A stretch of 64,000 bases of DNA from Escherichia phage vB_EcoS_ESCO40. The notes under the pieces are model-generated. The model made no database searches and was not told the DNA's origin. It saw nothing but the letters and a program-made list of their open reading frames with translations. Shown one piece after another: positions 1 to 64,000 of the stretch. Both the position numbers and the translations under genes were made by a program. Each line of letters opens with the position of its first letter. Position 1 is the stretch's first letter. The DNA is taken from the sequence record NC_106514.1. One strand, 5' to 3'.

Positions 1-28
1 ATAACCGCCCTCCCTATAACCGCCCTGT
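1..28. repeat. tandem direct repeat (ataaccgccct x2)
   Basis: 11-mer ataaccgccct at 1-11 and 18-28 inside an ORF-free 420 bp. Confidence 0.5.
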
Positions 29-235
29 ATAGGAAAACCGGCCTAGGATATTTATAGCAGGAGAGAAACTGCCCTAGAATGTGAGAGTTTTCCTAGAAAC
101 TTAGGAGTCTACTAGAAAGTGTTGTGCCATCCTAGTAGATGGGCGGCAACAGGTGTATCATCTTGAATGTAAATTATGCGGTCAAAAGTTTTACTTTTAT
201 TTTAAATATAAGATCCCCCAGGATTGGAAGAGATG

Positions 236-360
236 CTCCACCCCTGGGATACGGATTGCGTGAGATGGTACAAAACTTCTGAAGATTTCCCTAGCCCTCC
301 GACAAGCTACGGGGGAAATAGAAGTTTCCCATCCACCATCCGTATCCGGGTGGATCTCTT
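236..360. repeat. imperfect long-range inverted repeat
   Basis: ctccacccctgggatacggatt (236-257) is a near reverse complement of ccatccgtatccgggtggatc (338-358); CTAG-containing motifs recur in 40-140. Confidence 0.45.
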
Positions 361-420
361 TATTCTATGTTATTTCATAGAGTTATTATAACATGCAGAA
401 ATCATAACGTCAAGTAGAGT

Positions 421-1311
421 TTATTCATCGAACATGATATTTCCTTTCATTCCCATCTCTGCATACTCCATGAGTTCTTTGATGGACCTCACGGGGTAAT
501 CTACTTTACTGAAGTTATCATAGATCTTACATGAACTCTCGTATAACTCGTTAGGTATCTGCAATTTGTTATCTGTTAGCTTCTCATAACATGCTGAAGA
601 ACTTGTACCCTCAAACAGAACTGCAATAACTGCTGCTATTTGTTTAGTAAGCTCATCTGCTCCTAGAATAACTCTATTAATAGCAATCGTTACCTCATGC
701 TTAGGTTTCACTGGTGGAAGAATAGGTTTAAGATCCTTAGGTAAAGGTTCTGTTCCTAGGAATCCTTCTTTTGTGCGGAACCAATAGTTATCTAGGTCAG
801 ATATCGTCTTAGACTTATTCCAAATAGTGAAGCAGGGTTTATTTCCTTCACGATCTCTGTATTCACGAATTGGAAGATAATGATCAGGAAATGAATTAAG
901 TGCATCATGCATCGGTGAGCCTGTCTTTTTAAAGGGCAAACCATACAACTCATTATAATTCATAACTTCATCTTCATAAACATGGAAATCTTTATATGCT
1001 GGAAGATTAAACCATTCCTGAAGTGAATGAACTGCAAAACGTTGTGCCCAAGCATGCATCACTAGAACTCTATATTCTTTTACTTCATCTTTTGGAGAAG
1101 TACCTTTAGCTGTCCTAGCTGACCGAATACAGAACATCTCAACAACACGTTTCTCATTTAAAGAGAGTTCAGAATAACAACGTTCATGGCAACCTTCTAG
1201 CATTTCTAGAAGTTCACGTAGTTTCTCTACATCGACCGGTGGAAAAGGTCTTTCTTCAACTGCGAATTTACCAGTTACACCTTTTGGTTTTCTATTACTA
1301 TAAAATCCCAT
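421..1311 (-). CDS. hypothetical protein (296 aa)
   Basis: Long ORF, stop/start overlap with next gene (ATGA at 1311); no motif recognised. Confidence 0.6.
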   Translation of the reverse strand: MGFYSNRKPKGVTGKFAVEERPFPPVDVEKLRELLEMLEGCHERCYSELSLNEKRVVEMFCIRSARTAKGTSPKDEVKEYRVLVMHAWAQRFAVHSLQEWFNLPAYKDFHVYEDEVMNYNELYGLPFKKTGSPMHDALNSFPDHYLPIREYRDREGNKPCFTIWNKSKTISDLDNYWFRTKEGFLGTEPLPKDLKPILPPVKPKHEVTIAINRVILGADELTKQIAAVIAVLFEGTSSSACYEKLTDNKLQIPNELYESSCKIYDNFSKVDYPVRSIKELMEYAEMGMKGNIMFDE

Positions 1312-1925
1312 TAATTACCTCTCTTATCCTCGTCAATAACAGCTCCCAACGCCTCCACAATAGCATCTTCTAAGCTTCCATGTTTACTAGGATTATTAAA
1401 ATGAATAGTACAAACAGAACCCCTAGAAACTCCAGCATCCGCAGGTGCTACGCTTCGCATATCAGATTCAAAAGCTTCTTGGGTATGTTTTAACTGTACA
1501 GAAGGCCCATAATCTTCACCAACTCGATATGAGGAATTATTTTCTATAACGCCACCGCATGGAACATTGTGCAAATCCGACGTTATTTTAGGACTGTTCC
1601 ACATTGTAATTGGCCCTGACTGCCATGGATCTCTAATAGTTACTGGAGTACTAGGGCGGTTCACCTCAGCCTTCACGAGTTTATAACCAGCATCTATTAA
1701 TGCATTAATAAGGTTATCAGCTGGAATGCGAGCCTTGCCAAAAATCTTACGAGCGTTGTTGAGCTTACCTTCAAAATCTTTACATGCTTTAATATTAGTG
1801 TGTGCAAAGGTTAGCTCCATAGATTTGAACTGTACAGTAGCAGTTAAATCTTTAAAGCTATAATCCCACGTATTCAGTTCATGATCTGGTACTACTTGAA
1901 TAGATTGTTGTGCATATAAAGTCAT
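1311..1925 (-). CDS. hypothetical protein (204 aa)
   Basis: ORF overlapping both neighbours by 1 nt, typical translational coupling. Confidence 0.6.
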   Translation of the reverse strand: MTLYAQQSIQVVPDHELNTWDYSFKDLTATVQFKSMELTFAHTNIKACKDFEGKLNNARKIFGKARIPADNLINALIDAGYKLVKAEVNRPSTPVTIRDPWQSGPITMWNSPKITSDLHNVPCGGVIENNSSYRVGEDYGPSVQLKHTQEAFESDMRSVAPADAGVSRGSVCTIHFNNPSKHGSLEDAIVEALGAVIDEDKRGN

Positions 1926-2110
1926 TATTTATTCTCCAGTTTGTCTAATAGCTTATGAGCTGCTAGATTATATTGTTTAACCTCACGGTTAAGGATTTGG
2001 TTCTCACACTTTAACTCTAAATTCTTATTATTAAGAATATTGCAGATTAGTAGAAGTGCTAGTATAACTAGTAGGGAACCTACGAGCATTAAAAGAAAAA
2101 GAGTTTCCAT
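1925..2110 (-). CDS. small membrane protein (61 aa)
   Basis: Hydrophobic N-terminus LFLLMLVGSLLVILALLLI; coupled to neighbours. Confidence 0.45.
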   Translation of the reverse strand: METLFLLMLVGSLLVILALLLICNILNNKNLELKCENQILNREVKQYNLAAHKLLDKLENK

Positions 2111-2343
2111 TATTTAATTCCCATGTAACGTTTGAGATACGTGATGAAGTCTTCTGTTGTATGTTCTACGCTACCCTGAACCACAAACAACTTTAAAGCC
2201 TCACGCTGTAATTTAAGAGCAGCTAACTCACCACGTAATTTTGTTATATCTTCCGCTAGTTCTCTAGCTCTGCGCATAATAGCAAATGATACAAATGTTA
2301 CAATAAATAACATAACTGCTAAAATAATTACTATGATCTCCAT
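2110..2343 (-). CDS. small membrane protein (77 aa)
   Basis: TM-like segment IIVIILAVMLFIVTFVSFAI. Confidence 0.45.
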   Translation of the reverse strand: MEIIVIILAVMLFIVTFVSFAIMRRARELAEDITKLRGELAALKLQREALKLFVVQGSVEHTTEDFITYLKRYMGIK

Positions 2344-2621
2344 ATTAACATCCAGCTCTTATCATATATTTGGGCATGCTCTATTAATTCATTTATTGAT
2401 GTAGAATTATCGTAGATACCCTCTAGTAAACGTTTTCTGTCAAATTTATCAACCAAATACTCTGTGTCATTTATTACTACCCTATACAGCTCTGGAACTA
2501 GGGGGTGTTTGTTTGGTATTGGGCGACTGCTTATGTCTATTTCATTATATCCCCACGTTGTTTTAAATAGTTTGTTACTAAGTGCTGCTAGTGGGTTTGA
2601 CCATACAATATAGCTACTCAC
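2331..2621 (-). CDS. hypothetical protein (96 aa)
   Basis: ORF in gene chain. Confidence 0.5.
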   Translation of the reverse strand: MSSYIVWSNPLAALSNKLFKTTWGYNEIDISSRPIPNKHPLVPELYRVVINDTEYLVDKFDRKRLLEGIYDNSTSINELIEHAQIYDKSWMLIWRS

Positions 2622-3060
2622 TACTTATCTCCATTCTTAGCTTTGAAAACTTATTATACCAAACTATATGATTATCGTCAATTACAAATTTATGGTAACA
2701 TGCTGGTACGGTATAAATTCCATAATCCGTGACACGCTGCACAACCTTGTGTGCACACAGTCGACAACCATGCCCTTCTAAATGAGATCTAGCAGTTTGC
2801 CAGTAATAACCATCATGATCTGGACAATAAATCTCGACTTGCTGCTGCATTGTTTTATAATTTACACGCTCATACCCAAAGAAAGCCCCATGAGCTGCAA
2901 CGGCTTTCTTGATAAATATAAGGTTTAGTGCTTCTTGTTGAAAGTCGGGATGTAGCTGCTTAATCTTAGTTCTATTAATAGATCCATCCGATTTGATGAA
3001 CCTATTTATTGGAAAGTTGTTAGCTTCCTCGATTAATAATTCATTTACTTTCTCTCTCAT
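2614..3060 (-). CDS. hypothetical Cys/His-containing protein (about 148 aa)
   Basis: ORF track gives 2614-3162; I place the start at the ATG at 3060, directly after the stop of the upstream 67-aa gene; start uncertain. Confidence 0.45.
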   Translation of the reverse strand: MREKVNELLIEEANNFPINRFIKSDGSINRTKIKQLHPDFQQEALNLIFIKKAVAAHGAFFGYERVNYKTMQQQVEIYCPDHDGYYWQTARSHLEGHGCRLCAHKVVQRVTDYGIYTVPACYHKFVIDDNHIVWYNKFSKLRMEISSE

Positions 3061-3061
3061 A

Positions 3062-3265
3062 TTAGATACTCTCACAACTAAGGTGGAAACATTCGTAAGC
3101 ATCCCCAGTAAACTCTTTATCTTGTAGTAAACACTTAGCCTGGTCTTCCGGTACTCCAGCATCTAATAATTGTTGTTTATTTGGCTTTTCAGCGAATACT
3201 TTTACAAAATACTCACCATCTTGATTATACTCATTTATATCTCTAGTAAGGACATATACTTGCAT
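3062..3265 (-). CDS. hypothetical protein (67 aa)
   Basis: RBS AAGGAAC 5 nt before ATG; preceded by terminator hairpin. Confidence 0.5.
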   Translation of the reverse strand: MQVYVLTRDINEYNQDGEYFVKVFAEKPNKQQLLDAGVPEDQAKCLLQDKEFTGDAYECFHLSCESI

Positions 3266-3283
3266 TTGAAGTTCCTTGAAAAC

Positions 3284-3314
3284 ATAAAAGGCCAGAACAA
3301 TTAAGTCCTGGCCT
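3284..3314 (-). terminator. intrinsic terminator hairpin
   Basis: aggccag / ctggcct stem followed on minus strand by U-rich tract. Confidence 0.5.
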
Positions 3315-3321
3315 CCTAAAA

Positions 3322-3693
3322 TTAATGAAGTTGTTTACCACTTCTTAACATAGTGGCCGTTTCCATAAGACCTAGCGTAGCATCACGCTTATTGATCTGT
3401 TTACCAAGTTCATCAGTACGTTTACTGATGTAAGCATTAATAGCCATATTCATAGCTGTAGCGAGATCTTCTTTGGTTATCTCTTCATCATCTAAAGCTA
3501 ATTTAGCCAAAGAATCAAATGTGCTAGAGAGTCCTATAAGATCTGAGGTTTCTCCAGCCAAAATAGGATTAATATTATCTACTGTTACTTCTAGCATGGA
3601 GTTGACAATATCTTCACCATCTATTAGACCAGTTTCAATATTACTCTCCCACTCCTTCATCTGCTCCAATAATGGATTTTTCTTTTCTGTCAT
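3322..3693 (-). CDS. hypothetical acidic protein
   Basis: ORF 3322-3759 in track; RBS CAGGAAACC precedes internal ATG at 3693 (MTEKK...). Confidence 0.45.
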   Translation of the reverse strand: MTEKKNPLLEQMKEWESNIETGLIDGEDIVNSMLEVTVDNINPILAGETSDLIGLSSTFDSLAKLALDDEEITKEDLATAMNMAINAYISKRTDELGKQINKRDATLGLMETATMLRSGKQLH

Positions 3694-4102
3694 GGTAGAG
3701 GTTTCCTGTGTCAGTCGGTAAGAAGGATGATTGCGTTTTAGGTGGATGTTGCTTAGCAATCCAGTTAAGAATCAGCACGCGACTGGGAACAATATCGGTG
3801 TTATACCAAAAATCGTGAACCCATTGACGAGCATCTTCAAACTTACCAAATTTATATGCTTTCTTAAACAATTCAAATCCAAAACAATCTGGTGTAAAGT
3901 CTACTTCTCGGTATTGAATTACTTTAGAACCAGTTAGGTCTTGGATCGCTGCATTAATTTCTGTATGCGAGAATTTTGTTTCATGAAACTTATTAAAGAA
4001 TCGGTAGTTGAAGCGTCCGTTCGTTTCGACAAATAACTGGATGAAGAGATCGTTAAATTGGTTATCAAACCAGTAATTCTGTAGTTGTTGTAGTGCTGTC
4101 AT
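3641..4102 (-). CDS. hypothetical protein (153 aa)
   Basis: ORF. Confidence 0.5.
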   Translation of the reverse strand: MTALQQLQNYWFDNQFNDLFIQLFVETNGRFNYRFFNKFHETKFSHTEINAAIQDLTGSKVIQYREVDFTPDCFGFELFKKAYKFGKFEDARQWVHDFWYNTDIVPSRVLILNWIAKQHPPKTQSSFLPTDTGNLYHDRKEKSIIGADEGVGE

Positions 4103-4299
4103 TTACGAACCCCGTTAATCGCCATAATGATGCCTTCATACATAAAAGGAAGTAACCCAGAAGTATAGAATATATTTTCTGTTATTCCTAGATGTCGAAA
4201 AAGTATATTAAACAATGCTGTTAGAAATACAACCTGAGGCAGTAATACAAAATACTCAGTTACAATCTTTGGTGCCTGATAAACAAGACGTTTTATCAT
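4099..4299 (-). CDS. small membrane protein (66 aa)
   Basis: Hydrophobic segments; 4-nt overlap with upstream gene. Confidence 0.4.
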   Translation of the reverse strand: MIKRLVYQAPKIVTEYFVLLPQVVFLTALFNILFRHLGITENIFYTSGLLPFMYEGIIMAINGVRK

Positions 4300-4398
4300 T
4301 GTTTTTAAGTCTCCTTATTACTTTGGCCTGCTCCACAATAATGAAAACTGCGAGCACTAATAGTGCTATTAGCCCCGCAGTAATTGGTACTAGATCAA

Positions 4399-4728
4399 TC
4401 ATGGGAGACGCCATACATAATTAGCTGTCTGTAGAACCTTAGGTGTGTCATCATGGTACATTACTACAGACTTTGGTGAATAACTATCAGCTAGTTCTTT
4501 ACGAATCATCTTACATTCTTCACCAGTATCGATATTTTTAACTATCACTTTCATATTAAGAGGTGTTAATACAGAAAGCGGTTTCCAGGAGTCCTCAATC
4601 TCAATTCCTACCTTTTTCTCGATTACCGTGAGAACTTCTAGTGTATCATCTGGAATACTAATATTATTATTATTCACAAACTGTAATATCTCATGTAAGG
4701 TATTTAATTCATTAAAATTAAGCTTCAT
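4399..4728 (-). CDS. hypothetical protein (109 aa)
   Basis: ORF. Confidence 0.5.
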   Translation of the reverse strand: MKLNFNELNTLHEILQFVNNNNISIPDDTLEVLTVIEKKVGIEIEDSWKPLSVLTPLNMKVIVKNIDTGEECKMIRKELADSYSPKSVVMYHDDTPKVLQTANYVWRLP

Positions 4729-4963
4729 CTTTAAGAATATCCTCTACCATATCACAGGACTGTTGCAATTCGTCAGCAATGCGCTTAACATCTGTTTTTG
4801 TTACTTTACCGATTAACATCACCAGTAACATAGAAAGTATAATAAGTGGAACTGGGATAACAAATAGTGCTACCTTAACTACATTCTTTGGTGCCCATGT
4901 ATGGTACTTAGTAACTAGAACTCCCACCACGATTAGATAAAATGCTAGAATAAACATCATCAT
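4718..4963 (-). CDS. membrane protein (81 aa)
   Basis: Two TM-like segments. Confidence 0.5.
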   Translation of the reverse strand: MMMFILAFYLIVVGVLVTKYHTWAPKNVVKVALFVIPVPLIILSMLLVMLIGKVTKTDVKRIADELQQSCDMVEDILKDEA

Positions 4964-5241
4964 TTTTTAATCTCCGTGATTATCTGTGTACGCATTACTT
5001 TAGCAGGTAATTTATTATTCCCAACTATTGCTTCTATACTATTTAGTTTTTCCTTAAGAATATCCGAGCGTCTCTGGGCTATTTCAATATCTTGCTCTTG
5101 CTCTAGCAAACGGTGGTGTAGTCCATCATTAGTACTAAGCATACTTTCCATGTTTTTTCGTGCATTCACAATCCCAATAACTCCGCCAATCGCTACTAGT
5201 GTAGTAAGAACTAGTAACCCAATAAGAATTTCTGTAATCAT
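4960..5241 (-). CDS. membrane-anchored coiled-coil protein (93 aa)
   Basis: N-terminal TM segment LIGLLVLTTLVAIGGVIGIV. Confidence 0.5.
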   Translation of the reverse strand: MITEILIGLLVLTTLVAIGGVIGIVNARKNMESMLSTNDGLHHRLLEQEQDIEIAQRRSDILKEKLNSIEAIVGNNKLPAKVMRTQIITEIKK

Positions 5242-5774
5242 TTATTTAATTCCTCTAAAGTAGGTAAGGGTCTTGTATGATCAAAAGTTTCTATAACAGC
5301 GTTAGACCCATGTAGTTCTAAACGTAGTTCATTAGCTCTTTGAACTGCCAACTCTAAATCTAAATACCTAAAGTAGCCTCCGTGTACTGTAATACTTTCG
5401 GCGCTTCTGACCTGGACTCTCCATTGTTGTCGATCTTTTTTCCAGGTAACTCCTAAGTACCCCGAATTAGATTGAGCGATTTTGCTGCGATTATTCTCTT
5501 GGGACGTACAATCTTTTAAACTACACCATCTATTATCTTTTCTTATATTATTTAAGTGGTGTACTAGATTTGGAATATATCCCTCCATGTACAAAAAGGC
5601 TAATCTATGTGCTGCATATCTTTTTCTATTTATTCCAATAAATATATAACCATCCTTATCAGGACTACCCGCAATACTACCTGCTTTACCCCGCCCTCTA
5701 CTGACTTTCCTTATAAACTCGCCCGTTTCCGGGCGGTATTCAAATAATTCTTTTAATCTTTCTTGTGTTATCAT
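5238..5774 (-). CDS. HNH homing endonuclease with AP2-like DNA-binding domain
   Basis: HNH motif NLVHHLNNIRKDNR...; paralogous to the gene at 19718-20233 (shared N-terminus ...TQ..LK....Y.P.TGEF). Confidence 0.7.
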   Translation of the reverse strand: MITQERLKELFEYRPETGEFIRKVSRGRGKAGSIAGSPDKDGYIFIGINRKRYAAHRLAFLYMEGYIPNLVHHLNNIRKDNRWCSLKDCTSQENNRSKIAQSNSGYLGVTWKKDRQQWRVQVRSAESITVHGGYFRYLDLELAVQRANELRLELHGSNAVIETFDHTRPLPTLEELNK

Positions 5775-6046
5775 TTTTTCTTTAATTGCTTGACTTCACG
5801 CTCAAAGCTAGCTGCTCGGCGTTCTGCCACTGCTTGATGCTCCTTAGCAAATCGTGCCTCTTGTTTCGCTAAGTTAAAGGCCATAGCGTTCTTATTAAGA
5901 GAATCATACATCTTTTTCATTGCTGGGATGGACATTTTCATCAGTTGCCCCTCAAATCCTTGCATGTCGAGGAGAATTGCTAATACGTTAGCCATTTCAG
6001 TCTTGGTAAGGTTAGAGGCGTCGAAGTCTTTAGTCATGTTTTCCAT
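5771..6046 (-). CDS. hypothetical protein (about 91 aa)
   Basis: Track start 6064 lies in the conserved promoter leader; RBS GAGAGGAAA precedes ATG at 6046. Confidence 0.45.
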   Translation of the reverse strand: MENMTKDFDASNLTKTEMANVLAILLDMQGFEGQLMKMSIPAMKKMYDSLNKNAMAFNLAKQEARFAKEHQAVAERRAASFEREVKQLKKK

Positions 6047-6078
6047 TAGAATTTCCTCTCTCATTAATTTATGAACTT

Positions 6079-6107
6079 ATTATACAGAATTTTAAGGCTT
6101 AAAGCAA
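6079..6107 (-). promoter_or_regulatory. sigma70-type early promoter (T5 family)
   Basis: minus-strand TTGCTT-17-TATAAT with A-rich upstream tract. Confidence 0.6.
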
Positions 6108-6124
6108 CTGAATTTTTTAATTAC

Positions 6125-6556
6125 TTACCAATCGTTAACAACACCAGAGAACTCAGAAGCAAAAACTTTTTCAAATTTTTCTGCAATTTCAGGATGATCC
6201 TTACAGATCAACTCAATACACGCTTCTGGAGTCATTCCTTCGTCTTCAGGATCACCGTAATATTTGTCCCAAAGATCATCAGGGATGATGTGCTCTGCCA
6301 AATCTTGGAAAGAGATTAGCTGATAACGTTCTGCTTCCTCGGGGATAAGGATTTCACAAAGATCTTTATCTATATCACTATGATAATCAGCAATTAGCAG
6401 GGCATTGCAAGCATGACACTCCCAGACCATTAATCGTTCAGAGATAGGGTTAGACTTATCCTGAACGTAAGATTGAAACAGGGTTCTGAAAGTAGCTTTA
6501 ACTTGTTCAAACTTATCTGCTGCTGCAAAAACTAGAGCTTTATCAACTTTGTTCAT
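6125..6556 (-). CDS. hypothetical acidic protein (143 aa)
   Basis: ORF behind promoter and RBS GAAGGAAAC. Confidence 0.55.
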   Translation of the reverse strand: MNKVDKALVFAAADKFEQVKATFRTLFQSYVQDKSNPISERLMVWECHACNALLIADYHSDIDKDLCEILIPEEAERYQLISFQDLAEHIIPDDLWDKYYGDPEDEGMTPEACIELICKDHPEIAEKFEKVFASEFSGVVNDW

Positions 6557-6586
6557 TTTGTTTCCTTCTCATCAATTTATAAAGTA

Positions 6587-6615
6587 ATTATACAGAAACT
6601 TAGGCATTTTAGCAA
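6587..6615 (-). promoter_or_regulatory. sigma70-type early promoter (T5 family)
   Basis: TTGCTA-17-TATAAT on minus strand. Confidence 0.6.
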
Positions 6616-6715
6616 ATAAAACTTTTAATTAAAATGCCTAGTCCTGTACCAATAGCAATACAAATGATTATACATATTGCTACTAATTGTATTACTCGTT
6701 TAATAATAGCCATGA

Positions 6716-7237
6716 TTAGACATTTAACATCCAGCTAGTTTTATCATGGGAAGTATACCTACCACTCATGATGTCCTCCAGTCGTACTGGTGATTTTGCA
6801 TACTCAACGCAAACGTTAATATAACGAGGGTCTCCCATTAACTCAAAGTGAGTATGCCCATGTAAGTTCTTCTTGCCCCTTAACTCTCCTGGGTGTACTG
6901 GAGCATGGGAAAGCCAGAAGTTTTTATATTTAACTAGTGATTGTACATTATCTACAACTCCTACTAAGTCTTTGAAAGATAATCCTTCTCGCTCTAAGTC
7001 GTGATTCCCCAAAACTAGTGTAGTTCTAACATTGCTAAAGAGTTTTCCGAACTTCTCCAAACCATTTCTAGATACAAATGCATCTCCTAAAATATAAAAT
7101 ACTGTACGCTTATCTTTCATGGATGTAATAGTATCCATAATAAATTCATCATGCTCTTCCATAGTAGAGAAGATTGGTCTGAATTTAGTAATATTTGCAT
7201 GTCCTAAATGGAGATCACTCCAAAAGCAAACTTTCAT
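6716..7237 (-). CDS. metallophosphoesterase (calcineurin-like)
   Basis: Motifs DLHLGH, GDAF, GNHD, GHTH. Confidence 0.7.
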   Translation of the reverse strand: MKVCFWSDLHLGHANITKFRPIFSTMEEHDEFIMDTITSMKDKRTVFYILGDAFVSRNGLEKFGKLFSNVRTTLVLGNHDLEREGLSFKDLVGVVDNVQSLVKYKNFWLSHAPVHPGELRGKKNLHGHTHFELMGDPRYINVCVEYAKSPVRLEDIMSGRYTSHDKTSWMLNV

Positions 7238-8113
7238 TTAAAGAATCCTCTGTACACCACAGCTATCTTCTCGAAGCGTGGTAAATGTTGTGATTTTCCC
7301 AGTTTCATCATTAACCTGCGCAATCGTCAACTGCCCGTTGAAAACACCGCCAGTATCAAGATAAACACGGTTTTTATAAAGAAGCGGGTAAGGTACTCCA
7401 GTATGTCCGTGAAACACGAAATCTACTCCTTTAACTTCTGGCACTTCTACCATGTATTTTTCTTTAAACCCAGAATAACGCTGGAAATAGGGGTGTTCCT
7501 CACCATTTTTAGACAAGAGGAAGCCTATCTCTTGGATTACATCTCGATCCCATAAATATGGTTCAACATAGTATCCAGGATGGTCATGTGGGTCTTCCTT
7601 AGCTGCTTCTACTTGTGCAATAAGGTTATCCCATACTGGGGTTTCCACTTCGTTACCGCATTCTTTGTACGTAAAAGGTACACCACCATGAACAACACCA
7701 TATTTCTTGCCACGATGCAGCACAGTCAGAAATACTGGAAGTTTTTCAGCCATGTCTTCGGCAATATTTTTAATGGTATCTGCATCTAGTTCATTCATAG
7801 CCCACATACCACCGTTATACATCCAGTTAGCCCAATCTCCTACAATCATAAACTGGTCATGATTTCCACGGACACTGATAAAGCGTGGGTTATACAGGAA
7901 TTTAGCTAGAACTTGTAGATTCTGCGCGCCTCGGTCAATTAAATCCCCTACACATACAACGCAATCTTTCTTGCCGTTATATCCAGCTAATTTCAACGCA
8001 TCTTCTAGCAAATCGTTGCACCCATGAATATCACCAACAAAGAATAAGTTAACATCATCAGGTACTACTAGTGTTTTATGCACATTAAATTCTTTTTTCA
8101 TAATTATTCCCAA
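7238..8113 (-). CDS. Ser/Thr protein phosphatase (PPP family)
   Basis: Motifs GDIHG, GDLIDRG, GNHD. Confidence 0.8.
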   Translation of the reverse strand: MGIIMKKEFNVHKTLVVPDDVNLFFVGDIHGCNDLLEDALKLAGYNGKKDCVVCVGDLIDRGAQNLQVLAKFLYNPRFISVRGNHDQFMIVGDWANWMYNGGMWAMNELDADTIKNIAEDMAEKLPVFLTVLHRGKKYGVVHGGVPFTYKECGNEVETPVWDNLIAQVEAAKEDPHDHPGYYVEPYLWDRDVIQEIGFLLSKNGEEHPYFQRYSGFKEKYMVEVPEVKGVDFVFHGHTGVPYPLLYKNRVYLDTGGVFNGQLTIAQVNDETGKITTFTTLREDSCGVQRIL

Positions 8114-8349
8114 ATAACATTTAAAATAGTTGTACCATAGTTATTAGATAGTTTGAGAGTATAACCCTCTTTATAAATGGCTTTTATGGCCTCATAGCTA
8201 ATTTCATCACGGTTAAACTGCACATAAGAACCACCACATTCTACAGAAGATATAATCCGTCTTTTAACGTATCTATACGGTTTCTTTCTGCTATTGAGAA
8301 GAGCAGCTCTATTAACTCTAGCTAAATGTTTTGCTTGCTCTGCTAACAT
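8104..8349 (-). CDS. hypothetical protein (81 aa)
   Basis: ORF. Confidence 0.5.
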   Translation of the reverse strand: MLAEQAKHLARVNRAALLNSRKKPYRYVKRRIISSVECGGSYVQFNRDEISYEAIKAIYKEGYTLKLSNNYGTTILNVIWE

Positions 8350-8353
8350 TTAA

Positions 8354-8731
8354 TTATCTCCAATGGTTGGTATGTTTTTCAGCCTCTTCATCATTAGGCT
8401 CAAATACTACGTGGCAATCTACAGCTTCCCAAAAGGCTTCACGGATTAAGGAGTTTTTAGCTGAGATATCTAACTCTTCCCACTCCTCCAAAGTCTCTAA
8501 GTCTGTATCAACTTCGGTATCACAGCCAACCAAACCCAGAGACACAACAAGAGTAAGACGATCTTCACGTTCTTCGGGATAAACCTCAGCATACTCCCAA
8601 GCAGCTTCTTCAACATAATATTGTTGTTCCTTTTCTGGAAGTGACTTATACTTTTCTTCTGTAATACCCATCTCAACAGCGCGAGTACCACAAACTACGT
8701 TATTATTAATAATTAGATATGCATAGTTCAT
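8354..8731 (-). CDS. hypothetical acidic protein (125 aa)
   Basis: ORF behind promoter. Confidence 0.55.
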   Translation of the reverse strand: MNYAYLIINNNVVCGTRAVEMGITEEKYKSLPEKEQQYYVEEAAWEYAEVYPEEREDRLTLVVSLGLVGCDTEVDTDLETLEEWEELDISAKNSLIREAFWEAVDCHVVFEPNDEEAEKHTNHWR

Positions 8732-8788
8732 TGGAATACCCCTATTTCTTGTAGTGCGTAGATAGCCTTCTCATCAATCTATACAAAT

Positions 8789-8817
8789 ATTATATCAAAA
8801 TTTTTAGCAAAAAGCAA
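8789..8817 (-). promoter_or_regulatory. sigma70-type early promoter (T5 family)
   Basis: TTGCTT-17-TATAAT. Confidence 0.6.
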
Positions 8818-8858
8818 GTAAAATAAAAGCCTGATCCGCTAAGATCAGGCTTGGTTTA

Positions 8859-9149
8859 TTAATCTTCTGGATTATCATCCAGGAAGTTTTTAATAGCTTC
8901 GTGCATAGTTTCCTTACGAAGCTGACGTCCAATCAAAATATGGTTAGCTTCTACTCGACCATTAGGTAAGCGATCTGCCAGAACTACTACAGGAACTTGG
9001 CGTACACCAAATTTCTGCATTAATTCTGTATTATCAGTCTCTTTATGGACTTCCAAATTATAGTCATTGACTACTTTATCAAATACTGGCTCAAACATTT
9101 TGCAAGGATTGCAAGTAGAACCTTTCAATAGATATACTAATTTACTCAT
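8859..9149 (-). CDS. thioredoxin/glutaredoxin-like protein
   Basis: CxxC motif CNPC near N-terminus, about 96 aa. Confidence 0.55.
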   Translation of the reverse strand: MSKLVYLLKGSTCNPCKMFEPVFDKVVNDYNLEVHKETDNTELMQKFGVRQVPVVVLADRLPNGRVEANHILIGRQLRKETMHEAIKNFLDDNPED

Positions 9150-9573
9150 AGTTATTAATGGCCTCTAAGAAGTTTTTCATAGTTTTTACGGTTGCGGTGC
9201 TCAGATCAAGATTTACACCCAAACACTCGGTTAATGCTTCCTGATAAGGAGCCTTTAATCTGCCTTCTGGGACTTCTACCTTCTTATATTCTTTATTTTT
9301 GACCTTTTTAATCATAGTCTCTAGTACAAGAAGTGGTAATTTAGCACCTTCAATATCAGTACCCAAAAGTTCAGTTAAAATTTTATTAAGATCAAGACGA
9401 GTTAACTTTTTGCCCTTAGACATAGATGCACCTACCTTTGTATCAATAGATTTTTCCGCTTTCTTTTCGAGCTTTTTGTACTCAGGAGAGTCATGATCAC
9501 GGAGTGCAATGTTTAGCTCGTAATGTGGTATACGAAAATGTTCCGCCATTTGAGTGTAGAAACGATCAGACAT
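9142..9573 (-). CDS. hypothetical protein (143 aa)
   Basis: ORF behind conserved leader and promoter. Confidence 0.5.
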   Translation of the reverse strand: MSDRFYTQMAEHFRIPHYELNIALRDHDSPEYKKLEKKAEKSIDTKVGASMSKGKKLTRLDLNKILTELLGTDIEGAKLPLLVLETMIKKVKNKEYKKVEVPEGRLKAPYQEALTECLGVNLDLSTATVKTMKNFLEAINNYE

Positions 9574-9606
9574 AATATATACCTCTCTTAACTAATTTAT
9601 GTATAT

Positions 9607-9635
9607 ATTATATAATAACTAGGGCTAAAAGTCAA
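9607..9635 (-). promoter_or_regulatory. sigma70-type promoter
   Basis: TTGACT-17-TATAAT on minus strand. Confidence 0.55.
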
Positions 9636-9648
9636 CTACTTTTTTATC

Positions 9649-10065
9649 TTAATCTACTGCATGTATAAATCTTTTCCTAACTAGATACATAGTTATTGGG
9701 TAAATTGAGTACATAAGTATAGGGGAGAAAAGGGTGAAATACGCTGTAACTCCCCCAGCTAACATCAAAGGTATTAATGCTAGAGTAAGGGCCATAAGAA
9801 TCATACCGAATGAAACAGCCAAAGCTATGGATATAGGATTCTCTAGTTCCATCCATAACCAACAATATTTCGTATCTCTATGGCAATTGCATTTACAAAC
9901 GCCGAATGAACCCATAATTATATACTCTAGTCCGTGAATAACCTTTATTAATAAGCTATTTCGGGTAGTTAATGCAATGATAGTAAAGACTATCATTAAA
10001 ACGAATACTACTAGACTTATTTTCCAGATACCTAGCAGCATCATAGTGAATAGTTCTGCAAACAT
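9649..10065 (-). CDS. integral membrane protein (138 aa)
   Basis: Multiple hydrophobic segments. Confidence 0.5.
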   Translation of the reverse strand: MFAELFTMMLLGIWKISLVVFVLMIVFTIIALTTRNSLLIKVIHGLEYIIMGSFGVCKCNCHRDTKYCWLWMELENPISIALAVSFGMILMALTLALIPLMLAGGVTAYFTLFSPILMYSIYPITMYLVRKRFIHAVD

Positions 10066-10104
10066 GGCTTTCTCCTATCTTCAAAAATTATTAAAGCCCC
10101 CTTT

Positions 10105-10131
10105 GCCTAAAAAGGCGGGAATATTCCCGCC
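10105..10131 (-). terminator. intrinsic terminator
   Basis: GGCGGG-AATATT-CCCGCC hairpin followed by U-run on minus strand, just after the endolysin stop. Confidence 0.6.
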
Positions 10132-10142
10132 TAAGTTATTAA

Positions 10143-10556
10143 TTAAACTAGTTCGACATGACCGCCATCATAGGTACCACGTTTTATTTCATCGTGATAG
10201 TCTCCCGAAGCATTCCAATCAGCACCAAAACGAAGTTTAATGCCTAGCTCTTTACCCGCTTGTTCAAAAGCCTTTTTAACTGCCCAAAATGCTTCTAAGT
10301 CATTCCAATCAATTTTGCCATTAATATATGGAGCAAAATCAATAGCATCCCCAGTAATATGTTTGCTTTTACTGGGATCTTTTAGAAATGAAGTACCGTT
10401 AGCAATGTTCTGGGCACTTTGTGCTACTGTACGAACACCTTGCACGATTGTGAAATCATACGGAGATAATTCTAAAGCCCTACGAGCTACTTTTTGTAGT
10501 TCGGGCTTAACGGTAGCTAATTGTTTTTCGCTATTTTTACCAAATTTAAAACTCAT
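10143..10556 (-). CDS. endolysin, L-alanyl-D-glutamate peptidase (137 aa)
   Basis: Size and zinc-peptidase-like H/D/H residues consistent with the T5-type endolysin. Confidence 0.75.
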   Translation of the reverse strand: MSFKFGKNSEKQLATVKPELQKVARRALELSPYDFTIVQGVRTVAQSAQNIANGTSFLKDPSKSKHITGDAIDFAPYINGKIDWNDLEAFWAVKKAFEQAGKELGIKLRFGADWNASGDYHDEIKRGTYDGGHVELV

Positions 10557-11209
10557 ATTGACCTACCTAAAGATCTCTGTTGTGGTGAACAGAGCTTTGC
10601 TAAATATTCCTTGAACTGTTCAGAATCAGCTGTATCTACGGGATTATCTTTCCAAGCAATACCAATGTACCCAGCATAGATATTTTTTAGATTGAAGTAT
10701 GGACAAGTGTATATGTAATTAAAAGTAACGTTTTTAAACGCAGGTATATTTAACCCCATATATTTATTTACTCTTACACTTAAATCCGATGCGTAGTTAA
10801 AGCCCTCTAAATGACGTCTGTATAATTCAGACGTTTTATTTACCGCTTTATCGGCCAAGTCAGCCCTATCTAATTGCGCATTACTTTCCCATGCAATAAT
10901 ATTGGAATAATCATTGATAGCATCTGGTTTATACTTGACTACAAAAACAGCATCTGCACCCGTCTGAGAGAAGAGAACCATGCTCTTTTCCCTCGCCACA
11001 TTAGGGAAGTTATCTATCCTCTGGGTTTGTAAATCCTGTAAAACTGCAGACGTGGAAAAAGTCTTTAAGAATGACATCACTTCACTAGTATTACTAACAA
11101 ATAAGAAAATAATGACAGCAACTAAGATAGTTAGCAGACGTTTAAGAAGCGATGCTGGGTCTTTCGCTTCTTGGAGCAGTACTGTTAATAATTGTAAGAA
11201 CTTTTCCAA
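10553..11209 (-). CDS. holin-like membrane protein (218 aa, TTG start)
   Basis: TM segment LLTILVAVIIFLFV; RBS AGAGGAGG 7 nt before TTG at 11209; track start 11263 lies inside the promoter. Confidence 0.55.
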   Translation of the reverse strand: MEKFLQLLTVLLQEAKDPASLLKRLLTILVAVIIFLFVSNTSEVMSFLKTFSTSAVLQDLQTQRIDNFPNVAREKSMVLFSQTGADAVFVVKYKPDAINDYSNIIAWESNAQLDRADLADKAVNKTSELYRRHLEGFNYASDLSVRVNKYMGLNIPAFKNVTFNYIYTCPYFNLKNIYAGYIGIAWKDNPVDTADSEQFKEYLAKLCSPQQRSLGRSI

Positions 11210-11233
11210 TTTGTAACCTCCTCTAACCAGTAC

Positions 11234-11261
11234 CATTATACTAATTTTGGAGGAAAATTTC
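11234..11261 (-). promoter_or_regulatory. sigma70 promoter of the lysis cassette
   Basis: TTGAAA-17-TATAAT on minus strand. Confidence 0.5.
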
Positions 11262-11365
11262 AATGGGTTTTTAAATGTTACACTTGGAGCACAAAATTAT
11301 GTCGTTGTCAAGAAGAATTTTAGATAAAAGAAAAGCCAGGGTTAAGTACCCTGGCTTAAAATTAC

Positions 11366-11965
11366 TTACTCTTCGTTGTGCTCTTCGGATTGAGGTAACT
11401 GGGCTTTACTATATTGCTCAGATCGATATTTTGCCAAGATTTCAATACGCTTATGGATTTCCTTGCTATCTAGATAGATATTTTTGTTGTCTTTTACCAT
11501 CTCGTCGATTTCATCTATTGAGAAGAACGGATAGTAGACATCCAGCATCATATCTTCTACGAACTTATTGTAAGATTCATAGGCTTTCTTGATTTCTTGA
11601 CCTTTCTCACAGAACCCGCCAGAAAACGTGTGTCCCATTAGCGTAGCATGTGGATGTACTACCCATCCATGACAAGATAGGAAAATTGTGCAGTAAGCAG
11701 AAGCACTAGGACCAATCAGGTGCCCTATAACTGTTCCACGGCAATTAGCAATTAAGTTAGATAACTGTGCAGCAGTATCAACATAACCACCCGGGCCATT
11801 AATCATCAGATTAATTTCGTCGTCCTCATTTGCCTGCATAAGTACCATTGATAAATCACGGTATTCATCCGGCGGACCAAGTTCTTCATCAAAGAAAAAG
11901 GTATACTCGTTAGATTGGCGAATGGAGTGGAACAGGTTAGTCTTTTCTTCTTTTTTATTAGTCAT
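11366..11965 (-). CDS. ClpP-like serine protease
   Basis: Region GPSASAY...MGH resembles the ClpP catalytic Ser/His context. Confidence 0.6.
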   Translation of the reverse strand: MTNKKEEKTNLFHSIRQSNEYTFFFDEELGPPDEYRDLSMVLMQANEDDEINLMINGPGGYVDTAAQLSNLIANCRGTVIGHLIGPSASAYCTIFLSCHGWVVHPHATLMGHTFSGGFCEKGQEIKKAYESYNKFVEDMMLDVYYPFFSIDEIDEMVKDNKNIYLDSKEIHKRIEILAKYRSEQYSKAQLPQSEEHNEE

Positions 11966-11977
11966 AGCGATCCTTGA

Positions 11978-12730
11978 TTATCCAACTAGTGGTTCTAGCT
12001 CTAAGTCACAGAAGTTATACACTTCTAGTTTAAGGTTATTGATACCATCGAATTTATTAACTAATTCGTGAGTGATATATTTTGCAGGAATACCACTTTC
12101 AGATGGATGATCTGATTTAATAGTGAACTTCTGCTCAGCGGGCACTACATTTATTAGTAAAGAATCCATATCTAAATGGTTCGTTTCTCTGAGTAACTCT
12201 CCTTCATTAGGGAATCTCACATCTGTTATTACGGCGACATCTGGGTCGTCTTTAGCGATGGATTGCTCCAGAATTATGAGCCAAATGCGTTCATGTACCA
12301 GCTGCCTTCCTAGCTCTGTTCCTACGAGCTGTAACATTTTTCTCGGAGAAATAAATAAACTATAAAGTCCGTCTTCTTTATTCTCTGAGATAAGTTGTTG
12401 AGGATTAAGATATTTTTCCTCAAAAATCGGCCAAACGTACGAGAAGTCTTCAAACTTATCGATACCATATTTAAACCATACGTCTCTAGCCCGCTCCAAT
12501 TGAGATTGTGTGACCGTAAACCATTGGTCAATCTCTTTTCCCCTGCGCTCTCCTAGAAACTCTGGAGTTACACCGAGGATTACGGATGCAAGTTCATAAA
12601 CGGGCTTAGCAAAACTATAACGACGGGCTAAATACGTTGGATACGTGTCATTACACCAATCGATAATTAATTTTGCAACGGTATCTTTTCCCGAACCAGC
12701 TTCACCATGTAAACCGACTAATACTGACAT
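11978..12730 (-). CDS. deoxynucleoside monophosphate kinase (P-loop)
   Basis: Walker A GEAGSGKDT at N-terminus. Confidence 0.65.
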   Translation of the reverse strand: MSVLVGLHGEAGSGKDTVAKLIIDWCNDTYPTYLARRYSFAKPVYELASVILGVTPEFLGERRGKEIDQWFTVTQSQLERARDVWFKYGIDKFEDFSYVWPIFEEKYLNPQQLISENKEDGLYSLFISPRKMLQLVGTELGRQLVHERIWLIILEQSIAKDDPDVAVITDVRFPNEGELLRETNHLDMDSLLINVVPAEQKFTIKSDHPSESGIPAKYITHELVNKFDGINNLKLEVYNFCDLELEPLVG

Positions 12731-13083
12731 TAATCTTTCCTATTGTTAATTGGTGGATAATATACTAAACAACGTTTTTCTTGTAAATCTTGGCGATAGA
12801 AGCAAACCATACCAGTCAGTCGTGAAATAAAGGAATATTCTGCCTCACGGCATTTTGCCAACATATTCCAGTCTTTATATGGTACAACAACTACTACGCC
12901 ATCTTCGCCATTTGTAGCTAATTTCTTTTCGAATTTGAAATCAAAGCTACAAGGCTGAAGTCCTTTAGGCCAATCCACATGGGCTTGCTTTAACTCATGT
13001 GACGGCTCTGGTACTACCGTTTCTGCACAGCCTGTGATTGTGATTGCGGCTGCGAGCAGTATTCCAAGCTTCCAGTTAAACAT
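12730..13083 (-). CDS. lipoprotein (possible outer-membrane spanin-like)
   Basis: Signal peptide with lipobox ITGC; start embedded in upstream gene. Confidence 0.5.
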   Translation of the reverse strand: MFNWKLGILLAAAITITGCAETVVPEPSHELKQAHVDWPKGLQPCSFDFKFEKKLATNGEDGVVVVVPYKDWNMLAKCREAEYSFISRLTGMVCFYRQDLQEKRCLVYYPPINNRKD

Positions 13084-13457
13084 GCTAATCTTTCCTCGAA
13101 CTCTTTACTCTGCTTTTTAGCAATTAATGTTACCAATCCAGGCTTTGCAGCTATAATATCTTGGCGACTAAGAGCTTTATCTAACTGCTTAATCTTTTTG
13201 TCTAGATCTGCTTGCGAAATATTATTCATTGTGAAATACTGATTCATTCTAGTCTCACGAAGTTCACTTTCAGCTTTCACCTTATTAAGGGAAGTCTCTA
13301 GATAAGAAATCTTTTTAGTAGCTACCGCAAGATCTCCCGCTAAAGTCTCCACTTTATCTACTAAGTGATAAGCACCGAATCCGATGCCTATCGCTAGACC
13401 TGCTCCCAGGATATACCACTTACCTTGCCATAGAGAACTAATAAAGTTTTTTATCAT
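13014..13457 (-). CDS. membrane-anchored coiled-coil protein (inner-membrane spanin-like)
   Basis: N-terminal TM segment then charged coiled-coil; overlaps the lipoprotein gene. Confidence 0.5.
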   Translation of the reverse strand: MIKNFISSLWQGKWYILGAGLAIGIGFGAYHLVDKVETLAGDLAVATKKISYLETSLNKVKAESELRETRMNQYFTMNNISQADLDKKIKQLDKALSRQDIIAAKPGLVTLIAKKQSKEFEERLACLTGSLEYCSQPQSQSQAVQKR

Positions 13458-14152
13458 CTTTTCATATTCCTGAATGACGTAACCGTATCAAATCCATGTG
13501 CTGCTAGGCGGTCTTTATCAGAAGTGGTAATAATATCTGGTTCTCCTGTTCCAAGCACGCCCCAGATATATTGCTCGATCATCTGGTGTAAACGGTATAA
13601 GTTACTTTCAATTTCCTGCCACGGAATACCTGACTGATGGAAACGAATGTTAGTCTGAATCACGAAGTTACGAACATCATCGTTATCGTTCTTCTTGATA
13701 CCTTTCACATATGCAATCGGTACACGCAGTTCGGACAAGATACGTTCTGCTTTAGGTTTTGCTTCAACGAGCAAATCACGCATTGTTTCACGAACATCTC
13801 CACGACTCTTATCCATTAAGTAGGAGCGAGCATGCAATCCCATCTCTTCCATTTTATCGAACATAGTGTCGAGGTCGAACGTTTTGAAGCTAAATGCTGG
13901 ATGCCAGCAGTACAGCTCATGTAACCAGTAAACTTCCCCTGCAACAAATAGTGGGTTTACAAAATATTCGAAATCACCCCGGAAAGATAGCGAACCATCA
14001 CGAAATACCTGGCGAGTATGCACAATGTTCTTTTCTGCATCATCGGTTACTTTAACCAGTAACTCCTCAGTTTTACGTTCCCACACACGATCTGGGTCGA
14101 ACAAACTGTTCTGCAAATCATACACATCGGCGAACTTAGAAATAATCCTCAT
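13454..14152 (-). CDS. hypothetical protein (232 aa)
   Basis: ORF with RBS AAGAGGA. Confidence 0.55.
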   Translation of the reverse strand: MRIISKFADVYDLQNSLFDPDRVWERKTEELLVKVTDDAEKNIVHTRQVFRDGSLSFRGDFEYFVNPLFVAGEVYWLHELYCWHPAFSFKTFDLDTMFDKMEEMGLHARSYLMDKSRGDVRETMRDLLVEAKPKAERILSELRVPIAYVKGIKKNDNDDVRNFVIQTNIRFHQSGIPWQEIESNLYRLHQMIEQYIWGVLGTGEPDIITTSDKDRLAAHGFDTVTSFRNMKR

Positions 14153-14183
14153 ATTTAATCCTCTTGCCTCAATCTATAAACAT

Positions 14184-14212
14184 ATTATACAAAAGTTTGG
14201 GCATCTAAGCAA
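14184..14212 (-). promoter_or_regulatory. sigma70-type early promoter (T5 family)
   Basis: TTGCTT-17-TATAAT. Confidence 0.6.
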
Positions 14213-14306
14213 CTAAAATTTTATTATAAAAATAGCCCAGTCGCAAAAGTGCAGGCTGGGCTTTGTCATTATTTGCTTTTGCTAGTAAGCTGACTTAGTG
14301 TCAATC

Positions 14307-14477
14307 TTATATAATATTAGTTTTTCTAGCTTTGTGCAGTACCCCTGCATTTCTCCACAATTTGATGTCAGCAACTGTTTCCTTATACGGAGCAATGGTA
14401 GAACCAATTGGGCCAGCAACTAATAGTCCAAAGAACCCTACAATACGCATATAGAACAAGCATTCTTTGGCTGTCAT
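14307..14477 (-). CDS. small membrane protein
   Basis: ATG at 14477 directly follows the stop of the upstream ORF; track ORF 14307-14552. Confidence 0.35.
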   Translation of the reverse strand: MTAKECLFYMRIVGFFGLLVAGPIGSTIAPYKETVADIKLWRNAGVLHKARKTNII

Positions 14478-14478
14478 A

Positions 14479-14652
14479 TTATTTACTGCTTTTTTTCTGT
14501 CTTTCATCTTTAAACTCATGTTCTTGACCATCAATACGTAGATACTTAACAAACCATTCAGCAGAATGTTCGTCCAAATGTCTAATAATAGCTATCGCGT
14601 ATCCAGCACCGATTAAAAACCAAGTTGTAACAAGAATTAGTAATATAGTCAT
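14479..14652 (-). CDS. small membrane protein
   Basis: RBS GGAG before ATG at 14652; track ORF 14479-14688. Confidence 0.35.
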   Translation of the reverse strand: MTILLILVTTWFLIGAGYAIAIIRHLDEHSAEWFVKYLRIDGQEHEFKDERQKKSSK

Positions 14653-14762
14653 ATTATCTCCAGTTAGGGCTAGCAGCCACCTCACCACTTACCGCACTAA
14701 GGGGCACGACTCCCTTATCCGTAACAGTTGCAGGTGACGCAACTCGGTCCTACGCGAGTTCT
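14653..14762. other. GC-rich ORF-free element
   Basis: Locally G+C-rich stretch with hairpin gttgc-aggtgac-gcaac in an otherwise AT-rich intergenic region. Confidence 0.3.
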
Positions 14763-15047
14763 TTAAGTATTCTGCATTTCAGCTTTAAATTTTTTCATAT
14801 TACGAGTTTTTCGGTAATAGAAAAATACAGATGCTGGTCCTAGTAGAATATCCATAATAAATATTGCAGATCTAGCACACCTGAGCAACGTTTTATCATC
14901 AAGAGGTGCTAGGTCTGATGGACGTGTTTTATGTACAACATATAAGATCACATCTTTATTCTTGGAGATGAATAAATCATCTATTAGACTATAAATAGCA
15001 ACCACAGAGCCGATGACGAACCAAAGAGCAAATGGAGAAACAATCAT
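14763..15047 (-). CDS. membrane protein (94 aa)
   Basis: Hydrophobic N-terminus. Confidence 0.5.
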   Translation of the reverse strand: MIVSPFALWFVIGSVVAIYSLIDDLFISKNKDVILYVVHKTRPSDLAPLDDKTLLRCARSAIFIMDILLGPASVFFYYRKTRNMKKFKAEMQNT

Positions 15048-15340
15048 TTCAGATCCTTTTCATTAATTAAAATATTTGTAAATAATGGAGTATTTCCTAA
15101 ACACATGGTAGGCCCAAAGGTTTGCATAACTACCCACAGCTGCATAGTAATCATACCATCTTTAATCTCTGGATCTTTGTACTCCTCGATACGTTTTTTA
15201 GCAAAGGCAACTACATCTGGAGTGCTACCATTCTTTATAACATGATCATGCCAAAATTGTGTATTCTCACTACGCAGGAATGTTAAGATGTCCTTAGTTG
15301 CTGGAATCTGAACTGTGCTATTGATGTTTAGCTTTTTCAT
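15044..15340 (-). CDS. hypothetical protein (98 aa)
   Basis: ORF, coupled. Confidence 0.5.
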   Translation of the reverse strand: MKKLNINSTVQIPATKDILTFLRSENTQFWHDHVIKNGSTPDVVAFAKKRIEEYKDPEIKDGMITMQLWVVMQTFGPTMCLGNTPLFTNILINEKDLK

Positions 15341-15737
15341 GTTCTTCTCTCCGACGTTTGCGTTCTTTCATCATATGATCTGCTACAACTTCATGGTAGT
15401 AGTCATTAATGTTATCTTCTGGCAAGAAATGCCTAATAGTCTCTAGCTGACAAATAACTCGATGAAGATGGTTATTTGGTAGACACAATTTTATACCTAC
15501 AACAAATCCAGAGAAGCCTGGAACACTGAACATGGGTTGGGCTTCTACTCTACCTTCAGAGTTGATATTAAGCTCAATTGAGATACCCATTTTCATGCTA
15601 TAAAGCTGGCAGTATTCCCCATTACCAGACCTTGACCAAATAGTGAAGTCCTCATCAATTTGGTCTTGGATTTCTGTAATTGCAAATTTAATTCTAGGGT
15701 CTAAATTATTCATCTTCACCTTCAAAGTTGCAATCAT
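15318..15737 (-). CDS. hypothetical protein (139 aa)
   Basis: ORF. Confidence 0.5.
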   Translation of the reverse strand: MIATLKVKMNNLDPRIKFAITEIQDQIDEDFTIWSRSGNGEYCQLYSMKMGISIELNINSEGRVEAQPMFSVPGFSGFVVGIKLCLPNNHLHRVICQLETIRHFLPEDNINDYYHEVVADHMMKERKRRREEHEKAKHQ

Positions 15738-16005
15738 AACGACAAGTAAAAGAACTAGAGCTATTAGTACGTTGAGTAGTTATCTCACCACGTTTGCTAA
15801 CAGTAACGGCTGGAGTAGAGAAGTTTTTGTTAGTATATATCTCTACTTTACCATTACGTTCCTTAACATCACGAACTTTACCATACTCGGTAATAATGCC
15901 GTTCTGCTGGACTTTAACATTACCATTTTTCATAGAAACTTTGGTAGATGCTAGAGAACCGAAACTAACTGCCGAAACCATCAGTGCAATAATAAACTTA
16001 TTCAT
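15706..16005 (-). CDS. secreted protein with signal peptide (about 99 aa)
   Basis: RBS GAGGAAG before ATG at 16005; N-terminus MNKFIIALMVSAVSFGSLAST. Confidence 0.45.
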   Translation of the reverse strand: MNKFIIALMVSAVSFGSLASTKVSMKNGNVKVQQNGIITEYGKVRDVKERNGKVEIYTNKNFSTPAVTVSKRGEITTQRTNSSSSFTCRYDCNFEGEDE

Positions 16006-16279
16006 CAGTATCTTCCTCATTACAGTCACGGCATACATCATAATCATTGAAGGAATGTTCGTGAGCTGCACACCACCAAGAACAAGAATCGCAGAGGAAT
16101 ATTTCGGTTTTCTCAAGTGCTTGGCCTAAAAGATCATCAGCTTCCTCAGCAGTAATCTTCAATCCACACACATCTGCCACACGTTCTTTAATTAAACGAC
16201 CTGCTTCATGGTAAGACATACAGGTTCCAGCAACATCATGTTCAACAACATGAATGGCACAGTCTAGGCGATTTTTCAT
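15998..16279 (-). CDS. Cys-rich hypothetical protein (93 aa)
   Basis: ORF behind conserved leader. Confidence 0.5.
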   Translation of the reverse strand: MKNRLDCAIHVVEHDVAGTCMSYHEAGRLIKERVADVCGLKITAEEADDLLGQALEKTEIFLCDSCSWWCAAHEHSFNDYDVCRDCNEEDTDE

Positions 16280-16309
16280 TTCAAACCTCTCTCATCAATT
16301 TATAAATAT

Positions 16310-16338
16310 ATTATAGCAAGAAAAGAGAGGTTTAGCAA
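16310..16338 (-). promoter_or_regulatory. sigma70-type early promoter (T5 family)
   Basis: TTGCTA-17-TATAAT. Confidence 0.6.
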
Positions 16339-16355
16339 ATGAATTATTTCAGAAA

Positions 16356-16703
16356 TTAGTCATAGCACCACCATAACCCACGCTTACGCATGTCATGATC
16401 GCGATTATAGTCGTAATTTTCTGGATCTTTCATCACGCGGTGGAGTTCTTGACGATTCCCTTGACGAACCATTTTATTAGAATGCCACTTAACATTCTTA
16501 CTAACAGAATTCCAGCTGTAACCATCCTTTTTCTCATTACGAATGGTTGCTTCCTTCATTTCTTTTTTGATGTCGTCCCAAGATTTGGCATAAATAACAC
16601 GAATCCAGTAGCCATTTTCTTTGATGAAAGAATATTCTTGAGAGAATTGTTCTTTAGACTTCCACCACTGATCACCAGATTGTTTACGATAAGTACGGCT
16701 CAT
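16356..16703 (-). CDS. hypothetical protein (115 aa)
   Basis: ORF. Confidence 0.5.
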   Translation of the reverse strand: MSRTYRKQSGDQWWKSKEQFSQEYSFIKENGYWIRVIYAKSWDDIKKEMKEATIRNEKKDGYSWNSVSKNVKWHSNKMVRQGNRQELHRVMKDPENYDYNRDHDMRKRGLWWCYD

Positions 16704-16780
16704 ATTACCTCCATTAAGTCTTTTAAATTAACCTAATGTGGATGAATTTTATTATACATATATTATGTACCTTTATACAG

Positions 16781-16813
16781 AAAAACCCCAGACTACTTAT
16801 TCAATAGCTGGGG
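16781..16813 (-). terminator. intrinsic terminator
   Basis: ccccag / ctgggg stem plus U-run on minus strand. Confidence 0.5.
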
Positions 16814-16824
16814 TTTGTTATTAA

Positions 16825-17139
16825 TTACAGATCGGGGCGTTCATCTTCGAAACAGCCTGAGCTGATTCCCTCTCCGAATCCTACAAAGCCATCAAATTCA
16901 TCATTTGAGATGCTCATAATCATTGCTTCCATTTTCCGGATCTCCGAGGTTTTCATGCCTGCTTTACTATTCTTATAATATTTGCGGGGGTTCCCGCACA
17001 TCCAACAAGAACAGATGCAAGGAGTAGTAGTGATAATACCTAACCGCTTAGGGCTTTCTTCATGTGGAAAGACTGTCCAGTACTTCTTGCGGTTGTTCTT
17101 CACACGTTGCCGGTGATGGCGTCTTAATGCTCGATCCAC
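16825..17139 (-). CDS. basic Cys-cluster protein (104 aa, GTG start)
   Basis: RBS AGGAGA 5 nt before GTG; CICSCWMCGN cluster. Confidence 0.45.
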   Translation of the reverse strand: MDRALRRHHRQRVKNNRKKYWTVFPHEESPKRLGIITTTPCICSCWMCGNPRKYYKNSKAGMKTSEIRKMEAMIMSISNDEFDGFVGFGEGISSGCFEDERPDL

Positions 17140-17220
17140 ACATTTCTCCTAAAACTTGGGAGATAAATGGAGTTTGCTCGACTACCTTGCGTAGTTCGGA
17201 GAAACCGTATCCAAGCCCCA

Positions 17221-17589
17221 TTACATCGCCTGAGTAAATGTACGACTAATAACGTCGTTCTGTTGTTCACGCGTCAGTGCGTTAAAACGTACAGCGTACC
17301 CTGAAACACGGATAGTTAATTGAGGGTATTTTTCAGGATGTTTCTGTGCATCCAAAAGCTGATCACGACTTAACACATTGACATTTAGGTGTTGACCACC
17401 TTCAATTTGAGGGGCGACTTCCACCTTGACTTCACGGAAGGATTCGGGGTCAAAATGGGGTGTGATACCCTCTAGATCTTCAACTAGAACTTTTTGTTTA
17501 AGTTCACCATCTTTAGAGTATAATTGAATAATCTGATTATTATGAACAATATTAATTACGCCAGATTTAAGATTTTGGTACGCTTTCAT
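17221..17589 (-). CDS. autonomous glycyl-radical cofactor (GrcA/YfiD-like)
   Basis: C-terminus [11 protein letters not shown]...[20 protein letters not shown] matches the glycyl-radical domain of GrcA/PflB as I recall it; RBS CAGGAG before ATG at 17589. Confidence 0.7.
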
Positions 17590-17775
17590 TAGATCTCCTG
17601 TTTGGTAGTTAGTAGTGGGTTTGAACCACTGTAGTCGCTCCGTATGAAGGAGGTGCATAACCACTCTGCCAACTAACTATTATGTTTTACTAGGCTAAGT
17701 AAGTATTCTTTGTACTCTTTAGACCAACTAGCTTTTTTAAACTTTCCTGGACGCATAGTCTTAATTCCTAGATTT

Positions 17776-17852
17776 GGTACTCCGGGAGGGATTTAAACCC
17801 CCGATCTCTCGGTTATCAGCCGAGTGCTTTAGATCGCTAAGCTACCGAAGCA
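17776..17852 (-). tRNA. tRNA-Ile (anticodon GAU)
   Basis: Cloverleaf by eye: anticodon stem CTCGG/CCGAG, loop CTGATAA, T-loop TTTAAAT, CCA encoded. Confidence 0.75.
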
Positions 17853-17866
17853 TTAAAATAATTACA

Positions 17867-18157
17867 TCACACACTGTCTAAGTAAGAAGTATAATGGAAT
17901 TTAGCTTCTCCAGTCTTATCTACTTCTACCTCAGTTCGTGGTACTTGACGAACTACACCATGAATCATCTTATAGCGAATACCTTTAGCTGGTTCATGAT
18001 CTTTTGGAAATACTTGTTTAACCGTTACTACTTTATACCCCTCTCGCGGTGTTAATACAACTATTTGATCACCTTCTTTGATTTTCCAAGAAGATGGAAA
18101 TTCATAGGTGTATCTTTGGCCACCAGTTTGGAATACTACAGAAAGATAACGCTTCAT
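17867..18157 (-). CDS. hypothetical protein (96 aa)
   Basis: ORF behind promoter. Confidence 0.5.
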   Translation of the reverse strand: MKRYLSVVFQTGGQRYTYEFPSSWKIKEGDQIVVLTPREGYKVVTVKQVFPKDHEPAKGIRYKMIHGVVRQVPRTEVEVDKTGEAKFHYTSYLDSV

Positions 18158-18187
18158 TTGGTTTCCCTCTCATTAATTTATATAAAT

Positions 18188-18216
18188 ATTATAGCAAGAA
18201 ATAAGAGAGAAAGCAA
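18188..18216 (-). promoter_or_regulatory. sigma70-type early promoter (T5 family)
   Basis: TTGCTT-17-TATAAT. Confidence 0.6.
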
Positions 18217-18231
18217 ATGAATTTTTAAGTT

Positions 18232-18306
18232 TGGTGCTCCCACTAGGAATCGAACCCAGCTCAGATGCTTACAAGGCAACTGCATCGCCAACAATGCTTT
18301 AGGAGC
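18232..18306 (-). tRNA. tRNA-Thr (anticodon UGU)
   Basis: Loop CTTGTAA, T-arm CTGGG-TTCGATT-CCTAG, CCA encoded; one mismatch in anticodon stem. Confidence 0.6.
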
Positions 18307-18473
18307 GATAATCCCATTATTTCAACGGGATTTCTTTTTCAAATACAGGGGATTTATCTGACATTACTGTCATTGCCAACTGCTGAAGAAACTCGAAAGT
18401 TAGCTTTAAGCGTTCTTCGCCTAATTCAACCTCAACGTATTTCTTTTGTTTGTCAACCTTTAATTTTAGGTTA

Positions 18474-18695
18474 TCAGCCATCTTCGGATTCTCGTTGCTC
18501 GGCTAATGCTAGCCAGTCTGGTAAAAGAAACTTAGTACGAAATTCTTCATACGTTTCTTCTGGATAAAAGCTAAAACCTCCTTTCTCATCATTCAAGATA
18601 ACAGAGCCGTCAGTTTGTTCGTATGCTCGATATGTTTCTCCAATAATGATAACTCGCTTATCAGTACTTTTATTACGAAACTCAAAAACGTGCAT
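18474..18695 (-). CDS. hypothetical protein (73 aa)
   Basis: ORF between tRNA genes. Confidence 0.45.
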   Translation of the reverse strand: MHVFEFRNKSTDKRVIIIGETYRAYEQTDGSVILNDEKGGFSFYPEETYEEFRTKFLLPDWLALAEQRESEDG

Positions 18696-18711
18696 AGTGT
18701 TTCCTTAAAGT

Positions 18712-18787
18712 TGGAGCGGCTAGAGGGAATCGAACCCTACTCAGCGAGGCTTGGAAGGCCTGCGACACAACCCGTGTGCTTAACCGC
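18712..18787 (-). tRNA. tRNA-Gly (anticodon UCC)
   Basis: Loop CTTCCAA; T-loop TTCGATT; CCA encoded. Confidence 0.55.
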
Positions 18788-18794
18788 GATTATT

Positions 18795-18870
18795 TGGCTG
18801 GAGAAGGAGGAATCGAACCTACCATTAACGGAGTCAAAGGCCGTTGTGCTAACCGTTACACTACTCTCCA
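18795..18870 (-). tRNA. tRNA-Gln (anticodon UUG)
   Basis: U1:A72 and G73 as in bacterial tRNA-Gln; loop CTTTGAC. Confidence 0.65.
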
Positions 18871-18876
18871 AGTATT

Positions 18877-18952
18877 TGGCTGGGATGCCACGGATCGAAC
18901 GTGGAACCTTCGGAGGCAGAGGCCGACGATCTGCCAATTGATCTACATCCCA
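18877..18952 (-). tRNA. tRNA-Gln-like (anticodon CUG), atypical position 37
   Basis: U1/G73, loop CTCTGCC with C at position 37; perfect T-arm CCACG-TTCGATC-CGTGG. Confidence 0.45.
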
Positions 18953-18965
18953 ATAATTCTTTACT

Positions 18966-19160
18966 CTATGGAAATAGAGTAACTGGCTCAGGTTCTTCAA
19001 GGCGCTTACCTTCATGATCTACTCGAATGACTCCGCACCCTTCGCAAACCACAACTGCACCATAACCTTCTTTGACTTCGGCTTCTGTAATCAGACCAGA
19101 TAAGTCACCAGTATCTCTACCCCACATATCAATGGAGCATTGTTTGCAGAACTCAGCCAT
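18966..19160 (-). CDS. small zinc-ribbon protein (64 aa)
   Basis: CxxC...CxxC pairs (CKQC, CEGC). Confidence 0.45.
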   Translation of the reverse strand: MAEFCKQCSIDMWGRDTGDLSGLITEAEVKEGYGAVVVCEGCGVIRVDHEGKRLEEPEPVTLFP

Positions 19161-19185
19161 ATTTTATTTCCTATTTAAGTTAATT

Positions 19186-19262
19186 TGGGGTGGCTAGTGG
19201 AATTCGAATCCACATAGGCCTGATTCACAATCAGGATCATTAACCAATTATGATATAGCCAC
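19186..19262 (-). tRNA. tRNA-His (anticodon GUG)
   Basis: Extra 5' G(-1), C73, loop TTGTGAA; ends TAGCCACCCCA. Confidence 0.8.
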
Positions 19263-19627
19263 AATTGAAAACTCGCAGGGTTAGCGAAACCATCCTCAAT
19301 TAGCATGTTCTAGAATACTAATCAAGTTATCTCCTATTGCACGCAGCTCAAGACTAGTACGAATTTTCAATTGTGGCGGCTCTCAGAAACTCTTCTATTC
19401 TAGCCTCAGAAGCTTACCCCCGAACGCATGTCGGGAAAGTCTTTCCAAGAGCATCAAATAGCACCGTTACACTTTGAGCCATTGATGTATCAAGGAATAG
19501 AAGGACTTGAACCTTCATGAGTTAGACCATTTAACTTAACCGCTTTTAAGGTATATTTCTAGGAGTGGATGTTCCTAGTAAACCTATTCGGCAGTCCCGT
19601 CTACCAATTCCGGCATATTCCAAGATT

Positions 19628-19722
19628 TGGAGGTAGGTAAGGGGATCGAACCCTTACACCGTATCACTACGATCAACCGATTTCAAGTCGGAGTCCAGCG
19701 CCAGCCGTTGGATTGACCTACC
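19628..19722 (-). tRNA. class II tRNA, probable tRNA-Ser (anticodon UGA)
   Basis: Acceptor GGTAGGT/ACCTACC, loop CTTGAAA, long variable arm, T-arm AAGGG-TTCGATC-CCCTT; unusually long at 95 nt. Confidence 0.5.
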
Positions 19723-20233
19723 CTATAAACTCTTCATATACTGCAAATTCCCCGAATAACTCACGTCTAAGATTATTAGCTTTATTTACAGCTTTATCTA
19801 GTTCAGTAAAAAGTCCACCATAATGGAGCTTGCCATCTTTACGTACTTCTATTTTCCACTTATTTCTTTGCTTATGCCAAGTTACATTTTTATACCCAGA
19901 GGTATTATCTACCCTTAATTTAGCATTAGCTTGATTCTGTGATACAGTGGCTATTCGTAAGTTATCCCATTTAGTATTGGACTTATCTTGATCCTTGTGG
20001 TCAATTAGATCTGGTATTTTTCCAGTCATGTATAAGAATGCTAGACGATGTGCTAACCAGCTAGTATTTCCTAGAGTTATCTTCCAATAGCCTAGTTCAT
20101 TAATAAATCCCGCTCTAGTTCCAGCATATTTACTATTCCATTGACTATCTAAATCAGATCTATATTTCCAGAAAAACTCTCCAGTATCTGGTTTATATAA
20201 CAACACGGATTTTAATTCTTGTTGTGTTAGCAT
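19718..20233 (-). CDS. HNH homing endonuclease with AP2-like domain (freestanding, inside tRNA array)
   Basis: HNH motif DLIDHKDQDKSNTKWDNLR; track start 20395 would run through a tRNA gene, so start placed at ATG 20233. Confidence 0.7.
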   Translation of the reverse strand: MLTQQELKSVLLYKPDTGEFFWKYRSDLDSQWNSKYAGTRAGFINELGYWKITLGNTSWLAHRLAFLYMTGKIPDLIDHKDQDKSNTKWDNLRIATVSQNQANAKLRVDNTSGYKNVTWHKQRNKWKIEVRKDGKLHYGGLFTELDKAVNKANNLRRELFGEFAVYEEFIG

Positions 20234-20248
20234 ATATACTCCAATATT

Positions 20249-20342
20249 TGGCGGAAAAGATGGGAGTTGAACCCATAAGGCAATATTGCTATTACTCAAC
20301 CGATTTCCAATCGGGTTTAGTCGCCAGTCTATTTGCTTTTCC
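20249..20342 (-). tRNA. class II tRNA-Ser (anticodon GGA)
   Basis: Acceptor GGAAAAG/CTTTTCC, loop TTGGAAA, long variable arm, G73, CCA. Confidence 0.6.
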
Positions 20343-20348
20343 GTAAAA

Positions 20349-20435
20349 TGGTAGGGATGGAGGGACTCGAACCCACACGTATGTTTCAACACCAAGTTCT
20401 AAGCCTGGCGCGGCTACCAATTTCGCCACATCCCC
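20349..20435 (-). tRNA. tRNA-Leu (anticodon UAG)
   Basis: 87 nt, loop CTTAGAA, long variable arm, A73. Confidence 0.7.
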
Positions 20436-20443
20436 ATTTTGTT

Positions 20444-20517
20444 TGGTGGAGAAAGAGGGAGTTGAACCCTCGTCTTCTGCGTGCAAAGCAGATGTTCTAC
20501 CATTAAACTATATCCCC
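20444..20517 (-). tRNA. tRNA-Ala (anticodon UGC)
   Basis: G3:U70 wobble, A73, stem TCTGC/GCAGA, loop TTTGCAC. Confidence 0.75.
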
Positions 20518-20755
20518 AAATTCTTTAGTTTACTAAGGCTATTAGCTCGGCGTAACTACAGCACCTTCGCTTCGAGCGGAAGGAACCGCGTCATCTCGCA
20601 AACCCGATACACTATTCAGTTGCCGCTGAATCTAGTGGACTAATCTAGAACCTCTCCCAAATAGTAGGGATCGTGCTTTTTGGCAGCCAGTCCTAGGTCG
20701 AGCTAATACCTTAGTGAACTATGATGAGGATTTCTCCTCATCAATTTATATAAAT

Positions 20756-20784
20756 ATTATAACAAGAAATTAAGCATCAAGCAA
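20756..20784 (-). promoter_or_regulatory. sigma70-type promoter driving tRNA operon
   Basis: TTGCTT-17-TATAAT; no ORF downstream, only leader and tRNAs. Confidence 0.6.
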
Positions 20785-20802
20785 ATGAGTTTTTCTTGAA
20801 AT

Positions 20803-20878
20803 TGGTAGCGGGTTCCAGTACTGCCCTGGACTTACTTAGCTTATGAGACTAAGAAGAACTCTATGCCTCCCACCCGCA
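20803..20878 (-). tRNA. degenerate tRNA-like element (CAU anticodon loop, non-canonical T-loop)
   Basis: 76 nt with CCA, loop CTCATAA, 1:72 mismatch, T-loop GGCAGTA lacks TTC, weak D-stem. Confidence 0.3.
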
Positions 20879-20884
20879 ATTGTT

Positions 20885-20960
20885 TGGTCAGTGCGGCAGG
20901 ACTCGAACCTGCGACCCGAATCATCCAAGGATCCCACGCTACCAACTGCGCTACGCACTG
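20885..20960 (-). tRNA. tRNA-Pro (anticodon UGG)
   Basis: C1:G72 as in bacterial tRNA-Pro, loop CTTGGAT, T-arm GCAGG-TTCGAGT-CCTGC. Confidence 0.75.
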
Positions 20961-20991
20961 TTTGTTTTTGTTAACTCACTTTATAAGATAT

Positions 20992-21020
20992 ATTATACAG
21001 AGAATTAAGCTAAATAGCAA
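20992..21020 (-). promoter_or_regulatory. sigma70-type promoter driving tRNA operon
   Basis: TTGCTA-17-TATAAT. Confidence 0.6.
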
Positions 21021-21168
21021 ATGAATTTTTAATAAATTTACTTATTGTGTAGGCCACCTGGAGGCTATGAACCCACGGCTGACAAAGAAATTTGCGAGAC
21101 TTCTCTTAAAAGCCAGAATAGATCCGCCGATCTATCGGAACCTACATAATAAGTAAACTTTATAGTGT

Positions 21169-21289
21169 CATTCTAGACAGGACTCGAACCTGCTATCACT
21201 TGTGCGGACTTACGAGAACCATTCTTTCACTCGAATCGAACGAGCTTCTGCCCTCGCCAAGCTGGTTTCCCCATCAACCACGCTAGAAT
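21169..21289 (-). ncRNA. atypical tRNA-like RNA (121 nt, two T-arm-like hairpins)
   Basis: Perfect 7-bp acceptor pairing ATTCTAG/CTAGAAT enclosing CTCG-TTCGATT-CGAG and GCAGG-TTCGAGT-CCTGT hairpins; does not fold as a standard cloverleaf. Confidence 0.3.
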
Positions 21290-21411
21290 GTTTGATTGTT
21301 TTCAGTGCAAGAGTCCGAGTCTTGGACACGACCGCTTCGCAAGTACATAGGCAGCTTATCATGAGTCAGCACTTCCGAATTGCTAGCTCCGTGTTCTGCA
21401 CTGAAATTTTA

Positions 21412-21759
21412 TTAGTTTAACCGTAAAGTATTATCTACTTCACCATTAATTGTTCGGCATTCCTCTGGGATTGCCGGGGTGGCCTTGTATTCCCACCACT
21501 CAGCACCATCATATTCCCCACGTTCTAGCCAAGTTCCGTCGGCAAACCATACATTACCATAAAGTAATTGTCCACCATATCCAGAATCATATTCAAAGTC
21601 TAGGTTATTAAGAAAATCCTCAATGTCTTCTTCTGTATAACCTAAAGGTAATACCCAAACTTTTTTATCCCCATAATACCCGAATTCTATTTTAATACAC
21701 TTAACTTCAGAATTAGTATTTTTTAAGGCGAGTAACAGCTCTTCTTTAGCATTACGCAT
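21412..21759 (-). CDS. hypothetical acidic protein (115 aa)
   Basis: ORF. Confidence 0.5.
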   Translation of the reverse strand: MRNAKEELLLALKNTNSEVKCIKIEFGYYGDKKVWVLPLGYTEEDIEDFLNNLDFEYDSGYGGQLLYGNVWFADGTWLERGEYDGAEWWEYKATPAIPEECRTINGEVDNTLRLN

Positions 21760-21784
21760 AGTATATTCTCATACTGAATTAATT

Positions 21785-21861
21785 TGGCGCGACCGATGGG
21801 ATTTGAACCCACATTCCCTCCCGTGACAGGGGAGTACCATTACCAAGCCAGCCCCGGTCGC
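21785..21861 (-). tRNA. tRNA-Asp (anticodon GUC)
   Basis: Acceptor GCGACCG/CGGTCGC, loop CTGTCAC, G73, CCA. Confidence 0.8.
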
Positions 21862-21870
21862 ATAATTTAT

Positions 21871-22056
21871 TTACTCAGCTTTGAGTTTTTCAATAGCTGC
21901 ATTAAGTTCTTTAAGAAACTCTTTTCGTACATTAAGACGATTGAGACTTACTAGTATATCATGTTTAAGTTCTTCGATGTATTTCTTCTCAACTTCAATA
22001 TTGTTGATAGTGCTATCACGATGAACTTCTAGCTGCGCAATCACATTCTTGGACAT
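21871..22056 (-). CDS. small coiled-coil protein (61 aa)
   Basis: ORF. Confidence 0.4.
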   Translation of the reverse strand: MSKNVIAQLEVHRDSTINNIEVEKKYIEELKHDILVSLNRLNVRKEFLKELNAAIEKLKAE

Positions 22057-22157
22057 GCTTGTTTCCTCAGTTATTAACGAAAATGGTATCTGTGGCTGAA
22101 TTCGATGTCAGCAATGATAGCTGGTTGGCTACCGGTTTACTTAACTCTACACAGAAT

Positions 22158-22240
22158 TTGGCGGGCCGTGTAGGATTCGAACCTACGTTGTCTTTCGACA
22201 TGGATTAACAGTCCACCGCCAAACCGCTTGGCTAACGACC
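22158..22240 (-). tRNA. tRNA with Asn anticodon (GUU) and a 13-nt variable arm
   Basis: Loop CTGTTAA, perfect T-arm GTAGG-TTCGAAT-CCTAC, variable region GTCGAAAGACAAC forming a GAAA-capped mini-hairpin; 83 nt. Confidence 0.5.
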
Positions 22241-22393
22241 CTAAATTTATATTGCTGACTAGGATTTTCACCTAGACGGAGTTAGCACCGTAGCGTGTAG
22301 CGGCATACCTCTCCAAACCGTGCCTCATCTTTCAATTACGGAGACAGTGTTCCTACGCGTGCCTGAATTGATTTAACAATTCTTTCAGCAAAT

Positions 22394-22469
22394 TGGACGA
22401 CCGCATGAGATTTGAACTCACATAAAAAGGATTTGCAATCCTTCGCCTAAGCCATTCAGCCAACGGTCG
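22394..22469 (-). tRNA. tRNA-Cys (anticodon GCA)
   Basis: Stem AAGGA/TCCTT, loop TTGCAAA, T-loop TTCAAAT. Confidence 0.7.
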
Positions 22470-22647
22470 GTTTATCTTGTTTTTCGAGATCTTCAAATTC
22501 TAAATCGTTGAAGTTCCCTAGAGTACGTGTATAGAACCCGTCTCCTGAGTCATAGCCTGATTTACCGCAATCGCACATTTTAAATTCGCGCAGATGTGTG
22601 AAAATATGTTCAGAACCACAACACTTAAATCTAACTAATCGTTTCAT
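22456..22647 (-). CDS. small zinc-ribbon protein (63 aa)
   Basis: CC...C..C pattern; ORF behind promoter. Confidence 0.45.
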   Translation of the reverse strand: MKRLVRFKCCGSEHIFTHLREFKMCDCGKSGYDSGDGFYTRTLGNFNDLEFEDLEKQDKPTVG

Positions 22648-22675
22648 TAGCTTCTCCAGTTCAATTTATGTAATT

Positions 22676-22704
22676 ATTATATAGAACTTTTGGAAACTAA
22701 GCAA
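22676..22704 (-). promoter_or_regulatory. sigma70-type early promoter (T5 family)
   Basis: TTGCTT-17-TATAAT. Confidence 0.6.
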
Positions 22705-22974
22705 CTACATTTTTAAGAATTTGATGCCTTTCTTTTTCTTCTTATATTTCCACGTTAATGGATTTTGTCGATTATGAACGCTTGAGATCTTTGTCTCGTC
22801 AAAGTTCTTCAATATCATGTAATCACAGGATAATTGTTCTAGTGGAATGTGATCACCGTCAAAAGCGTATACATAAGGCCGTTGACTAGCACGATAATGA
22901 TAGACTTTGTTAATTCTACGTTTCAGCGACTTATCCGCGCAGTAAATAAAGAAGTTTTCAGGATGCATCAGCAT
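22705..22974 (-). CDS. hypothetical protein (89 aa)
   Basis: RBS TAGGAGA before ATG. Confidence 0.45.
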   Translation of the reverse strand: MLMHPENFFIYCADKSLKRRINKVYHYRASQRPYVYAFDGDHIPLEQLSCDYMILKNFDETKISSVHNRQNPLTWKYKKKKKGIKFLKM

Positions 22975-22986
22975 CTCCTAAGTAAT

Positions 22987-23063
22987 TGGCGTCCTGTGCG
23001 GGGATCGAACCCGCAAACCCTACCTTGAAAGGGTAGTGACTTTACCAGTTTGTCTAACAGGAC
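22987..23063 (-). tRNA. tRNA-Glu (anticodon UUC)
   Basis: Acceptor GTCCTGT/ACAGGAC, stem CTACC/GGTAG, loop CTTTCAA, G73. Confidence 0.75.
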
Positions 23064-23069
23064 TTAAAT

Positions 23070-23157
23070 TGGTAGGGGAGGATGGAGTCGAACCACCCGA
23101 GTCGCAATGACAACTAATTTACAGTCAGCTCTGCTACCACTTACAGAATACTCCCCC
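23070..23157 (-). tRNA. tRNA-Tyr (anticodon GUA), class II
   Basis: 88 nt, loop CTGTAAA, long variable arm. Confidence 0.65.
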
Positions 23158-23282
23158 ATATTTGAATGAAAAGTAAGTCGGTTAAACTCAAGGTGGAATA
23201 TTTCAGGATTTCCTGACTTTACCCCTCAAAGCAACTCGCTTAGTTACTTCTCATTCAGATATGTTTTCCAAACTAGATAACT

Positions 23283-23311
23283 ATTATATCAAGTTTTAAG
23301 GCACTGAGCAA
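23283..23311 (-). promoter_or_regulatory. sigma70-type promoter driving tRNA operon
   Basis: TTGCTC-17-TATAAT; the -35 sits in the arm of the 23301-23340 hairpin. Confidence 0.55.
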
Positions 23312-23340
23312 GTCAAATTTTGAAGAACTTGCTCAGTGCT
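23301..23340 (-). terminator. 12-bp perfect hairpin (terminator-like) overlapping promoter -35
   Basis: gcactgagcaag ... cttgctcagtgc directly after the stop of the 23348-23623 gene. Confidence 0.45.
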
Positions 23341-23347
23341 GTATTAG

Positions 23348-23623
23348 TTAGTCGAACTTAGGAGTGACAGTTAAGGAGAACGGAAGTTCAAAAACTTCTT
23401 CACCCTCATTACTAACAGTAACTACACGACCTTTAAGTTCAGACATTGAAATATCAATATCAGCTTTTGCATCTGGAGCCATGCCAGCTTCAACACATTT
23501 AGCTTTAACTTCCGGAAGGAGTTCTACATCGTAGAAATAAAGCCATTCAATCTCACCTTCCCAGCCTTCCCAGGATTTACAGATTGCACTTTCAATACCA
23601 GTTGCTATAACTCGATTTTGCAT
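23348..23623 (-). CDS. hypothetical protein (91 aa)
   Basis: ORF, RBS AAGGAG. Confidence 0.5.
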   Translation of the reverse strand: MQNRVIATGIESAICKSWEGWEGEIEWLYFYDVELLPEVKAKCVEAGMAPDAKADIDISMSELKGRVVTVSNEGEEVFELPFSLTVTPKFD

Positions 23624-23653
23624 TCGTTAACTCCTTCATCAATTTATATAACT

Positions 23654-23683
23654 ATTATATCAGAAATTTAAAGTAAAAGGCAA
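23654..23683 (-). promoter_or_regulatory. sigma70-type early promoter (T5 family)
   Basis: TTGCCT-18-TATAAT. Confidence 0.5.
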
Positions 23684-23713
23684 GTACATTTTTAAAAATT
23701 CTGTTCGGAGGAG

Positions 23714-23920
23714 CTAAACTCCAGATTCTTCGGCCAAGTCTAGACTAATAAGAGTTATAGCCATAATTGCCGCACCATGTTCTTTTTCTCCGCTGTTTTT
23801 AGCAGAGTCTATAATATCCTTAATCTGTTCGTAATAACTTTTTACTTCTTGTTCAATGCCTGCCTCGGCTATCATGCCTTTAGTCATGAATCGTTGCATG
23901 GTAATTTCAGGATTAGCCAT
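23714..23920 (-). CDS. hypothetical protein (68 aa)
   Basis: ORF; start overlaps the stop of an unlisted upstream small ORF. Confidence 0.4.
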   Translation of the reverse strand: MANPEITMQRFMTKGMIAEAGIEQEVKSYYEQIKDIIDSAKNSGEKEHGAAIMAITLISLDLAEESGV

Positions 23921-24080
23921 GTTGTTTCTCCAGTTTCATTTTTAATAGTTTACAAATGAAATCAACGTCTTCATCTGTGCCTAAGTCTCTATCCTCAAGG
24001 GTTGCCTTGAAGTTTTTCGTCAATTCCATAAGGATAACTTCCTTAGAACGACGTGTTGGAGGCGGAGGAGGTCTATACAT
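23913..24080 (-). CDS. unlisted small ORF (55 aa, Pro-rich N-terminus MYRPPPPPTRR)
   Basis: Translated by hand; RBS AAGGAA before ATG at 24080; below the 60-aa cutoff of the track. Confidence 0.35.
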   Translation of the reverse strand: MYRPPPPPTRRSKEVILMELTKNFKATLEDRDLGTDEDVDFICKLLKMKLEKQHG

Positions 24081-24095
24081 CTTAATTCCTTAATT

Positions 24096-24172
24096 TGGTA
24101 GGGGTGGTGGGATTCGAACCCACAAAACCTGAATTTTAAGTCCAGTACCTATGCCAATTCGATTACACCCCC
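24096..24172 (-). tRNA. tRNA with Leu anticodon (UAA), class I architecture
   Basis: 77 nt, loop CTTAAAA, perfect T-arm GTGGG-TTCGAAT-CCCAC, A73, short 5-nt variable loop. Confidence 0.5.
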
Positions 24173-24273
24173 ATGTAATCAGTTTATTAGTTGATACATA
24201 TTATAGCCTAGAGAAAACCCTACTATTAATCCTACGAACCAACCAATATAATAATCTTTTAGTTTCACTGGTA

Positions 24274-24459
24274 TCAACCTCGTTCAATATCTAGAGAAAT
24301 ACCACAGGTAGGATTAATGCCTGTGCCTTTGCATGTAGGGCAAACCCAGATATTGCAAAAAGTATCCCCTGCTTCTGCATCAGAACTTTCTCCAATCCCA
24401 CGACATTCAGGACAGGCACATTCTTCTAGCTCTTGCTTGAGTTCTTGAAACTTAGACAT
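24274..24459 (-). CDS. small zinc-finger protein (61 aa)
   Basis: CxxC...CxxC (CPEC, CPTC). Confidence 0.45.
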   Translation of the reverse strand: MSKFQELKQELEECACPECRGIGESSDAEAGDTFCNIWVCPTCKGTGINPTCGISLDIERG

Positions 24460-24468
24460 ATAGTTTCC

Positions 24469-24657
24469 TTATTCAATTACTTTTGAAGCTTCAAGGGAGT
24501 CGATATAGTGTACGTTTTCTACCATAATCATATAATCTGCCACTTTATCCATAGCCTGAGCTTCAGAGGTAGCCCTGGCTAACCTATATCCTTTTTTATA
24601 CTCATCCGGGTATTCCCTATCTGGAATAAACACAACACAAACTAGGTATAGTTCCAC
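24469..24657 (-). CDS. hypothetical protein (62 aa, GTG start)
   Basis: RBS GAGGGG before GTG. Confidence 0.4.
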   Translation of the reverse strand: MELYLVCVVFIPDREYPDEYKKGYRLARATSEAQAMDKVADYMIMVENVHYIDSLEASKVIE

Positions 24658-24678
24658 CTGTAACCCCTCTAATTAAGC

Positions 24679-24756
24679 TGGTGGCTCCCCGAGGATTCGA
24701 ACCTACGTACCTTCCGGTTATGAGCCGGGTGCTCATACCATATGAGCTTGAGAACC
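24679..24756 (-). tRNA. tRNA with CAU anticodon (elongator Met or Ile2)
   Basis: Loop CTCATAA, acceptor GGTTCTC/GGGAGCC with two G-U pairs, A73; T-stem weak (3 bp). Confidence 0.45.
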
Positions 24757-24762
24757 AGAATT

Positions 24763-24851
24763 TGGCGGAAGAAGTGGGAATCGAACCCACAAGGCTATAT
24801 TTCAAACCGACAGATTAGCAATCTGCTGCAATACCGTTATGCTATTCTTCC
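24763..24851 (-). tRNA. class II tRNA-Ser (anticodon GCU)
   Basis: Acceptor GGAAGAA/TTCTTCC, stem CAGA/TCTG, loop TTGCTAA, long variable arm, G73. Confidence 0.7.
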
Positions 24852-24865
24852 GAATTTATAAATAT

Positions 24866-24894
24866 ATTATATTAGAAATTTAGCTTCATAGCAA
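24866..24894 (-). promoter_or_regulatory. sigma70-type promoter driving tRNA operon
   Basis: TTGCTA-17-TATAAT; tRNA-Ser begins about 8 nt after predicted start site. Confidence 0.6.
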
Positions 24895-25390
24895 GAAAAT
24901 TTTTCAAGTTTTCGGTAGACATCTCATCCACATCTACAGGAGAAACAAATCCATTTAATTGTCTAGCAAATTTTTCACCAGCAGGATCATTATCCCCAAC
25001 AGCTACCAATTTAAAAGGTAGTAATTTCAATTGCTTTAACAACGCTTTCCCGGGGGAAGAACCCAACATTGCTAGGGCAGGATAACCAGCGTTATGTAAC
25101 GCAACTGCCTTAAATACAGATTCAGCAATCAATACTACTTTTTCATCTCCATTGAGAGTTTCTAGTCCCCATACACACTGTGTAGTAGAATAAGTAAAAT
25201 ATCTAGCTTCAAGGGGGCACTTACCATGACCTTTTGGAGCAGAAGGATTATAAGTCTGATAGCCTCTCAACATCCCAGAGAAGTCATACAATGGGACTGT
25301 TAGCCATCCTTCCGGACTTAACCAGCAATGATATTTATCTGTATCAAACCCTCTAGATAAGAGATGTTCTGTTAGTTCATCAACAGTCAT
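24872..25390 (-). CDS. Toprim-domain protein (about 172 aa)
   Basis: C-terminal VLIAE...VGDNDPAGEK resembles the Toprim E...DxD signature; track start 25441 lies in the promoter -35. Confidence 0.5.
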   Translation of the reverse strand: MTVDELTEHLLSRGFDTDKYHCWLSPEGWLTVPLYDFSGMLRGYQTYNPSAPKGHGKCPLEARYFTYSTTQCVWGLETLNGDEKVVLIAESVFKAVALHNAGYPALAMLGSSPGKALLKQLKLLPFKLVAVGDNDPAGEKFARQLNGFVSPVDVDEMSTENLKNFLAMKLNF

Positions 25391-25420
25391 ACTAGATTCC
25401 TCTCTCAAATTTATAAATAT

Positions 25421-25449
25421 ATTATACAGAGAATTTAGCATTCAAGCAA
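25421..25449 (-). promoter_or_regulatory. sigma70-type early promoter (T5 family)
   Basis: TTGCTT-17-TATAAT. Confidence 0.6.
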
Positions 25450-25565
25450 TTGAATTTTTTAACTTTTTAGAGGAAAATCATAGGATGCTTAAGGGTAGCA
25501 GATAAGTGGTGAGTACCGAAATTTGTGACCCCACTAAAAATCTGGGGGCAATTTTTAAAGACCCC

Positions 25566-25594
25566 TTGACATTTTCGCCGGGGTAGTGTAAAGT
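25566..25594 (+). promoter_or_regulatory. sigma70 promoter of the opposite-strand island
   Basis: TTGACA-17-TAAAGT on plus strand, unlike the surrounding TTGCT family. Confidence 0.5.
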
Positions 25595-25656
25595 ATATGT
25601 TATGGATGAGTGATCAAAGAGACACACATTTTCTATATACTAGGAGGTGTCAAAAA

Positions 25657-26637
25657 ATGACAGAAGAAGTAGCTAAGAATCCTGAGACCGTCGCTAGCGT
25701 AGCAGCAGAACTGCATCGTCACGAGGAATCAGATAAGAAAAAGTGGGAGAAAGTTAAAGCCTACGAAGAAGAACATCGTGAACACGATGATAAAGATGAA
25801 GAAGATGACGATGATGAACATTGTCATAAATATGGAAAACATAAAATGCAAGAACCAGTAAACGTATTTACTAACGGCTTCCCGGGCATGGGTGCATTCC
25901 CAGCTAACGCAAGTGCTTTCGGTGGAGAAGGTATGGGTCTATTCGGCGCTATCCTAATCGGTGCTCTATTAACAGGCGGATTTGGTGGTTTTGGTGGTTT
26001 TGGTCGCGGTGCTGGCGTTGCCGCTGAAGGGACTGCTGTGGACGCGATCCTTTCTAACCAAGATACTGCAAGTATTCTAGCTGCAATCAATACTACTCGT
26101 ACAGAAGCTAATCAGGGCACTGGGGCTGTTCTAAGCGCAGTAAACGGTGTGGGAGCTGCTCAAGCTGCTAGCACTCAGCAAGTTCTGACTACTATCTACG
26201 GTACAGGTGCTAATCTGTCAAACCAGATCTGTGCTGAAACTCGTAACGTTATTCAGGGTCAGTTCGATCTTTCTCGTCAGATGGATCAATCTTTCGCTGC
26301 TAACCAGATAGCACGTGCTCAAGATAAGTTTGACTCTGCTCAGATTGCTTTCCAGCAATCTATTCAGACTAATAACCAGTTCGCCGCTGTTCAGGCTCAG
26401 ATGTGTGCTAACCAGAACGCTATCGAACGTCAGCTTGCTGAATGTTGCTGTGAGCTTCAGACTGCAATCGCTGGTGTAACTACTGCACGTATCCAGGACG
26501 AACTGAATGAATGCCGTCTGCGCGAAGCAATCGCTGCAGGTAGTGGTGCAAATGGTCAGGTAATCAACCAAATCGCTGTAAGTCTTGGTGCTATCACTCA
26601 GACTCTGGCTGGTCTGCAGGCTAAACTGCCGGCTTAA
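25657..26637 (+). CDS. low-complexity protein: acidic/His-rich N-terminus, glycine-zipper hydrophobic segment, Ala/Gln/Asn-rich C-terminus
   Basis: RBS AGGAGGTG before ATG at 25657 (track start 25597 unsupported); segment LFGAILIGALLTGGFGGFGGFG; codons biased to cgt/ctg/ggt. Confidence 0.65.
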   Translation: MTEEVAKNPETVASVAAELHRHEESDKKKWEKVKAYEEEHREHDDKDEEDDDDEHCHKYGKHKMQEPVNVFTNGFPGMGAFPANASAFGGEGMGLFGAILIGALLTGGFGGFGGFGRGAGVAAEGTAVDAILSNQDTASILAAINTTRTEANQGTGAVLSAVNGVGAAQAASTQQVLTTIYGTGANLSNQICAETRNVIQGQFDLSRQMDQSFAANQIARAQDKFDSAQIAFQQSIQTNNQFAAVQAQMCANQNAIERQLAECCCELQTAIAGVTTARIQDELNECRLREAIAAGSGANGQVINQIAVSLGAITQTLAGLQAKLPA

Positions 26638-26658
26638 ACTTAAGGGGAGGAGCCCATT

Positions 26659-27075
26659 ATGAGTAAATATGGTTTTGTAAACAACGGATTTAATCAACAA
26701 ATGGGCTCCCAGCAGCCCGTTCCGGGACTGGATAACCCTTACCTACAACAGTTGCAACAGCGTTTAGCAGAAGCGCAACAGATGCAGCAACAACTCCAGC
26801 AAAACCCTGGAAGTGTGAGTCCTATGCAAATGATGCAGCAAATGAGCGGGCAGTCACAAATGCCTCAACAAATGCAGCAACAGGTGCCTCAGCAGCAAGT
26901 TCAGCAACAAACCCAACAACCGCAGGTTTCTGTGGAAGGACAGGCAGTACTAGCCCTTTTCGAAGATTTCGCAAAGACAGAGGATGGGAAACAGCTTGTA
27001 TCACTTATGGGTAAGTTTAATAGCTTCTGCCAAAGCCAAGTTGCAAAAGCTCAAAATGGTGGTAATAACTCCTAA
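26659..27075 (+). CDS. Gln-rich protein (138 aa)
   Basis: RBS AAGGGGAGGAG; poly-Q tracts (QQMQQQLQQ, QQMQQQVPQQQVQQQTQQPQ). Confidence 0.6.
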   Translation: MSKYGFVNNGFNQQMGSQQPVPGLDNPYLQQLQQRLAEAQQMQQQLQQNPGSVSPMQMMQQMSGQSQMPQQMQQQVPQQQVQQQTQQPQVSVEGQAVLALFEDFAKTEDGKQLVSLMGKFNSFCQSQVAKAQNGGNNS

Positions 27076-27084
27076 GGAGGAATT

Positions 27085-27279
27085 ATGTGTTGCAGAAAAT
27101 CTGTTTCGTGCTGCCCAATGCCTGTAGCATGTTGTTGCTCTCCAGCAATGTTTACACAAATACCGGCGTTCAATCCCTTTGCCTTTAAGCCTATTCTTAT
27201 CCTGCCCCCTAGAGTAGATTTTCAGTCAAGATTGGCCTCCCGTATGGGTGGTTGCTGTAACAAGAGTATATGGTTCTAA
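27085..27279 (+). CDS. Cys-rich small protein (64 aa)
   Basis: RBS AAGGAGG; N-terminus MCCRKSVSCCPMPVACCC, C-terminal GGCC. Confidence 0.5.
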   Translation: MCCRKSVSCCPMPVACCCSPAMFTQIPAFNPFAFKPILILPPRVDFQSRLASRMGGCCNKSIWF

Positions 27280-27295
27280 AGAACCAATAATAAAA

Positions 27296-27329
27296 AGCCC
27301 CTAGTCGAAAGACTTAGGGCTTTTCTTTT
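27296..27329 (+). terminator. intrinsic terminator of the island
   Basis: Hairpin with GAAA loop followed by TTTTCTTTT. Confidence 0.55.
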
Positions 27330-27339
27330 ATCTTAAATA

Positions 27340-27375
27340 CAGAAAAGCCCTGCGCTCTCCAGGGAACGCAGGGCT
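27340..27375 (-). terminator. intrinsic terminator (convergent)
   Basis: Perfect 9-bp stem agccctgcg / cgcagggct with U-run on minus strand after the SPFH gene. Confidence 0.6.
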
Positions 27376-27399
27376 TACTTCGAATATTACGTGTGGGTA

Positions 27400-28347
27400 T
27401 TACTTGTTACGCATATCCATAATCATCTGGCCATCGTAACCAGTGCCAACTACTGTTTGCGGTACACCACCTTGATACTTCTGAGCACGAATCATTTCAA
27501 CCTCTAGTTGCTTCCAGCGGATCATCTCAGGAGTAATAGTACGTTGCAGAGCGGCGTTAGCTTCAGCTTCTTTCTTAGCTGCATACAGTTTGGCATCTGC
27601 ATCACGTTCGTTTGCAATAGCTTGGTTGTTACGAGCTTCACGATCTGCTTCTGCTTGTTTAACCTTCTGCTGTGCTTCTTGTTCAACACGAGCCAATTCA
27701 GCTTTCGCAGCATTAACTTGTTCTTCACGAACTTTGGTATTCTGTACCTGTTCCATGATTACAGGCGGCAAAGTAATATCCTGAAGGAACACTTGCTTAA
27801 CTGTGTAACCATAAGGGCGTGCGTACTCTTCAACTTCCTGTTGAATTGCAGTTTGCAATTGTGCTTGAATTTTAGCATCAAACAAATCTTGTGCTTTAGG
27901 TACAGACTTACCGAACTCACGAATAGTGGATAACAGCTTCTCAGTTACATATTTATCTAACGCCTGATCCTGAGTACCTGCATTAATACGGTTGATCGGT
28001 GCCTTAGAACCATCAAACTGCAACATAACAGTCAGGTCAACAGTGGATTTAAACTTATCCTGGCTGGGAACCTGAAGTTTATCTAATTTTACAGCAATGT
28101 CTTTTGTACTAAAAGTATCGAAAGATGCAAATGGATTTACAAGATGGAAACCAGGTAATACTGGGTTAGGATCTACTTTACCCAGAAATGTTTGGGTTTT
28201 AACCGTACCATCAGAAACAATAGTATATGAATTAAAAGCTAGGATTAAACCTGCTAAACCAACTACAGCACCAATCCCCCAACGTTTAATAGTACGAATT
28301 ACTTTCTGCTCAGAAGTTAGTTCTTTCATATTTTTAGTATTAAACAT
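27400..28347 (-). CDS. SPFH/band-7 (HflC/prohibitin-like) membrane protein
   Basis: N-terminal TM then long charged coiled-coil with Ala/Glu/Gln repeats typical of SPFH proteins. Confidence 0.65.
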   Translation of the reverse strand: MFNTKNMKELTSEQKVIRTIKRWGIGAVVGLAGLILAFNSYTIVSDGTVKTQTFLGKVDPNPVLPGFHLVNPFASFDTFSTKDIAVKLDKLQVPSQDKFKSTVDLTVMLQFDGSKAPINRINAGTQDQALDKYVTEKLLSTIREFGKSVPKAQDLFDAKIQAQLQTAIQQEVEEYARPYGYTVKQVFLQDITLPPVIMEQVQNTKVREEQVNAAKAELARVEQEAQQKVKQAEADREARNNQAIANERDADAKLYAAKKEAEANAALQRTITPEMIRWKQLEVEMIRAQKYQGGVPQTVVGTGYDGQMIMDMRNK

Positions 28348-28381
28348 ATATTTCCTTTGTTTTAGTTACAGTTAATAAAAT

Positions 28382-28456
28382 TGGCCGAGGTGACAGGATT
28401 CGAACCTGCATAAAGGAATTTAGAAGACTCCTGCCTCTCCCTTAGACTACACCCCG
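28382..28456 (-). tRNA. tRNA-Arg (anticodon UCU)
   Basis: Loop CTTCTAA, T-arm GCAGG-TTCGAAT-CCTGT, G73, CCA. Confidence 0.7.
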
Positions 28457-29253
28457 TTTAAGTATTTTTAAGAACTCTCGTAAAAACTCTTAAAAATACA
28501 GACGATACCGGGAGAGTCATAAGTCTCACTCATTAAGTATTTCAAGACAAAATACAGTAACGTCTATTATTTTCCAGTTTAAGTCAGGGTGACTTAGTGG
28601 TTATGTCCTGCGGTATATTGAGGACTCGGTTAGGCTTGGGGTCATGACTTCCCGCCTTTTGCTGCTACTCAACAGGAGTTATCGCGAATTACCTGTGCTA
28701 TTGTGCACCATTAGTGACATCTCTCATGTCAGCATTTCCCACTTTGTGGATAGCTTGAAAAACTACTCCGATATGGAGAAAGAACTTCACTATCCTAGAA
28801 TACCTTCTAAAGTTCTTCTTTAGCCTGGACATAGTTAAATCGTAATAAAACTATTCAGCAGACTGGTTGGTTAGTCTGGAACCAACTACCACGTGGTTTA
28901 GGCAGTGCGCAACTAACCTCGGAAGCTTTTACGTTAAAAGCATCAGTTATCCAGTTCTTACCGACCGTAGGATTCGAACCTACATCTTCCACCAGTTACG
29001 GCTTGATAATACCAATTATACTAGGACGGCGGTGTTACTACATAAGTGATTTCCACACCCCACTATTTATAAATTAGAGAAGAGTTTAGGGGAGAGGTTT
29101 CAGACGCCTCATTTTACACGTTCTAGCCACTAACCGGGATTGCCGCCCCCTGTGTACTAGTTTTACAACTAACCCACCGACTCTATTCAATGCGCTCCGG
29201 TTGGGATTCTGCACTCAGCGTAATCGGCTCGCTGTTCCCTAATTTATGAATAT
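28457..29253 (-). other. promoter-driven ORF-free region (candidate structured RNA(s) or degenerate tRNAs)
   Basis: About 0.8 kb without an ORF of 60 aa or more, downstream of promoter 29254-29282 and upstream of tRNA-Arg. Confidence 0.4.
28955..29030 (-). ncRNA. tRNA-like element with perfect T-arm but imperfect acceptor
   Basis: GTAGG-TTCGAAT-CCTAC T-arm; acceptor pairing needs a bulge; anticodon not assignable. Confidence 0.25.
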
Positions 29254-29282
29254 ATTATACAGAATTTATAAGCATTTAGCAA
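29254..29282 (-). promoter_or_regulatory. sigma70-type promoter (T5 family)
   Basis: TTGCTA-17-TATAAT. Confidence 0.6.
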
Positions 29283-29290
29283 ATAAATTT

Positions 29291-29734
29291 TTAATTAAAT
29301 TCGCCAGCAATCTGAGCAGCAGTACCACCATCATAACGCCCAGGAAATTCTTCCTTAATCGCTTTCATCAGCATACCTTTTGTAATTCCAGGGTTTAGCT
29401 TAACTAATTCTGCAAAGTATTTACGAATCTCAGTATCAGATAACTGAGGAGGCAGATACTCCTGCAACCACTTATTTAGAATGTATTCATACTGAGCGGA
29501 CTGCAAGCTATAACTATCAAGATCTTGACCATGAAGTTTAGCTTTCATCTGGTTAATGCTTTTTAGTTGAGCTTTGAGATAAGACACAAATTGTTCAGAA
29601 GTGATGAAATCTTTATCAATACGCTGAAGATCCCCGATTATGGTCTGATAGCTTTTAGCGACTTCTTTATCAGAACCATTAAACTTAGAATCCTGCAAAG
29701 CTCTACGCAAAACATCTAAAATATTCTCTTCCAT
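29291..29734 (-). CDS. GatB/YqeY-domain protein
   Basis: Segment EYLPPQLSDTEIRKYF...GMLMKAIKEEFPGRYDGG resembles the YqeY family as I recall it. Confidence 0.55.
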   Translation of the reverse strand: MEENILDVLRRALQDSKFNGSDKEVAKSYQTIIGDLQRIDKDFITSEQFVSYLKAQLKSINQMKAKLHGQDLDSYSLQSAQYEYILNKWLQEYLPPQLSDTEIRKYFAELVKLNPGITKGMLMKAIKEEFPGRYDGGTAAQIAGEFN

Positions 29735-29904
29735 TATTTCATTCCTAACGCTTGGTTAAAAGATTGTTCTGTCATAACTGCTGAGACTTTGGCGAAATCA
29801 AACTTTTTAGGGTTCGTAGTGATCTCAGCAACGTTAGAAGTTTTAACAGTTTTCGTAGTACGAATACCGCGAGTGTTAACACCAATAATTACAACTGATT
29901 TCAT
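29734..29904 (-). CDS. unlisted small ORF (56 aa, MKSVVIIGVNTRG...)
   Basis: Conserved leader plus RBS GAGAGGAAG before ATG at 29904; stop overlaps YqeY start (TAATG). Confidence 0.4.
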   Translation of the reverse strand: MKSVVIIGVNTRGIRTTKTVKTSNVAEITTNPKKFDFAKVSAVMTEQSFNQALGMK

Positions 29905-29935
29905 ATTTCGCTTCCTCTCATTAATTTATGGAAGT

Positions 29936-29964
29936 ATTATACGGAAATTTAAGTATTTAAGCAA
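29936..29964 (-). promoter_or_regulatory. sigma70-type early promoter (T5 family)
   Basis: TTGCTT-17-TATAAT. Confidence 0.6.
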
Positions 29965-29972
29965 GTAAATTT

Positions 29973-30440
29973 TTAAGTTTTAGTGACAACAGGTTTATAA
30001 AACGTATGTCCCTTAATCTTAGTTGTTTTCTTAAACTTCTTTGTCCAGTAAGGTTTATCTTTACCACTATGGAAGTATAGTGCTCCATATGTAGGATCTT
30101 GTGGTAAATCAACGTAGTATATCACTCTAGCTAAATTCTTAGCGGTTTGCCAAGCCTCATCAGTTTTATCAACTTTTGGTCTCTTAGATACCCAAGAGAA
30201 CTGGTTAGACTGATATACTACTTTACAGTAGGAATCTGGGAATTTACCGGAGTTTACACGGTTTTTAGTAACGTGTGCAATCGCCGTCATTCCCTTTATG
30301 CCCTCACCACGACTTTCGAAATAGATATTTTTAGCAATGCAATCTATTTCTTTTGCATCGTGCGATGCCTGACTACTAAAGCTGAAGGTAAGGGCAGCTA
30401 CTAAAAGCAAAGCTGCCTTCATTCTTTTTACTCCTGCCAA
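29973..30440 (-). CDS. secreted cell-wall hydrolase (SleB/CwlJ-like)
   Basis: Signal peptide; motifs IYFESRGE and QFSW typical of the family. Confidence 0.55.
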   Translation of the reverse strand: MAGVKRMKAALLLVAALTFSFSSQASHDAKEIDCIAKNIYFESRGEGIKGMTAIAHVTKNRVNSGKFPDSYCKVVYQSNQFSWVSKRPKVDKTDEAWQTAKNLARVIYYVDLPQDPTYGALYFHSGKDKPYWTKKFKKTTKIKGHTFYKPVVTKT

Positions 30441-30745
30441 TCATATTCAACACGATTGGGGTTTTCTTTGTACCCTAAGTCAAGCAAATCATTACGCATA
30501 TGTTGCTTAGCTACTGGGTTCGAGGTTACTAGTACCACTTTCTTTGGTCTCTGCCCAAATTCTAAGAGTAAACGAAGAATTTGATAACCTTCCATACCAT
30601 CTACAGCCAAGTCATTATCCATATAAACGAAGTGGCCTGTGGTATCAGTTTTATTCAGAAACTCTACAGCGGCTTCTGGGGTTCGAATGATAATGTCCAT
30701 TCCGGGAAGATTACGCACATCATCAATCAAAATATGAAAAGTCAT
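30428..30745 (-). CDS. hypothetical protein (105 aa), receiver-domain-like
   Basis: Acidic pocket ILIDD / YMDNDL followed by a Lys; weak resemblance only. Confidence 0.45.
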   Translation of the reverse strand: MTFHILIDDVRNLPGMDIIIRTPEAAVEFLNKTDTTGHFVYMDNDLAVDGMEGYQILRLLLEFGQRPKKVVLVTSNPVAKQHMRNDLLDLGYKENPNRVEYDWQE

Positions 30746-30775
30746 AATAGCCTCGTTTCATCAATTTAAAAATAT

Positions 30776-30804
30776 ATTATACAGATAACTTAATAAATTA
30801 GCAA
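30776..30804 (-). promoter_or_regulatory. sigma70-type early promoter (T5 family)
   Basis: TTGCTA-17-TATAAT. Confidence 0.6.
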
Positions 30805-31187
30805 ATACATTTTTAAATTGTGAAACTAGTAAACCGATAAACAGCCTAGAGGCGCCACAGGCCATATCTTATGAGCCATGTACCTTTGATCTAGGGTTTG
30901 AATCATCAACGAATACTTTGCATCTTTTAGCTTTAGAAGTTTAGAAGTTTGAGTTCTTTAAACTTTTCAGCTTTCATACTTAAATGTTGATCTTTGAAGT
31001 TGTGTCGGTAATATCAACGACGCTTTGTTCTTACGTGTCAGCTTAAAAGGCTGGTGTAATAAACATAATCTCCAATAGATTATACTTTATAGTATGGTCA
31101 GCGGTCTTATTTAACCTCGTATTTCAACCGCTGCTGCGAGGTAAGATGCTTGGGCTTTCGTCTACCGATTTACTAGCTTTTAAATTA

Positions 31188-31826
31188 TTACTCTACTTCA
31201 ATAAAGGTAGAGGCGTTAGACTCGGACAGAACAAAGTCAACATTTGTTGCAAAGTCCTGGTATTCCTCGTCATGCTGCTTAATCAGCTTCTCCAGTTCCA
31301 GCGGATCAATCAAGAATGGAGTATTCTTGAGTTCTAGCAGGTTGAGCTGCATTTTAACTTCATCTTCGGAAGTTTTCTTATCGCGGGTAGCCATGCTATC
31401 CTGCAAACGCTCATATTTAGCATCAAACTGTGCTTTCTGCGTATTAAACTTAACCGTAGCGGCATGGAACTGCTTACGCATGTTAGCCAACAGCTGAGCT
31501 TTAAGCTCCATAGAACGCTTAGCTTCAATTGCTTCCGCAACAGTCATCTTACGAGAGCCAATCTCAACGATTGTTTCCGCATTGCTCTTAATCAGAGCAG
31601 CTTTGATACAATCACGCTGGGACATCATATCTAGGAGAGATTGGAAATCTGCCTTAATACGAGCAGATAGATCGTCTACTTCGATTGCAGCGCCAACTAC
31701 AACCTTATTTTTATCCTTACCTTCACCAACAGCGATCAGAAGCTGTTGTTCAGTAGCTTTACGGATTTTAGCTTCCAGAGATTTGATAGTTGCCAGAGCG
31801 CGAGTTTTAGAAATACGAGTAGTCAT
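31188..31826 (-). CDS. coiled-coil protein (212 aa), high-expression codon usage
   Basis: Charged heptad-like sequence; cgt/ctg/gct codon bias. Confidence 0.55.
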   Translation of the reverse strand: MTTRISKTRALATIKSLEAKIRKATEQQLLIAVGEGKDKNKVVVGAAIEVDDLSARIKADFQSLLDMMSQRDCIKAALIKSNAETIVEIGSRKMTVAEAIEAKRSMELKAQLLANMRKQFHAATVKFNTQKAQFDAKYERLQDSMATRDKKTSEDEVKMQLNLLELKNTPFLIDPLELEKLIKQHDEEYQDFATNVDFVLSESNASTFIEVE

Positions 31827-31879
31827 TATTTGCTTCCTTATATGAAGTTTGAGATTTGAATTTGTTTAAATTTGATCTA

Positions 31880-32062
31880 TTACAGACCAATTGCCAGCAG
31901 AGTGCGCAGAACAGTATCATTACTGTTATCAATTTTAGGATTAGCACGATTTAACAGATCAAAGATTTTCTGGATACCTGATTGACGTTCAGCCATACGA
32001 CGGATACCCAGATTACGAGTAGCTTTCTTACCATTTTTACGAACATTTTTAGATACTGGCAT
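31880..32062 (-). CDS. small basic protein (60 aa)
   Basis: RBS AAAGGAAAAC; Lys/Arg-rich. Confidence 0.45.
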   Translation of the reverse strand: MPVSKNVRKNGKKATRNLGIRRMAERQSGIQKIFDLLNRANPKIDNSNDTVLRTLLAIGL

Positions 32063-32101
32063 ATTTGTTTTCCTTTTATTGTTTTCTCAAATTTATGAAT
32101 A

Positions 32102-32130
32102 TATTATACAGAATTTTGGAGCCGGAAGCA
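32102..32130 (-). promoter_or_regulatory. sigma70-type early promoter (T5 family)
   Basis: TTGCTT-17-TATAAT. Confidence 0.6.
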
Positions 32131-32132
32131 AA

Positions 32133-32834
32133 TCAAATTTTCATTTTTTCGATCATAGCTGCAACACAATAGCTTTCAACTAAGGCATCAAATGCAGGAT
32201 CATGCTTAACCGGATAGATCCCATAACGAATGGTGTCCATCTTCTCCATTTTAGCTATTGCCCAGCTAATACCTTCGGTCTCTAGAGCCTTATAACTGTA
32301 TCCAGCTTGCATCCAGAGATTACGAAGAGATCGAACATTACCCAAATTCCAGAATTTCCACGGAACTACCTCTTCATTGGTTCCAGCATGGAAAGTGTTT
32401 GCAGAGTAGATAGTCATATCAAACTCTGGGCCATTGCCATAATACAAAGCATTTTCGCCTAGAGCCAACTCCATAATATTTTGAGCCATAGAGAAGGCAG
32501 CATAGTTAGAGCCAAGTTTATTAGTACAATGATGTTTACCATTTTGGAAGGCAATCAGTTTTGGATTACGCTCGTTCATAGCTTCCATAATGTGGATAGC
32601 AGACGGGCTATTTTTAGCTTGATCCATCCAGAATGCTAGAGTAGATGCTGTAACTTTGGCACCAGAATTAAGCTGATCTTGCACATCCAAAGTAACAAAT
32701 ACTAGATTAGGGTCTTTATCAATCCCATGCATAGCCACAAAAGCGAAAGAAGGCATTACGATATGAGTAGTACCACAATCCCCTGGAGTTCCTAGAGATT
32801 CAATATCTAACATACCAAATGGTTTTACTTTCAT
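32133..32834 (-). CDS. DEDDh-type 3'-5' exonuclease-like protein
   Basis: N-terminal MLDIESLG (D-x-E) and C-terminal HDPAFDA (H-x4-D) motifs. Confidence 0.5.
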   Translation of the reverse strand: MKVKPFGMLDIESLGTPGDCGTTHIVMPSFAFVAMHGIDKDPNLVFVTLDVQDQLNSGAKVTASTLAFWMDQAKNSPSAIHIMEAMNERNPKLIAFQNGKHHCTNKLGSNYAAFSMAQNIMELALGENALYYGNGPEFDMTIYSANTFHAGTNEEVVPWKFWNLGNVRSLRNLWMQAGYSYKALETEGISWAIAKMEKMDTIRYGIYPVKHDPAFDALVESYCVAAMIEKMKI

Positions 32835-32862
32835 AACTTATCCTTTATTGCGTAGAAAACTA

Positions 32863-33099
32863 TTAAAGAGCTGTCTCTTTAATAGACTCCCACTTCTTGG
32901 GGTCTTTAAAACCAGGAAGCATATCTTCACTAACATCCCAGTTTTCTTCCATAGAAAAGTCTGGCCATTCATTCCAGCTATCTTCCAGTTCTTCGTAGCA
33001 GGTATCCATTACCTCATGACTAGAAAGTCGTGTATAATCTCTAGCGGACTTATGAGTGCTAGCACGGTTAAAATCATTCTTTGCTACAAAATTACGCAT
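32863..33099 (-). CDS. hypothetical acidic protein (78 aa)
   Basis: RBS TGGAGAAAC. Confidence 0.45.
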   Translation of the reverse strand: MRNFVAKNDFNRASTHKSARDYTRLSSHEVMDTCYEELEDSWNEWPDFSMEENWDVSEDMLPGFKDPKKWESIKETAL

Positions 33100-33140
33100 A
33101 GTTTCTCCAAATAAGAGGGGCTTTCGCCCCCTGACTTAAA

Positions 33141-33356
33141 TTATTTGCCCAGCAGTTTAAGGATATTTTCCATAATAGTTTGGGCAGATTTTTCACTCTT
33201 GTTGGTTTCAGCCAACTTTAAAGCGAGTTCTTCCTGCTGTTTCTGAATATCAGCAGCAATTTTCTGATCAGCCTCGATACGAGCTTGAAGTTCATCAGTG
33301 ATAGTAGTAAAGGAAGCAACGATTTCAGTAACGGAACGTGGTTTCTTGGAGAACAT
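33141..33356 (-). CDS. small coiled-coil protein (71 aa)
   Basis: Flanked on both sides by identical GGGGC-GAAA-GCCCC hairpins. Confidence 0.45.
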   Translation of the reverse strand: MFSKKPRSVTEIVASFTTITDELQARIEADQKIAADIQKQQEELALKLAETNKSEKSAQTIMENILKLLGK

Positions 33357-33415
33357 AAAAATATCCTTGATTAGTTAGAGAGCTAGTTGACTGTAGGGGC
33401 TTTCGCCCCTATCTA

Positions 33416-33931
33416 TTACTTCGCTTTACGTTTACGAGCTGGTTTAGCAGATTTACGAGCGGAATCGCCCGTGAATTTAATACCTACACCATAACACAGA
33501 GCACGAACGTTATCTTTGCTATATTCTACACCAAAGATATTTGGCTTAACAGAACCAAACTGTCCACGAGTATCACGCAATACATCTGCTGTTGGTTTAC
33601 GCTTCTGGTTAACTGCCTTCTCATAGTCTTTCATAGACATACCATTACGAGAGAACAATTCAGCCCCAGCGTTGAAGCTCAGGGAAACTGGGACAGATTT
33701 GTGGCCGTAATTTTCTACATACATAACCATTTTGTAGGATTTACGGGTAGCATTTTTAGCTTTAGGCTTCTGACGAATCGGAGCCGGATTATTCAGTGCT
33801 TGTGCAGCCTGAGCATCGGTAGGATGCTTACGCAGGTGACGTTCCAGGCGAGCTTTGCGATTAGCCTCAGTCTTCGGGAAAGTTTTAACTGCCGGAGCTG
33901 CTTGAGTTTTTGCGTTTTTCTGCTTAGCCAT
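33416..33931 (-). CDS. basic protein (171 aa), high-expression codon usage
   Basis: Lys/Arg-rich termini. Confidence 0.55.
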   Translation of the reverse strand: MAKQKNAKTQAAPAVKTFPKTEANRKARLERHLRKHPTDAQAAQALNNPAPIRQKPKAKNATRKSYKMVMYVENYGHKSVPVSLSFNAGAELFSRNGMSMKDYEKAVNQKRKPTADVLRDTRGQFGSVKPNIFGVEYSKDNVRALCYGVGIKFTGDSARKSAKPARKRKAK

Positions 33932-33969
33932 TATTTATTTTCCTTTTTGTTTATCAATTTATGAAGTAT

Positions 33970-33998
33970 ATTATACGAGAATTTGAAGCGTTTAGCAA
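33970..33998 (-). promoter_or_regulatory. sigma70-type early promoter (T5 family)
   Basis: TTGCTA-17-TATAAT. Confidence 0.6.
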
Positions 33999-34014
33999 AT
34001 GAATTTTTTAAAAA

Positions 34015-34293
34015 TTATCTACCAACCATCTTAGCTTGTTCGGCATCTGAGACATATTGATACGCTCCTTTATTATACGCTGGAGCAGTACACATTTTCT
34101 TACGCTCAATCTCTTCTTGAGCTTTTCTTTCGCGTTCAGCTAATTCTTCGTCCAGATAAACTAAACGTTGTTCTGGAGGAGGTGGAAGACGTGTTTCTGG
34201 CTCACCAATATTAGCCTTTCTTATTTGACGAGGTGATTGTGCACGTTTTCTCAATGGTTTAAATCCTAATGAATTTGAGTTATAAATTCGCAT
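34015..34293 (-). CDS. hypothetical protein (92 aa)
   Basis: ORF. Confidence 0.45.
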   Translation of the reverse strand: MRIYNSNSLGFKPLRKRAQSPRQIRKANIGEPETRLPPPPEQRLVYLDEELAERERKAQEEIERKKMCTAPAYNKGAYQYVSDAEQAKMVGR

Positions 34294-34318
34294 AAAGCCC
34301 CCTCACTTTCAATACGAA

Positions 34319-34347
34319 TATTATACTAAATTAAAGGGCTTTAAGCA
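34319..34347 (-). promoter_or_regulatory. sigma70-type early promoter (T5 family)
   Basis: TTGCTT-17-TATAAT. Confidence 0.6.
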
Positions 34348-34368
34348 AGAAAATTTTTAATTTATTTA

Positions 34369-34857
34369 TCACATCTCAGCCATTTCAGCTTCAGTAATAA
34401 CTGTATTACATAGTGCATCTACAGCTTCATTACCACTAATTCCTGAGTGCCCTTTTACTTTAATAAAAGTAGGATTAGTATTGTGGAAGTTAATGTATTG
34501 CTGAGTTAATTTAAATGCTTCTTGCCAAAGTTCTAGATTAAGAGGGATTTCACCATCTGCTTTCTTCCAGCCTTTCTTTTGCCAAGAAAACATCCAACTT
34601 TCCATACCATTTTTGCAATAAGCAGAGTCAGTATATATAATAATTGGTCTATTATCTTTTTTAACGGACCAACGTAGAGCTTCTACAATAGCTGTGAGTT
34701 CCATCTCATTATTTGTAGTTTTAGGACTATAACCAGATTTAGAGCCTAAACGATCGTCGTTATCATCATAGACAATAAAACCCCAAGCACCCGGGCCAGG
34801 GTTGGACTTACAAGCACCATCTGTGTAAATGTGGAAAACCGACATTATACCTCCCAA
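34369..34857 (-). CDS. rnhA: ribonuclease H
   Basis: N-terminal IYTDGACKSNPGPGAWG RNase HI signature. Confidence 0.8.
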   Translation of the reverse strand: MGGIMSVFHIYTDGACKSNPGPGAWGFIVYDDNDDRLGSKSGYSPKTTNNEMELTAIVEALRWSVKKDNRPIIIYTDSAYCKNGMESWMFSWQKKGWKKADGEIPLNLELWQEAFKLTQQYINFHNTNPTFIKVKGHSGISGNEAVDALCNTVITEAEMAEM

Positions 34858-35126
34858 CTAATTTTAAGACCTATGTCTACAAAGGCGGCTTCTCGGTAGT
34901 ATTGTGAGAGATGATACCCCTTATCCGATAAGGTTTTTAGTACCGATTTAGCGGCTCCTGGCATTTCTCTAGGATTATATAGCCACCTAGCGTAAGGATT
35001 ATCTCGAATAATTACTTCTGTATTTCCAGACTTAGCAGCTTCTACAATCTTTTCTTCTATAAACTTTAGAAATGCGGGTACTTCTGTTAATCCTGCAAGT
35101 TCTTGGGCTTCTTTGGCTGAAATCAT
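34845..35126 (-). CDS. hypothetical protein (93 aa)
   Basis: ORF. Confidence 0.5.
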   Translation of the reverse strand: MISAKEAQELAGLTEVPAFLKFIEEKIVEAAKSGNTEVIIRDNPYARWLYNPREMPGAAKSVLKTLSDKGYHLSQYYREAAFVDIGLKISWEV

Positions 35127-35148
35127 TGTATACCTCCAATTTATAAAA

Positions 35149-35177
35149 TATATTATATTTAAATTTCACTAAATAAG
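35149..35177 (-). promoter_or_regulatory. sigma70-type early promoter (T5 family)
   Basis: TTGCTT-17-TATAAT. Confidence 0.6.
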
Positions 35178-35180
35178 CAA

Positions 35181-35210
35181 ATGAAATTTAAATATAATAG
35201 CCCCGAAGGG
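35181..35210 (-). terminator. intrinsic terminator
   Basis: AGCCC-UUCG-GGGCU hairpin plus U-rich tract after thyA stop. Confidence 0.6.
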
Positions 35211-35219
35211 CTATTTAAG

Positions 35220-36059
35220 TTAAGAGGACATTTTAGCTTTAAGAGCTGGATGAGGATCGTACCCCTCTAAATGGAATGACCAAGCTGCCGTATTATTTTC
35301 TAGTAAGTCGTAAAGATCTACAAACTCTGGCATTACTAGAGTTGGCAGAGGGCGTGGCTTGCGTTTTACCTGTTCTTCTACCTGTTCCATGTGGTCATTA
35401 TAGATATGAGTATCACCGCCACTAAAGATAAGATAACGAGGTTTTAATCCTGTCAGTTTTGCTAATATATGCGTTAATAAAGCATAACTAGCAATATTGA
35501 AAGGTAAACCGAGGAAACAATCCACAGAGCGTTGTGTCCATTTAAGATCTAGGTATCCATCGTTACTTACATAGCACTGGAAGCCATAGTGACATGGTGG
35601 TAATGCCATTTTATCAAGTTCAGCTACGTTCCACGCAGAAACTAGGTGTCTACGACCATGTGGATTATTCTTGAGTCCCTCAATGAGTTCTAAAATCTGA
35701 TCTCGTCCGCCAAAGTTGCGCCATTGTTTACCATATACTGGTCCTAGATTACCATTGTCATAACCCATGCTTATAGCTTGGTCTTCATAATTTGGGGTCC
35801 AGATGGTCCACTGTCCTTCGTCACGACCAAATGTGAATACACGTAGATCATGAAGATTTGTGGAACCAGACAAGAACCATAAAAGTTCTCCTACTACTGA
35901 TTTCCAGGCCAGGCGTTTAGTAGTTACAGCCGGGAACCCTTCACGTAAATCGAACTTAGCATAGGAATCAAAAATTGAAACTGTGCCTGTTCCTGTACGG
36001 TCATTACGGGGTTCACCTAGTAAAATTACATCTGTCAAAATTTTTAAGTATTGTTGCAT
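35220..36059 (-). CDS. thyA: thymidylate synthase
   Basis: Active-site region ALPPCHYGFQCYV and YGKQWR motifs. Confidence 0.85.
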   Translation of the reverse strand: MQQYLKILTDVILLGEPRNDRTGTGTVSIFDSYAKFDLREGFPAVTTKRLAWKSVVGELLWFLSGSTNLHDLRVFTFGRDEGQWTIWTPNYEDQAISMGYDNGNLGPVYGKQWRNFGGRDQILELIEGLKNNPHGRRHLVSAWNVAELDKMALPPCHYGFQCYVSNDGYLDLKWTQRSVDCFLGLPFNIASYALLTHILAKLTGLKPRYLIFSGGDTHIYNDHMEQVEEQVKRKPRPLPTLVMPEFVDLYDLLENNTAAWSFHLEGYDPHPALKAKMSS

Positions 36060-36592
36060 TAATAAGTAACCAATTCCTGTACAAATCGCAGGCTGTTATC
36101 ACTGTTTGCGCCAACTGCATAGACTAATCGGGTGGATTCATAGTTATAATCCAGTATCATACTATCTAGGTGTATATCTGCCTCTAGCTTCTGTTCGCTA
36201 AAGATTGTAGATACAAAAGCACTTTCTATATGCCCATGTTGGTACATTTCTAGAAGAAGATTAGCTCCGCCTAGAACTACTGTTTGCTGATCTTTTAGAA
36301 AGGTAGGTAATGTATCACCTATCATTGATATGGGAGTGTAAATATCATGTGTAATATCGTCTGGCAATGGACGATCAGCACGAATAAATAGGTCAGAAGC
36401 TCCAATCATACGTTCCCTAACGGCATATGGAAGAGCTAAATAAGTACCAGCACCAATGATGATGTTATCTGGATTCAACACGTCCAGTTGAGAATAGAAA
36501 GCATCTAGTTCTTCTTTGAAGGAACCCCATGGAAGTTTACCACGGAGGCCGAACTCCCCATTCGGCCCAACTGCATATATTGCTGTAATCAT
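36059..36592 (-). CDS. frd: dihydrofolate reductase
   Basis: N-terminal IYAVGPNGEFGLRGKLPW; coupled to thyA and nrdB. Confidence 0.75.
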   Translation of the reverse strand: MITAIYAVGPNGEFGLRGKLPWGSFKEELDAFYSQLDVLNPDNIIIGAGTYLALPYAVRERMIGASDLFIRADRPLPDDITHDIYTPISMIGDTLPTFLKDQQTVVLGGANLLLEMYQHGHIESAFVSTIFSEQKLEADIHLDSMILDYNYESTRLVYAVGANSDNSLRFVQELVTY

Positions 36593-37734
36593 AAGAAATC
36601 TCCAAATTCATTACCCAGATCTTTCAGAGTATCAGTAGAGGTCTCAGTTACCTGACCTACACGGTAAGCTGCACCAATCTGGATTTCTTGCGGAGCAGGC
36701 TGTAGAGAAGTAGTATCCAACCAGTTCATGATCCACGGAATAGGGTTTTTGGTGATTACAGGCAGATTACTTGGCCATTCTACACCGATGTGCATAAATG
36801 CATTGCGCCCCACAAAGTACAGATATTCTTCTAGAAGTTCTGCATTCAAGCCAATCAGACTACGACCTTTGAAAATGAAATGACCCCATTCAATTTCAGT
36901 TTTCAGAGTTTTCAGGAGCTGTGCTGGTGCTTTAGCCACTGCCTCATCTACCAGATCTTTGTCAAATTGCTGAAACATAATCTGGATGATTGCTTTGGAC
37001 ATCTGAGTGTGCAGAGCTTCATCTTTAGCGATTAATTGCAGATTTTTAGCAATACCTTGCAGAATATCGTTCTCTGCTAATGCAAAGGTACATGCAAAGG
37101 ATGCGTAAAACTGCATTGCTTCCAGACCATAGATCGCAAAGTAAGCGTCTAATAGTTTAGCCTGAGTTTCACGTTTAACTTCAGGGAACTCAGTTTCTGG
37201 ATATGTATTGTCGCCACGATGATCGCGTACTGCAATGAAATACTGACCTAACTGGTACAGTTCATCGAATAGTTCAACAGAATCAGCGATGCGTGCGAAT
37301 GCTTCCTGGTTTTTGGTTACAGAATCAATAAATTCTGCTGGATCAGTCAACACATTACGAATAATATTACTATATGCACGGCTATGCAGATCTTCGAAGT
37401 AGCTCCACTGCTTGAGCATACCTTCCAATTCTGGACGACTTACAAGCGGCATAATAGCTGCTTCAGGAGCACGACTGATAAAGGAATCTGTTTGGGTCTG
37501 CCATGCTAAGTTCAGGAGTGTAATTTCCTGAATTTCACGTGGGAGGTTGGGCCATTGTTTCTTATCTGCTTCCAGACTGATTTCAGTTTCAGTCCAAAAT
37601 TGAGAGCGTTGCAGAAGTGCCAGACGCTCTAATTCTGGATGTGCTACACGCACATAATCTGCGATACCTAGAGAATCGCCCAGGAAAAGATCAGCGTTAG
37701 TATGATCCCAATTCAGGTTTAGTAAAGTAGTCAT
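36589..37734 (-). CDS. nrdB: ribonucleotide reductase small subunit (class I)
   Basis: Length and di-iron R2-like sequence; adjacent to large subunit. Confidence 0.8.
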   Translation of the reverse strand: MTTLLNLNWDHTNADLFLGDSLGIADYVRVAHPELERLALLQRSQFWTETEISLEADKKQWPNLPREIQEITLLNLAWQTQTDSFISRAPEAAIMPLVSRPELEGMLKQWSYFEDLHSRAYSNIIRNVLTDPAEFIDSVTKNQEAFARIADSVELFDELYQLGQYFIAVRDHRGDNTYPETEFPEVKRETQAKLLDAYFAIYGLEAMQFYASFACTFALAENDILQGIAKNLQLIAKDEALHTQMSKAIIQIMFQQFDKDLVDEAVAKAPAQLLKTLKTEIEWGHFIFKGRSLIGLNAELLEEYLYFVGRNAFMHIGVEWPSNLPVITKNPIPWIMNWLDTTSLQPAPQEIQIGAAYRVGQVTETSTDTLKDLGNEFGDFL

Positions 37735-37765
37735 TGATTTTCCTCTTTCTCACTATTTCAGGAAT

Positions 37766-37794
37766 ATTATAGCAAATCAGGTAGCGATTAGCAA
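37766..37794 (-). promoter_or_regulatory. sigma70-type early promoter (T5 family)
   Basis: TTGCTA-17-TATAAT. Confidence 0.6.
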
Positions 37795-37804
37795 GTAAAA
37801 TTTC

Positions 37805-37832
37805 AAAGAAAAAGGAGACCCGAAGATCTCCT
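37805..37832 (-). terminator. intrinsic terminator
   Basis: aggaga / tctcct stem with U-run after nrdA stop. Confidence 0.55.
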
Positions 37833-37840
37833 TGTTTTTA

Positions 37841-40172
37841 TTAAATAGTACAACCACCGGATGCACAACCTGCTGCTTCTTCTCCAGCACCTCCACCATT
37901 TGCGGTATTGAAGTTAGCATAATACCAAGTTTTCCACCCATACTTAACAGCAGTCATGAAATCACGAACTACTACTGGGCCAGGAATAATTTCATTCTCA
38001 AACTTGGTGTAGTCATAGTACATATTCGTGCTGATAGACTGACTGAAGAATTTCTGCATAGTTGCTACCCATTTGATCCACTCGATACGATCTACATCAT
38101 AAGCCAATTTATAGCTCATTAACGTTTCCCAATCGGTTGCACCTGGAGCAATTGCAATTACTTTATTTACTGCACTACCTTTGATAGATACAATCTTACG
38201 AGGTGGTTCGATAGAGTTAGTAACACCTAACAGAACAGAAGAACTTTCTCCCGGCATCTGAGCAGTCAGAACAGAGTTACGCATACCATATTTCATAATA
38301 TCTGCACGCAGAGACTCCCAATCCATTTCTAGACCTACGGATACCAGTTCATCAACAGTTTTCTTGTACGTGTCGATTACCAGAATTCCTTTAGATGGTT
38401 TAGTACGATCAAACCACTCACATGCGCCCTGTTCTTTAGCCAGGCGTACGGAGGCTTTATGCAGGAAGTAAGATAGTTTTTCAGCCTCACGGTGGATCCA
38501 GTTACGAGCTTCAATACCTTCGTAAGCCAGACCTTCTGCTGCCATTGCACCTGCTGCGTTCATTAGTCCAATACCAACATTACGACGTTTCTTAGCCGTA
38601 TATTCCATAGTTGGGAACGGATAATCCTGAATTTCAATAATTGTATCAACGAATTTCAGAAGGATGTAGCAAGTTTTTTCCCACTCAGCCAGAGATTCCA
38701 TGCGTCCTAGTACAACACCACCTAAGTTGCACAGAGATACTTCACCAATATCCTCCGGCTTCATTTGATCAAGTTGTTCTTTTGTTTTATACAGTTCCGT
38801 GATATGATGGAACGGACGTGTAGGCTGAGTAATTTCAACACAAAGGTTTGTCATACGGATCGGATCAAGGAAGTTACCGTGACGATTAGATTCCCCGATG
38901 TGGTGAGCATACATACGTCCTGTTTCCATTCGGATACGTAGCCAAGTATCTAGGATTTCTTTTGCAGAGACTTTAGGAGCTGCTGGAACTGTTTTTCCTT
39001 CGTGGTCGATCTTTGTAAGAGATGCCACACGTTTCTCCGCTGCCACATAGATTTCTTCAAATTTAGCCTCGTCATCACTATAAAACGCTTCATGAACTTC
39101 TGGAGCATAGAAGTATGACATTAGCGTAATATCTTCATTTTTCAGATAACGTTTTAACAAAAGATTGTTGAAGCTCAGAGAATAATCCATCTTATCGATT
39201 TTATTCTCATCTGTAGCACGTTGCTGCTTAACCTGCATCAATTGAATGATTTCAGGGTCAAAGTATGGATAAGACACTGTAGCAGAACCACCACGAGTTT
39301 GCTGAGTATTGGCCTTTACTGAGCGGTCAATGTGTCGATAATATGGCAGTTTTCCGGAATGCGGGAATGCCCCATTTCGCACCGGATCAGCAATTGATCG
39401 GCTTTCAAGATGATACCCGATTCCCGCTCTGGCTGCGACCATTTTGAAGACGATGTGCTCGGCTGTGTCGATTGAATCCAATGTGTCAGTGGAATCCACG
39501 AGGCAACAACTAGCAAATCCACGATCACTAGAGCGCAAGCCAACCAATGGCGGCGTAGGAATGTTGATTTTGTGTAGCGACATTGCGTTGTAGAGGTCGA
39601 TTGCATCTAGAATTGTCCAATTAGGTTGAGATAACATCGCCATTGCCATACCCATATAGGCGAATTGCGGGGTTTCGTAAATTTCGCCAGTTGCGATATT
39701 ACGACGGGAATACTTATCAAAGAATTGTTTCAATCCTCCGCTAGTGAAAAGACGGTCGCGATCATGGTCGATAACCTGATTCAGAGCTTCAAATTGCTCA
39801 TCGGTAATCCATGCACTCATGTCTTCCCATGCACCTACACTAACCATATGATCGTGGAAGAAGCGTAGAGAAGGTGGTTCGAAGGAATCATAAAGGCGTT
39901 TACGCATCTGCGCAAGACGTAATTCCTTTGCTGGCACGTCGTATGCTGGATTATCTTTGATAAGACTTTCAGCAGCTTTAATTAAAGCATCCATCAGAGT
40001 GTCGGAATCTACAACCCCTTTAGGCAGAGTTTTTTGAGCAGCCATAGTAATGGCTGACCAACTTACATCAACTGTTTTGCAGCCATACTCTGCCCAACCA
40101 TTGAGTTTTTCAGGAGCAAAGTCTTCTACAGTACCGTCACGTTTAATTACTTTTTCAATGCGATGGCTCATT
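37841..40172 (-). CDS. nrdA: ribonucleotide reductase large subunit (class I)
   Basis: N-terminal ATP-cone (RVIKRDGT...); start at ATG 40172 with RBS AAGGAAAA rather than track start 40276. Confidence 0.85.
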
Positions 40173-40315
40173 TGGTTTTCCTTTTTATAGTTATCAGGAT
40201 TTAGGAAATAGTTTACTTTATTCTCAGTCATTTGGCAAATAAAATTTTCTGATAGAAAAGGCCCGAGTATTTTCATACCCAGGCCTTCTGTGTTGTCAGT
40301 CTAGTTTTTGGCCAC

Positions 40316-40513
40316 TTAAGTTCTCAGCAGAATATCTATTGAGGTACTTAGTTCATTATAATTGAAGGGCCGATTTGGATTTGAGGTTACAATTTTCCAC
40401 GCTAGGGTAGTCTTAGGACTTTCTTCCCCTTCCTTACGTGTAATCATATTAGCAGCACTCAGTGAAGTACGATGTATTTTAGTTTTACGGTGTAGATGTA
40501 CGACGTTTCCCAT
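40316..40513 (-). CDS. small basic protein (about 65 aa)
   Basis: RBS GGGGAAGG before internal ATG at 40513; track ORF extends into phoH. Confidence 0.35.
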   Translation of the reverse strand: MGNVVHLHRKTKIHRTSLSAANMITRKEGEESPKTTLAWKIVTSNPNRPFNYNELSTSIDILLRT

Positions 40514-40514
40514 A

Positions 40515-41276
40515 TTACACCTTCCCCATGTCTTTAAAAATATCATAGAATGCTTTAGACTCAACAGAACGAACGTTATCAATCAATTCGATCATTGAGA
40601 ATGGGGCATTTTCGTATTTCTCATAGACTTCCATAAGTAGTGCTAGACCTGAGTCACCTTTAATGTCTTTCTGAGCTATATCTCCGCAGATAATTAAACG
40701 GCAGTCTTGTCCTACACGAGTTAGGAGACAAACCATTGCCTCAACGGAAATATTCTGAGCTTCATCGACAATTACATAGGAGTTGTTGAAAGTTCTGCCA
40801 CGAGCATGTTCTATAGCCAAAAATTTAATTTTCTGACGTTCGACATATCCCTTATAGGCATGATCACCGATGGCCCATTTCATACCATCAGCTATTGGCT
40901 CTAACCAAGGCTCTAGCTTTTCCGCTAGATCACCAGGAAGCATACCAAGAGACTTACCTAGAGGTTCATTAGGACGTACGAGGATCACTTGCTCAATATC
41001 TGAGTGAATGTCTACGAGTTCCTGAGCTGCAAGAACAGACGGGATAAAGGTTTTACCAGTACCTGGCTCCCCGATACCCACAGTCACTGTGTTGTTCTTG
41101 ATCATATTGATATATGATTTTTGCTCGCGGTTTTTACCTACTAGGGATTTAGCAACTGGGTTAGCGTAATCATTAGAAAAATCAGCCTGAATTACGTTAT
41201 TCTCATATTTGTTGCCACGCTTTCTTGAACCATTGCGGTTCTCTCTTTTTTGACGTGCTTTTCCCATAAATAACAC
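40515..41276 (-). CDS. phoH: PhoH-like ATPase
   Basis: Walker A GEPGTGKTF and PhoH-like length. Confidence 0.8.
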   Translation of the reverse strand: MLFMGKARQKRENRNGSRKRGNKYENNVIQADFSNDYANPVAKSLVGKNREQKSYINMIKNNTVTVGIGEPGTGKTFIPSVLAAQELVDIHSDIEQVILVRPNEPLGKSLGMLPGDLAEKLEPWLEPIADGMKWAIGDHAYKGYVERQKIKFLAIEHARGRTFNNSYVIVDEAQNISVEAMVCLLTRVGQDCRLIICGDIAQKDIKGDSGLALLMEVYEKYENAPFSMIELIDNVRSVESKAFYDIFKDMGKV

Positions 41277-41353
41277 TCCTATAGTGTACTTCGCTTCTAA
41301 CAGAGGATCAACAAAGAGATCTTGTTTATCAACTTACAAATATATTATAACAA

Positions 41354-41382
41354 GGTTTACAGCAAAAAGCAAGTATAATTTT
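41354..41382 (-). promoter_or_regulatory. sigma70-type early promoter (T5 family), leftward arm of divergent pair
   Basis: TTGCTT-17-TATAAT. Confidence 0.6.
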
Positions 41383-41544
41383 AAATAAACCTATGATATT
41401 GCTTTTAAGTAAAAAATTTACTTGCTTATAAAGGTAGAAATATGATACTAGATAATCATTTATTTATATGTAAAGATATTATGCTGTATAGCATCGATAA
41501 AAATTGATAAAAATCAAAAGTCAAATAGTATTAGAAAAATGTAG

Positions 41545-41573
41545 TTGACTTATGGGGTGGAATTGTGTATAAT
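41545..41573 (+). promoter_or_regulatory. sigma70 promoter, rightward arm of divergent pair
   Basis: TTGACT-17-TATAAT on plus strand. Confidence 0.6.
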
Positions 41574-41594
41574 ATATGAATTAAGGAGAATTTA

Positions 41595-42266
41595 ATGGTA
41601 AGAAAGAAAATAACTACAGAAGATGTGAACTTAACACTTGCTCCCAGAGGAATAATTATGCTAAGCACGTATATATCAGCTAAATCCAATGCTATATTTA
41701 AGTGCTCTAATGGACATAGTTGGGAGGCTAGAGTAGATAATGTAAAAGGTGGGAGAGGTTGCCCTTATTGTGCTAGTCGTACTTTAGATCTTAAAGAGGT
41801 AAGTGAATCCTTAGCTGCTCGTGGAATAAAGATGGAAGGTAAATACATCAATTCTAAGAGTAAAATTATGTTCAGCTGTGAGAATAATCATAGGTGGGAG
41901 TCTACACTTGATAGTGTTAGAAACCATAGTTCTGGTTGTCCTATATGTTTATTAGAGAAGGATAATTATCCTACTAGCGTATATATTTTAATAAGTAATG
42001 TGGGAACCAAAATAGGAGTGTCTAGCAGAACTAAAGATAGACTCAGAGATATTAAAACTTCTTCTAACATACATGATTTAAAAATATTTAAGGAATATAG
42101 CTTTTCAGATAGATCAAAAGCTATGCGTATTGAAAGAGAGGCCCATTTACAGTTTAAGGAATATAATTGTCAGTACAAAGATTTTGATGGTGCTACAGAA
42201 TTTTTTAATATTGAGCCAGAAGTAGTAGCAAGGTTTATTGAGGAAATAATTAATGACAGAGAATGA
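41595..42266 (+). CDS. zinc-ribbon repeat protein with GIY-YIG-like C-terminal domain
   Basis: Two repeats of ...C.NGH.WE......CPYC/CPIC, then YILISNVG...RLRDIK; overlaps nrdD start. Confidence 0.55.
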   Translation: MVRKKITTEDVNLTLAPRGIIMLSTYISAKSNAIFKCSNGHSWEARVDNVKGGRGCPYCASRTLDLKEVSESLAARGIKMEGKYINSKSKIMFSCENNHRWESTLDSVRNHSSGCPICLLEKDNYPTSVYILISNVGTKIGVSSRTKDRLRDIKTSSNIHDLKIFKEYSFSDRSKAMRIEREAHLQFKEYNCQYKDFDGATEFFNIEPEVVARFIEEIINDRE

Positions 42267-44079
42267 ATTAATTGAGAATTGCAAAGGTCTGCTCACTCTA
42301 ACTGCGGATAAGGACTTACAGCATAATAATGCTAATAAGCCTAGTGAGATGTTCCATACTCAAAGAGACTTATTAGCTGGGGAAATTAACAAGTATTTAG
42401 TATCGCAAGAATTACCTAAACACCTGTTAGACGCACATAATCTAGGTAAAATACACATTCATGACATGGACTACAGAGCACAAGGGTACACCAACTGTTG
42501 CTTAGTAGATCTAGGCGGTATGCTGAAAAATGGCACTAAAATTGGTAACGCAAATATTGAAACCCCTAAATCCATAACTACTGCATGCGCGATTACTGCT
42601 CAGATTATTGCTCAAGTATCGGGTGCTCAGTATGGTGGCACCTCTATTGATCGTATCGATGAGGTTTTAGCCCCCTATGTCAGAAAGTCTTATGATAAAC
42701 ACCTGGGTCGTGGGCTACGTTGGCTCAAGGATGAAAGAAAAGCTGCTGTGTATGCTACTGAGCTTACTGAAAAAGAGTGTTATGATGCATTCCAAGCCCT
42801 AGAGTATGAAACTAATTCATTATTTAACTCTAATGGGCAGACCCCTTTTGTTACGCTTGGCTTTGGATTAGGTCAAGAGTGGGAGGAAAGGATGATTCAG
42901 AAAGCCATCCTCCAAAATCGTATTAAAGGTTTAGGTGCTGCTGAGTCAACCCCTATCTTCCCTAAACTAGTATTCTCAGTTAAAGAAGGGTTAAATAAAA
43001 ATCCAGGTGATCCTAACTATGATATAAAACAGCTAGCACTTGAGTGTTCTGCTACTCGTATGTATCCAGACTATTTAAGTTACGAGAGAGTTGTAGCTGT
43101 TACTGGTGATTTTAAAGCCCCTATGGGTTGTCGTAGTTTTTTATCTGCTATCCCCTCTGGAGAAATTGCAGGGCGTAATAATTTAGGTGTTGTGTCTATC
43201 AATCTACCTATGGTTGCTGCTGAGGCAGATGGAGTTTTTGAAGATTTCTGGGATATTCTAGACAAATATGTGGATGAGGCTTTTGAAGCGCATGACTTCT
43301 TCTTAAACAGACTGAAGAAAGTTAAGGCTAAACAAGCCCCTATTCTTTATATGCACGGTGGTTTTGGTGTACGTTTAGAAGGGGAAGAATATGTATGGCC
43401 TATTTTTGAGGGTAGATCCTCTGTATCTCTTGGGTATATTGGGGTCTATGAGATGTGCCAAATAATGTTTAGTTTACCACAGACTCATAGGGACTGTATT
43501 GAATTTACAGAGGAAGTTCTCACTCACTTAAAAAATCGTTGCGAAGTTAAAGCTAATGAGACTAATCTTGGGTTTAGCTTGTATGCTACTCCTAGTGAGT
43601 CTCTGTGTAATCGCTTTAATAAATTACTGGAGCGTAGATTCCCAGAGTATTCTTGGTTAACAGACAAAGGCTATCTTACTAATAGTCACCATTTGGACGT
43701 AAGAGAGAAGGTAGCCCCAGATACTAAATTTGAGTACGAAGCTCATTTTACCAAAATAGCTAATGGGGGTAATATATCGTTTGTGGAATTACCACAAATG
43801 AAAAAATTCCATAAAGCTCTTGAATACGTAGTAGATAAGGGACTAGAGTGTAGCCATTATATCGGTGTTAATATACCGATTGACGAGTGTTTCAACTGCG
43901 GATATATGGGTGAATCTATTGCCTCTGAGCGTGGGTTTGTATGTCCAAGTTGTGGGTCTGAAGAAATAGAGGTTACACGTAGGGTTTGCGGGTACCTGGG
44001 ATCCCCGGGCAGTAGGCCTTTCAATTCTGGGAAACAAAAAGAAGTGCTTGGTAGAGTAAAACACTTAAATCTTAAGTAA
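42253..44079 (+). CDS. nrdD: anaerobic ribonucleoside-triphosphate reductase (class III)
   Basis: C-terminal zinc-ribbon CFNCGY...CPSCGS and glycyl-radical motif RVCGYLG. Confidence 0.85.
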   Translation: MTENELIENCKGLLTLTADKDLQHNNANKPSEMFHTQRDLLAGEINKYLVSQELPKHLLDAHNLGKIHIHDMDYRAQGYTNCCLVDLGGMLKNGTKIGNANIETPKSITTACAITAQIIAQVSGAQYGGTSIDRIDEVLAPYVRKSYDKHLGRGLRWLKDERKAAVYATELTEKECYDAFQALEYETNSLFNSNGQTPFVTLGFGLGQEWEERMIQKAILQNRIKGLGAAESTPIFPKLVFSVKEGLNKNPGDPNYDIKQLALECSATRMYPDYLSYERVVAVTGDFKAPMGCRSFLSAIPSGEIAGRNNLGVVSINLPMVAAEADGVFEDFWDILDKYVDEAFEAHDFFLNRLKKVKAKQAPILYMHGGFGVRLEGEEYVWPIFEGRSSVSLGYIGVYEMCQIMFSLPQTHRDCIEFTEEVLTHLKNRCEVKANETNLGFSLYATPSESLCNRFNKLLERRFPEYSWLTDKGYLTNSHHLDVREKVAPDTKFEYEAHFTKIANGGNISFVELPQMKKFHKALEYVVDKGLECSHYIGVNIPIDECFNCGYMGESIASERGFVCPSCGSEEIEVTRRVCGYLGSPGSRPFNSGKQKEVLGRVKHLNLK

Positions 44080-44087
44080 GCTAATCA

Positions 44088-44120
44088 GCCAGGTTGCTAG
44101 TCGACCTGGCTTTTATTTTA
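44088..44120 (+). terminator. intrinsic terminator
   Basis: gccaggt / acctggc stem plus T-run. Confidence 0.6.
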
Positions 44121-44121
44121 T

Positions 44122-44150
44122 TTGCTTTCAGCCAAAAATTTATATATAAT
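44122..44150 (+). promoter_or_regulatory. sigma70-type early promoter (T5 family)
   Basis: TTGCTT-17-TATAAT with conserved leader. Confidence 0.6.
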
Positions 44151-44178
44151 AGATTTATAAATTTGAGAGGAGAAGACT

Positions 44179-44460
44179 ATGAGCGAATTGCTTCCTAAAG
44201 TAGATGTTTCTCATCTTGGAGAGCCTAGTGAAGAACGTAAGGCTCTTGATTGGCTAGGTTACTTTGATTATCGTCGTGTTGTTGCAACATGGAATGATAA
44301 GAAAGTTAAGAAGTTTCGGGTACATTATGTAGGTAAAGACAAGTGGCTCTGGATTGATTATGAGGAATCGAAGGGGTCTACTAAGGCTGTGAAAATTTAT
44401 TGTATGTATGGGTATTATTATGCTCACTGTGATAAGAATGAATTTACAGTACAGAACTAA
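44179..44460 (+). CDS. hypothetical protein (93 aa)
   Basis: ORF behind conserved leader RBS. Confidence 0.5.
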   Translation: MSELLPKVDVSHLGEPSEERKALDWLGYFDYRRVVATWNDKKVKKFRVHYVGKDKWLWIDYEESKGSTKAVKIYCMYGYYYAHCDKNEFTVQN

Positions 44461-44469
44461 GGAACAAGA

Positions 44470-44700
44470 ATGAAAGACGTAAAACATCTTAAATATCGCT
44501 TAATCTATAATGGACGTATGGAAACTGAGGAGCTAGCTCAATTAGCTACTAACTCTAATGAGGTTATGGTGCGTGCGCTAGCAATTGAAAAGTTGCGTGC
44601 TTCTTATGAAAGTCGTATTATGCGACTGGAGGAAACCCTTTATGGACTTCTTGAATCAGAGGCTAAAAGTAACCCAGAGGATGGGCCTTCTAAGCAATAG
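44470..44700 (+). CDS. hypothetical protein (76 aa)
   Basis: ORF. Confidence 0.5.
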   Translation: MKDVKHLKYRLIYNGRMETEELAQLATNSNEVMVRALAIEKLRASYESRIMRLEETLYGLLESEAKSNPEDGPSKQ

Positions 44701-44752
44701 AGGGTAACTTTACCCAAAATATTATCAAAGGACTCAAGAGAGGAATCATATA

Positions 44753-45589
44753 ATGCGTAGATTAATTATTATTAGTGGTGCAGGTTTGAGTGTTGAAAGT
44801 GGTGTACGAGCCTTCCGTACTGATACTGCTAGTGGTAAAGCATTGTGGGATGATTATGATCTAGAAGAGGTGTGTAATATTCATGCCTTTCGTGGTAATT
44901 TTTACCATAAAACTCACGCATTTTACAATAAACGTCGTGAAGAGTTAGAAACTGTTGAACCTAATCTTGCACACTTGCGTATTGGTGAATGGTATAAACA
45001 ATACCCAGGTCAGGTAGTAAACTTGACTACCAACGTTGATGACCTTATTGAGCGTGCTGGTGTTCCGCATAGTGACATTCTGCACATTCACGGATACTTA
45101 AAAGAGGTTGTTGTAGCTGATAGCTACAATAGTAGCAATAAACGAATTATTGATGTTGGGTATAGCTCTATTGACCCAGATGATTATAAGTGGGTTAAAC
45201 CTAATGTAATCTTCTTCGGAGAACATGCTCCAGCATACGCGGAGATGTACAATGTTTTTGATGGTATTACCAGTCAAGATATGATTGTGGTGGTTGGTTG
45301 CTCTAACCAAGTAATTAACTTCTACTGGGAATTATTCCCTGTTCTTAATCGGACTGCTGCGAAACTTATGGTAGTTAACTACTACGATAGTGCCTTAGCG
45401 GCGGAACCAGGCTATCAAGGTATGACTCGTAGTGATATGTACCAACTGGAAGATCGTGATATTCCTTACTGGAGTAAAGGTGCGGTAGATGCTTTCAGTG
45501 ACCCTGGTTTTATCGCTCGTGTAGAAGCTCATCTAGAGGGTAGACCTTATATGCCGGAGAGAAGGGGAAACAGATATGTCCATAGTTAA
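44753..45589 (+). CDS. Sir2-like NAD-binding protein (no zinc ribbon)
   Basis: GAGLSVESGVRAFR and TTNVDDL...LHIHGY motifs; no CxxC zinc module seen. Confidence 0.65.
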   Translation: MRRLIIISGAGLSVESGVRAFRTDTASGKALWDDYDLEEVCNIHAFRGNFYHKTHAFYNKRREELETVEPNLAHLRIGEWYKQYPGQVVNLTTNVDDLIERAGVPHSDILHIHGYLKEVVVADSYNSSNKRIIDVGYSSIDPDDYKWVKPNVIFFGEHAPAYAEMYNVFDGITSQDMIVVVGCSNQVINFYWELFPVLNRTAAKLMVVNYYDSALAAEPGYQGMTRSDMYQLEDRDIPYWSKGAVDAFSDPGFIARVEAHLEGRPYMPERRGNRYVHS

Positions 45590-45758
45590 ATCTGTATATA
45601 CACATCCCGATGATATATTTGTATGGGCGGATGGTAGTTGGTGTTATCGTTGTGAGCTATGGGAAATGGACTATAAATCTGATGACTATGGTGTCATATA
45701 TGTTGATACGGTTGAGTATGATACGTTCTTAGCAAGGGACAAAAATGGAAATAAGTAA
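45576..45758 (+). CDS. hypothetical protein (60 aa)
   Basis: ORF, coupled. Confidence 0.4.
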   Translation: MSIVKSVYTHPDDIFVWADGSWCYRCELWEMDYKSDDYGVIYVDTVEYDTFLARDKNGNK

Positions 45759-46251
45759 TACTCCAATTATTTTTCTAGATATTGATGGGGTGCTCAACTC
45801 GAGCATCTCTCATCACCATGCACCTGATGATGAAAAGATTTTCTTTGGAAGTGACTGGGTTTTTAAACCGCTTCTCAAGGCTTTTCAGGACTTTATTCGT
45901 CCTTCTCCAATAATGATTGTTGGGGTATCTTCATGGTTCTCTGTCAGGAATGAGATGGAGAACGTTCAGATTATGACCGGATTAGATCTTATCGATCGTT
46001 TTCTTGGTACAACGGATTTTACTGGTGGTGGGCTATCTAGGGGTAATTCTGTTCTTCGCTTCGTTGAAAAGTATAAGCTCAAACATTGGTGTGTGCTGGA
46101 TGACGCTGGTGCTATGATGTATCAGTATCCAACGGTTATAGTCAATGGTAGAACTGGAATAAATCTTCAAGATTTAAGAGCTGTTAGCTATATGTTAGAA
46201 TTTAGTCCAGATCTTGAAATGTGTAAAGCCCTACAACAATTTAAGGTGTAA
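45745..46251 (+). CDS. HAD-like phosphatase candidate
   Basis: N-terminal IIFLDIDGVLN (DxDG) and later VLDDAG. Confidence 0.5.
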   Translation: MEISNTPIIFLDIDGVLNSSISHHHAPDDEKIFFGSDWVFKPLLKAFQDFIRPSPIMIVGVSSWFSVRNEMENVQIMTGLDLIDRFLGTTDFTGGGLSRGNSVLRFVEKYKLKHWCVLDDAGAMMYQYPTVIVNGRTGINLQDLRAVSYMLEFSPDLEMCKALQQFKV

Positions 46252-46253
46252 AT

Positions 46254-46682
46254 ATGTTTAATAATGTATTCTCTAAAGAAGCTAACCCAATATTGGTTAA
46301 TTTTTGGCGTACTCTTCCAGACAACCTGTACAATGAGGCTATTAATGCCCTGAAAATATGGTGTGAGAATAATGAAATCTCCTTTGCTTTTAGAGGTGAG
46401 GTTGAAGAATCTCCCTGTATTGGTTTAATTGTGCAGGTAGAGGATGGTTTTGAAGAGATTGTCGGCTGGAAAGAGTTAGATGAAATGGGCTTGGTTTTTG
46501 CATTAAACTATAAGCTGTTTATGCCTAATAAACACCGTATTGTTGTTAACTATAAAACCAATGAATCTCCTGGTTTTCAAGTTAATGAACATTACGGTTG
46601 GTCTTACTCACCGGAAGAGGTAAATGATGGTATCCAGAAACTTCGTCGTTTTGGTTATCAGATTCCTGGTTTAACTGCCTAA
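46254..46682 (+). CDS. hypothetical protein, paralog A (142 aa)
   Basis: Shares conserved core with 46692-47084 (...ELDEMGLVFALNYKLFMP vs ...ELSAMGLIVALNFSLFHP). Confidence 0.5.
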   Translation: MFNNVFSKEANPILVNFWRTLPDNLYNEAINALKIWCENNEISFAFRGEVEESPCIGLIVQVEDGFEEIVGWKELDEMGLVFALNYKLFMPNKHRIVVNYKTNESPGFQVNEHYGWSYSPEEVNDGIQKLRRFGYQIPGLTA

Positions 46683-46691
46683 GGGGACACA

Positions 46692-47084
46692 ATGGAACAA
46701 GTATATTGGCGTCAGATTGATCCTAGTTTGGTGAAGCGTGCGGAGAAGCTGCTACAACGTTGGTTGGGGGTAAGACAAGCCTCCTTCACTTTTCCAGAGC
46801 AGCAAATAGATGATCCCTGTGTTGGTGTTTTCCTATCAGGCTACGCTAGGGAATGGGAATTGGATTGGAATGAATTGTCTGCTATGGGTTTAATTGTTGC
46901 ACTAAATTTCTCTTTGTTCCATCCACGTGGTTTGGCCATATGTCGTGTGCCTGGTGACGGTTGTTCGCCCCATCTTTTACAGGTGGAAGATGATATTTGG
47001 GAGTACACTCCAGGTATTCTCAAAGAAGCTAAAGAACAATTAAATCGTGTTGGAATCTATGTTCCGGGACTAAATGATGAATAA
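46692..47084 (+). CDS. hypothetical protein, paralog B (130 aa)
   Basis: Tandem paralog of the previous gene. Confidence 0.5.
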   Translation: MEQVYWRQIDPSLVKRAEKLLQRWLGVRQASFTFPEQQIDDPCVGVFLSGYAREWELDWNELSAMGLIVALNFSLFHPRGLAICRVPGDGCSPHLLQVEDDIWEYTPGILKEAKEQLNRVGIYVPGLNDE

Positions 47085-47268
47085 AGAATATTGGGTATGT
47101 TATGGTAAAATTAAAAAGTGGAATAAGGGTCAACTTTCCGCTAAACAAGTAAAATTTATGGCGAGATATTTGACTGATCCCACTTTCGATATTAAAAAGT
47201 TAAGTAGCTCAAACCGCGCTATTATACTTAAATTTGCTAATACTATTCGTGGTCTTTTTTATGATTAA
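47074..47268 (+). CDS. hypothetical protein (64 aa)
   Basis: ORF. Confidence 0.4.
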   Translation: MMNKEYWVCYGKIKKWNKGQLSAKQVKFMARYLTDPTFDIKKLSSSNRAIILKFANTIRGLFYD

Positions 47269-47275
47269 TCCGTAT

Positions 47276-47304
47276 AACCGAGTCATTTTGGCTCGGTTTT
47301 CTCT
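47276..47304 (+). terminator. intrinsic terminator
   Basis: aaccgag / ctcggtt stem plus T-run. Confidence 0.6.
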
Positions 47305-47344
47305 GTACTCAAAGACACTGATAGCACCATCCGGAAAATTTTAC

Positions 47345-47373
47345 TTGCATGATACTCAAAATCTTGATATAAT
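47345..47373 (+). promoter_or_regulatory. sigma70-type promoter
   Basis: TTGCAT-17-TATAAT. Confidence 0.55.
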
Positions 47374-47389
47374 ATTTATATTGAATTGA

Positions 47390-47873
47390 GAGACATTAGT
47401 AAAAATTGGTTTTACTAATTTTTCTTGTTTACAATCCGCGATACGGAACAGTTAGGCTGCCCCATTAAGGGTTGTTTTAACTGTTACGTGTTAGTTTTTA
47501 AACAAATAGTTAATAGAATACTTAGCGATCTGCGTCCCATAGGAACCCTGGTAAGGCCTCGAAGCAACCTAGTATGAGGTGGTTGTGAAGTGAGATGGGA
47601 GGAGTGAAAAACTACCGAGACGTGATTCTGTAAGTTATATTGCATCTAGTATGAGCTAGTATATGAAGCATTAGGTGAGCAAATCTGGCTTAGCGGCCAT
47701 CCTCAAGGATTTGTGCGGTATAATGAGGCAGCAGCGCAGCGTGAAAGTGGAAGTTGCCACCCCACTTCAGTATTTGCGATTAATTTGTTGAGAAATTGAC
47801 AGTAACAGTTGTTCTATTCTTTCTGAATAGTCCTAAAGAAAACTTATTTCATTTCCAACACAGGAGTATTGTT
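47390..47873 (+). other. long ORF-free leader with AACAGTT/AACTGTT palindromes
   Basis: About 480 nt between promoter and the first plausible start (GTG 47874); contains a possible 12-codon upstream ORF (atgggaggagtgaaaaac...). Confidence 0.35.
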
Positions 47874-50663
47874 GTGTTTTCAATCCTACAAGGTCATGCA
47901 GGATTTCATCGCGATTTAGCCACAGGCAATTGGCGAGAAGTTAAAGCAGAAGATTATCTTTTTGCTAAAAGATTTTCCTCAAAGCATCCTGAAGGTAAAC
48001 CAGCTTCAATGCCCTTCAAGTTTGATGTAATTGACGAAGTTGATCCTCAAACCCTAGTAGAAATGCTCCCTCTTATGAGACGTTTAACGTCTGACCCTCA
48101 TATCGTTGCGGTACGAGGTCGATGTCTTGCACCTAAAAATAATGTGCGGCGTAAGAAGGGCAACTTTAATGTATCTAATCCAAGTCATATAATCGCAATG
48201 GATGTGGATGGTATTGTAGATACAGGAGGTTGTAACAAGTTTGATCTTGTTGGCGTGGCTCGACATATTATTAGGATGTTAAATAGTATTAGTGAGGATA
48301 TGTTTCCTCTTGATGCAGGGTTTATCGCTCATGCATCGTCTTCGGCTGGACTAAAACCAGGTATCCGAATGCACTTAATACTAGAATCTAATGTTAAAGT
48401 TACACAGGGTCAGATCAAGTTCTTATTTACATCTATCAACGAAAGTAGTAGACAAAAGTATGGCTTTGATATTGCCGACTTAGCTTATTACTCTTCCGTA
48501 CAGCTCCACTATTTCGCAGATCCTTTATTTATTGATGGTATAGTCGATCCGTTTAAAGCGGAGGGTGCTTCACGTCTGGTATTTGTTAAAGGCTCAAAAG
48601 TAAATTTACCTAATAATCTAGTTGACTATGAAACAACTAGAGGAGAGTTTAAAGAGGAATTCTACTCTTTACTCGATCAAATTAAAGGTAAAAAAGCTGC
48701 CTCTGATAAAGTAGAGGAAACTATCAGTGAGCTAGAAGAGGCTGATGATGGGGTATACTTACGTATTATTCCAAAGCTATATCACCGAGCGTTAGAGGAT
48801 GGGGTAGATTTTGGTTGGCTAGAAAAAGAAATCCGCCCAGCTTTATCAGAATATATTGCAACTAAAGATAATAGCCGTAATATTCAGGATTATTTCAATA
48901 ACGGACGGAAACAGGCATTAAAAGCCTTTGTGAATAACTCTAAGCGTGAGATCCCTGAAGTATTAAAAGGTATCCCCCTTAAAAAGCTAGAAACTAATTC
49001 ACTAGAGACTGACAACTTCTTGAAATTAAATACTGTACCACCAGAAGGCTATATGACTTTTGTAAAAGCAAGTCTAGGCACAGGTAAAACCACGGCGGTT
49101 GTGCGTTGGTTAGATTCAGGGGTTATTAAAGGTAATTTCTTAGCAATTACCAATACTAGAGCACTGGTATCTTCAAATGCTAAGAAATTTAGTGCAGGAC
49201 AATATGATAAGTCTGTAGATATGCTTAATTTTAAGCGTGGTGCTATTGACCGTATGTCCACAACTATTCACTCTTTGCATAAATTCAAGAGTTTTATTGG
49301 TCAAATTGACGCAATCTTTATCGATGAATGTGATGCAGTAATGAATGACCTATTATTCGCTCCGGTTGTTAAGCAACGTCGCGAGTGTATTCAGGTTCTT
49401 CGTGATATTCTTGCAACTGCAAAAATAATTATATTATCTGATGGGGATATTAGTGCAGAAACAATTGAAGCATATGGTTCTTTGATTGAGTTCGATAAAC
49501 CAGTTGCATTTTACAATCACCACCGTAAAATGCTGTCAAAAGCTCATGCTTATGAGTTCCCTGATGAATCCAGTATTTGGGTTGCACTTCAGACTTCTCT
49601 AGAGATGGGTGAGAAATCTATTCTAGTATCTGATTGTGGCCCGGATGAGCTGAATGAGAAAGGTATGGCACTGCGTCGTAATACGGGTGCGTTAGTTAAG
49701 GAAATCCATTCAAACTCTACCTCAGATGTGGATATTCGACGTATTCTGGATTACACAACTAATGAACTAATTGATCAACAAATTGATTGCTTATTATGTA
49801 GTCCATCCGTAACGAGTGGTGTTGACTTTAACTATTTTGATAACGTATTTGTTATTACTAGAACTAGTAATCAAGCGCCAAACATGCGTTTTCAAGCAAT
49901 CAGGCGCGACCGTGGTGCTCAGAATATCTATTATTTTATTGATAAATCCACTAGTGGGTTCTCTGCTGGTTCTGAACAATATAATATTGATGAAGGTTGG
50001 CTGGAGTTAGCACAGCAGTTATATGCGCGTCGCAGGGAGCTAGAATCTAGGAACTATACTAGTACTTTACGTTATTACTTGCTTGATCAAGGTGCAACTA
50101 TTGATATTTTCAGCGAAAGCTGGGGAACTATTGAAGGTGCTGGTAAAGAGTACACAGAAGAGCGAATCAAAGCTATTCTGCATTCAACTCCAGATTATTG
50201 TGCTCCACGTCATGCGGATGCGTATGAAGCTAAACTACTTCTTGTTCGCTATTATCATCTTGAGTCTATTAAAGATGTAACAGTTGAGCATGTTGAACAA
50301 TATATCAAAGATAAGCCGAATGATCGAGCTGCATTCTTCCATAAGATGCACGAGATGTTCTGGGAAGATATTAAGAAGTGTTCAAATGTGACCATTAAAC
50401 CATTCATAGAAGCTCTGAAAGGTAAGAAGAAGGACTTCTTCCTTAAAACAGGTCAGAGTGCTAACCCAAAATATGCTAGAATGTATCTTGGTATGATGGG
50501 TATTGGTAAAGATATGAACACGGAGAATATCGTAGACTGGTACAGAACCTATTGTAAAATCGAGTGTATGCCAATTCCTTATAAGTTCATGACTGACGAG
50601 GAAAAACATATGCACGATGAAGCAATGTCAGAGCTAGGTGCTAGAAATGACAGTGAAGAATAA
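47874..50663 (+). CDS. large P-loop NTPase (about 929 aa), replication-associated candidate
   Basis: Walker A GTGKTT, Walker B IFIDECD; RBS CAGGAG before GTG at 47874 (track start 47796 unsupported). Confidence 0.55.
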   Translation: MFSILQGHAGFHRDLATGNWREVKAEDYLFAKRFSSKHPEGKPASMPFKFDVIDEVDPQTLVEMLPLMRRLTSDPHIVAVRGRCLAPKNNVRRKKGNFNVSNPSHIIAMDVDGIVDTGGCNKFDLVGVARHIIRMLNSISEDMFPLDAGFIAHASSSAGLKPGIRMHLILESNVKVTQGQIKFLFTSINESSRQKYGFDIADLAYYSSVQLHYFADPLFIDGIVDPFKAEGASRLVFVKGSKVNLPNNLVDYETTRGEFKEEFYSLLDQIKGKKAASDKVEETISELEEADDGVYLRIIPKLYHRALEDGVDFGWLEKEIRPALSEYIATKDNSRNIQDYFNNGRKQALKAFVNNSKREIPEVLKGIPLKKLETNSLETDNFLKLNTVPPEGYMTFVKASLGTGKTTAVVRWLDSGVIKGNFLAITNTRALVSSNAKKFSAGQYDKSVDMLNFKRGAIDRMSTTIHSLHKFKSFIGQIDAIFIDECDAVMNDLLFAPVVKQRRECIQVLRDILATAKIIILSDGDISAETIEAYGSLIEFDKPVAFYNHHRKMLSKAHAYEFPDESSIWVALQTSLEMGEKSILVSDCGPDELNEKGMALRRNTGALVKEIHSNSTSDVDIRRILDYTTNELIDQQIDCLLCSPSVTSGVDFNYFDNVFVITRTSNQAPNMRFQAIRRDRGAQNIYYFIDKSTSGFSAGSEQYNIDEGWLELAQQLYARRRELESRNYTSTLRYYLLDQGATIDIFSESWGTIEGAGKEYTEERIKAILHSTPDYCAPRHADAYEAKLLLVRYYHLESIKDVTVEHVEQYIKDKPNDRAAFFHKMHEMFWEDIKKCSNVTIKPFIEALKGKKKDFFLKTGQSANPKYARMYLGMMGIGKDMNTENIVDWYRTYCKIECMPIPYKFMTDEEKHMHDEAMSELGARNDSEE

Positions 50664-50880
50664 AAAATGGGAAACAAGGAAGTTTCCAGTAAAAGAACGT
50701 AAGGTTCCTGTTTATGATACTTCGGAAAAGCTATGTAGGGTGGTACCACACAGATTAGCTGGTATCCCTAACATATCCGAGTGGTTACTTAAACAACGGA
50801 GGACTAGCGTATCCCTCCGCATAGGGTTTGAGTTAGATAAAGTATATGCTGAACTTTCTTCTTTGCTCAAAGAATCATAA
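50638..50880 (+). CDS. hypothetical protein (80 aa)
   Basis: ORF overlapping end of ATPase gene. Confidence 0.4.
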   Translation: MLEMTVKNKKWETRKFPVKERKVPVYDTSEKLCRVVPHRLAGIPNISEWLLKQRRTSVSLRIGFELDKVYAELSSLLKES

Positions 50881-50888
50881 AAAATTAT

Positions 50889-50917
50889 TTGCTTTCAGGA
50901 AAAATTTTCTGTATAAT
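50889..50917 (+). promoter_or_regulatory. sigma70-type early promoter (T5 family)
   Basis: TTGCTT-17-TATAAT with conserved leader. Confidence 0.6.
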
Positions 50918-50948
50918 AGATTCATAAATTTGAGAGAGGAGTTTAAAT

Positions 50949-51653
50949 ATGGCTGGTTCTCGCAGAAAGAAACATATCCATGAAATCCCGGATGAAGTCT
51001 TTAAAAAAGTTATAGAGCATCTGGAGAACGGTGGTACTAAGAAAGCAGCATGTGAAATGCTCGGCGTATCATCCAATCCAACTATGGAAAGGATGATTGA
51101 AGAATGGCAAGACCGCCAGATTCAAGTTGCCGAAATGAAGAAAAAGAAACGTGGTACACTCATTGAAGGTATTGAGTTGGCCAACGTTATTGAGCAGTAT
51201 CTATCTGGTGACTCCTTTGAGGAGATTGCCGATCGTAATTATCGTTCTGTAGCAATGGTTAAATCTGTTCTGGAACGATATGGTGCTCTACTTCGTTTGA
51301 ACGATATTGTAGATCCATTGAATCCACCAATTATTCCTGATGATGCTGTAGCAGAAGAATTTGAGGTAGGCGAGCTTGTTTGGGTTCCTGGATACCAGTG
51401 TATCGGTGAAATCAAAAAGGCAATGGATAATCCTGTTGGTTGCTACCGTGTATGGCTTCTATCAGAAGGCAAACAACAGAACGTTCATTATATGAATTAT
51501 GAATTAGCTTCTGTAAAGCATTTGGAAAAGTTAGGGGTTGACGTAAAATCTCTGGGGTACAAGTGGACTCGTGAAGAAGTTATTACGTTGATTAACGAAG
51601 CTGTTAAGGCTGCCCTGAAACTTGATAAAGAAAAAGGAAAACGCCGTGAGTAG
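50949..51653 (+). CDS. helix-turn-helix DNA-binding protein (234 aa)
   Basis: N-terminal HTH-like TKKAACEMLGVSSNPTMERM. Confidence 0.5.
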   Translation: MAGSRRKKHIHEIPDEVFKKVIEHLENGGTKKAACEMLGVSSNPTMERMIEEWQDRQIQVAEMKKKKRGTLIEGIELANVIEQYLSGDSFEEIADRNYRSVAMVKSVLERYGALLRLNDIVDPLNPPIIPDDAVAEEFEVGELVWVPGYQCIGEIKKAMDNPVGCYRVWLLSEGKQQNVHYMNYELASVKHLEKLGVDVKSLGYKWTREEVITLINEAVKAALKLDKEKGKRRE

Positions 51654-51897
51654 ACTAACTGATTTACTTAAAGATGGGGAAGTAAAAACACTATATCGCA
51701 GAAGCTGGGGTAACGATAATAACGGCTTAGTGTTACTAACTTTAGATGCTGACTCGGATGTAGCTACCCAGCATACCTGGGTAGCCGGTAACTATCCATA
51801 TAGCGAGGTCGTTTCATTAACAGTATGCGAAGCTATTGCGGACGATTGGGAGGTTGCCAGCATTGATGATATGCTCGCTGTTGGCCTGGTGGAGTAA
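51622..51897 (+). CDS. hypothetical protein (91 aa)
   Basis: ORF. Confidence 0.45.
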   Translation: MIKKKENAVSRLTDLLKDGEVKTLYRRSWGNDNNGLVLLTLDADSDVATQHTWVAGNYPYSEVVSLTVCEAIADDWEVASIDDMLAVGLVE

Positions 51898-51914
51898 CTA
51901 CTTAAAAATTTCAG

Positions 51915-51943
51915 TTGCTTAATCCTATAATTCTTGATATAAT
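51915..51943 (+). promoter_or_regulatory. sigma70-type early promoter (T5 family)
   Basis: TTGCTT-17-TATAAT. Confidence 0.6.
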
Positions 51944-52000
51944 ATTCTCATAGTTTGAAAGAACTATTCTGTTTAATTCTTAATTAAGGAAATATAAAAT

Positions 52001-52411
52001 ATGACTACTCCAACTCAGTGGACTGATGAACTGTTCGAAAAAATGTCTTCCGAATACGTTGCTCGTATGGAGCAATTCCCAGAGGATGAACGTCCGAGTG
52101 TTAGTATGGAAATTGTTAGTGAAATTGCCCAAGAAAATGGTGTAACTCCGAACGGTTTTCGTATGAAGCTGACTAAAGCAGGTGTGTATATCAAGAAAGC
52201 TGCTGGTTCTGCTTCTAAATCTAGCGCATCTACTGGAGAAAAAGCTTCTGGTGGTTCTCGTACCTCCAAAGCCCAAGCTCATGCCGACCTGCGTTCAGCA
52301 TTCTCTGATGCTGGCTTAGCACCAGATTTTCTGGATGATGCAATTATCGACAAACTGACCGGTAAAGCGGCCGCTCATCTGGCAGAAGCAATCCGAGCTA
52401 TCACTAAGTAA
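52001..52411 (+). CDS. repeat-containing DNA-binding-like protein (136 aa)
   Basis: Helix-hairpin-like repeats similar to those in 55329-56096; high-expression codons. Confidence 0.5.
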   Translation: MTTPTQWTDELFEKMSSEYVARMEQFPEDERPSVSMEIVSEIAQENGVTPNGFRMKLTKAGVYIKKAAGSASKSSASTGEKASGGSRTSKAQAHADLRSAFSDAGLAPDFLDDAIIDKLTGKAAAHLAEAIRAITK

Positions 52412-52448
52412 TATTTAGATAAATCCACCAACAAAAGGAACTACAGTT

Positions 52449-52745
52449 ATGACCAAAGCTGAAATTATCGCACAGTGTGAAAAATTTGGTGAGTTTTATC
52501 TTCATTACGAGAAACTTCGTCAGAAAGGAACCACGTACCTTCAGGGTACAATGGAATTTGATCCGGCCCAAGATAAATATCTGGCTGAGCGTATTAAACG
52601 TGAACGTATTCGTAAAGCGAAAGATGATGAAATCCTTGTCTTCTCTCGTACTAATGATAGCTTCCGTTTTATTCCTGTCGAGAAAGTTCGTCGTGTGACT
52701 AGCCTCCAATCAGAGTTAGATCGTGCTTCTCCAGTAGGCCGATAA
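52449..52745 (+). CDS. hypothetical protein (98 aa)
   Basis: ORF. Confidence 0.5.
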   Translation: MTKAEIIAQCEKFGEFYLHYEKLRQKGTTYLQGTMEFDPAQDKYLAERIKRERIRKAKDDEILVFSRTNDSFRFIPVEKVRRVTSLQSELDRASPVGR

Positions 52746-52755
52746 GAAAACAATT

Positions 52756-52778
52756 AGCCCCTATATGGGGCTTTTTGT
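52756..52778 (+). terminator. intrinsic terminator
   Basis: agcccc-tatat-ggggct plus T-run. Confidence 0.65.
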
Positions 52779-52795
52779 GTATTTGGGATATGTAA

Positions 52796-53104
52796 ATGAG
52801 CGAACAGGTAAATCAAAACTATGAAGGACACGTTGATGACCAGTCCATCATACTTTGGGAGAAGGAGGGGGAACAAGTAAGATTAACAGTATCTGAATTT
52901 CGTGGGAATCTATACATGGGTATTCGTTACTGGCTTCTTGATATTAATGATGAATGGTTTCCAACGAAATCTGGCTTCTCTTTTCCTTACACCCTAGAAA
53001 CAACATCACAGCTTTTCTATGCGTTTACACAGATTCTTAGTGAATCTGAGGTTTTACATGAAGTACAGAAACGAGCTGAAGAACTCAAAGCCAAGAATGC
53101 CTAG
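52796..53104 (+). CDS. hypothetical protein (102 aa)
   Basis: ORF. Confidence 0.5.
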   Translation: MSEQVNQNYEGHVDDQSIILWEKEGEQVRLTVSEFRGNLYMGIRYWLLDINDEWFPTKSGFSFPYTLETTSQLFYAFTQILSESEVLHEVQKRAEELKAKNA

Positions 53105-53117
53105 TTCTTGGCTTTTT
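53091..53117 (+). terminator. intrinsic terminator
   Basis: ccaagaa / ttcttgg stem plus T-run, overlapping the stop codon. Confidence 0.55.
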
Positions 53118-53131
53118 CTTTATAAATGTAT

Positions 53132-53160
53132 TTGCTTTCAACTCAGTTTTGTTATATAAT
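53132..53160 (+). promoter_or_regulatory. sigma70-type early promoter (T5 family)
   Basis: TTGCTT-17-TATAAT. Confidence 0.6.
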
Positions 53161-53189
53161 ATTTATATAAATTAATGAGAGGATCAATC

Positions 53190-53390
53190 ATGGCAATGAC
53201 AGTAACACTTCCCAAGATTCAAGCAAAACTTAATCTACTTTCCACAGCACGTATTAATTATCAAGATAGCATAGGCACAGTAAATCAAAAAGCGTACAAA
53301 GATGCGTTTCTGAAAGAATCTGCTGATTTGATGGATATGGTTACACAATATAATAAAGAACTCAAGATGGAAATCGCCGATGATGAATAA
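53190..53390 (+). CDS. hypothetical protein (about 66 aa)
   Basis: Track start 53175 is the ATG inside the conserved leader; RBS GAGAGGA precedes ATG at 53190. Confidence 0.45.
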   Translation: MAMTVTLPKIQAKLNLLSTARINYQDSIGTVNQKAYKDAFLKESADLMDMVTQYNKELKMEIADDE

Positions 53391-54354
53391 TGTAAAAGGC
53401 TTTATTAGGCGTTGTCAAGAAGCATATTATCAAGGCATGTCTTTAATCTCTGATGAGGAGTATGATTGCCTGGTAAAACGCTTCCCGTTAGAAGAAGAGA
53501 TCGGGCCTAAAGGTGATATTCCACATCTGTATCGTATGTATTCTTTACAGAAAGTTTATTATAATCGTGGAGATAAACCCCCATTTAACCCCTTAGGTCA
53601 GGTAGAAACTGATAAGTTAGATGGTTGTGCAATTTCTCTGTTATATATTAACGGCGAATTTGTCCAAGCATTAACCCGTGGTAATGGTATTCTAGGGAAT
53701 GATGTCACAAGCAACGTAAGATTGCTGAACATTCCTAAAAAGATTTCCCAAAAAGTACCTACTCAAATCACTGGTGAAGTTCTAATTACAAAAGAAGTAG
53801 AAAATAAACGTAACTTTGCCTCTGGTGCTATTAACCTCAAAGATAGTGATGATTTCGTACAACGCATTGGAGAAGGCGGTTTAATCTTTGTTGCTTACGG
53901 TATCCAATGTTCTGCTGAATCTGTAGGTATTACAGAAGCATACTTAAAAGATATGCTTTGGCTAGAGAATGAGAACTTCTTAACAGTTGTTAATGTGCGT
54001 TCCTTCTTTAAATGGATTCCGACGGACGGTAAAGTTGTTCGTATTAATGACAACAACAAATTCTTCCGTGAAGGCTGGACTAATAAATTCCCTCGTGGAG
54101 CATTCGCTATTAAAGAGGATGAAGAAGGCGAAATTACAACTCTTACTAAAGTTGAATGGCAGGTAGGGGCTTCTGGTAAAGTAACTCCAGTTGGTTATTT
54201 CGAACCGGTAATTATTGATGATGCTACAATTGTTAAGGCGACTCTTAATAACGTTGATTATATTAACTCTCTCGATCTAGAGATCGGTTGCCAGATTCGA
54301 GTGATTCGTGCTGGTGGTGTAATCCCGTGCATAGTAGAGCGAGTATACGATTAA
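53380..54354 (+). CDS. ligA: NAD-dependent DNA ligase, N-terminal part (adenylation domain)
   Basis: KxDG adenylation motif (ETDKLDGCA). Confidence 0.7.
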   Translation: MMNNVKGFIRRCQEAYYQGMSLISDEEYDCLVKRFPLEEEIGPKGDIPHLYRMYSLQKVYYNRGDKPPFNPLGQVETDKLDGCAISLLYINGEFVQALTRGNGILGNDVTSNVRLLNIPKKISQKVPTQITGEVLITKEVENKRNFASGAINLKDSDDFVQRIGEGGLIFVAYGIQCSAESVGITEAYLKDMLWLENENFLTVVNVRSFFKWIPTDGKVVRINDNNKFFREGWTNKFPRGAFAIKEDEEGEITTLTKVEWQVGASGKVTPVGYFEPVIIDDATIVKATLNNVDYINSLDLEIGCQIRVIRAGGVIPCIVERVYD

Positions 54355-54497
54355 TACATAACCCTTTGCTACCCATCTACCATATCGGAATTATAAAGTG
54401 GTTATTGACATTTTCGCCGCTTAGGTATATACTATTATCATTCAGTTGAGGGATAGAAAGTTATGGCGAGGGTAAGCAAAGTTAGTTAAAATTGTAG

Positions 54498-54526
54498 TTG
54501 CTAAATGCTTAAATACTTGCTATAAT
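54498..54526 (+). promoter_or_regulatory. sigma70-type promoter between the two ligase ORFs
   Basis: TTGCTA-17-TATAAT with TG at extended -10. Confidence 0.55.
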
Positions 54527-54556
54527 ATTTATATAAATTGATAAGGAAGAAATTTG

Positions 54557-55336
54557 ATGAAAATCGAAATTCCAACACAATGTCCCTCTTGTGGTTCTAA
54601 GCTAGATCTTGTCAACGGACAATTATTCTGTCGTAATAAGTCCAACTGTCCAGCGCAATCAAGTAAGTTAATTGAGAACTTCTGTACAAAAATGAAGTTA
54701 AAGGGCTTTGGCCCGAAAACTATTGAGAAGCTGGAGCTGACGAAGATTTCAGAACTATTTTACCTAACCGAAGAAGATTTGGTTAGAGCCGTGGGTAGCA
54801 AGGTTGCCGCTAAGTTAATTAGCGAATTAAATACTAAAGTTCGCGGAGACATTGACTTTGGTTCAGTTCTCGGTTCTTTAGGAATCCCTCTAATTGGAGA
54901 GGTTGCAGCAAAGAAATTGTCCCAAAATTGCACCAGTTTTCAAGATGTGAGAGCTGATGGCAAAGCTGGAGAAAATTATAAAGCCTGGCTAAATTCCCCA
55001 CAAGGCAAGGATGTTATCGAATTACCGTGGAAATTCACAACTGGTATTAAAGGTGCTAAAGCTGGGGTCATCATTACTGATGGTCTAGTAGCCCAGCCAA
55101 ATGGAATCACGGTGTGTATTACCGGGTCTTTGCAAGATTTTGCAAATAGAACGGATGCAACAAATTATTTAGAAGGTCTAGGGTATACTGTTAAAAAATC
55201 AGTTACCAAAGACGTTAAATACCTAATCTGTGAGGATGAATCGAAGCGTTCTTCCTCATCTTATAAGAAAGCCGAAACGAATGGGATAGAAATCCTGTCG
55301 ATTAAAGAACTATTGGAGAAAAATAATAATGTCTAA
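54557..55336 (+). CDS. ligA: NAD-dependent DNA ligase, C-terminal part (Zn finger, HhH, BRCT-like)
   Basis: CPSCGSKLDLVNGQLFCRNKSNCPAQ zinc finger; RBS AAGGAAG before ATG at 54557. Confidence 0.65.
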   Translation: MKIEIPTQCPSCGSKLDLVNGQLFCRNKSNCPAQSSKLIENFCTKMKLKGFGPKTIEKLELTKISELFYLTEEDLVRAVGSKVAAKLISELNTKVRGDIDFGSVLGSLGIPLIGEVAAKKLSQNCTSFQDVRADGKAGENYKAWLNSPQGKDVIELPWKFTTGIKGAKAGVIITDGLVAQPNGITVCITGSLQDFANRTDATNYLEGLGYTVKKSVTKDVKYLICEDESKRSSSSYKKAETNGIEILSIKELLEKNNNV

Positions 55337-56096
55337 ACTGAACTGGAACGTAGAAGGTGTAACCGAGTCTCTGAAAGCAAAAGCCACTGCTCTGGGTGTT
55401 GATGTAATCTCTCAAGAACAAGTAGCTACTATCGCTGCTGAACTGGCCGCTGAAACTGGCAAAGACGTTACCGCTCGCTCTGTTGGCTCTAAGCTGCGTA
55501 AAGAAGGTTTCGAAGTACAGAAAGCTAACGAAGTACAGAAATCTCCGTGGACTCCTGAGCAGGAAGCTGAACTGGTTGATTTCCTGAACGCTCATGCTGG
55601 TCAGTATACTTATGCTGAAATCGCTGCTGCTGTAGCTGGTGGTCAATTTGGTGCTAAGCAGGTACAGGGTAAGATCCTGAGTCTGGAAATGACCGCTTCT
55701 GTTAAACCAACTGAAAAAGCTGCTGCTGTTCGTTCCTTCACTCCGGATGAAGAAACTGACTTTGTTAATCAGGTTGTTGCTGGTGCTACTATTGAAGCTA
55801 TCGCTGCTCACTTCGGTCGTAATATCAAGCAGATCCGTGGTAAAGCTCTGAGTCTGCTGCGTGAAGGTCGTATCGCTGCTATGCCGGTACAGGAAACTTC
55901 AAGTGCTAAAACCCGTGAAGATCTGTTAGAAGGTCTGGATCTGGCTAATATGACCGTTGCTGAGATCGCTGAGAAAACTGGTAAGTCTGAGCGCGGTGTT
56001 AAATCTATGCTGTCTCGTCGTGGTCTGGTTGCTAAGGACTATGATGGTGCCGCTAAGCGTGCTAAACTGGATGCAAAAGCTGCGGCTGCTGAATAA
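55329..56096 (+). CDS. abundant repeat-containing DNA-binding-like protein (255 aa)
   Basis: Four helix-hairpin-like repeats (eg TVAEIAEKTGKSERGVKSMLSRRGL); strong cgt/ctg/ggt/gct codon bias. Confidence 0.5.
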   Translation: MSKLNWNVEGVTESLKAKATALGVDVISQEQVATIAAELAAETGKDVTARSVGSKLRKEGFEVQKANEVQKSPWTPEQEAELVDFLNAHAGQYTYAEIAAAVAGGQFGAKQVQGKILSLEMTASVKPTEKAAAVRSFTPDEETDFVNQVVAGATIEAIAAHFGRNIKQIRGKALSLLREGRIAAMPVQETSSAKTREDLLEGLDLANMTVAEIAEKTGKSERGVKSMLSRRGLVAKDYDGAAKRAKLDAKAAAAE

Positions 56097-56113
56097 TCTG
56101 GTAAATTAAACCT

Positions 56114-56146
56114 AAGGGGAGGGGGCTATGCTCCTTCCCCTTTTTG
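56114..56146 (+). terminator. intrinsic terminator
   Basis: G-rich / C-rich stem plus TTTTT. Confidence 0.55.
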
Positions 56147-56178
56147 CATTTAGAAGGCACGAAAGCGTGCAAAGGAGA

Positions 56179-57651
56179 ATGACCTTGTTTAACGTGCAAG
56201 CTGTAGTGTTGAAGATGCTTCTAGCTTCAGAACAGAAGCAAATAGCATTGGAAACATTCTCAAAACTGCATAAAGATCATTTTAATGACGCTTTCTCCTC
56301 AATTTACCAAGCCGTCCAGAATTATTATAAAAAATATAACACAATGCCGTCCATTGACGCACTGATGCTTGAGGCTAATAGGAACGCCCGCCTTTCTCAA
56401 GCTCTAGTCGTTTTAGCTAACACTCAAATTCCAGAAGTTAGCATGGAACAGGCACTTGAAGTCTTAGAGGCCGAGTATACACAGGATTTATTCCTGAAGC
56501 TTCTAGAAACAGACGTGCTTCAAGATTTAACAATGCTGGATCAGGGAGAAATTCTTAACCGAGTTGCCTCCCTTCACTTAAAATTAGAAGAGAAAGTAAC
56601 GAATACTGGAAAAGTATTCAACGCAGATAACATGCGTATTTTCCAGAGAGAAGAAGATACCAAACTGAACTTAATCGCTCTTGGTATTTGTAATGAGTTC
56701 GATGCTCAAATTGGTTTAGCTCGCACAGAAACGTTACTGCTTGGTGGTTGGCGTGGTACTGGTAAATCCATTATCTGTTCAAACATACAGGTTCAGCAAT
56801 ATTTGAATGGAGATATTGCTCCATACTTCTCAATTGAGATGAAAGAACATGAAGTATTTAGACGTAATCTAGCCATGTTAGCTGGTGTATCAGCACTAGC
56901 AATGCGTAATAATACTCTAGAAGGTGCAGCTCTGTTGAGATTAGCCAGAACTAGAGCTAGGATGTTTAATGGTGGTGAGGAGCTTTTCGATAACTTCGTT
57001 AAACAGTACACAATGGCTAAGATGAGTGATTTCTACGATATGGAAAGTAAGCTAATAGAAGGATATGAGCTACATACTCCTATGATTATTGTTTATGATC
57101 CTGAGCTGTCTATTACAACAGTTGACGTAGAATTAAATAAATTAGTTGCTAGATATGGGGATAAAGTTACAGTAGCTTTACTGGACTATATTAACCAAAC
57201 CCGACTTCCAGACTCTAAAACCATTGATATGTATGACTGGAAAGAACAGATGGTTGTTAGCTCGTCTTTCAAATCTATCTGCCAGAAACATAACGTGGCT
57301 GGTGTAGCCCCTTACCAGATTGATCAAGATGGTAGAACACGTATGTCAAAGGGGATTCTTGATTCCGCAGACATGGCTGCTAATCTTAATGCTGCTAAAG
57401 CTGATAATGGTCAAGGTGCTATTATGTTTGACTTCGTTAAGACCCGTTCTTCTGATAGCGTGAAGTTTATGCCTAAAATGAACTGGGAAACCCTGCGAAT
57501 GGATAACACTACCAACCTAGCAATGGAAGATATATCTCAAATGGAAGCTGAGTTCGTTATCCCTATTGAGAAGGATAAGCCAGCTCAATCTAAACGTGCT
57601 AAGAAAGACAAAGCTGAAAATTCAACAGGTGAACAGGCCAGCGATATATGA
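56179..57651 (+). CDS. P-loop ATPase (RecA/DnaB-fold helicase candidate)
   Basis: Walker A GGWRGTGKS; track start 56128 lies inside the terminator hairpin so start moved to about 56179 (uncertain, could be TTG 56185). Confidence 0.5.
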   Translation: MTLFNVQAVVLKMLLASEQKQIALETFSKLHKDHFNDAFSSIYQAVQNYYKKYNTMPSIDALMLEANRNARLSQALVVLANTQIPEVSMEQALEVLEAEYTQDLFLKLLETDVLQDLTMLDQGEILNRVASLHLKLEEKVTNTGKVFNADNMRIFQREEDTKLNLIALGICNEFDAQIGLARTETLLLGGWRGTGKSIICSNIQVQQYLNGDIAPYFSIEMKEHEVFRRNLAMLAGVSALAMRNNTLEGAALLRLARTRARMFNGGEELFDNFVKQYTMAKMSDFYDMESKLIEGYELHTPMIIVYDPELSITTVDVELNKLVARYGDKVTVALLDYINQTRLPDSKTIDMYDWKEQMVVSSSFKSICQKHNVAGVAPYQIDQDGRTRMSKGILDSADMAANLNAAKADNGQGAIMFDFVKTRSSDSVKFMPKMNWETLRMDNTTNLAMEDISQMEAEFVIPIEKDKPAQSKRAKKDKAENSTGEQASDI

Positions 57652-58538
57652 GTAGAATAACAGAACTACTTGATCTGAAAGGCATTGAATATAAAGACAC
57701 AGGTGGGGACATCCTCATCTGTTGTCTCAATCCAGATCATGACGATAAACACCCAAGTTTGCGTATTGACCCTGAAACAGGTATTATGCACTGCTTGAGT
57801 TGTGGCTTCGGTAAAGGTATACCGAGCATTTACCATTATTTTAATGAGACTCAGTACCGACAGTCCCCAAGGCTATCGCAAGTACGTAAAAAGATTTCAG
57901 AGATTAGGAATGGATCAACGAATCTTGCAATTCCTGAATCTGCTTACCTTTTCGAAGGTGATTTCCGGGGTATAAGTTCTAAGACCTTGAAGAAATATTT
58001 TGCTTTCCAACACCAAGAGAGCTGGGAAGGCAGAATTGTATTCCCAATCACAGATGCTGTTGGACGCAATATCCTATTTTTGGGTCGTTCTATAAACAGT
58101 TCTGCCCCTCCTAAATACTTAGTAAAACCAAAACAAGTTTCACCGCCAATTTTTCCTGTACGATATAATACTCCAGTTCTTATTCTAGTTGAAGGCATCT
58201 TTGATATGCTGAACCTAGAGGATAATGGTATAGACTATGCTTCTTGCTGCTTTGGTACACATCAGTTTACTTCGGATAACATTGCAGATAAGTTCAGTCC
58301 TTATATTATTGCTGGGGTAAAAGTTGTTGTTATCTTACTAGATAATGATGCTTCCGGTAATAAAGCTGCACAAGCACTGGCCAAGCTAATTCGTACAAAA
58401 ACGCGTTTAACACCTGTAGTTGCTAACTTTCTTCTGCCCGAAGGTAAAGACCCCGGTGATTTAAATAAAGAAGAGATTGATATGTTAGCAAAACGTATTG
58501 AAATTTTAGTTGCTGAATCACTTAAAGATTTGGTATAA
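57648..58538 (+). CDS. DNA primase (zinc-finger plus Toprim)
   Basis: CHC2-type zinc finger C..H....C..CG and Toprim E...DND signature. Confidence 0.7.
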   Translation: MSRITELLDLKGIEYKDTGGDILICCLNPDHDDKHPSLRIDPETGIMHCLSCGFGKGIPSIYHYFNETQYRQSPRLSQVRKKISEIRNGSTNLAIPESAYLFEGDFRGISSKTLKKYFAFQHQESWEGRIVFPITDAVGRNILFLGRSINSSAPPKYLVKPKQVSPPIFPVRYNTPVLILVEGIFDMLNLEDNGIDYASCCFGTHQFTSDNIADKFSPYIIAGVKVVVILLDNDASGNKAAQALAKLIRTKTRLTPVVANFLLPEGKDPGDLNKEEIDMLAKRIEILVAESLKDLV

Positions 58539-58564
58539 TAGTCCTAAATAACTGAGGAGCTACT

Positions 58565-58894
58565 ATGGAATATGTATATATTTATGAAGATGTTCCAGTA
58601 TACGATAGTATAACACACGAAGAAGTTAAACTAGAGCTATTTACAGTACTAGAGTCCCTTAATAAACGAAAGGATTTCCATTTATTTGGTGATCCTAAAT
58701 TACCTGCATCTTATATTTTCTTTAAAGTAAAAGATACAGGTCAAGAGGTGTATCTAACTTATGATTGGGCTGTTGTAGAAAATACTGAGCAATCTATGAA
58801 AGTGTTAGGTGCTTTTCTGCGTATAGATGAAGAATTTCGGTCACTAGAAAAGCAGCGCAATGAAATGCGTAAATTACTACATACCTATAAATAG
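58565..58894 (+). CDS. hypothetical protein (109 aa)
   Basis: ORF. Confidence 0.5.
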   Translation: MEYVYIYEDVPVYDSITHEEVKLELFTVLESLNKRKDFHLFGDPKLPASYIFFKVKDTGQEVYLTYDWAVVENTEQSMKVLGAFLRIDEEFRSLEKQRNEMRKLLHTYK

Positions 58895-58897
58895 TAT

Positions 58898-58927
58898 TTG
58901 CTATTATCCCAATATTTTTGATACAAT
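58898..58927 (+). promoter_or_regulatory. sigma70-type promoter
   Basis: TTGCTA-18-TACAAT. Confidence 0.5.
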
Positions 58928-58988
58928 ATATTGGTAAGTTAGAGAAGAAACACTGAAGTTATACTTACTTACCAAGAGGAGATTAAAT

Positions 58989-61556
58989 TTGAAAATCGCA
59001 GTAGTTGATAAAGCTCTAAATAACACTCGTTATGATAAACATTTCCAGCTATACGGCGAGGAAGTTGATGTATTCCATATGTGTAACGAGAAGTTGTCCG
59101 GTCGTTTGCTCAAAAAGCATATTACTATCGGGACTCCGGAAAACCCATTTGACCCGAATGATTATGATTTTGTTATACTGGTAGGTGCCGAACCTTTCCT
59201 ATACTTTGCAGGTAAGAAAGGTATTGGTGATTATACTGGTAAACGTGTAGAGTATAATGGATATGCTAACTGGATTGCGAGTATCAGCCCAGCCCAGTTA
59301 CACTTTAAACCTGAAATGAAACCAGTTTTTGGTGCAACAGTAGAGAATATCCACGATATTATCAATGGTCGTGAGAAGATTGCAAAAGCTGGTGATTACC
59401 GTCCTATTACTGACCCGGATGAGGCAGAAGAATATATCAAGATGGTGTATAATATGGTTATCGGACCTGTCGCATTCGACTCCGAAACCTCAGCACTATA
59501 CTGTCGAGATGGTTATCTGCTTGGTGTTTCTATGTCTCACCAAGAGTATCAGGGTGTATATATCGATTCTGATTGTCTCACAGAAGTTGCAGTATATTAC
59601 CTCCAGAAAATTCTAGATAGTGAAAACCACACTATTGTTTTTCACAACTTGAAGTTTGATATGCACTTTTATAAGTACCATCTGGGACTTACTTTTGATA
59701 AAGCACATAAAGAACGCAGGCTCCATGATACCATGTTGCAGCACTATGTTCTAGATGAACGTCGGGGTACTCATGGCTTGAAATCTCTAGCAATGAAGTA
59801 TACCGATATGGGTGACTATGACTTCGAACTAGATAAGTTCAAAGATGATTACTGCAAAGCACATAAAATCAAGAAAGAAGATTTCACCTATGATTTAATT
59901 CCGTTTGATATTATGTGGCCTTACGCTGCGAAAGATACAGATGCTACCCTACGTTTACACAACTTCTTCTTACCGAAAATTGAGAAGAATGAAAAACTTT
60001 GCAGTCTGTACTATGATGTTTTGATGCCTGGTTGCGTATTCTTGCAACGTGTTGAGGATCGTGGAGTACCTATCTCTATTGATCGTTTGAAAGAAGCTCA
60101 GTATCAATTGACTCATAATTTGAATAAAGCCCGTGAGAAACTGTACACTTATCCAGAAGTTAAACAGCTAGAACAAGATCAGAATGAAGCATTTAACCCG
60201 AACTCTGTTAAGCAACTTCGTGTTCTTCTGTTCGATTATGTTGGTTTGACTCCAACTGGTAAGTTAACAGATACTGGTGCAGATTCTACAAACGCAGAAG
60301 CTCTGAATGAGTTGGCAACCCAGCATCCGATTGCTAAAACTCTTCTAGAGATTCGTAAGCTGACTAAGCTGATCTCTACTTATGTTGAGAAGATTCTACT
60401 GAGTATTGATGCAGATGGTTGCATTCGTACTGGTTTCCATGAACATATGACTACTTCTGGTCGTCTGAGTTCTTCTGGTAAACTGAACCTGCAACAGTTA
60501 CCTCGTGATGAATCTATCATTAAGGGTTGTGTAGTTGCACCACCTGGATACCGTGTAATCGCATGGGACTTAACAACTGCGGAAGTTTATTATGCTGCTG
60601 TTCTATCTGGTGATAGAAATATGCAACAAGTATTTATCAACATGAGAAATGAACCTGATAAATACCCTGACTTCCACTCTAACATCGCCCACATGGTATT
60701 TAAATTGCAATGTGAACCTCGTGATGTTAAGAAGTTGTTCCCAGCTCTACGTCAGGCAGCTAAGGCAATTACCTTTGGTATTTTGTATGGTTCTGGCCCG
60801 GCTAAAGTAGCACATTCTGTTAATGAAGCATTGCTAGAACAAGCAGCCAAAACTGGTGAACCGTTTGTTGAATGTACTGTTGCAGATGCTAAAGAGTATA
60901 TTGAGACTTACTTTAGTCAATTCCCACAGCTTAAGCGTTGGATTGATAAGTGCCACGATCAGATCAAGAATCATGGATTTATCTATAGTCACTTTGGTCG
61001 TAAACGTCGTCTACATAATATCCACTCCGAAGACCGTGGCGTTCAGGGTGAAGAAATTCGTTCTGGATTTAACGCAATCATTCAGTCTGCTTCTTCTGAT
61101 AGTCTCCTTTTAGGTGCTGTAGATGCAGATAATGAGATCATTTCTCTTGGCTTAGAACAAGAGATGAAGATTGTTATGCTGGTTCATGACTCCGTAGTTG
61201 CTATTGTTCGTGAGGATTTGATCGACCAATACAATGAACTTCTGATTCGTAATATTCAGAAAGACCGTGGTATCAGTATTCCTGGTTGTCCTATTGGTAT
61301 TGATTCAGATTCTGAAGCTGGAGGTTCTCGTGACTATTCTTGTGGTAAGATGAAGAAACAGCACCCATCAATCGCTTGTATTGATGATGATGAGTATACT
61401 CGTTATGTCAAGGGTGTATTACTTGATGCAGATTTCGAGTATAAGAAATTAGCTGCAATGGATAAAGAGCATCCAGACCACAGCAAGTACAAGGATGATA
61501 AGTTTATTGCTGTATGTAAAGATCTGGATAACGTGAAAAGGATTCTCGGTGCTTAA
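58989..61556 (+). CDS. DNA polymerase, family A (855 aa, TTG start)
   Basis: 3'-5' exonuclease and Pol I-like palm motifs; 855 aa matches my recollection of T5 DNA polymerase; RBS AAGAGGAG before TTG. Confidence 0.85.
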   Translation: MKIAVVDKALNNTRYDKHFQLYGEEVDVFHMCNEKLSGRLLKKHITIGTPENPFDPNDYDFVILVGAEPFLYFAGKKGIGDYTGKRVEYNGYANWIASISPAQLHFKPEMKPVFGATVENIHDIINGREKIAKAGDYRPITDPDEAEEYIKMVYNMVIGPVAFDSETSALYCRDGYLLGVSMSHQEYQGVYIDSDCLTEVAVYYLQKILDSENHTIVFHNLKFDMHFYKYHLGLTFDKAHKERRLHDTMLQHYVLDERRGTHGLKSLAMKYTDMGDYDFELDKFKDDYCKAHKIKKEDFTYDLIPFDIMWPYAAKDTDATLRLHNFFLPKIEKNEKLCSLYYDVLMPGCVFLQRVEDRGVPISIDRLKEAQYQLTHNLNKAREKLYTYPEVKQLEQDQNEAFNPNSVKQLRVLLFDYVGLTPTGKLTDTGADSTNAEALNELATQHPIAKTLLEIRKLTKLISTYVEKILLSIDADGCIRTGFHEHMTTSGRLSSSGKLNLQQLPRDESIIKGCVVAPPGYRVIAWDLTTAEVYYAAVLSGDRNMQQVFINMRNEPDKYPDFHSNIAHMVFKLQCEPRDVKKLFPALRQAAKAITFGILYGSGPAKVAHSVNEALLEQAAKTGEPFVECTVADAKEYIETYFSQFPQLKRWIDKCHDQIKNHGFIYSHFGRKRRLHNIHSEDRGVQGEEIRSGFNAIIQSASSDSLLLGAVDADNEIISLGLEQEMKIVMLVHDSVVAIVREDLIDQYNELLIRNIQKDRGISIPGCPIGIDSDSEAGGSRDYSCGKMKKQHPSIACIDDDEYTRYVKGVLLDADFEYKKLAAMDKEHPDHSKYKDDKFIAVCKDLDNVKRILGA

Positions 61557-62046
61557 TTTCAAATTGCCCGTCTATGCGTTACGGGCGTTTGTATCAATTG
61601 AGCAAGAAGGTGATTATTCCGTAATTACAACAAGATATAATAAATATGTGCTAGATAACAGGAAGTTGCCTGGCACGTTTTCTCAACGTAGGCTTATTCT
61701 ATTTGAGAAACGGAAAGAATTACCATACAAGCTTTATCCTATTAGGGGTAGAATATCAATGTTGTCTCAATTAGTTGGGTCAAAGCGTGACCAATTTATA
61801 GATTCTGATGGAAATCTTATTAATTGGAAGAAAACTACGTTCTATGATGTTGTCACCTCTAAAGTTTTGCATTCAGCTAGAATTTATAATGGAAAATACC
61901 AATGCTATGTGGCTAAAGTCCCTTATCCATTTGTACTATCCTATGTTCCAGCTTATATAAGCTATATTCTGGTAAATAATAGCCCTGTTATTTATCAAGC
62001 CCATCAAGAGGAGCCTGAAATTCCTAGACTTAGAATAAAATTATGA
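61549..62046 (+). CDS. hypothetical protein (165 aa, GTG start)
   Basis: ORF coupled between polymerase and helicase. Confidence 0.45.
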   Translation: MLNFKLPVYALRAFVSIEQEGDYSVITTRYNKYVLDNRKLPGTFSQRRLILFEKRKELPYKLYPIRGRISMLSQLVGSKRDQFIDSDGNLINWKKTTFYDVVTSKVLHSARIYNGKYQCYVAKVPYPFVLSYVPAYISYILVNNSPVIYQAHQEEPEIPRLRIKL

Positions 62047-63395
62047 AGGTTGTTATATCTAATAAAGCCTATTTCAAGCCCGATGATGAACTTTGGGATT
62101 ATTGTAGTAAGCAAACCACTTATCACATAGAGACAATGACTAGTAAATACCCTATTATGTATAAGAATAGTGGTGTTGTTGCCAAAGAGATTAAGTGGAT
62201 TCCTATTACGCGTCTGGACTTACTAGATGCTAAAGGAGTAAAATACGAATTAGTCGATAAACGCACATTAGCTCCGGTAGATATACCAAAACCTAAGTTC
62301 AAACTGCGTGAAGAAGATCAGCTTCCAATATACGAAGAATGCGATGATACCTGTATTATTAATGGTAAGCCTGGATTTGGTAAAACTATCCTAGCCCTTG
62401 CACTTGCGTATAAATTTGGCCAGAAAACTTTGGTAATCTGTACGAATACATCCATTCGTGAAATGTGGGCGGCAGAAGTTCGTAAATGGTTTGGGTTTGA
62501 ACCAGGCATCATAGGTTCTGGGAAATACAATATTGATCCACCAATTGTAGTTAGTAATATTCAAACAGTGAATAAACATGCGAATAATCTTTCTAAAGTA
62601 TTCGGTACTGTTATAGTTGATGAAGTTCACCATTGTGTAGCTACAACTTTCACTAACTTCCTAGAAATATCATGTGCTCGCTATAAAATTGGACTATCCG
62701 GTACACTAAAACGAAAAGATGGTTTGCAAGTTATGTTCAAAGATTTCTTTGGATATAAAATCTTTAGTCCTCCAGTTAATAATACTGTTGCTCCTACAAT
62801 CCACAGGTACTCCGTACCAGTTGAATTGTCTGGAAACCAAAACGTACCGTGGGCATTACGTGCTAACGATGTGTATAATCATCCTGAATATCGAGAGACC
62901 ATTATAAACCTAGCACATTTATATGTGAATATGGGACATAAAGTACTCATTGTAAGTGATAGAACAGAGTTAATCCAAACAGTACTAGAAGCACTATCTC
63001 AGAGAGGAGTCACAACCTATGAGATTATTGGCGCAACCCACTTAGATGACCGATTAAAAATTCAGGAAGATATAGCAAAAGGTGGGTCTTGTGTACTTGC
63101 AGCAGCTCAAAGTATCTTCTCTGAAGGTATTTCCCTTAACGAGCTGTCTTGTTTAATAATGGGAAGCCTCATTAATAATGAATCTCTCATCGAACAGCTT
63201 GCAGGCCGTGTTCAACGTATTGTCGATGGTAAACTCGACCCTATTGTTGTAGATCTAATTATGAAAGGTGGCACTGGGTTAAGGCAGGCTTCTGGACGTA
63301 TGGCAGTATATCGTAACAACGGGTGGAAAACTATTACTATGACTCCGGAGAAAGCAGTTCAATTAGCTAAAATTGCATTTGGCAACAGCTCATAA
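62043..63395 (+). CDS. SF2 helicase
   Basis: Walker A GKPGFGKT and DEVHH box. Confidence 0.7.
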   Translation: MKVVISNKAYFKPDDELWDYCSKQTTYHIETMTSKYPIMYKNSGVVAKEIKWIPITRLDLLDAKGVKYELVDKRTLAPVDIPKPKFKLREEDQLPIYEECDDTCIINGKPGFGKTILALALAYKFGQKTLVICTNTSIREMWAAEVRKWFGFEPGIIGSGKYNIDPPIVVSNIQTVNKHANNLSKVFGTVIVDEVHHCVATTFTNFLEISCARYKIGLSGTLKRKDGLQVMFKDFFGYKIFSPPVNNTVAPTIHRYSVPVELSGNQNVPWALRANDVYNHPEYRETIINLAHLYVNMGHKVLIVSDRTELIQTVLEALSQRGVTTYEIIGATHLDDRLKIQEDIAKGGSCVLAAAQSIFSEGISLNELSCLIMGSLINNESLIEQLAGRVQRIVDGKLDPIVVDLIMKGGTGLRQASGRMAVYRNNGWKTITMTPEKAVQLAKIAFGNSS

Positions 63396-63479
63396 ATGAT
63401 GTATAATATATACATAAATTTGAGAGAGAAAGTTTCGGATTGATAAGAAAGTCCGAAGCAGAAAAATAAAAATTTTAGT

Positions 63480-63509
63480 TGCTAAATTCTCTCGAAATCT
63501 AGTATAATA
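63480..63509 (+). promoter_or_regulatory. sigma70-type early promoter (T5 family)
   Basis: TTGCTA-18-TATAAT with conserved leader; a near-duplicate -10/leader copy lies at about 63406-63430. Confidence 0.55.
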
Positions 63510-63615
63510 TATACATAAATTCGAGGAGAAAACAAAAATTAAATTCTTCGATTATGAAAAGCTATACTTACTAGCTAGAGGAAATTCTGACCTAATTATT
63601 AAGCTATTCAAAAGA

Positions 63616-63900
63616 ATGCTTACAGAGCCTGATGCTCACCAATTATTGGTCGGTTCCTCATTTATTTTGAATGAATCAACAATAGTTGATAATCCAAATA
63701 AATTGTCTAATAGACAACTGGCAGAATATCTAGGAATTTTAAGTCTACGAAATTATGCCGAATACAAGTTTACAAACGATCCTAGTTTGGACATACAATA
63801 TGTTCCAGTATGGATACCACGTTTAGTAATCGACACTAACCCACTAATCGCAATTAACAAATCGAAATTAATCTTTAAAGAGGAAATAAAATATGGCTAA
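63616..63900 (+). CDS. hypothetical protein (94 aa)
   Basis: ORF; weak RBS, start uncertain. Confidence 0.4.
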   Translation: MLTEPDAHQLLVGSSFILNESTIVDNPNKLSNRQLAEYLGILSLRNYAEYKFTNDPSLDIQYVPVWIPRLVIDTNPLIAINKSKLIFKEEIKYG

Positions 63901-64000
63901 GTCTTGGGGCGAAACTACTGGCGGTTCTAACGATAAAATCGAATTCCTGAAGTTCAACAACGGTATCACTCGTGTTCGTATCGTTTCTGGTGTTCTTCCA
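63893..64000 (+). CDS. highly expressed protein, 5' part only (runs off window end)
   Basis: RBS AAAGAGGAAA before ATG at 63893; MAKSWGETTGGSNDKIEF... with strong cgt/ggt/ctg codon bias. Confidence 0.5.
   Translation, partial: MAKSWGETTGGSNDKIEFLKFNNGITRVRIVSGVLP

What the first reader, a model, noticed from the sequence alone, without database searches (positions are those of the whole stretch)
47305..47873. Long structured leader with AACAGTT palindromes ahead of the 929-aa ATPase
The promoter at 47345-47373 is followed by about 480 nt without a credible ORF before the RBS and GTG start at 47874. The leader carries repeated AACAGTT/AACTGTT half-sites (near 47447, 47478, 47805) and a possible 12-codon upstream ORF (atgggaggagtgaaaaactaccgagacgtgattctgtaa). 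This suggests a regulated leader (attenuation or riboregulation) or a protein-binding site such as an origin-like element near the replication genes.
Basis: seen in the sequence. Interest (0 to 1): 0.5.

Follow-up and report, generated by a model that had tools for sequence, protein, structure and literature searches.

The report
Large structured RNA upstream of helicase
The 500-base "empty" stretch in front of this T5-like phage's replication helicase gene encodes a large folded RNA that keeps its shape across related phages, matches no family in the RNA database searched, and has no known function.

Summary
A T5-type early promoter (TTGCAT 47345-50, TG-TATAAT 47365-73) is followed by about 494 nt with no conserved ORF before the GTG at 47874.

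The three AACAGTT/AACTGTT heptamers are RNA helix strands, not protein half-sites. 47479-85 pairs with 47804-10 at the outer end of a ~37-bp long-range clamp, P1 (47478-47520 with 47771-47811). 47447-53 lies in a sequence-invariant hairpin, P0.

P1 encloses about 250 nt. Inside are a second long-range helix (P2), two three-way junctions and several hairpins. One hairpin carries an invariant UUAGCG loop.

Compensatory changes support the fold in three alignments: 7, 12 and 23 pairs changed on both sides, with 99, 99 and 91% of cells paired, against 26-57% in slid controls. The 12-codon uORF is not conserved. Rfam 15 and the literature searches returned nothing.

The centre exists as interchangeable alleles. 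These are about 40% identical to each other and 96-97% identical within an allele, although synonymous sites of the adjacent gene differ by up to 38%.

Function is not shown. My best guess is an RNase III-clamped leader RNA, probably protein-bound, that is excised from the D2/obp helicase mRNA and sets its fate. Rivals are a trans-acting RNA, an origin or primer RNA, and a riboswitch.

The parts
47276..47298 (+). Intrinsic terminator of the upstream operon (AACCGAGTCATTTTGGCTCGGTT followed by a T-rich tail). It marks the 5' border of the unit.
   Evidence: Terminator scan. The homologous site is annotated as a terminator in T5.
47345..47373 (+). T5-type early promoter: -35 TTGCAT, 17-nt spacer, TG-extended -10 TATAAT. 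The inferred start is near 47380.
   Evidence: Sequence. Annotated as a promoter at the homologous T5 position 58999-59073. Conserved in all relatives. The start site itself is inferred.
47388..47426 (+). 5'-terminal stem-loop of the transcript. GAGAGA pairs with UUUUUC, and UUAGUAAAA pairs with UUUUACUAA.
   Evidence: Predicted in every type. The stem sequence differs while pairing is kept in Pectobacterium, Klebsiella and metagenomic relatives.
47431..47475 (+). P0 hairpin with the near-invariant GAUACGGAACAGUUAGGCUGCCCCAU. It contains the first AACAGTT (47447-53). The apical stem is CAGU/GCUG.
   Evidence: The apical stem is CAG..CUG in most sequences and CGG..CCG in L053, a compensatory change.
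47478..47520 (+). P1 clamp, 5' strand. It contains AACTGTT at 47479-85.
   Evidence: 37 bp in the window and 27-38 bp in every sequence type. Cognate strands give dG -19 to -37 kcal/mol (z -2.9 to -9.1), whereas non-cognate strands give background values.
47771..47811 (+). P1 clamp, 3' strand. It contains AACAGTT at 47804-10.
   Evidence: Same evidence as the 5' strand. Also, inverted repeats I1 and I12.
47525..47534 (+). P2 5' strand, GCG-AU-CUGCG, with the conserved GAUCU and a 2-nt AU bulge.
   Evidence: Pairs with 47735-47742. Changes on both sides at 2 pairs within the window type and at 7 of 8 pairs across types. RNAalifold calls this helix on its own.
47735..47742 (+). P2 3' strand, CGCAGCGU.
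47535..47600 (+). Three-way junction A. It consists of P3 (47535-40 with 47595-600), P3a (47547-56) and P3b (47558-94, loop UAG..AGGU).
   Evidence: The same topology is folded independently in 10 representatives of 7 sequence types. Compensatory changes appear in P3 and P3b.
47601..47616 (+). P4 hairpin, GGAGU-GAAAA-ACU(A)CC.
   Evidence: GC changes to AU on both sides in 6 of 16 sequences. Present in the window-type, L053, Pectobacterium and Klebsiella types. Not evident in the T5 type.
47617..47624 (+). Conserved junction GAGA(C/A)GUG. The T5 type reads GAAAAGAG.
   Evidence: Anchor conserved in sequence and in spacing.
47628..47731 (+). Three-way junction B. It consists of P5 (47628-44 with 47714-31), P6 (about 47643-77; details uncertain) and P7 (47680-47713).
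   Evidence: In the T5 type, P5 changes from GUACAG/CUGUAU to GUCCAG/CUGGAU, and P7 shows 4 pairs changed on both sides.
47686..47699 (+). P7 tip, UGGC-UUAGCG-GCCA. The hexaloop is invariant and the closing stem covaries (GGC/GCC, GAC/GUC, GCC/GGU).
   Evidence: found in most T5-like leaders held here, plus Providencia PSTCR5 (by the scan) and PR1 and Proteus (by motif). Also.
47743..47768 (+). P8 hairpin, GAAAGUGG-AAGUUGCCACC-CCACUUC.
   Evidence: UA changes to GC on both sides. In the T5 type AUAUGA/UCAUAU changes to GUAUGA/UCAUAC and to GUAUGG/CCAUAC.
47814..47830 (+). 3' hairpin, CUAUUC-UUUCU-GAAUAG, directly after the clamp. No U tract follows it.
   Evidence: Other types read CUAUC/GAUAG, CUUUCC/GGAAAG and ACUAU/AUAGU. 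The scan does not call it a terminator.
47862..47876 (+). Shine-Dalgarno AGGAG and the GTG start of the 929-aa helicase gene.
   Evidence: Conserved in all relatives.
47874..50663 (+). Downstream gene. It is the homologue of T5.108, described in the literature as the D2 bipolar SF2 helicase and annotated as "replication origin binding protein".
   Evidence: Pfam Herpes_ori_bp over residues 394-533 (29.2 bits, cut-off 20) and PHROG 3712. PMC3632103.
47595..47633 (+). It is listed here because I reject it as a functional part.
   Evidence: The AUG is ACG in 13 of 16 window-type sequences. The uORF lies across P3, P4 and the conserved junction.

Best explanation
What it is (confidence about 0.9). 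The early promoter at 47345-73 transcribes a ~494-nt untranslated leader. Its core is a large, conserved RNA fold.

- It starts with a 5' stem-loop and a sequence-invariant hairpin, P0.
- A ~37-bp AU-rich clamp, P1 (47478-47520 with 47771-47811), encloses about 250 nt.
- Inside the clamp are a second long-range helix (P2, with a conserved AU bulge), two three-way junctions and the hairpins P4, P7 (invariant UUAGCG loop) and P8.
- A 3' hairpin lies directly after the clamp, followed by about 40 nt of A/U-rich spacer before the ribosome-binding site of the D2/obp helicase gene.

How it most likely works (inferred; about 0.35-0.4 for the whole chain).

- The clamp is long enough to be cut by host RNase III, as happens with phage T7 early-mRNA sites and with the stems that flank rRNA.
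- Cleavage would release the ~330-nt fold as a stable particle with paired ends.
- It would leave the helicase mRNA with a new 5' end just before the 3' hairpin.
- The few invariant single-stranded motifs (the UUNGG loop of P0, the GAUCU bulge, GAGAAGUG and the UUAGCG loop) would be contact points for a protein.
- Folding, protein binding and processing of the leader together would then set how much helicase mRNA survives and is translated early in infection.

Shown: the fold, its conservation, its position and its allelic cassette behaviour. Inferred: transcription from this promoter, RNase III cleavage, protein binding, and any effect on helicase expression. The confidence value given for this entry (0.38) is for the whole mechanistic chain, not for the existence of the fold.
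For: Fold.
- Window-type alignment (16 sequences): 128 pairs, 98.9% of cells paired, 7 pairs changed on both sides. No shuffle of 500 reached the observed values for three measures (cells paired, cells changed on both sides, covariation score); 51 of 500 reached the count of pairs changed on both sides. Slid controls gave 32-48% paired.
- T5-type alignment (14 sequences, including T5 itself): 128 pairs, 99.3% paired, 12 pairs changed on both sides, 0/500 shuffles.
- Across 7 sequence types: 41 column-consistent pairs, 90.6% paired, 23 changed on both sides against 8.9 +/- 1.9 in shuffles, 0/500.
- RNAalifold independently calls P0, P2 and the P7 tip.
- Minimum-free-energy folding of each type on its own returns the clamp and the same two three-way junctions. 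Spacing between the sequence anchors is conserved to within about 10 nt.

Clamp.
- Cognate strands pair at -19 to -37 kcal/mol (z -2.9 to -9.1). 5' and 3' strands taken from different types pair at -6 to -18 kcal/mol, except within the closely related window-type and T5-type groups.

Strand.
- 18 of 128 pairs are G.U in the window and 19 of 128 in T5. These would be A.C mismatches on the other strand.

Not coding.
- No ORF is conserved.

Context.
- Promoter, leader and helicase gene have the same order and orientation in all Markadamsvirinae loci examined. No terminator separates the RNA from the gene.
- Distant Demerecviridae also have 430 to more than 1300 nt unannotated ahead of obp. In Vibrio Thalassavirus-type phages that gap folds with compensatory changes.

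Constraint.
- Within an allele the leader is 96-97% identical, while 4-fold degenerate sites of the adjacent gene differ by 15-38%.
Against: - No expression platform is visible. The conserved fold ends about 60 nt before the start codon. The 3' hairpin has no U tract. No conserved helix sequesters the Shine-Dalgarno sequence.
- RNase III cleavage is inferred from helix length only.
- In Proteus phage Stubb a perfect consensus promoter (12/12) lies between the homologous RNA and obp, 37 nt before the ATG. There the helicase can be made without the RNA in its mRNA, which favours the RNA being a unit of its own.
- A fold this elaborate is more than a processing site needs.
- The whole-leader folding z-score is modest (-2.06) and no better than that of the opposite strand (-2.39).
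- The details of P6 are uncertain, and P4 is not evident in the T5 type.
Confidence: 0.38

Rival explanations
1. Stand-alone, trans-acting structured RNA. The clamp-enclosed ~330-nt fold would be the functional product, for example an RNP scaffold, a decoy, or an RNA acting with the replication machinery. It would merely be hosted in the helicase transcription unit and released by processing. Under this reading it does not regulate the helicase gene in cis.
For: - The 5' and 3' ends are brought together by a long helix, as in many stable RNAs.
- The fold has two three-way junctions and invariant loops far from the ribosome-binding site.
- No expression platform is present.
- Proteus phage Stubb has a 12/12 consensus promoter between the RNA and obp.
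- Primary sequence is conserved at 96-97% within each allele, far above the neutral expectation.
Against: - The RNA is always directly upstream of obp and in the same orientation, including in subfamilies where the sequence can no longer be aligned.
- No terminator gives it a 3' end of its own.
- No second copy and no candidate target was found in the window.
Confidence: 0.25
2. Transcript-dependent replication origin. The strong early promoter would drive an RNA whose folding controls formation of a persistent RNA-DNA hybrid or primer next to the initiator helicase gene. Analogues are ColE1 RNA II, the phage T7 primary origin and the phage T4 R-loop origins.
For: - The element sits directly upstream of the gene annotated as origin-binding protein / D2 helicase (PMC3632103), across the whole family.
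- It has a strong promoter and AT-rich clamp arms.
- The T5 origin has never been mapped to sequence (PMC3632103, PMC10055335).
- The allelic cassette behaviour resembles that of replicon specificity modules.
Against: - There are no iterons or direct repeats apart from one 15-nt pair.
- There is no GC-skew inflection here. The skew turn and a GC trough of 0.275 lie at about 41.2-41.6 kb.
- Selection acts on RNA pairing, including G.U pairs.
- The name "origin binding" rests only on helicase-domain similarity to herpesvirus UL9.
Confidence: 0.13
3. Metabolite-sensing riboswitch, or another ligand-sensing leader, that controls helicase expression.
For: - It is a long structured 5' leader with multi-helix junctions.
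- It has a handful of invariant unpaired nucleotides.
Against: - No Rfam family matches, even at E up to 10.
- Very few nucleotides are invariant between alleles, which are about 40% identical in the centre. Riboswitch cores are usually strongly conserved in sequence.
- There is no terminator and no Shine-Dalgarno-sequestering platform.
- The fold is larger than known aptamers.
Confidence: 0.07
4. Plasmid-style control of the helicase leader by an antisense RNA encoded on the opposite strand of the same cassette. This would explain the self-contained allelic specificity.
For: - The alleles are 96-97% identical within themselves but at random-level identity to each other.
- They are inherited independently of the flanking gene, as in the incompatibility determinants of antisense-controlled replicons.
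Against: - No promoter-like site lies on the - strand inside the leader in the window or in T5. The only one is a 9/12 match inside the helicase ORF at 47982-47953. Fewer sites were found than expected by chance.
- G.U pairs favour the + strand RNA.
Confidence: 0.05
5. The region holds small protein-coding genes, as some GenBank records annotate, or is non-functional spacer.
For: - Three or four "hypothetical proteins" of 38-50 aa are annotated here in Salmonella phages GEC_vB_N5 and FGS029.
- ORFs of 28-53 aa exist in the window.
Against: - None of these ORFs keeps its position, strand, length or start codon across types, and most start with TTG or GTG.
- The substitutions are compensatory for RNA pairing.
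- Conservation is far above the neutral level.
Confidence: 0.02

Closest known systems
RNase III processing helices: phage T7 early-mRNA sites, the lambda N leader, and the stems flanking 16S/23S rRNA
   Same: A long double-stranded helix of at least two turns sits in a phage early transcript. As in rRNA operons, it is formed by sequences flanking a folded RNA, so cleavage would excise that RNA and create a new mRNA 5' end.
   Different: T7 and lambda sites are simple local hairpins. Here the helix closes a ~250-nt multi-junction domain with its own conserved motifs. Cleavage has not been shown, and the comparison rests on established knowledge of these systems rather than on a test run here.
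ColE1 RNA II and the R-loop origins of phages T4 and T7
   Same: A strong promoter drives a long, structured, untranslated RNA at a replication locus.
   Different: There is no evidence of a hybrid-forming or primer-processing site. This RNA precedes a helicase gene rather than an origin mapped to sequence. No GC-skew signal or iterons were found.
Large structured phage or bacterial non-coding RNAs (phi29 pRNA, GOLLD, ROOL)
   Same: It is phage-borne, of comparable or larger size, and has paired ends. Secondary structure is strongly conserved while primary sequence identity between lineages is weak.
   Different: There is no sequence or covariance-model similarity to any of them. The genomic context differs, since this RNA is the leader of a replication helicase gene. 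The resemblance in behaviour is recalled from the literature and was not tested.
Riboswitches and other cis-regulatory 5' leaders
   Same: The position, between promoter and start codon, and the multi-helix junction architecture.
   Different: There is no expression platform. Very few nucleotides are invariant between alleles. No Rfam match was found.
Antisense-controlled rep-gene leaders of plasmids (R1 CopA/CopT, the ColE2 and IncB families)
   Same: A long structured leader lies ahead of a replication initiator or helicase gene, and discrete sequence alleles resemble incompatibility types.
   Different: No antisense promoter was detected. This is a lytic phage, not a copy-number-controlled plasmid.

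Membership tests
Any Rfam 15 family (4227 covariance models) | A score at or above the family's gathering threshold | tested here: not met
   The whole window at gathering thresholds returns only tRNAs at 17.6-29.0 kb. For 47150-47950 at E up to 10, the best match is MicF at 33.7 bits against a threshold of 79. It lies at 47217-47304, over the upstream terminator and outside the fold.
tRNA / tmRNA | Cloverleaf or tmRNA structure recognised by ARAGORN | tested here: not met
   18 tRNA genes were found, none between 29 kb and the end of the window.
RNase III substrate (T7 R-site or rRNA-stem type) | A double-stranded helix of about 20 bp or more | tested here: met
   P1 has 37 bp in the window and 27-38 bp in every type. 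It is interrupted only by single-nucleotide bulges or mismatches.
RNase III substrate (T7 R-site or rRNA-stem type) | Staggered cleavage in vivo that depends on the rnc gene | not testable with these tools
   This needs end-mapping in wild-type and rnc hosts.
Riboswitch | A ligand-binding core conserved in sequence across all members | tested here: inconclusive
   Only GAUCU, GA(G/A)AAG(U/A)G, CUUAGCGG and the P0 sequence are shared between alleles. The centre is about 40% identical between them.
Riboswitch | An expression platform: an intrinsic terminator, or a helix that sequesters the Shine-Dalgarno sequence, coupled to the aptamer | tested here: not met
   No terminator-like site lies between 47299 and 47873. 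The 3' hairpin at 47814-30 has no U tract. No conserved pairing with AGGAG at 47862-66 was found.
Leader-peptide transcription attenuator | A conserved short ORF in the leader, followed by alternative terminator and antiterminator hairpins | tested here: not met
   The uORF start codon is ACG in 13 of 16 close relatives. No ORF is conserved across types. There is no terminator.
Iteron-type replication origin | Several direct repeats (iterons) next to an AT-rich unwinding element | tested here: not met
   There is only one two-copy 15-nt direct repeat, at 47569 and 47646. Both copies lie in RNA hairpins.
Replication origin, any type | A turn in cumulative GC skew at the site | tested here: not met
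   Skew stays positive from 41.4 to 55 kb. The turn is at about 41.2-41.6 kb. In a phage whose skew follows transcription direction this is only a weak test.
Transcript-primed origin (ColE1, T7 or T4 type) | A promoter directed into the origin | tested here: met
   The early promoter at 47345-73.
Transcript-primed origin (ColE1, T7 or T4 type) | Initiation of DNA synthesis at the site | not testable with these tools
   No mapped T5 origin was found in the literature searched (PMC3632103, PMC10055335).
Lambda-type nut site (boxA plus boxB) | A boxB hairpin (5-bp stem with a GAAAA-type pentaloop) conserved together with a boxA consensus | tested here: not met
   P4 (GGAGU-GAAAA-ACUCC) has this shape only in the window type. 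Its loop differs in the Pectobacterium phages, and P4 is not evident in the T5 type. By my own comparison against the rrn boxA consensus as I recall it, UUCUUGUUUACAA at 47421-33 matches about 9 of 13 positions and lacks the GCUC core.
Antisense-RNA-controlled rep leader | A promoter on the opposite strand inside the leader | tested here: not met
   No - strand promoter-like site lies inside the leader in the window or in T5.
Retron msr-msd RNA | Flanking inverted repeats plus an adjacent reverse transcriptase gene | tested here: not met
   Flanking inverted repeats exist (P1). The neighbours are Sir2-like (by T5 annotation), HAD_SAK_2, two DUF7415 proteins and a helicase, with no reverse transcriptase among the genes scanned.
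Group I intron | The Rfam Intron_gpI core, and interruption of a gene | tested here: not met
   No hit at E up to 10. The element lies in an untranslated leader, not inside a gene.

The most novel reading that the evidence does not exclude
The clamp-enclosed ~330-nt fold would be a new class of large functional phage RNA that works with the D2/obp helicase in starting replication. Possibilities are an RNA that defines or primes the still-unmapped T5 origin, or one that loads or gates the helicase. It would circulate among T5-like phages as interchangeable specificity cassettes. Analogous RNAs, not alignable in sequence, would sit ahead of obp throughout Demerecviridae.
Probability: 0.2. Interest if true: 0.85.

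Novelty: new member of a known kind. Interest (0 to 1): 0.7.

Why it matters
- **Model phage.** T5 is a classical model phage, and its promoters are laboratory workhorses. Yet this 500-nt stretch is unannotated in the reference genome, and some records fill it with spurious small "hypothetical proteins".
- **Rare kind of RNA.** Bacterial and phage RNAs of more than 300 nt with many conserved helices are rare, and those understood so far do sophisticated jobs.
- **Unusual constraint.** Within an allele the RNA is far more conserved than synonymous sites of its neighbouring gene. It nevertheless exists as alternative alleles that share a fold but almost no sequence.
- **Position.** It sits directly before the helicase thought to start T5 replication, whose control and origin are unknown.
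- **Testability.** The coordinates and the pairing model given here make these questions directly testable, and T5 RNA-seq data sets and genome-editing tools already exist.

Tried and rejected
- **Rfam at gathering and permissive thresholds**. Nothing was found. The sub-threshold MicF match covers only the upstream terminator.
- **Scan of IMG/VR for the P0 motif** GAACAGTNNGGCTGCNNCAT. The non-T5 hits are one unrelated coding sequence from a single metagenome, plus scattered chance matches.
- **Scan for GAGAAGTG-N55-85-CTTAGCGG** in genome and viral collections. The pattern is too unspecific at this database size and told me nothing.
- **Metagenome scan with the helicase N-terminus**. It added only close relatives and one useful intermediate (L053).
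- **MAFFT Q-INS-i structural alignment.** It was not installed. I used anchor-segmented alignments and per-type folding instead.
- **A covariance model of the whole domain.** I did not attempt it, because about 335 positions exceeds the calibration limit. A sub-domain seed from MAFFT (A4) was too poorly aligned across types to build on.
- **Local hairpin 47443-54 with 47478-89** (I4) as a switch against P1. I rejected it as a conserved feature. The A-for-G change in Epseptimavirus-type phages breaks it and is compensated only in P1, and the Pectobacterium and Klebsiella phages lack it.
- **Pairing of GGAACAG with UUGUUC** beyond P1. It is not conserved.
- **Similarity to host DNA.** None was found in 5,426 E. 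coli genomes.
- **Resemblance of UGGCUUAGCGGCCAUC to the L11-binding hairpin of 23S rRNA.** I noticed this from memory. The order of the helices differs and I did not pursue it.
- **The T5 anti-retron "Rad"** (10.1101/2023.03.15.532788). It is a protein encoded in the tRNA region and is unrelated.
- **A possible 4-5-bp pseudoknot** between ACUU at 47527-30 and AAGU in the P8 loop. The pairing is swapped to AAGU/ACUU in T5 and L053. It is too short to judge.
Full report
**Where we are.** The window is a T5-like phage of the family Demerecviridae. The region 47200-47900 is 99.7% identical to Salmonella phages S130 and S131 and to Escherichia phage IrisVonRoten. It matches 522 phage records, almost all T5-like. 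The finding lies between a small ORF (47074-47268), which ends at an intrinsic terminator (47276-47298), and the 929-aa gene starting with GTG at 47874.

That gene is the homologue of T5.108. It has a Herpes_ori_bp-like SF2 helicase segment and matches PHROG 3712, "replication origin binding". The literature describes it as the bipolar helicase D2 and suggests that it starts replication (PMC3632103). In the T5 reference genome the homologous interval carries an annotated terminator and promoter, followed by about 470 nt with no annotation.

- The promoter is TTGCAT (47345-50), a 17-nt spacer, and TATAAT (47368-73) preceded by TG.
- About 494 nt follow before the GTG.
- The heptamers are at 47447-53, 47479-85 (as AACTGTT) and 47804-10.
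- The uORF is at 47595-47633.
- AACAGTT is only mildly over-represented in the window, at 21 against 12.9 +/- 3.5. The local cluster has a structural cause, described next.

**The heptamers are helix strands.** 47479-87 and 47802-10 are perfectly complementary (I12). The complementarity continues inward, to give about 37 bp between 47478-47520 and 47771-47811, interrupted only by single bulges or mismatches. I call this clamp P1.

Folding the whole leader of each relative separately returns an equivalent long-range helix of 27-38 bp in every sequence type. These are the window type, the T5 type, a metagenomic intermediate (L053), Pectobacterium phages DU_PP_V and My1, and a Klebsiella phage. 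The Providencia phages PR1 and PSTCR5 also fold with an equivalent long helix. The strand sequences are unrelated between types.

Each type's 5' strand pairs with its own 3' strand at -19 to -37 kcal/mol, with z between -2.9 and -9.1 against shuffles. It pairs with the 3' strand of a different type only at background level, -6 to -18 kcal/mol, except within the closely related window-type and T5-type groups. In Epseptimavirus-type phages the G of AACUGUUAC is A, and its partner C is U. This keeps P1 but breaks the alternative local hairpin with the first heptamer. The first heptamer belongs to a separate, sequence-invariant hairpin, P0 (47431-75).

**The fold inside the clamp.** Five short motifs recur in the same order and at nearly the same spacing in all types:

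- the P0 loop;
- GAUCU;
- GAGA(A/C)GUG, or GAAAAGAG in the T5 type;
- CUUAGCGG;
- the P8 loop.

Folding the segments between these motifs independently gives the same topology each time.

- A second long-range helix, P2 (47525-34 with 47735-42), has a conserved AU bulge.
- Three-way junction A consists of P3, P3a and P3b.
- Hairpin P4 follows.
- Three-way junction B consists of P5, P6 and P7. The tip of P7 is a 3-4-bp stem closing the invariant hexaloop UUAGCG.
- Hairpin P8 follows.
- Outside the clamp there is a 3' hairpin (47814-30).

**Pair counts on three alignments.**

| Alignment | Sequences | Pairs counted | Cells paired | Pairs changed on both sides | Shuffles reaching that count | Slid controls, cells paired |
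|---|---|---|---|---|---|---|
| Window type | 16 | 128 | 98.9% | 7 | 51/500 | 32-48% |
| T5 type, including T5 | 14 | 128 | 99.3% | 12 | 0/500 | 34-50% |
| Seven types mixed | 15 | 41 | 90.6% | 23 (shuffles 8.9 +/- 1.9) | 0/500 | 26-57% |

For the window-type alignment no shuffle of 500 reached the observed values for cells paired, cells changed on both sides, or covariation score. The mixed alignment uses only column pairs that survive an imperfect MAFFT alignment.

RNAalifold on that mixed alignment independently predicts P0, P2 (strands 230 nt apart) and the P7 tip. About 14% of pairs are G.U (18 and 19 of 128). These would be mismatches on the other strand, so the selected molecule is the + strand RNA.

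The weak points are P6, which has alternative foldings, P4, which is not evident in the T5 type, and a possible 4-5-bp pseudoknot that cannot be judged.

**Not coding, and no attenuator.** ORFs in the leader differ in position, strand, length and start codon between types. The uORF's AUG is ACG in 13 of 16 close relatives, because that position is the compensating partner of a P3 base pair. No terminator-like hairpin lies between the promoter and the gene. The small "hypothetical proteins" annotated here in some GenBank records are therefore almost certainly artefacts.

**Allelic cassettes.** The leader's flanks are 94-100% identical between the window type and the T5 type. These flanks are the promoter, the 5' stem-loop, P0, the outer part of P1, the 3' hairpin and the ribosome-binding site. 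The centre is only about 40% identical, which is close to random.

Within a type, the whole leader is 96-97% identical. Yet 4-fold degenerate sites of the adjacent helicase gene differ by 15% (L007), 38% (L015) and 35% (T5) from the window.

L015 carries the window-type RNA although its helicase gene is as far from the window's as T5's is. So the centre behaves as an exchangeable cassette that is either under very strong sequence constraint or spreading by recombination.

Homing-endonuclease genes sit next to the leader in several relatives: upstream in L005, L016 and L018 (assigned by eye), and hegI downstream of T5.108. These could drive such exchange, but this is an inference.

**How far the element reaches.**

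- The CUUAGCGG hairpin and a long clamp are present in Tequintavirus, Epseptimavirus, Klebsiella, Pectobacterium, Providencia and Proteus phages.
- More distant Demerecviridae keep a long unannotated gap before obp: Serratia 433 nt, Vibrio JSF10 about 1100 nt, and Aeromonas TS3 more than 1300 nt.
- In Vibrio Thalassavirus-type phages the ~710-nt gap begins with a promoter and a 5' hairpin. It folds into a large structure with 9 changes on both sides among only four sequences. It also shows the pattern of a conserved 5' part followed by a divergent centre. No control was run on this last analysis, so it is suggestive only.
- Outside the family I found nothing. Motif scans gave only chance hits, and E. 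coli genomes have no similar sequence.

**What it does.** Nothing here shows function, so the following is inference.

A ~37-bp helix in an E. coli or Salmonella transcript is a textbook RNase III substrate. Cutting it would excise the fold, as happens with rRNA. It would leave the helicase mRNA starting just before the 3' hairpin. The invariant unpaired motifs look like protein contacts.

I therefore favour, at about 0.35-0.4, an RNase III-clamped, protein-bound leader that sets the fate of the D2/obp mRNA.

The main rival, at about 0.25, is that the excised RNA is itself the product. This is favoured by three things:

- the paired ends;
- the lack of any expression platform;
- a perfect consensus promoter between the RNA and obp in Proteus phage Stubb.

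A transcript-dependent origin, at about 0.13, fits the neighbourhood and the cassette behaviour. It is not supported by repeats or GC skew, nor by the strand bias of recombitron editing in T5 (PMC10055335).

A riboswitch (0.07) and antisense control (0.05) lack their defining features.

**Known or new.** Rfam 15 has no matching family. Five full-text searches found no description of an RNA, leader or origin at this locus. The T5 papers I read concern promoters (PMC7472727), the D2 protein (PMC3632103) and other loci.

I file it as a new family within a known kind, structured non-coding leader RNAs of phages. There is a real chance, about 0.2, that it is a new class of large functional RNA tied to replication initiation.

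Noticed in passing
window 41200-41800: There is a GC trough (0.275-0.30) together with the turn of cumulative GC skew from negative to strongly positive. This is probably the divergent-transcription boundary of the early region. On composition alone it is a better origin candidate than the finding's locus.
   Followed up: no
window ~8812-8872, - strand: A perfect 10-bp hairpin, AAGCCUGAUC-UUAGCG-GAUCAGGCUU, is followed by a U tract, so it is an intrinsic terminator. A T5-type early promoter comes directly after it. Its loop is the same UUAGCG hexamer as the invariant P7 loop of the leader RNA. This may be coincidence or a shared recognition motif.
   Followed up: partly
L014, L026, L035 (between the 5' stem-loop and P0 of the leader; equivalent to window ~47427): A ~97-nt insertion, CTTAGTGAAGCTGACAAGGGATTTACGG...AAAAAGTTTTTT, is present in leaders of both allele types. 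It is absent from the window, with no copy elsewhere in the 64 kb. Vibrio phage Ceto has a ~94-nt insertion at the analogous place in its leader. This may be a small mobile or optional RNA module.
   Followed up: partly
L039 2435-2464 (Proteus phage Stubb): A second, perfect consensus promoter (12/12) lies 37 nt upstream of the obp start codon. It is downstream of the structured RNA and of about 210 nt of further untranslated sequence.
   Followed up: partly
L001 1636-1666 (Salmonella phage oselot) and L178 (phage GEC_vB_N7): There are small tandem duplications inside the leader's 5' part. GCTAATTTT occurs three times in oselot, where it is annotated as a repeat_region. CAATCCG occurs twice in N7. 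The region between the 5' stem-loop and P0 therefore tolerates length changes.
   Followed up: no
window 44753-47268: The upstream operon encodes a Sir2-like protein, a protein with the HAD domain of "Swiss Army Knife" RNA-repair proteins (45745-46251), two tandem DUF7415 paralogues (46254-46682 and 46692-47084) and a 64-aa protein (PHROG 29527). The T5 reference genome labels the HAD protein as Sir2.
   Followed up: partly
L003 1562-2092 and L175 798-1327: GenBank records for Salmonella phages FGS029 and GEC_vB_N5 annotate three "hypothetical proteins" inside the leader. One in N5 is even named "putative replication origin-binding protein" at 38 aa. These are very likely annotation artefacts over a non-coding RNA.
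   Followed up: yes
L005, L016, L018, L029 (upstream of the leader): In some relatives the gene upstream of the leader is replaced by a different gene, which by eye looks like a homing endonuclease (not scanned). The leader then starts from a different promoter (TTTGCAAGGGAGTATTATTTTATAGTATAAT) that is fused to the same initial transcribed sequence.
   Followed up: no
window 47569-47583 and 47646-47660: A direct repeat, CTAGTATGAG(G/C)T(G/A)GT, occurs twice. One copy forms the P3b loop and the other lies in the P6 hairpin. The two three-way junctions therefore carry a similar UAGUAUGAG element.
   Followed up: no
window 47953-47982, - strand: A weak promoter-like site (TTGAGG, 18-nt spacer, GATAAT; 9/12) lies inside the helicase ORF and points back towards the leader. 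It is the only antisense candidate, and no equivalent was found in T5.
   Followed up: partly

What the first reader, a model, noticed from the sequence alone, without database searches (positions are those of the whole stretch)
53380..55336. NAD-dependent DNA ligase encoded as two ORFs separated by about 200 bp with an internal promoter
The adenylation domain (KxDG) ends at 54354 and the Zn-finger/HhH/BRCT-like part starts at 54557 behind its own TTGCTA-17-TATAAT promoter and RBS. This could be a genuine two-subunit ligase, or the scar of a lost intron, intein or homing-endonuclease insertion.
Basis: partly seen in the sequence, partly recalled or inferred. Interest (0 to 1): 0.45.

Follow-up and report, generated by a model that had tools for sequence, protein, structure and literature searches.

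The report
Phage T5 two-piece DNA ligase
This is the well-known two-gene (ligA/ligB) NAD-dependent DNA ligase of T5-like phages, cut cleanly at a domain boundary by a 202-bp spacer carrying two strong early promoters; it is real but already annotated, published, and solved as a structure in a relative.

Summary
The window is a T5-like phage (Tequintavirus, 98% identical to Salmonella phages S130 and oldekolle).

- **The two genes.** ORF 53380-54354 encodes domain Ia, the adenylation domain (K79-L-D-G) and the OB fold. ORF 54557-55336 encodes the 4-Cys Zn finger, HhH and BRCT domains.
- **The spacer.** The 202-bp spacer holds two sigma-70 promoters, not one. In T5 these are annotated P-K28b and P-K28a.
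- **Not an error.** Hundreds of independent phage genomes carry the same split. [quoted passage not shown]
- **Solved relative.** PDB entries 9HU3 and 9I5I hold both chains of the Providencia phage PR1 homologue.
- **Clean cut.** The joined halves align colinearly with E. coli LigA across the junction. No domain is missing, and there is no intein or intron.

New details from this work:

- Single-chain relatives of 555-586 aa exist on metagenomic contigs in the same T5 gene order.
- The tandem-promoter module sits at a fixed distance from ligB in all nine genera checked.
- Its 161-bp core is invariant, and it lies in the longest perfect run in 33 kb compared with a phage 85.6% identical overall.
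- Two unrelated homing endonuclease genes sit at the identical spot after ligA in two Klebsiella phages.

Verdict: real, ordinary, already known.

The parts
53087..53115 (+). Terminator-like hairpin ending the upstream transcription unit
   Evidence: 12-bp stem, 5-nt loop, T-run.
53131..53159 (+). Early-type promoter (TTGCTT-17-TATAAT followed by ATTTATATAAATT) ahead of the 71-aa ORF and ligA. It has the same -10 and downstream core as the promoter in front of ligB.
   Evidence: Sequence read. Local blastn match of the P-K28a core at 53155-53179. T5 annotates a promoter upstream of ligA. Not detected by the consensus scan because its -35 scores 3/6.
53175..53390 (+). 71-aa hypothetical ORF whose end overlaps the ligA start. 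It is context, not part of the ligase.
   Evidence: Annotated as a hypothetical protein in phage oldekolle. T5 annotates no ORF between T5.115 and ligA.
53380..54354 (+). [quoted passage not shown] The alternative start 53383 is the one annotated in T5.
   Evidence: 9hu3_A, 8.8e-104; T5 ligA.
54355..54556 (+). 202-bp non-coding spacer between the two ligase genes. It sits within the OB-to-Zn-finger linker of single-chain ligases.
   Evidence: It is 100% identical in T5.
54405..54433 (+). Promoter P-K28b equivalent (TTGACA-17-TATACT)
   Evidence: 11/12. T5 annotation 'promoter P-K 28b'. Present 145-155 nt upstream of the ligB start in all genera checked.
54498..54526 (+). Promoter P-K28a equivalent (TTGCTA-17-TATAAT, extended -10 TG)
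   Evidence: T5 annotation 'promoter P-K 28a'. Member of a repeated early-promoter family in the window.
54543..54549 (+). Ribosome-binding site AAGGAAG, 7 nt before the ligB ATG
   Evidence: Sequence read. Relatives annotate an RBS here.
54557..55336 (+). ligB: NAD-dependent DNA ligase subunit B (4-Cys Zn finger, HhH region, BRCT)
   Evidence: 9hu3_B, 1.1e-79; colinear with E. coli LigA 402-666; T5 ligB.
55329..56096 (+). D5 DNA-binding protein gene. Its start overlaps the ligB stop (ATGTCTAA), so ligB is the first gene of the promoter-driven ligB-D5 unit.
54385..54633 (.). 249-bp stretch perfectly identical to phage bobsandoy (85.6% identical overall). It is the longest perfect run in 33.3 kb of aligned sequence and covers both promoters, the leader and the first 77 nt of ligB.

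Best explanation
This is the T5-type split NAD+-dependent DNA ligase. It is made as two separate polypeptides.

- **LigA (324 aa).** It carries the NAD+-specific domain Ia, the adenylyltransferase domain with the active-site lysine K79, and the OB fold.
- **LigB (259 aa).** It carries the Zn finger, the HhH DNA-binding region and BRCT.
- **The cut.** It lies in the flexible linker between OB and Zn finger.

Inferred mechanism: LigA self-adenylates with NAD+. The two subunits then assemble non-covalently, probably as a clamp around nicked DNA as single-chain LigA does, to seal nicks during phage replication.

The 202-bp spacer is not a scar of degraded coding sequence. It is a functional tandem-promoter module (T5 P-K28b and P-K28a) that starts a new early transcription unit, ligB-D5 and probably the helicase, primase and polymerase genes beyond. 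No terminator was found after ligA, so ligB can also be read from upstream transcripts.

The arrangement is found in all nine Demerecviridae genera checked, so it is old. It derives from a single-chain gene that still exists, in the same gene order, in uncultured T5-like phages.
For: Shown directly:
- Identity and annotation. The window is 98% identical to Tequintavirus genomes, and T5 annotates ligA, ligB and promoters P-K28b/a at the homologous positions.
- Published. [quoted passage not shown] 2005, Virology 332:45 (PMC1684257). The subunits are also listed in PMC3632103.
- Full domain complement split over the two ORFs.
- The concatenated halves align as one colinear stretch with E. coli LigA 284-666 across the junction.
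- The junction is always ...IVERVYD|MKIEIPTxCPxCG. Fused relatives have only 3-20 more linker residues.
- PDB 9HU3/9I5I hold chain A 'DNA ligase (NAD(+))' (339 aa, E 8.8e-104) and chain B 'DNA ligase subunit B' (248 aa, E 1.1e-79). Chain B is 100% identical to Providencia phage PR1/PSTCR5.
- All 120 best homologues of LigA are 240-337 aa; 119 of them are 307-337 aa and one is a 240-aa partial sequence.
- Tandem promoters lie 145-155 nt and 57-60 nt upstream of the ligB start in nine genera. The upstream one was detected in every phage checked and the downstream one in seven of thirteen; in the rest only its -10 TATAAT is visible. This holds whatever the gap length, 189-1374 bp.
- The spacer core 54396-54556 is 100% identical in phages whose ligA third codon positions are only 68-89% identical. 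Variable-site fractions are ligA 0.35, core 0.02, ligB 0.18.
- Fused 555-586-aa relatives sit in T5 synteny: lig, then a D5 homologue (37% identity, 1e-50), DnaB helicase and primase.

Background: a LigN fragment of Ia+NTase+OB adenylates itself normally (PMC1684257).
Against: - No biochemical data exist for this phage's own proteins.
- I could not find the paper behind 9HU3/9I5I. That the two chains form a complex there is inferred from their being deposited together.
- Promoter activity rests on the T5 annotation and my recollection of the Bujard-lab T5 promoter work. No transcription-start data were examined.
- Whether LigA alone has residual nick-sealing activity is not known.
Confidence: 0.9

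Rival explanations
1. Origin by homing endonuclease. A free-standing homing endonuclease gene, with its downstream expression signals, inserted into the OB/Zn linker of a single-chain ligase gene and split it. The endonuclease was later lost in T5-like phages, leaving the stop codon, spacer, promoters and new start. This concerns origin and is compatible with the best explanation.
For: - Two unrelated HEGs lie immediately after the ligA stop, at the identical position, in Sugarlandvirus phages vB_Kpn24-P3 and AmPh_EK80. One is 232 aa with a T5orf172 domain and Zn finger (phrog_681, 3e-45). The other is a 219-aa GIY-YIG protein (PF01541, 1.4e-5).
- They share no nucleotide similarity. Substitutions cluster in the last ~30 nt of ligA in the HEG-carrying genomes.
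- Other cargo ORFs occupy the same slot in Vibrio, Proteus and Epseptimavirus phages.
- Fused syntenic relatives exist.
- Precedent: Aeh1 nrdA split by mobE (PMC3045599, PMC2988022).
Against: - HEGs prefer intergenic spots next to conserved genes. Their presence may therefore be a consequence of the gap, not its cause.
- HEGs are sporadic (seen in 2 genomes), whereas the promoter module is universal.
- No HEG remnant is detectable in the 202-bp spacer (stops in all frames).
- The phylogeny does not resolve the order of events.
Confidence: 0.3
2. Origin by selection for a promoter. The split arose because a strong tandem-promoter module was inserted, or evolved, inside the ligase gene. Its role was to raise and time expression of the downstream D5 and replication genes. 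The ligase tolerated being cut at an inter-domain linker.
For: - The module keeps a fixed distance to ligB in all genera.
- It is the most conserved stretch of the region.
- ligB is coupled to D5 by overlapping stop and start.
- Fused relatives have D5 directly after the ligase with no such module.
Against: This is purely comparative. There are no expression data. It does not explain why the promoter could not sit upstream of the whole ligase gene.
Confidence: 0.3
3. The split is a sequencing or assembly error, or a recent pseudogenisation of a single-chain gene.
For: None, beyond the bare fact of two ORFs.
Against: - The same architecture occurs in 441 close records and in 930 records with a ligB homologue.
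- The halves are in different frames, 202 bp apart, with stops in all frames.
- Each half has its own start and RBS.
- Both halves are under purifying selection: ligA and ligB are 80-98% identical at the nucleotide level to the Markadamsvirinae relatives compared, more than at third codon positions (59-95%), and LigA homologues stay full-length down to 46% protein identity.
Confidence: 0.01
4. The halves are rejoined. This could be by RNA splicing (group I or II intron), by protein trans-splicing (split intein), or by translational bypass as in T4 gene 60.
For: Phage genes for DNA metabolism often host introns and inteins. Split-intein 'fractured genes' with an endonuclease between the halves are known (PMC2677866).
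Against: - There is no Rfam match in 52500-56500 apart from an irrelevant sub-threshold sRNA hit.
- The spacer is only 202 bp and consists of two promoters.
- LigA ends exactly at the OB fold and LigB starts exactly at the Zn finger, so there are no intein-sized extensions.
- A GAT landing codon before ligB would be out of frame (sequence read).
- The PDB chains start and end at the ORF termini.
Confidence: 0.02
5. LigA is a self-sufficient minimal ligase. LigB has an independent role, for example a BRCT/HhH DNA-binding accessory of the replisome, rather than being a ligase subunit.
For: Minimal ligases without extra DNA-binding domains exist (for example Lig E, PMC6144786, listed). The two genes are in different transcription units, and ligA evolves about twice as fast as ligB.
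Against: - The two genes are adjacent in every Demerecviridae genome examined, and they are fused in relatives.
- They are deposited together as ligase and 'ligase subunit B' in the PDB.
- From established knowledge of E. coli and Tfi LigA deletion studies, nick sealing by NAD+ ligases needs the Zn and HhH domains.
Confidence: 0.05

Closest known systems
Bacteriophage T5 LigA/LigB (T5.116/T5.117, AAS77162/AAS77163; Wang et al. 2005, Virology 332:45)
   Same: Same genes, same order (ligA, P-K28b, P-K28a, ligB, D5, D6). The region is 96.8% identical overall and the 202-bp spacer is 100% identical.
   Different: Only strain-level differences. This window has an extra 71-aa ORF just upstream of ligA that T5 does not annotate.
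Providencia phage vB_PreS_PR1 / PSTCR5 ligase, PDB 9HU3 and 9I5I (chains A and B)
   Same: Homologous two-chain enzyme, cut at the same linker position (...IVEKVED | MKIQIPTHCPICGS). Phmmer matches to this window's LigA and LigB have E-values of 8.8e-104 and 1.1e-79. It has the same tandem promoters upstream of ligB.
   Different: A different genus (Priunavirus). PR1 annotates a terminator after ligA that this window lacks.
Single-chain bacterial LigA (E. coli, PDB 2OWO; Thermus filiformis, 1DGS/1V9P)
   Same: Same domain order Ia-NTase-OB-Zn-HhH-BRCT, the KxDG lysine and four Zn cysteines. The alignment is colinear through the junction.
   Different: The bacterial enzyme is one 671-aa polypeptide. 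The phage enzyme is two chains totalling 583 aa, with shorter loops and about 6 fewer linker residues.
Compact single-chain ligases of uncultured T5-like phages (P0152, P0159, P0173, P0189 and others; 555-586 aa)
   Same: 39-46% identical to LigA. Their C-terminal halves match LigB (E down to 3.6e-43). They have the same flanking genes: a PC4/T5_A2-like gene upstream, and D5, DnaB and primase downstream.
   Different: They have one ORF with a continuous 15-35-residue linker where the T5 group has stop, promoters and start.
Aeromonas phage Aeh1 nrdA-a / mobE / nrdA-b 'genes in pieces' (PMC3045599; review PMC2988022)
   Same: An essential DNA-metabolism enzyme of a lytic phage is cut into two separately translated pieces that reassemble non-covalently. 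A free-standing homing endonuclease gene occupies the cut, as seen here in Sugarlandvirus relatives.
   Different: In this window no endonuclease is present. The gap is a conserved promoter module, and the split is family-wide rather than lineage-specific.
'Fractured genes' with split inteins (PMC2677866)
   Same: A host gene in two ORFs, with mobile-element cargo possible between them.
   Different: No intein halves are present here. The products are not spliced.

Membership tests
NAD+-dependent DNA ligase (LigA family) | Nucleotidyltransferase domain with the active-site KxDG motif | tested here: met
   PF01653, 2.3e-23, 83.5 bits against a cut-off of 27. K79-L-D-G aligns with E. coli K115.
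NAD+-dependent DNA ligase (LigA family) | N-terminal domain Ia that confers NAD+ specificity (conserved Y/D/Y/D residues) | tested here: inconclusive
   Residues 3-43 align weakly with Tfi LigA 11-52, with the pattern ...AYYQ...ISDEEYD.... The stretch scores below significance on its own. It is strongly conserved with 9hu3_A.
NAD+-dependent DNA ligase (LigA family) | OB-fold domain after the NTase domain | tested here: met
   PF03120, 3.8e-22, 78.4 bits against a cut-off of 32.9.
NAD+-dependent DNA ligase (LigA family) | Four-cysteine Zn finger, HhH region and BRCT domain | tested here: met
   C9, C12, C25 and C31 of LigB align with the E. coli Zn finger. The alignment is colinear to 2OWO residues 402-666. 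BRCT scores 35.1 bits against a cut-off of 21.3. HhH Pfam hits are below cut-off (25.0 against 27).
NAD+-dependent DNA ligase (LigA family) | All domains on one polypeptide | tested here: not met
   Two ORFs in different frames, 202 bp apart. This is the defining difference of the T5-type split form.
T5-type split ligase LigA/LigB (Demerecviridae) | Cut in the OB-Zn linker, with each half having its own start and RBS | tested here: met
   The junction ...IVERVYD|MKIEIPTQCPSCG is shared with PR1, Sugarlandvirus, Vibrio and Pectobacterium phages.
T5-type split ligase LigA/LigB (Demerecviridae) | Gene order ligA, ligB, D5, D6 helicase, with tandem early promoters before ligB | tested here: met
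T5-type split ligase LigA/LigB (Demerecviridae) | The two products form an active heteromeric ligase | not testable with these tools
   This is inferred only, from the co-deposited chains in 9HU3/9I5I. No assay or paper was available.
Intein-split ('fractured') gene | N- and C-intein fragments at the broken ends | tested here: not met
   There are no extra residues. The ends abut the OB fold and Zn finger.
Intron-interrupted gene (group I/II) | A structured self-splicing RNA between the exons | tested here: not met
   No Rfam intron hit at E of 1 or below in 52500-56500. The 202-bp spacer is made up of two promoters.
Homing-endonuclease 'genes in pieces' (Aeh1 nrdA/mobE type) | A free-standing endonuclease gene between the two halves | tested here: not met
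   None is present in this window. The feature is met in two Sugarlandvirus relatives.

The most novel reading that the evidence does not exclude
The invariant ~160-bp module between ligA and ligB is more than two promoters. One possibility is a transcription-activated replication origin, analogous to the tandem-promoter primary origin of T7 (my recollection, not tested). Another is an operator or leader-RNA control element for the D5 replication operon. On this reading, its insertion into the ligase linker created the split.

Three observations suggest this:
- It lies in the longest perfectly conserved run in 33 kb.
- It sits at a fixed distance from ligB in all genera.
- It contains inverted repeats around the second -35, and its leader RNA folds unusually well (z = -4.5).
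Probability: 0.12. Interest if true: 0.55.

Novelty: already known. Interest (0 to 1): 0.15.

Why it matters
The split ligase itself adds nothing new. It has been annotated in T5 since 2004-2005, it is carried by hundreds of sequenced Demerecviridae, and a homologous pair is in the PDB.

Its wider value is as a clean natural example of an enzyme cut at a domain linker that still works. This relates to protein engineering and to 'genes in pieces' evolution.

The comparative details found here could make the origin of the split experimentally testable:
- fused syntenic relatives;
- a universally placed, invariant promoter module;
- recurrent homing-endonuclease insertion at the same nucleotide.

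These are incremental findings.

Tried and rejected
- **Rfam scan of 52500-56500.** It found only a sub-threshold Streptococcus sRNA match at 52733-52776 (28.7 bits against 50), treated as chance. No intron or riboswitch was found.
- **Consensus RNA structure of the P-K28b leader across 10 phages.** Zero pairs were predicted. The strong fold of this window's leader (z = -4.5) is therefore not supported by comparative data. Individual relatives fold with z from -0.4 to -3.5.
- **8-codon mini-ORF at 54464-54490.** Its ATG is not kept in Sugarlandvirus, so it was rejected as a leader peptide.
- **NJ phylogeny with 100 bootstraps.** Fused and split forms interleave, but no fused-split sister pair has more than 39% support, and the whole phage clade has only 55%. 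The number and direction of split or fusion events cannot be called.
- **Literature searches for the 9HU3/9I5I paper or any 'split/heterodimeric ligase' study.** Nothing relevant turned up. Searches for the T5 P28 promoter papers also found nothing.
- **Translational bypass.** Rejected on frame and distance.
- **Sequencing error.** Rejected on the comparative data.
- **Small cargo ORFs** in bastian (64 aa) and the Proteus phage (55 aa). No Pfam or PHROG match.
- **Structure prediction.** Not run, because the PDB sequence matches were already decisive.
Full report
**What is there**

The window is a T5-like phage. The 1957-bp region is 98.2% identical to Salmonella phages S130 and S131, 98.1% to oldekolle (Tequintavirus), and 96.8% to T5 itself.

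The ORF listing gives ORF 53380-54354 (324 aa) and ORF 54554/54557-55336 (259 aa from the ATG). They lie in different frames. The spacer between them is 202 bp, 31% GC, and closed in all three frames.

Pfam assigns the NAD-ligase adenylation domain and OB fold to the first ORF. It assigns BRCT plus weak HhH hits to the second. The active-site lysine is K79 in KLDG. The second protein opens with the four-cysteine Zn finger.

The one omission is that the spacer carries two sigma-70-type promoters, not one:
- TTGACA-17-TATACT at 54405-54433;
- TTGCTA-17-TATAAT at 54498-54526, followed by the RBS AAGGAAG at 54543-54549.

**It is already known**

[quoted passage not shown] 2005 (PMC1684257). [quoted passage not shown]

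The Protein Data Bank holds two entries, 9HU3 and 9I5I. Each contains a 339-aa 'DNA ligase (NAD(+))' chain and a 248-aa 'DNA ligase subunit B' chain. They match the two ORFs at E = 8.8e-104 and 1.1e-79. Chain B is 100% identical to the ligB of Providencia phages PR1 and PSTCR5. I could not find the associated paper.

(a) *Are residues missing at the junction?* No.
- The concatenated halves align with E. coli LigA (2OWO) as one colinear stretch, residues 284-666, straight through the junction. E. coli has about six extra linker residues.
- In six Demerecviridae the junction is always ...IVERVYD | MKIEIPTxCPxCG. This is the linker between the OB fold and the Zn finger.

(b) *Is there an intact version in related phages?* Yes, though not among cultured phages.
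- All 120 best homologues of LigA in the 5.8-billion-protein collection are subunit-sized. They range from 240 to 337 aa; 119 of them are 307-337 aa, and one is a 240-aa partial sequence.
- An exhaustive HMMER scan of cluster representatives also found compact single-chain proteins of 555-586 aa, 39-46% identical.
- Their C-terminal halves match LigB, with E down to 3.6e-43.
- Four of them were traced to metagenomic contigs. Each sits in T5 gene order, with PC4-like or T5_A2-like genes upstream. Downstream lie a D5 homologue (37% identity, E = 1e-50, overlapping the ligase stop), a DnaB-type helicase (30% identity, E = 8e-72), a primase and PolA.
- In these proteins 3-20 additional linker residues stand where the T5 group has stop, spacer and start.

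(c) *Is it a sequencing error?* That is excluded by 441 close records and 930 records with a ligB homologue.

**What the spacer is**

It is not decayed coding sequence. It is the best-conserved DNA in the neighbourhood.
- Its 161-bp core (54396-54556) is 100% identical in T5, Spc35, Eps7, IrmaTschudi and bobsandoy. In those same phages, ligA third codon positions are only 68-89% identical.
- Against bobsandoy (85.6% identity over 33.3 kb aligned), the longest perfect run anywhere is 54385-54633, 249 bp.
- Among the Markadamsvirinae genomes compared (bastian excluded), the fraction of variable sites is 0.35 in ligA, 0.02 in the core and 0.18 in ligB.
- Across nine genera (Tequinta-, Epseptima-, Sugarland-, Hongcheon-, Novosib-, Priuna-, Thalassa- and Jesfedecavirus, plus another Vibrio group), a near-consensus promoter lies 145-155 nt upstream of the ligB start.
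- A second promoter lies 57-60 nt upstream of it. My threshold detected this second one in seven of the thirteen phages. In the others only its -10 TATAAT is visible.
- This spacing holds whether the ligA-ligB interval is 189 bp or 1374 bp.
- The downstream promoter belongs to a repeated early-promoter family (TATAAT-ATTTATATAAATT) with about ten other copies in the window. One of them lies ahead of ligA at 53131-53159.
- The ligB stop overlaps the D5 start (ATGTCTAA). The module therefore heads a ligB-D5 unit.
- No terminator-like site follows ligA.

**The interval is a cargo slot**

Extra genes, when present, always sit directly after the ligA stop. They leave the promoter module intact.
- Epseptimavirus bastian has a 64-aa ORF.
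- A Proteus phage has a 55-aa ORF.
- Vibrio phages have two or three ORFs, including a DprA-like protein (phrog_768, 1.9e-48).
- Two Sugarlandvirus phages carry homing-endonuclease genes. One is a 232-aa Zn-finger/T5orf172 protein (phrog_681, 3e-45). The other is a 219-aa GIY-YIG protein.
- These two endonuclease genes share no nucleotide similarity, yet they are inserted at the same nucleotide position. The last ~30 nt of ligA carry clustered substitutions in the endonuclease-bearing genomes. This is the pattern expected of independent homing events at a favoured target.

**How it most likely works**

*Shown:* there are two separately initiated ORFs with a full and colinear LigA domain set. 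The arrangement is conserved family-wide. Homologous chains are deposited together in the PDB.

*Inferred from established knowledge of LigA:*
- LigA (Ia-NTase-OB) reacts with NAD+ to form the lysyl-AMP intermediate. A comparable fragment of Haloferax LigN adenylates itself normally (PMC1684257).
- LigB supplies the Zn/HhH DNA-binding surface and BRCT.
- The two associate non-covalently to encircle and seal nicks.

The promoter module gives ligB, D5 and the downstream replication genes their own strong early transcription.

**Origin**

Single-chain is ancestral for the family as a whole, and fused syntenic relatives persist. Whether the cut was made by a homing endonuclease that was later lost, or by acquisition of the promoter module itself, cannot be decided.

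A neighbour-joining tree places split and compact fused forms together, apart from long bacterial LigA (55% bootstrap). It does not resolve their internal order. Fused-split pairs have 12-39% support, and monophyly of all split forms has 0%.

Intron, intein and translational-bypass explanations fail on direct tests.

**Loose ends**
- The leader RNA from the first promoter (54440-54570) folds at -29.4 kcal/mol, z = -4.5. No consensus structure emerges across genera.
- Several genera have inverted repeats around the -35 of the second promoter, but not in a common register.
- The extreme invariance of the module therefore exceeds what two hexamer pairs need and remains unexplained. A regulatory operator, an RNA element or an origin function are possibilities I could not test.

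**Verdict**

This is a real feature, correctly read by the first stage, and already known as T5 ligA/ligB. Interest is low. The small new points are comparative: fused syntenic relatives, the fixed-position invariant promoter module, and recurrent endonuclease insertion.

Noticed in passing
window 54385-54633: This 249-bp run (both promoters, the leader and the first 77 nt of ligB) is perfectly identical to phage bobsandoy. It is the longest perfect run in 33.3 kb aligned at 85.6% identity. Conservation exceeds what promoter hexamers alone require.
   Followed up: partly
window 56052-56222: The second-longest perfect run (171 bp) against bobsandoy covers the D5-D6 helicase intergenic region and the start of the helicase ORF. 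It is probably another conserved regulatory module.
   Followed up: no
window 55250-55321: A 72-nt stretch at the 3' end of ligB is invariant in the Markadamsvirinae genomes compared. It lies just before the overlapping D5 start (ATGTCTAA at 55329-55336). It may carry D5 translation or expression signals embedded in ligB.
   Followed up: no
window 53380-55336: ligA evolves about twice as fast as ligB (variable-site fraction 0.35 against 0.18). The change is abrupt at about 54396. The spacer is therefore also a boundary between two evolutionary or mosaic modules.
   Followed up: partly
window 54440-54570: The predicted leader RNA from the first promoter forms a long imperfect hairpin (-29.4 kcal/mol, z = -4.5, 0 of 200 shuffles as stable) using G-U pairs. 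One arm is the -10 region of the second promoter. No consensus structure appears across genera.
   Followed up: partly
L005:2036-2166, L007:2560-2690, L003:4348-4478 (upstream of ligB in relatives): Inverted repeats of 8-12 bp flank or overlap the -35 and spacer of the second promoter in Sugarland-, Novosib- and Thalassavirus. Their sequences differ (for example CTTAGCAAGT/ACTTGCTAAG and AATTTAGCAGTT/AACTGCTAAATT). This could be an operator or a hairpin, but the register is not uniform.
   Followed up: partly
L009:1517-2215 and L010:1559-2218: Two unrelated homing-endonuclease genes (T5orf172/Zn-finger type and GIY-YIG type) are inserted at the identical position right after the ligA stop in two Klebsiella Sugarlandvirus phages. 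Substitutions cluster in the last ~30 nt of ligA.
   Followed up: yes
L003:3749-4309, L004:2923-3483, L008:1887-2459; L007:703-1335: A DprA-like gene (phrog_768) lies between ligA and ligB in Vibrio Demerecviridae. In a Proteus phage, a gene annotated as DprA lies immediately upstream of ligA. This suggests a recurrent association of the gene with the ligase.
   Followed up: no
window 20730-20784(-), 18169-18198(-), 29241-29304(-), 23632-23695(-), 47335-47389(+), 63469-63521(+), 6561-6632(-), 33951-34007(-), 53155-53179(+): These are other copies of the P-K28a-type early promoter core (TATAAT-ATTTATATAAATT...) scattered through the window. They form a repeated promoter family.
   Followed up: partly
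window 44753-45562 (+): A Sir2-like gene, 51% identical to the bobsandoy 'putative Sir2-like protein'. Bobsandoy also encodes an NMN adenylyltransferase and a PnuC-like nicotinamide riboside transporter (L024:42431-44165), neither of which was found in this window. NAD+ metabolism genes sit alongside an NAD+-dependent ligase.
   Followed up: partly
window 5283-5774 (-) and 19721-20233 (-): Two ORFs are similar (54% and 34% identity) to a bobsandoy 'homing endonuclease'. Free-standing endonuclease genes are therefore present elsewhere in this genome.
   Followed up: no
window 52733-52776 (+): A sub-threshold Rfam match to the Streptococcus sRNA SpF51 (28.7 bits against a gathering score of 50, E = 0.025). 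It is most likely chance or a small hairpin.
   Followed up: no
window 53175-53390 (+): A 71-aa ORF overlaps the ligA start. It is annotated in oldekolle and bobsandoy, but T5 annotates no ORF at this position. It is a small variable gene at the 5' side of ligA.
   Followed up: no
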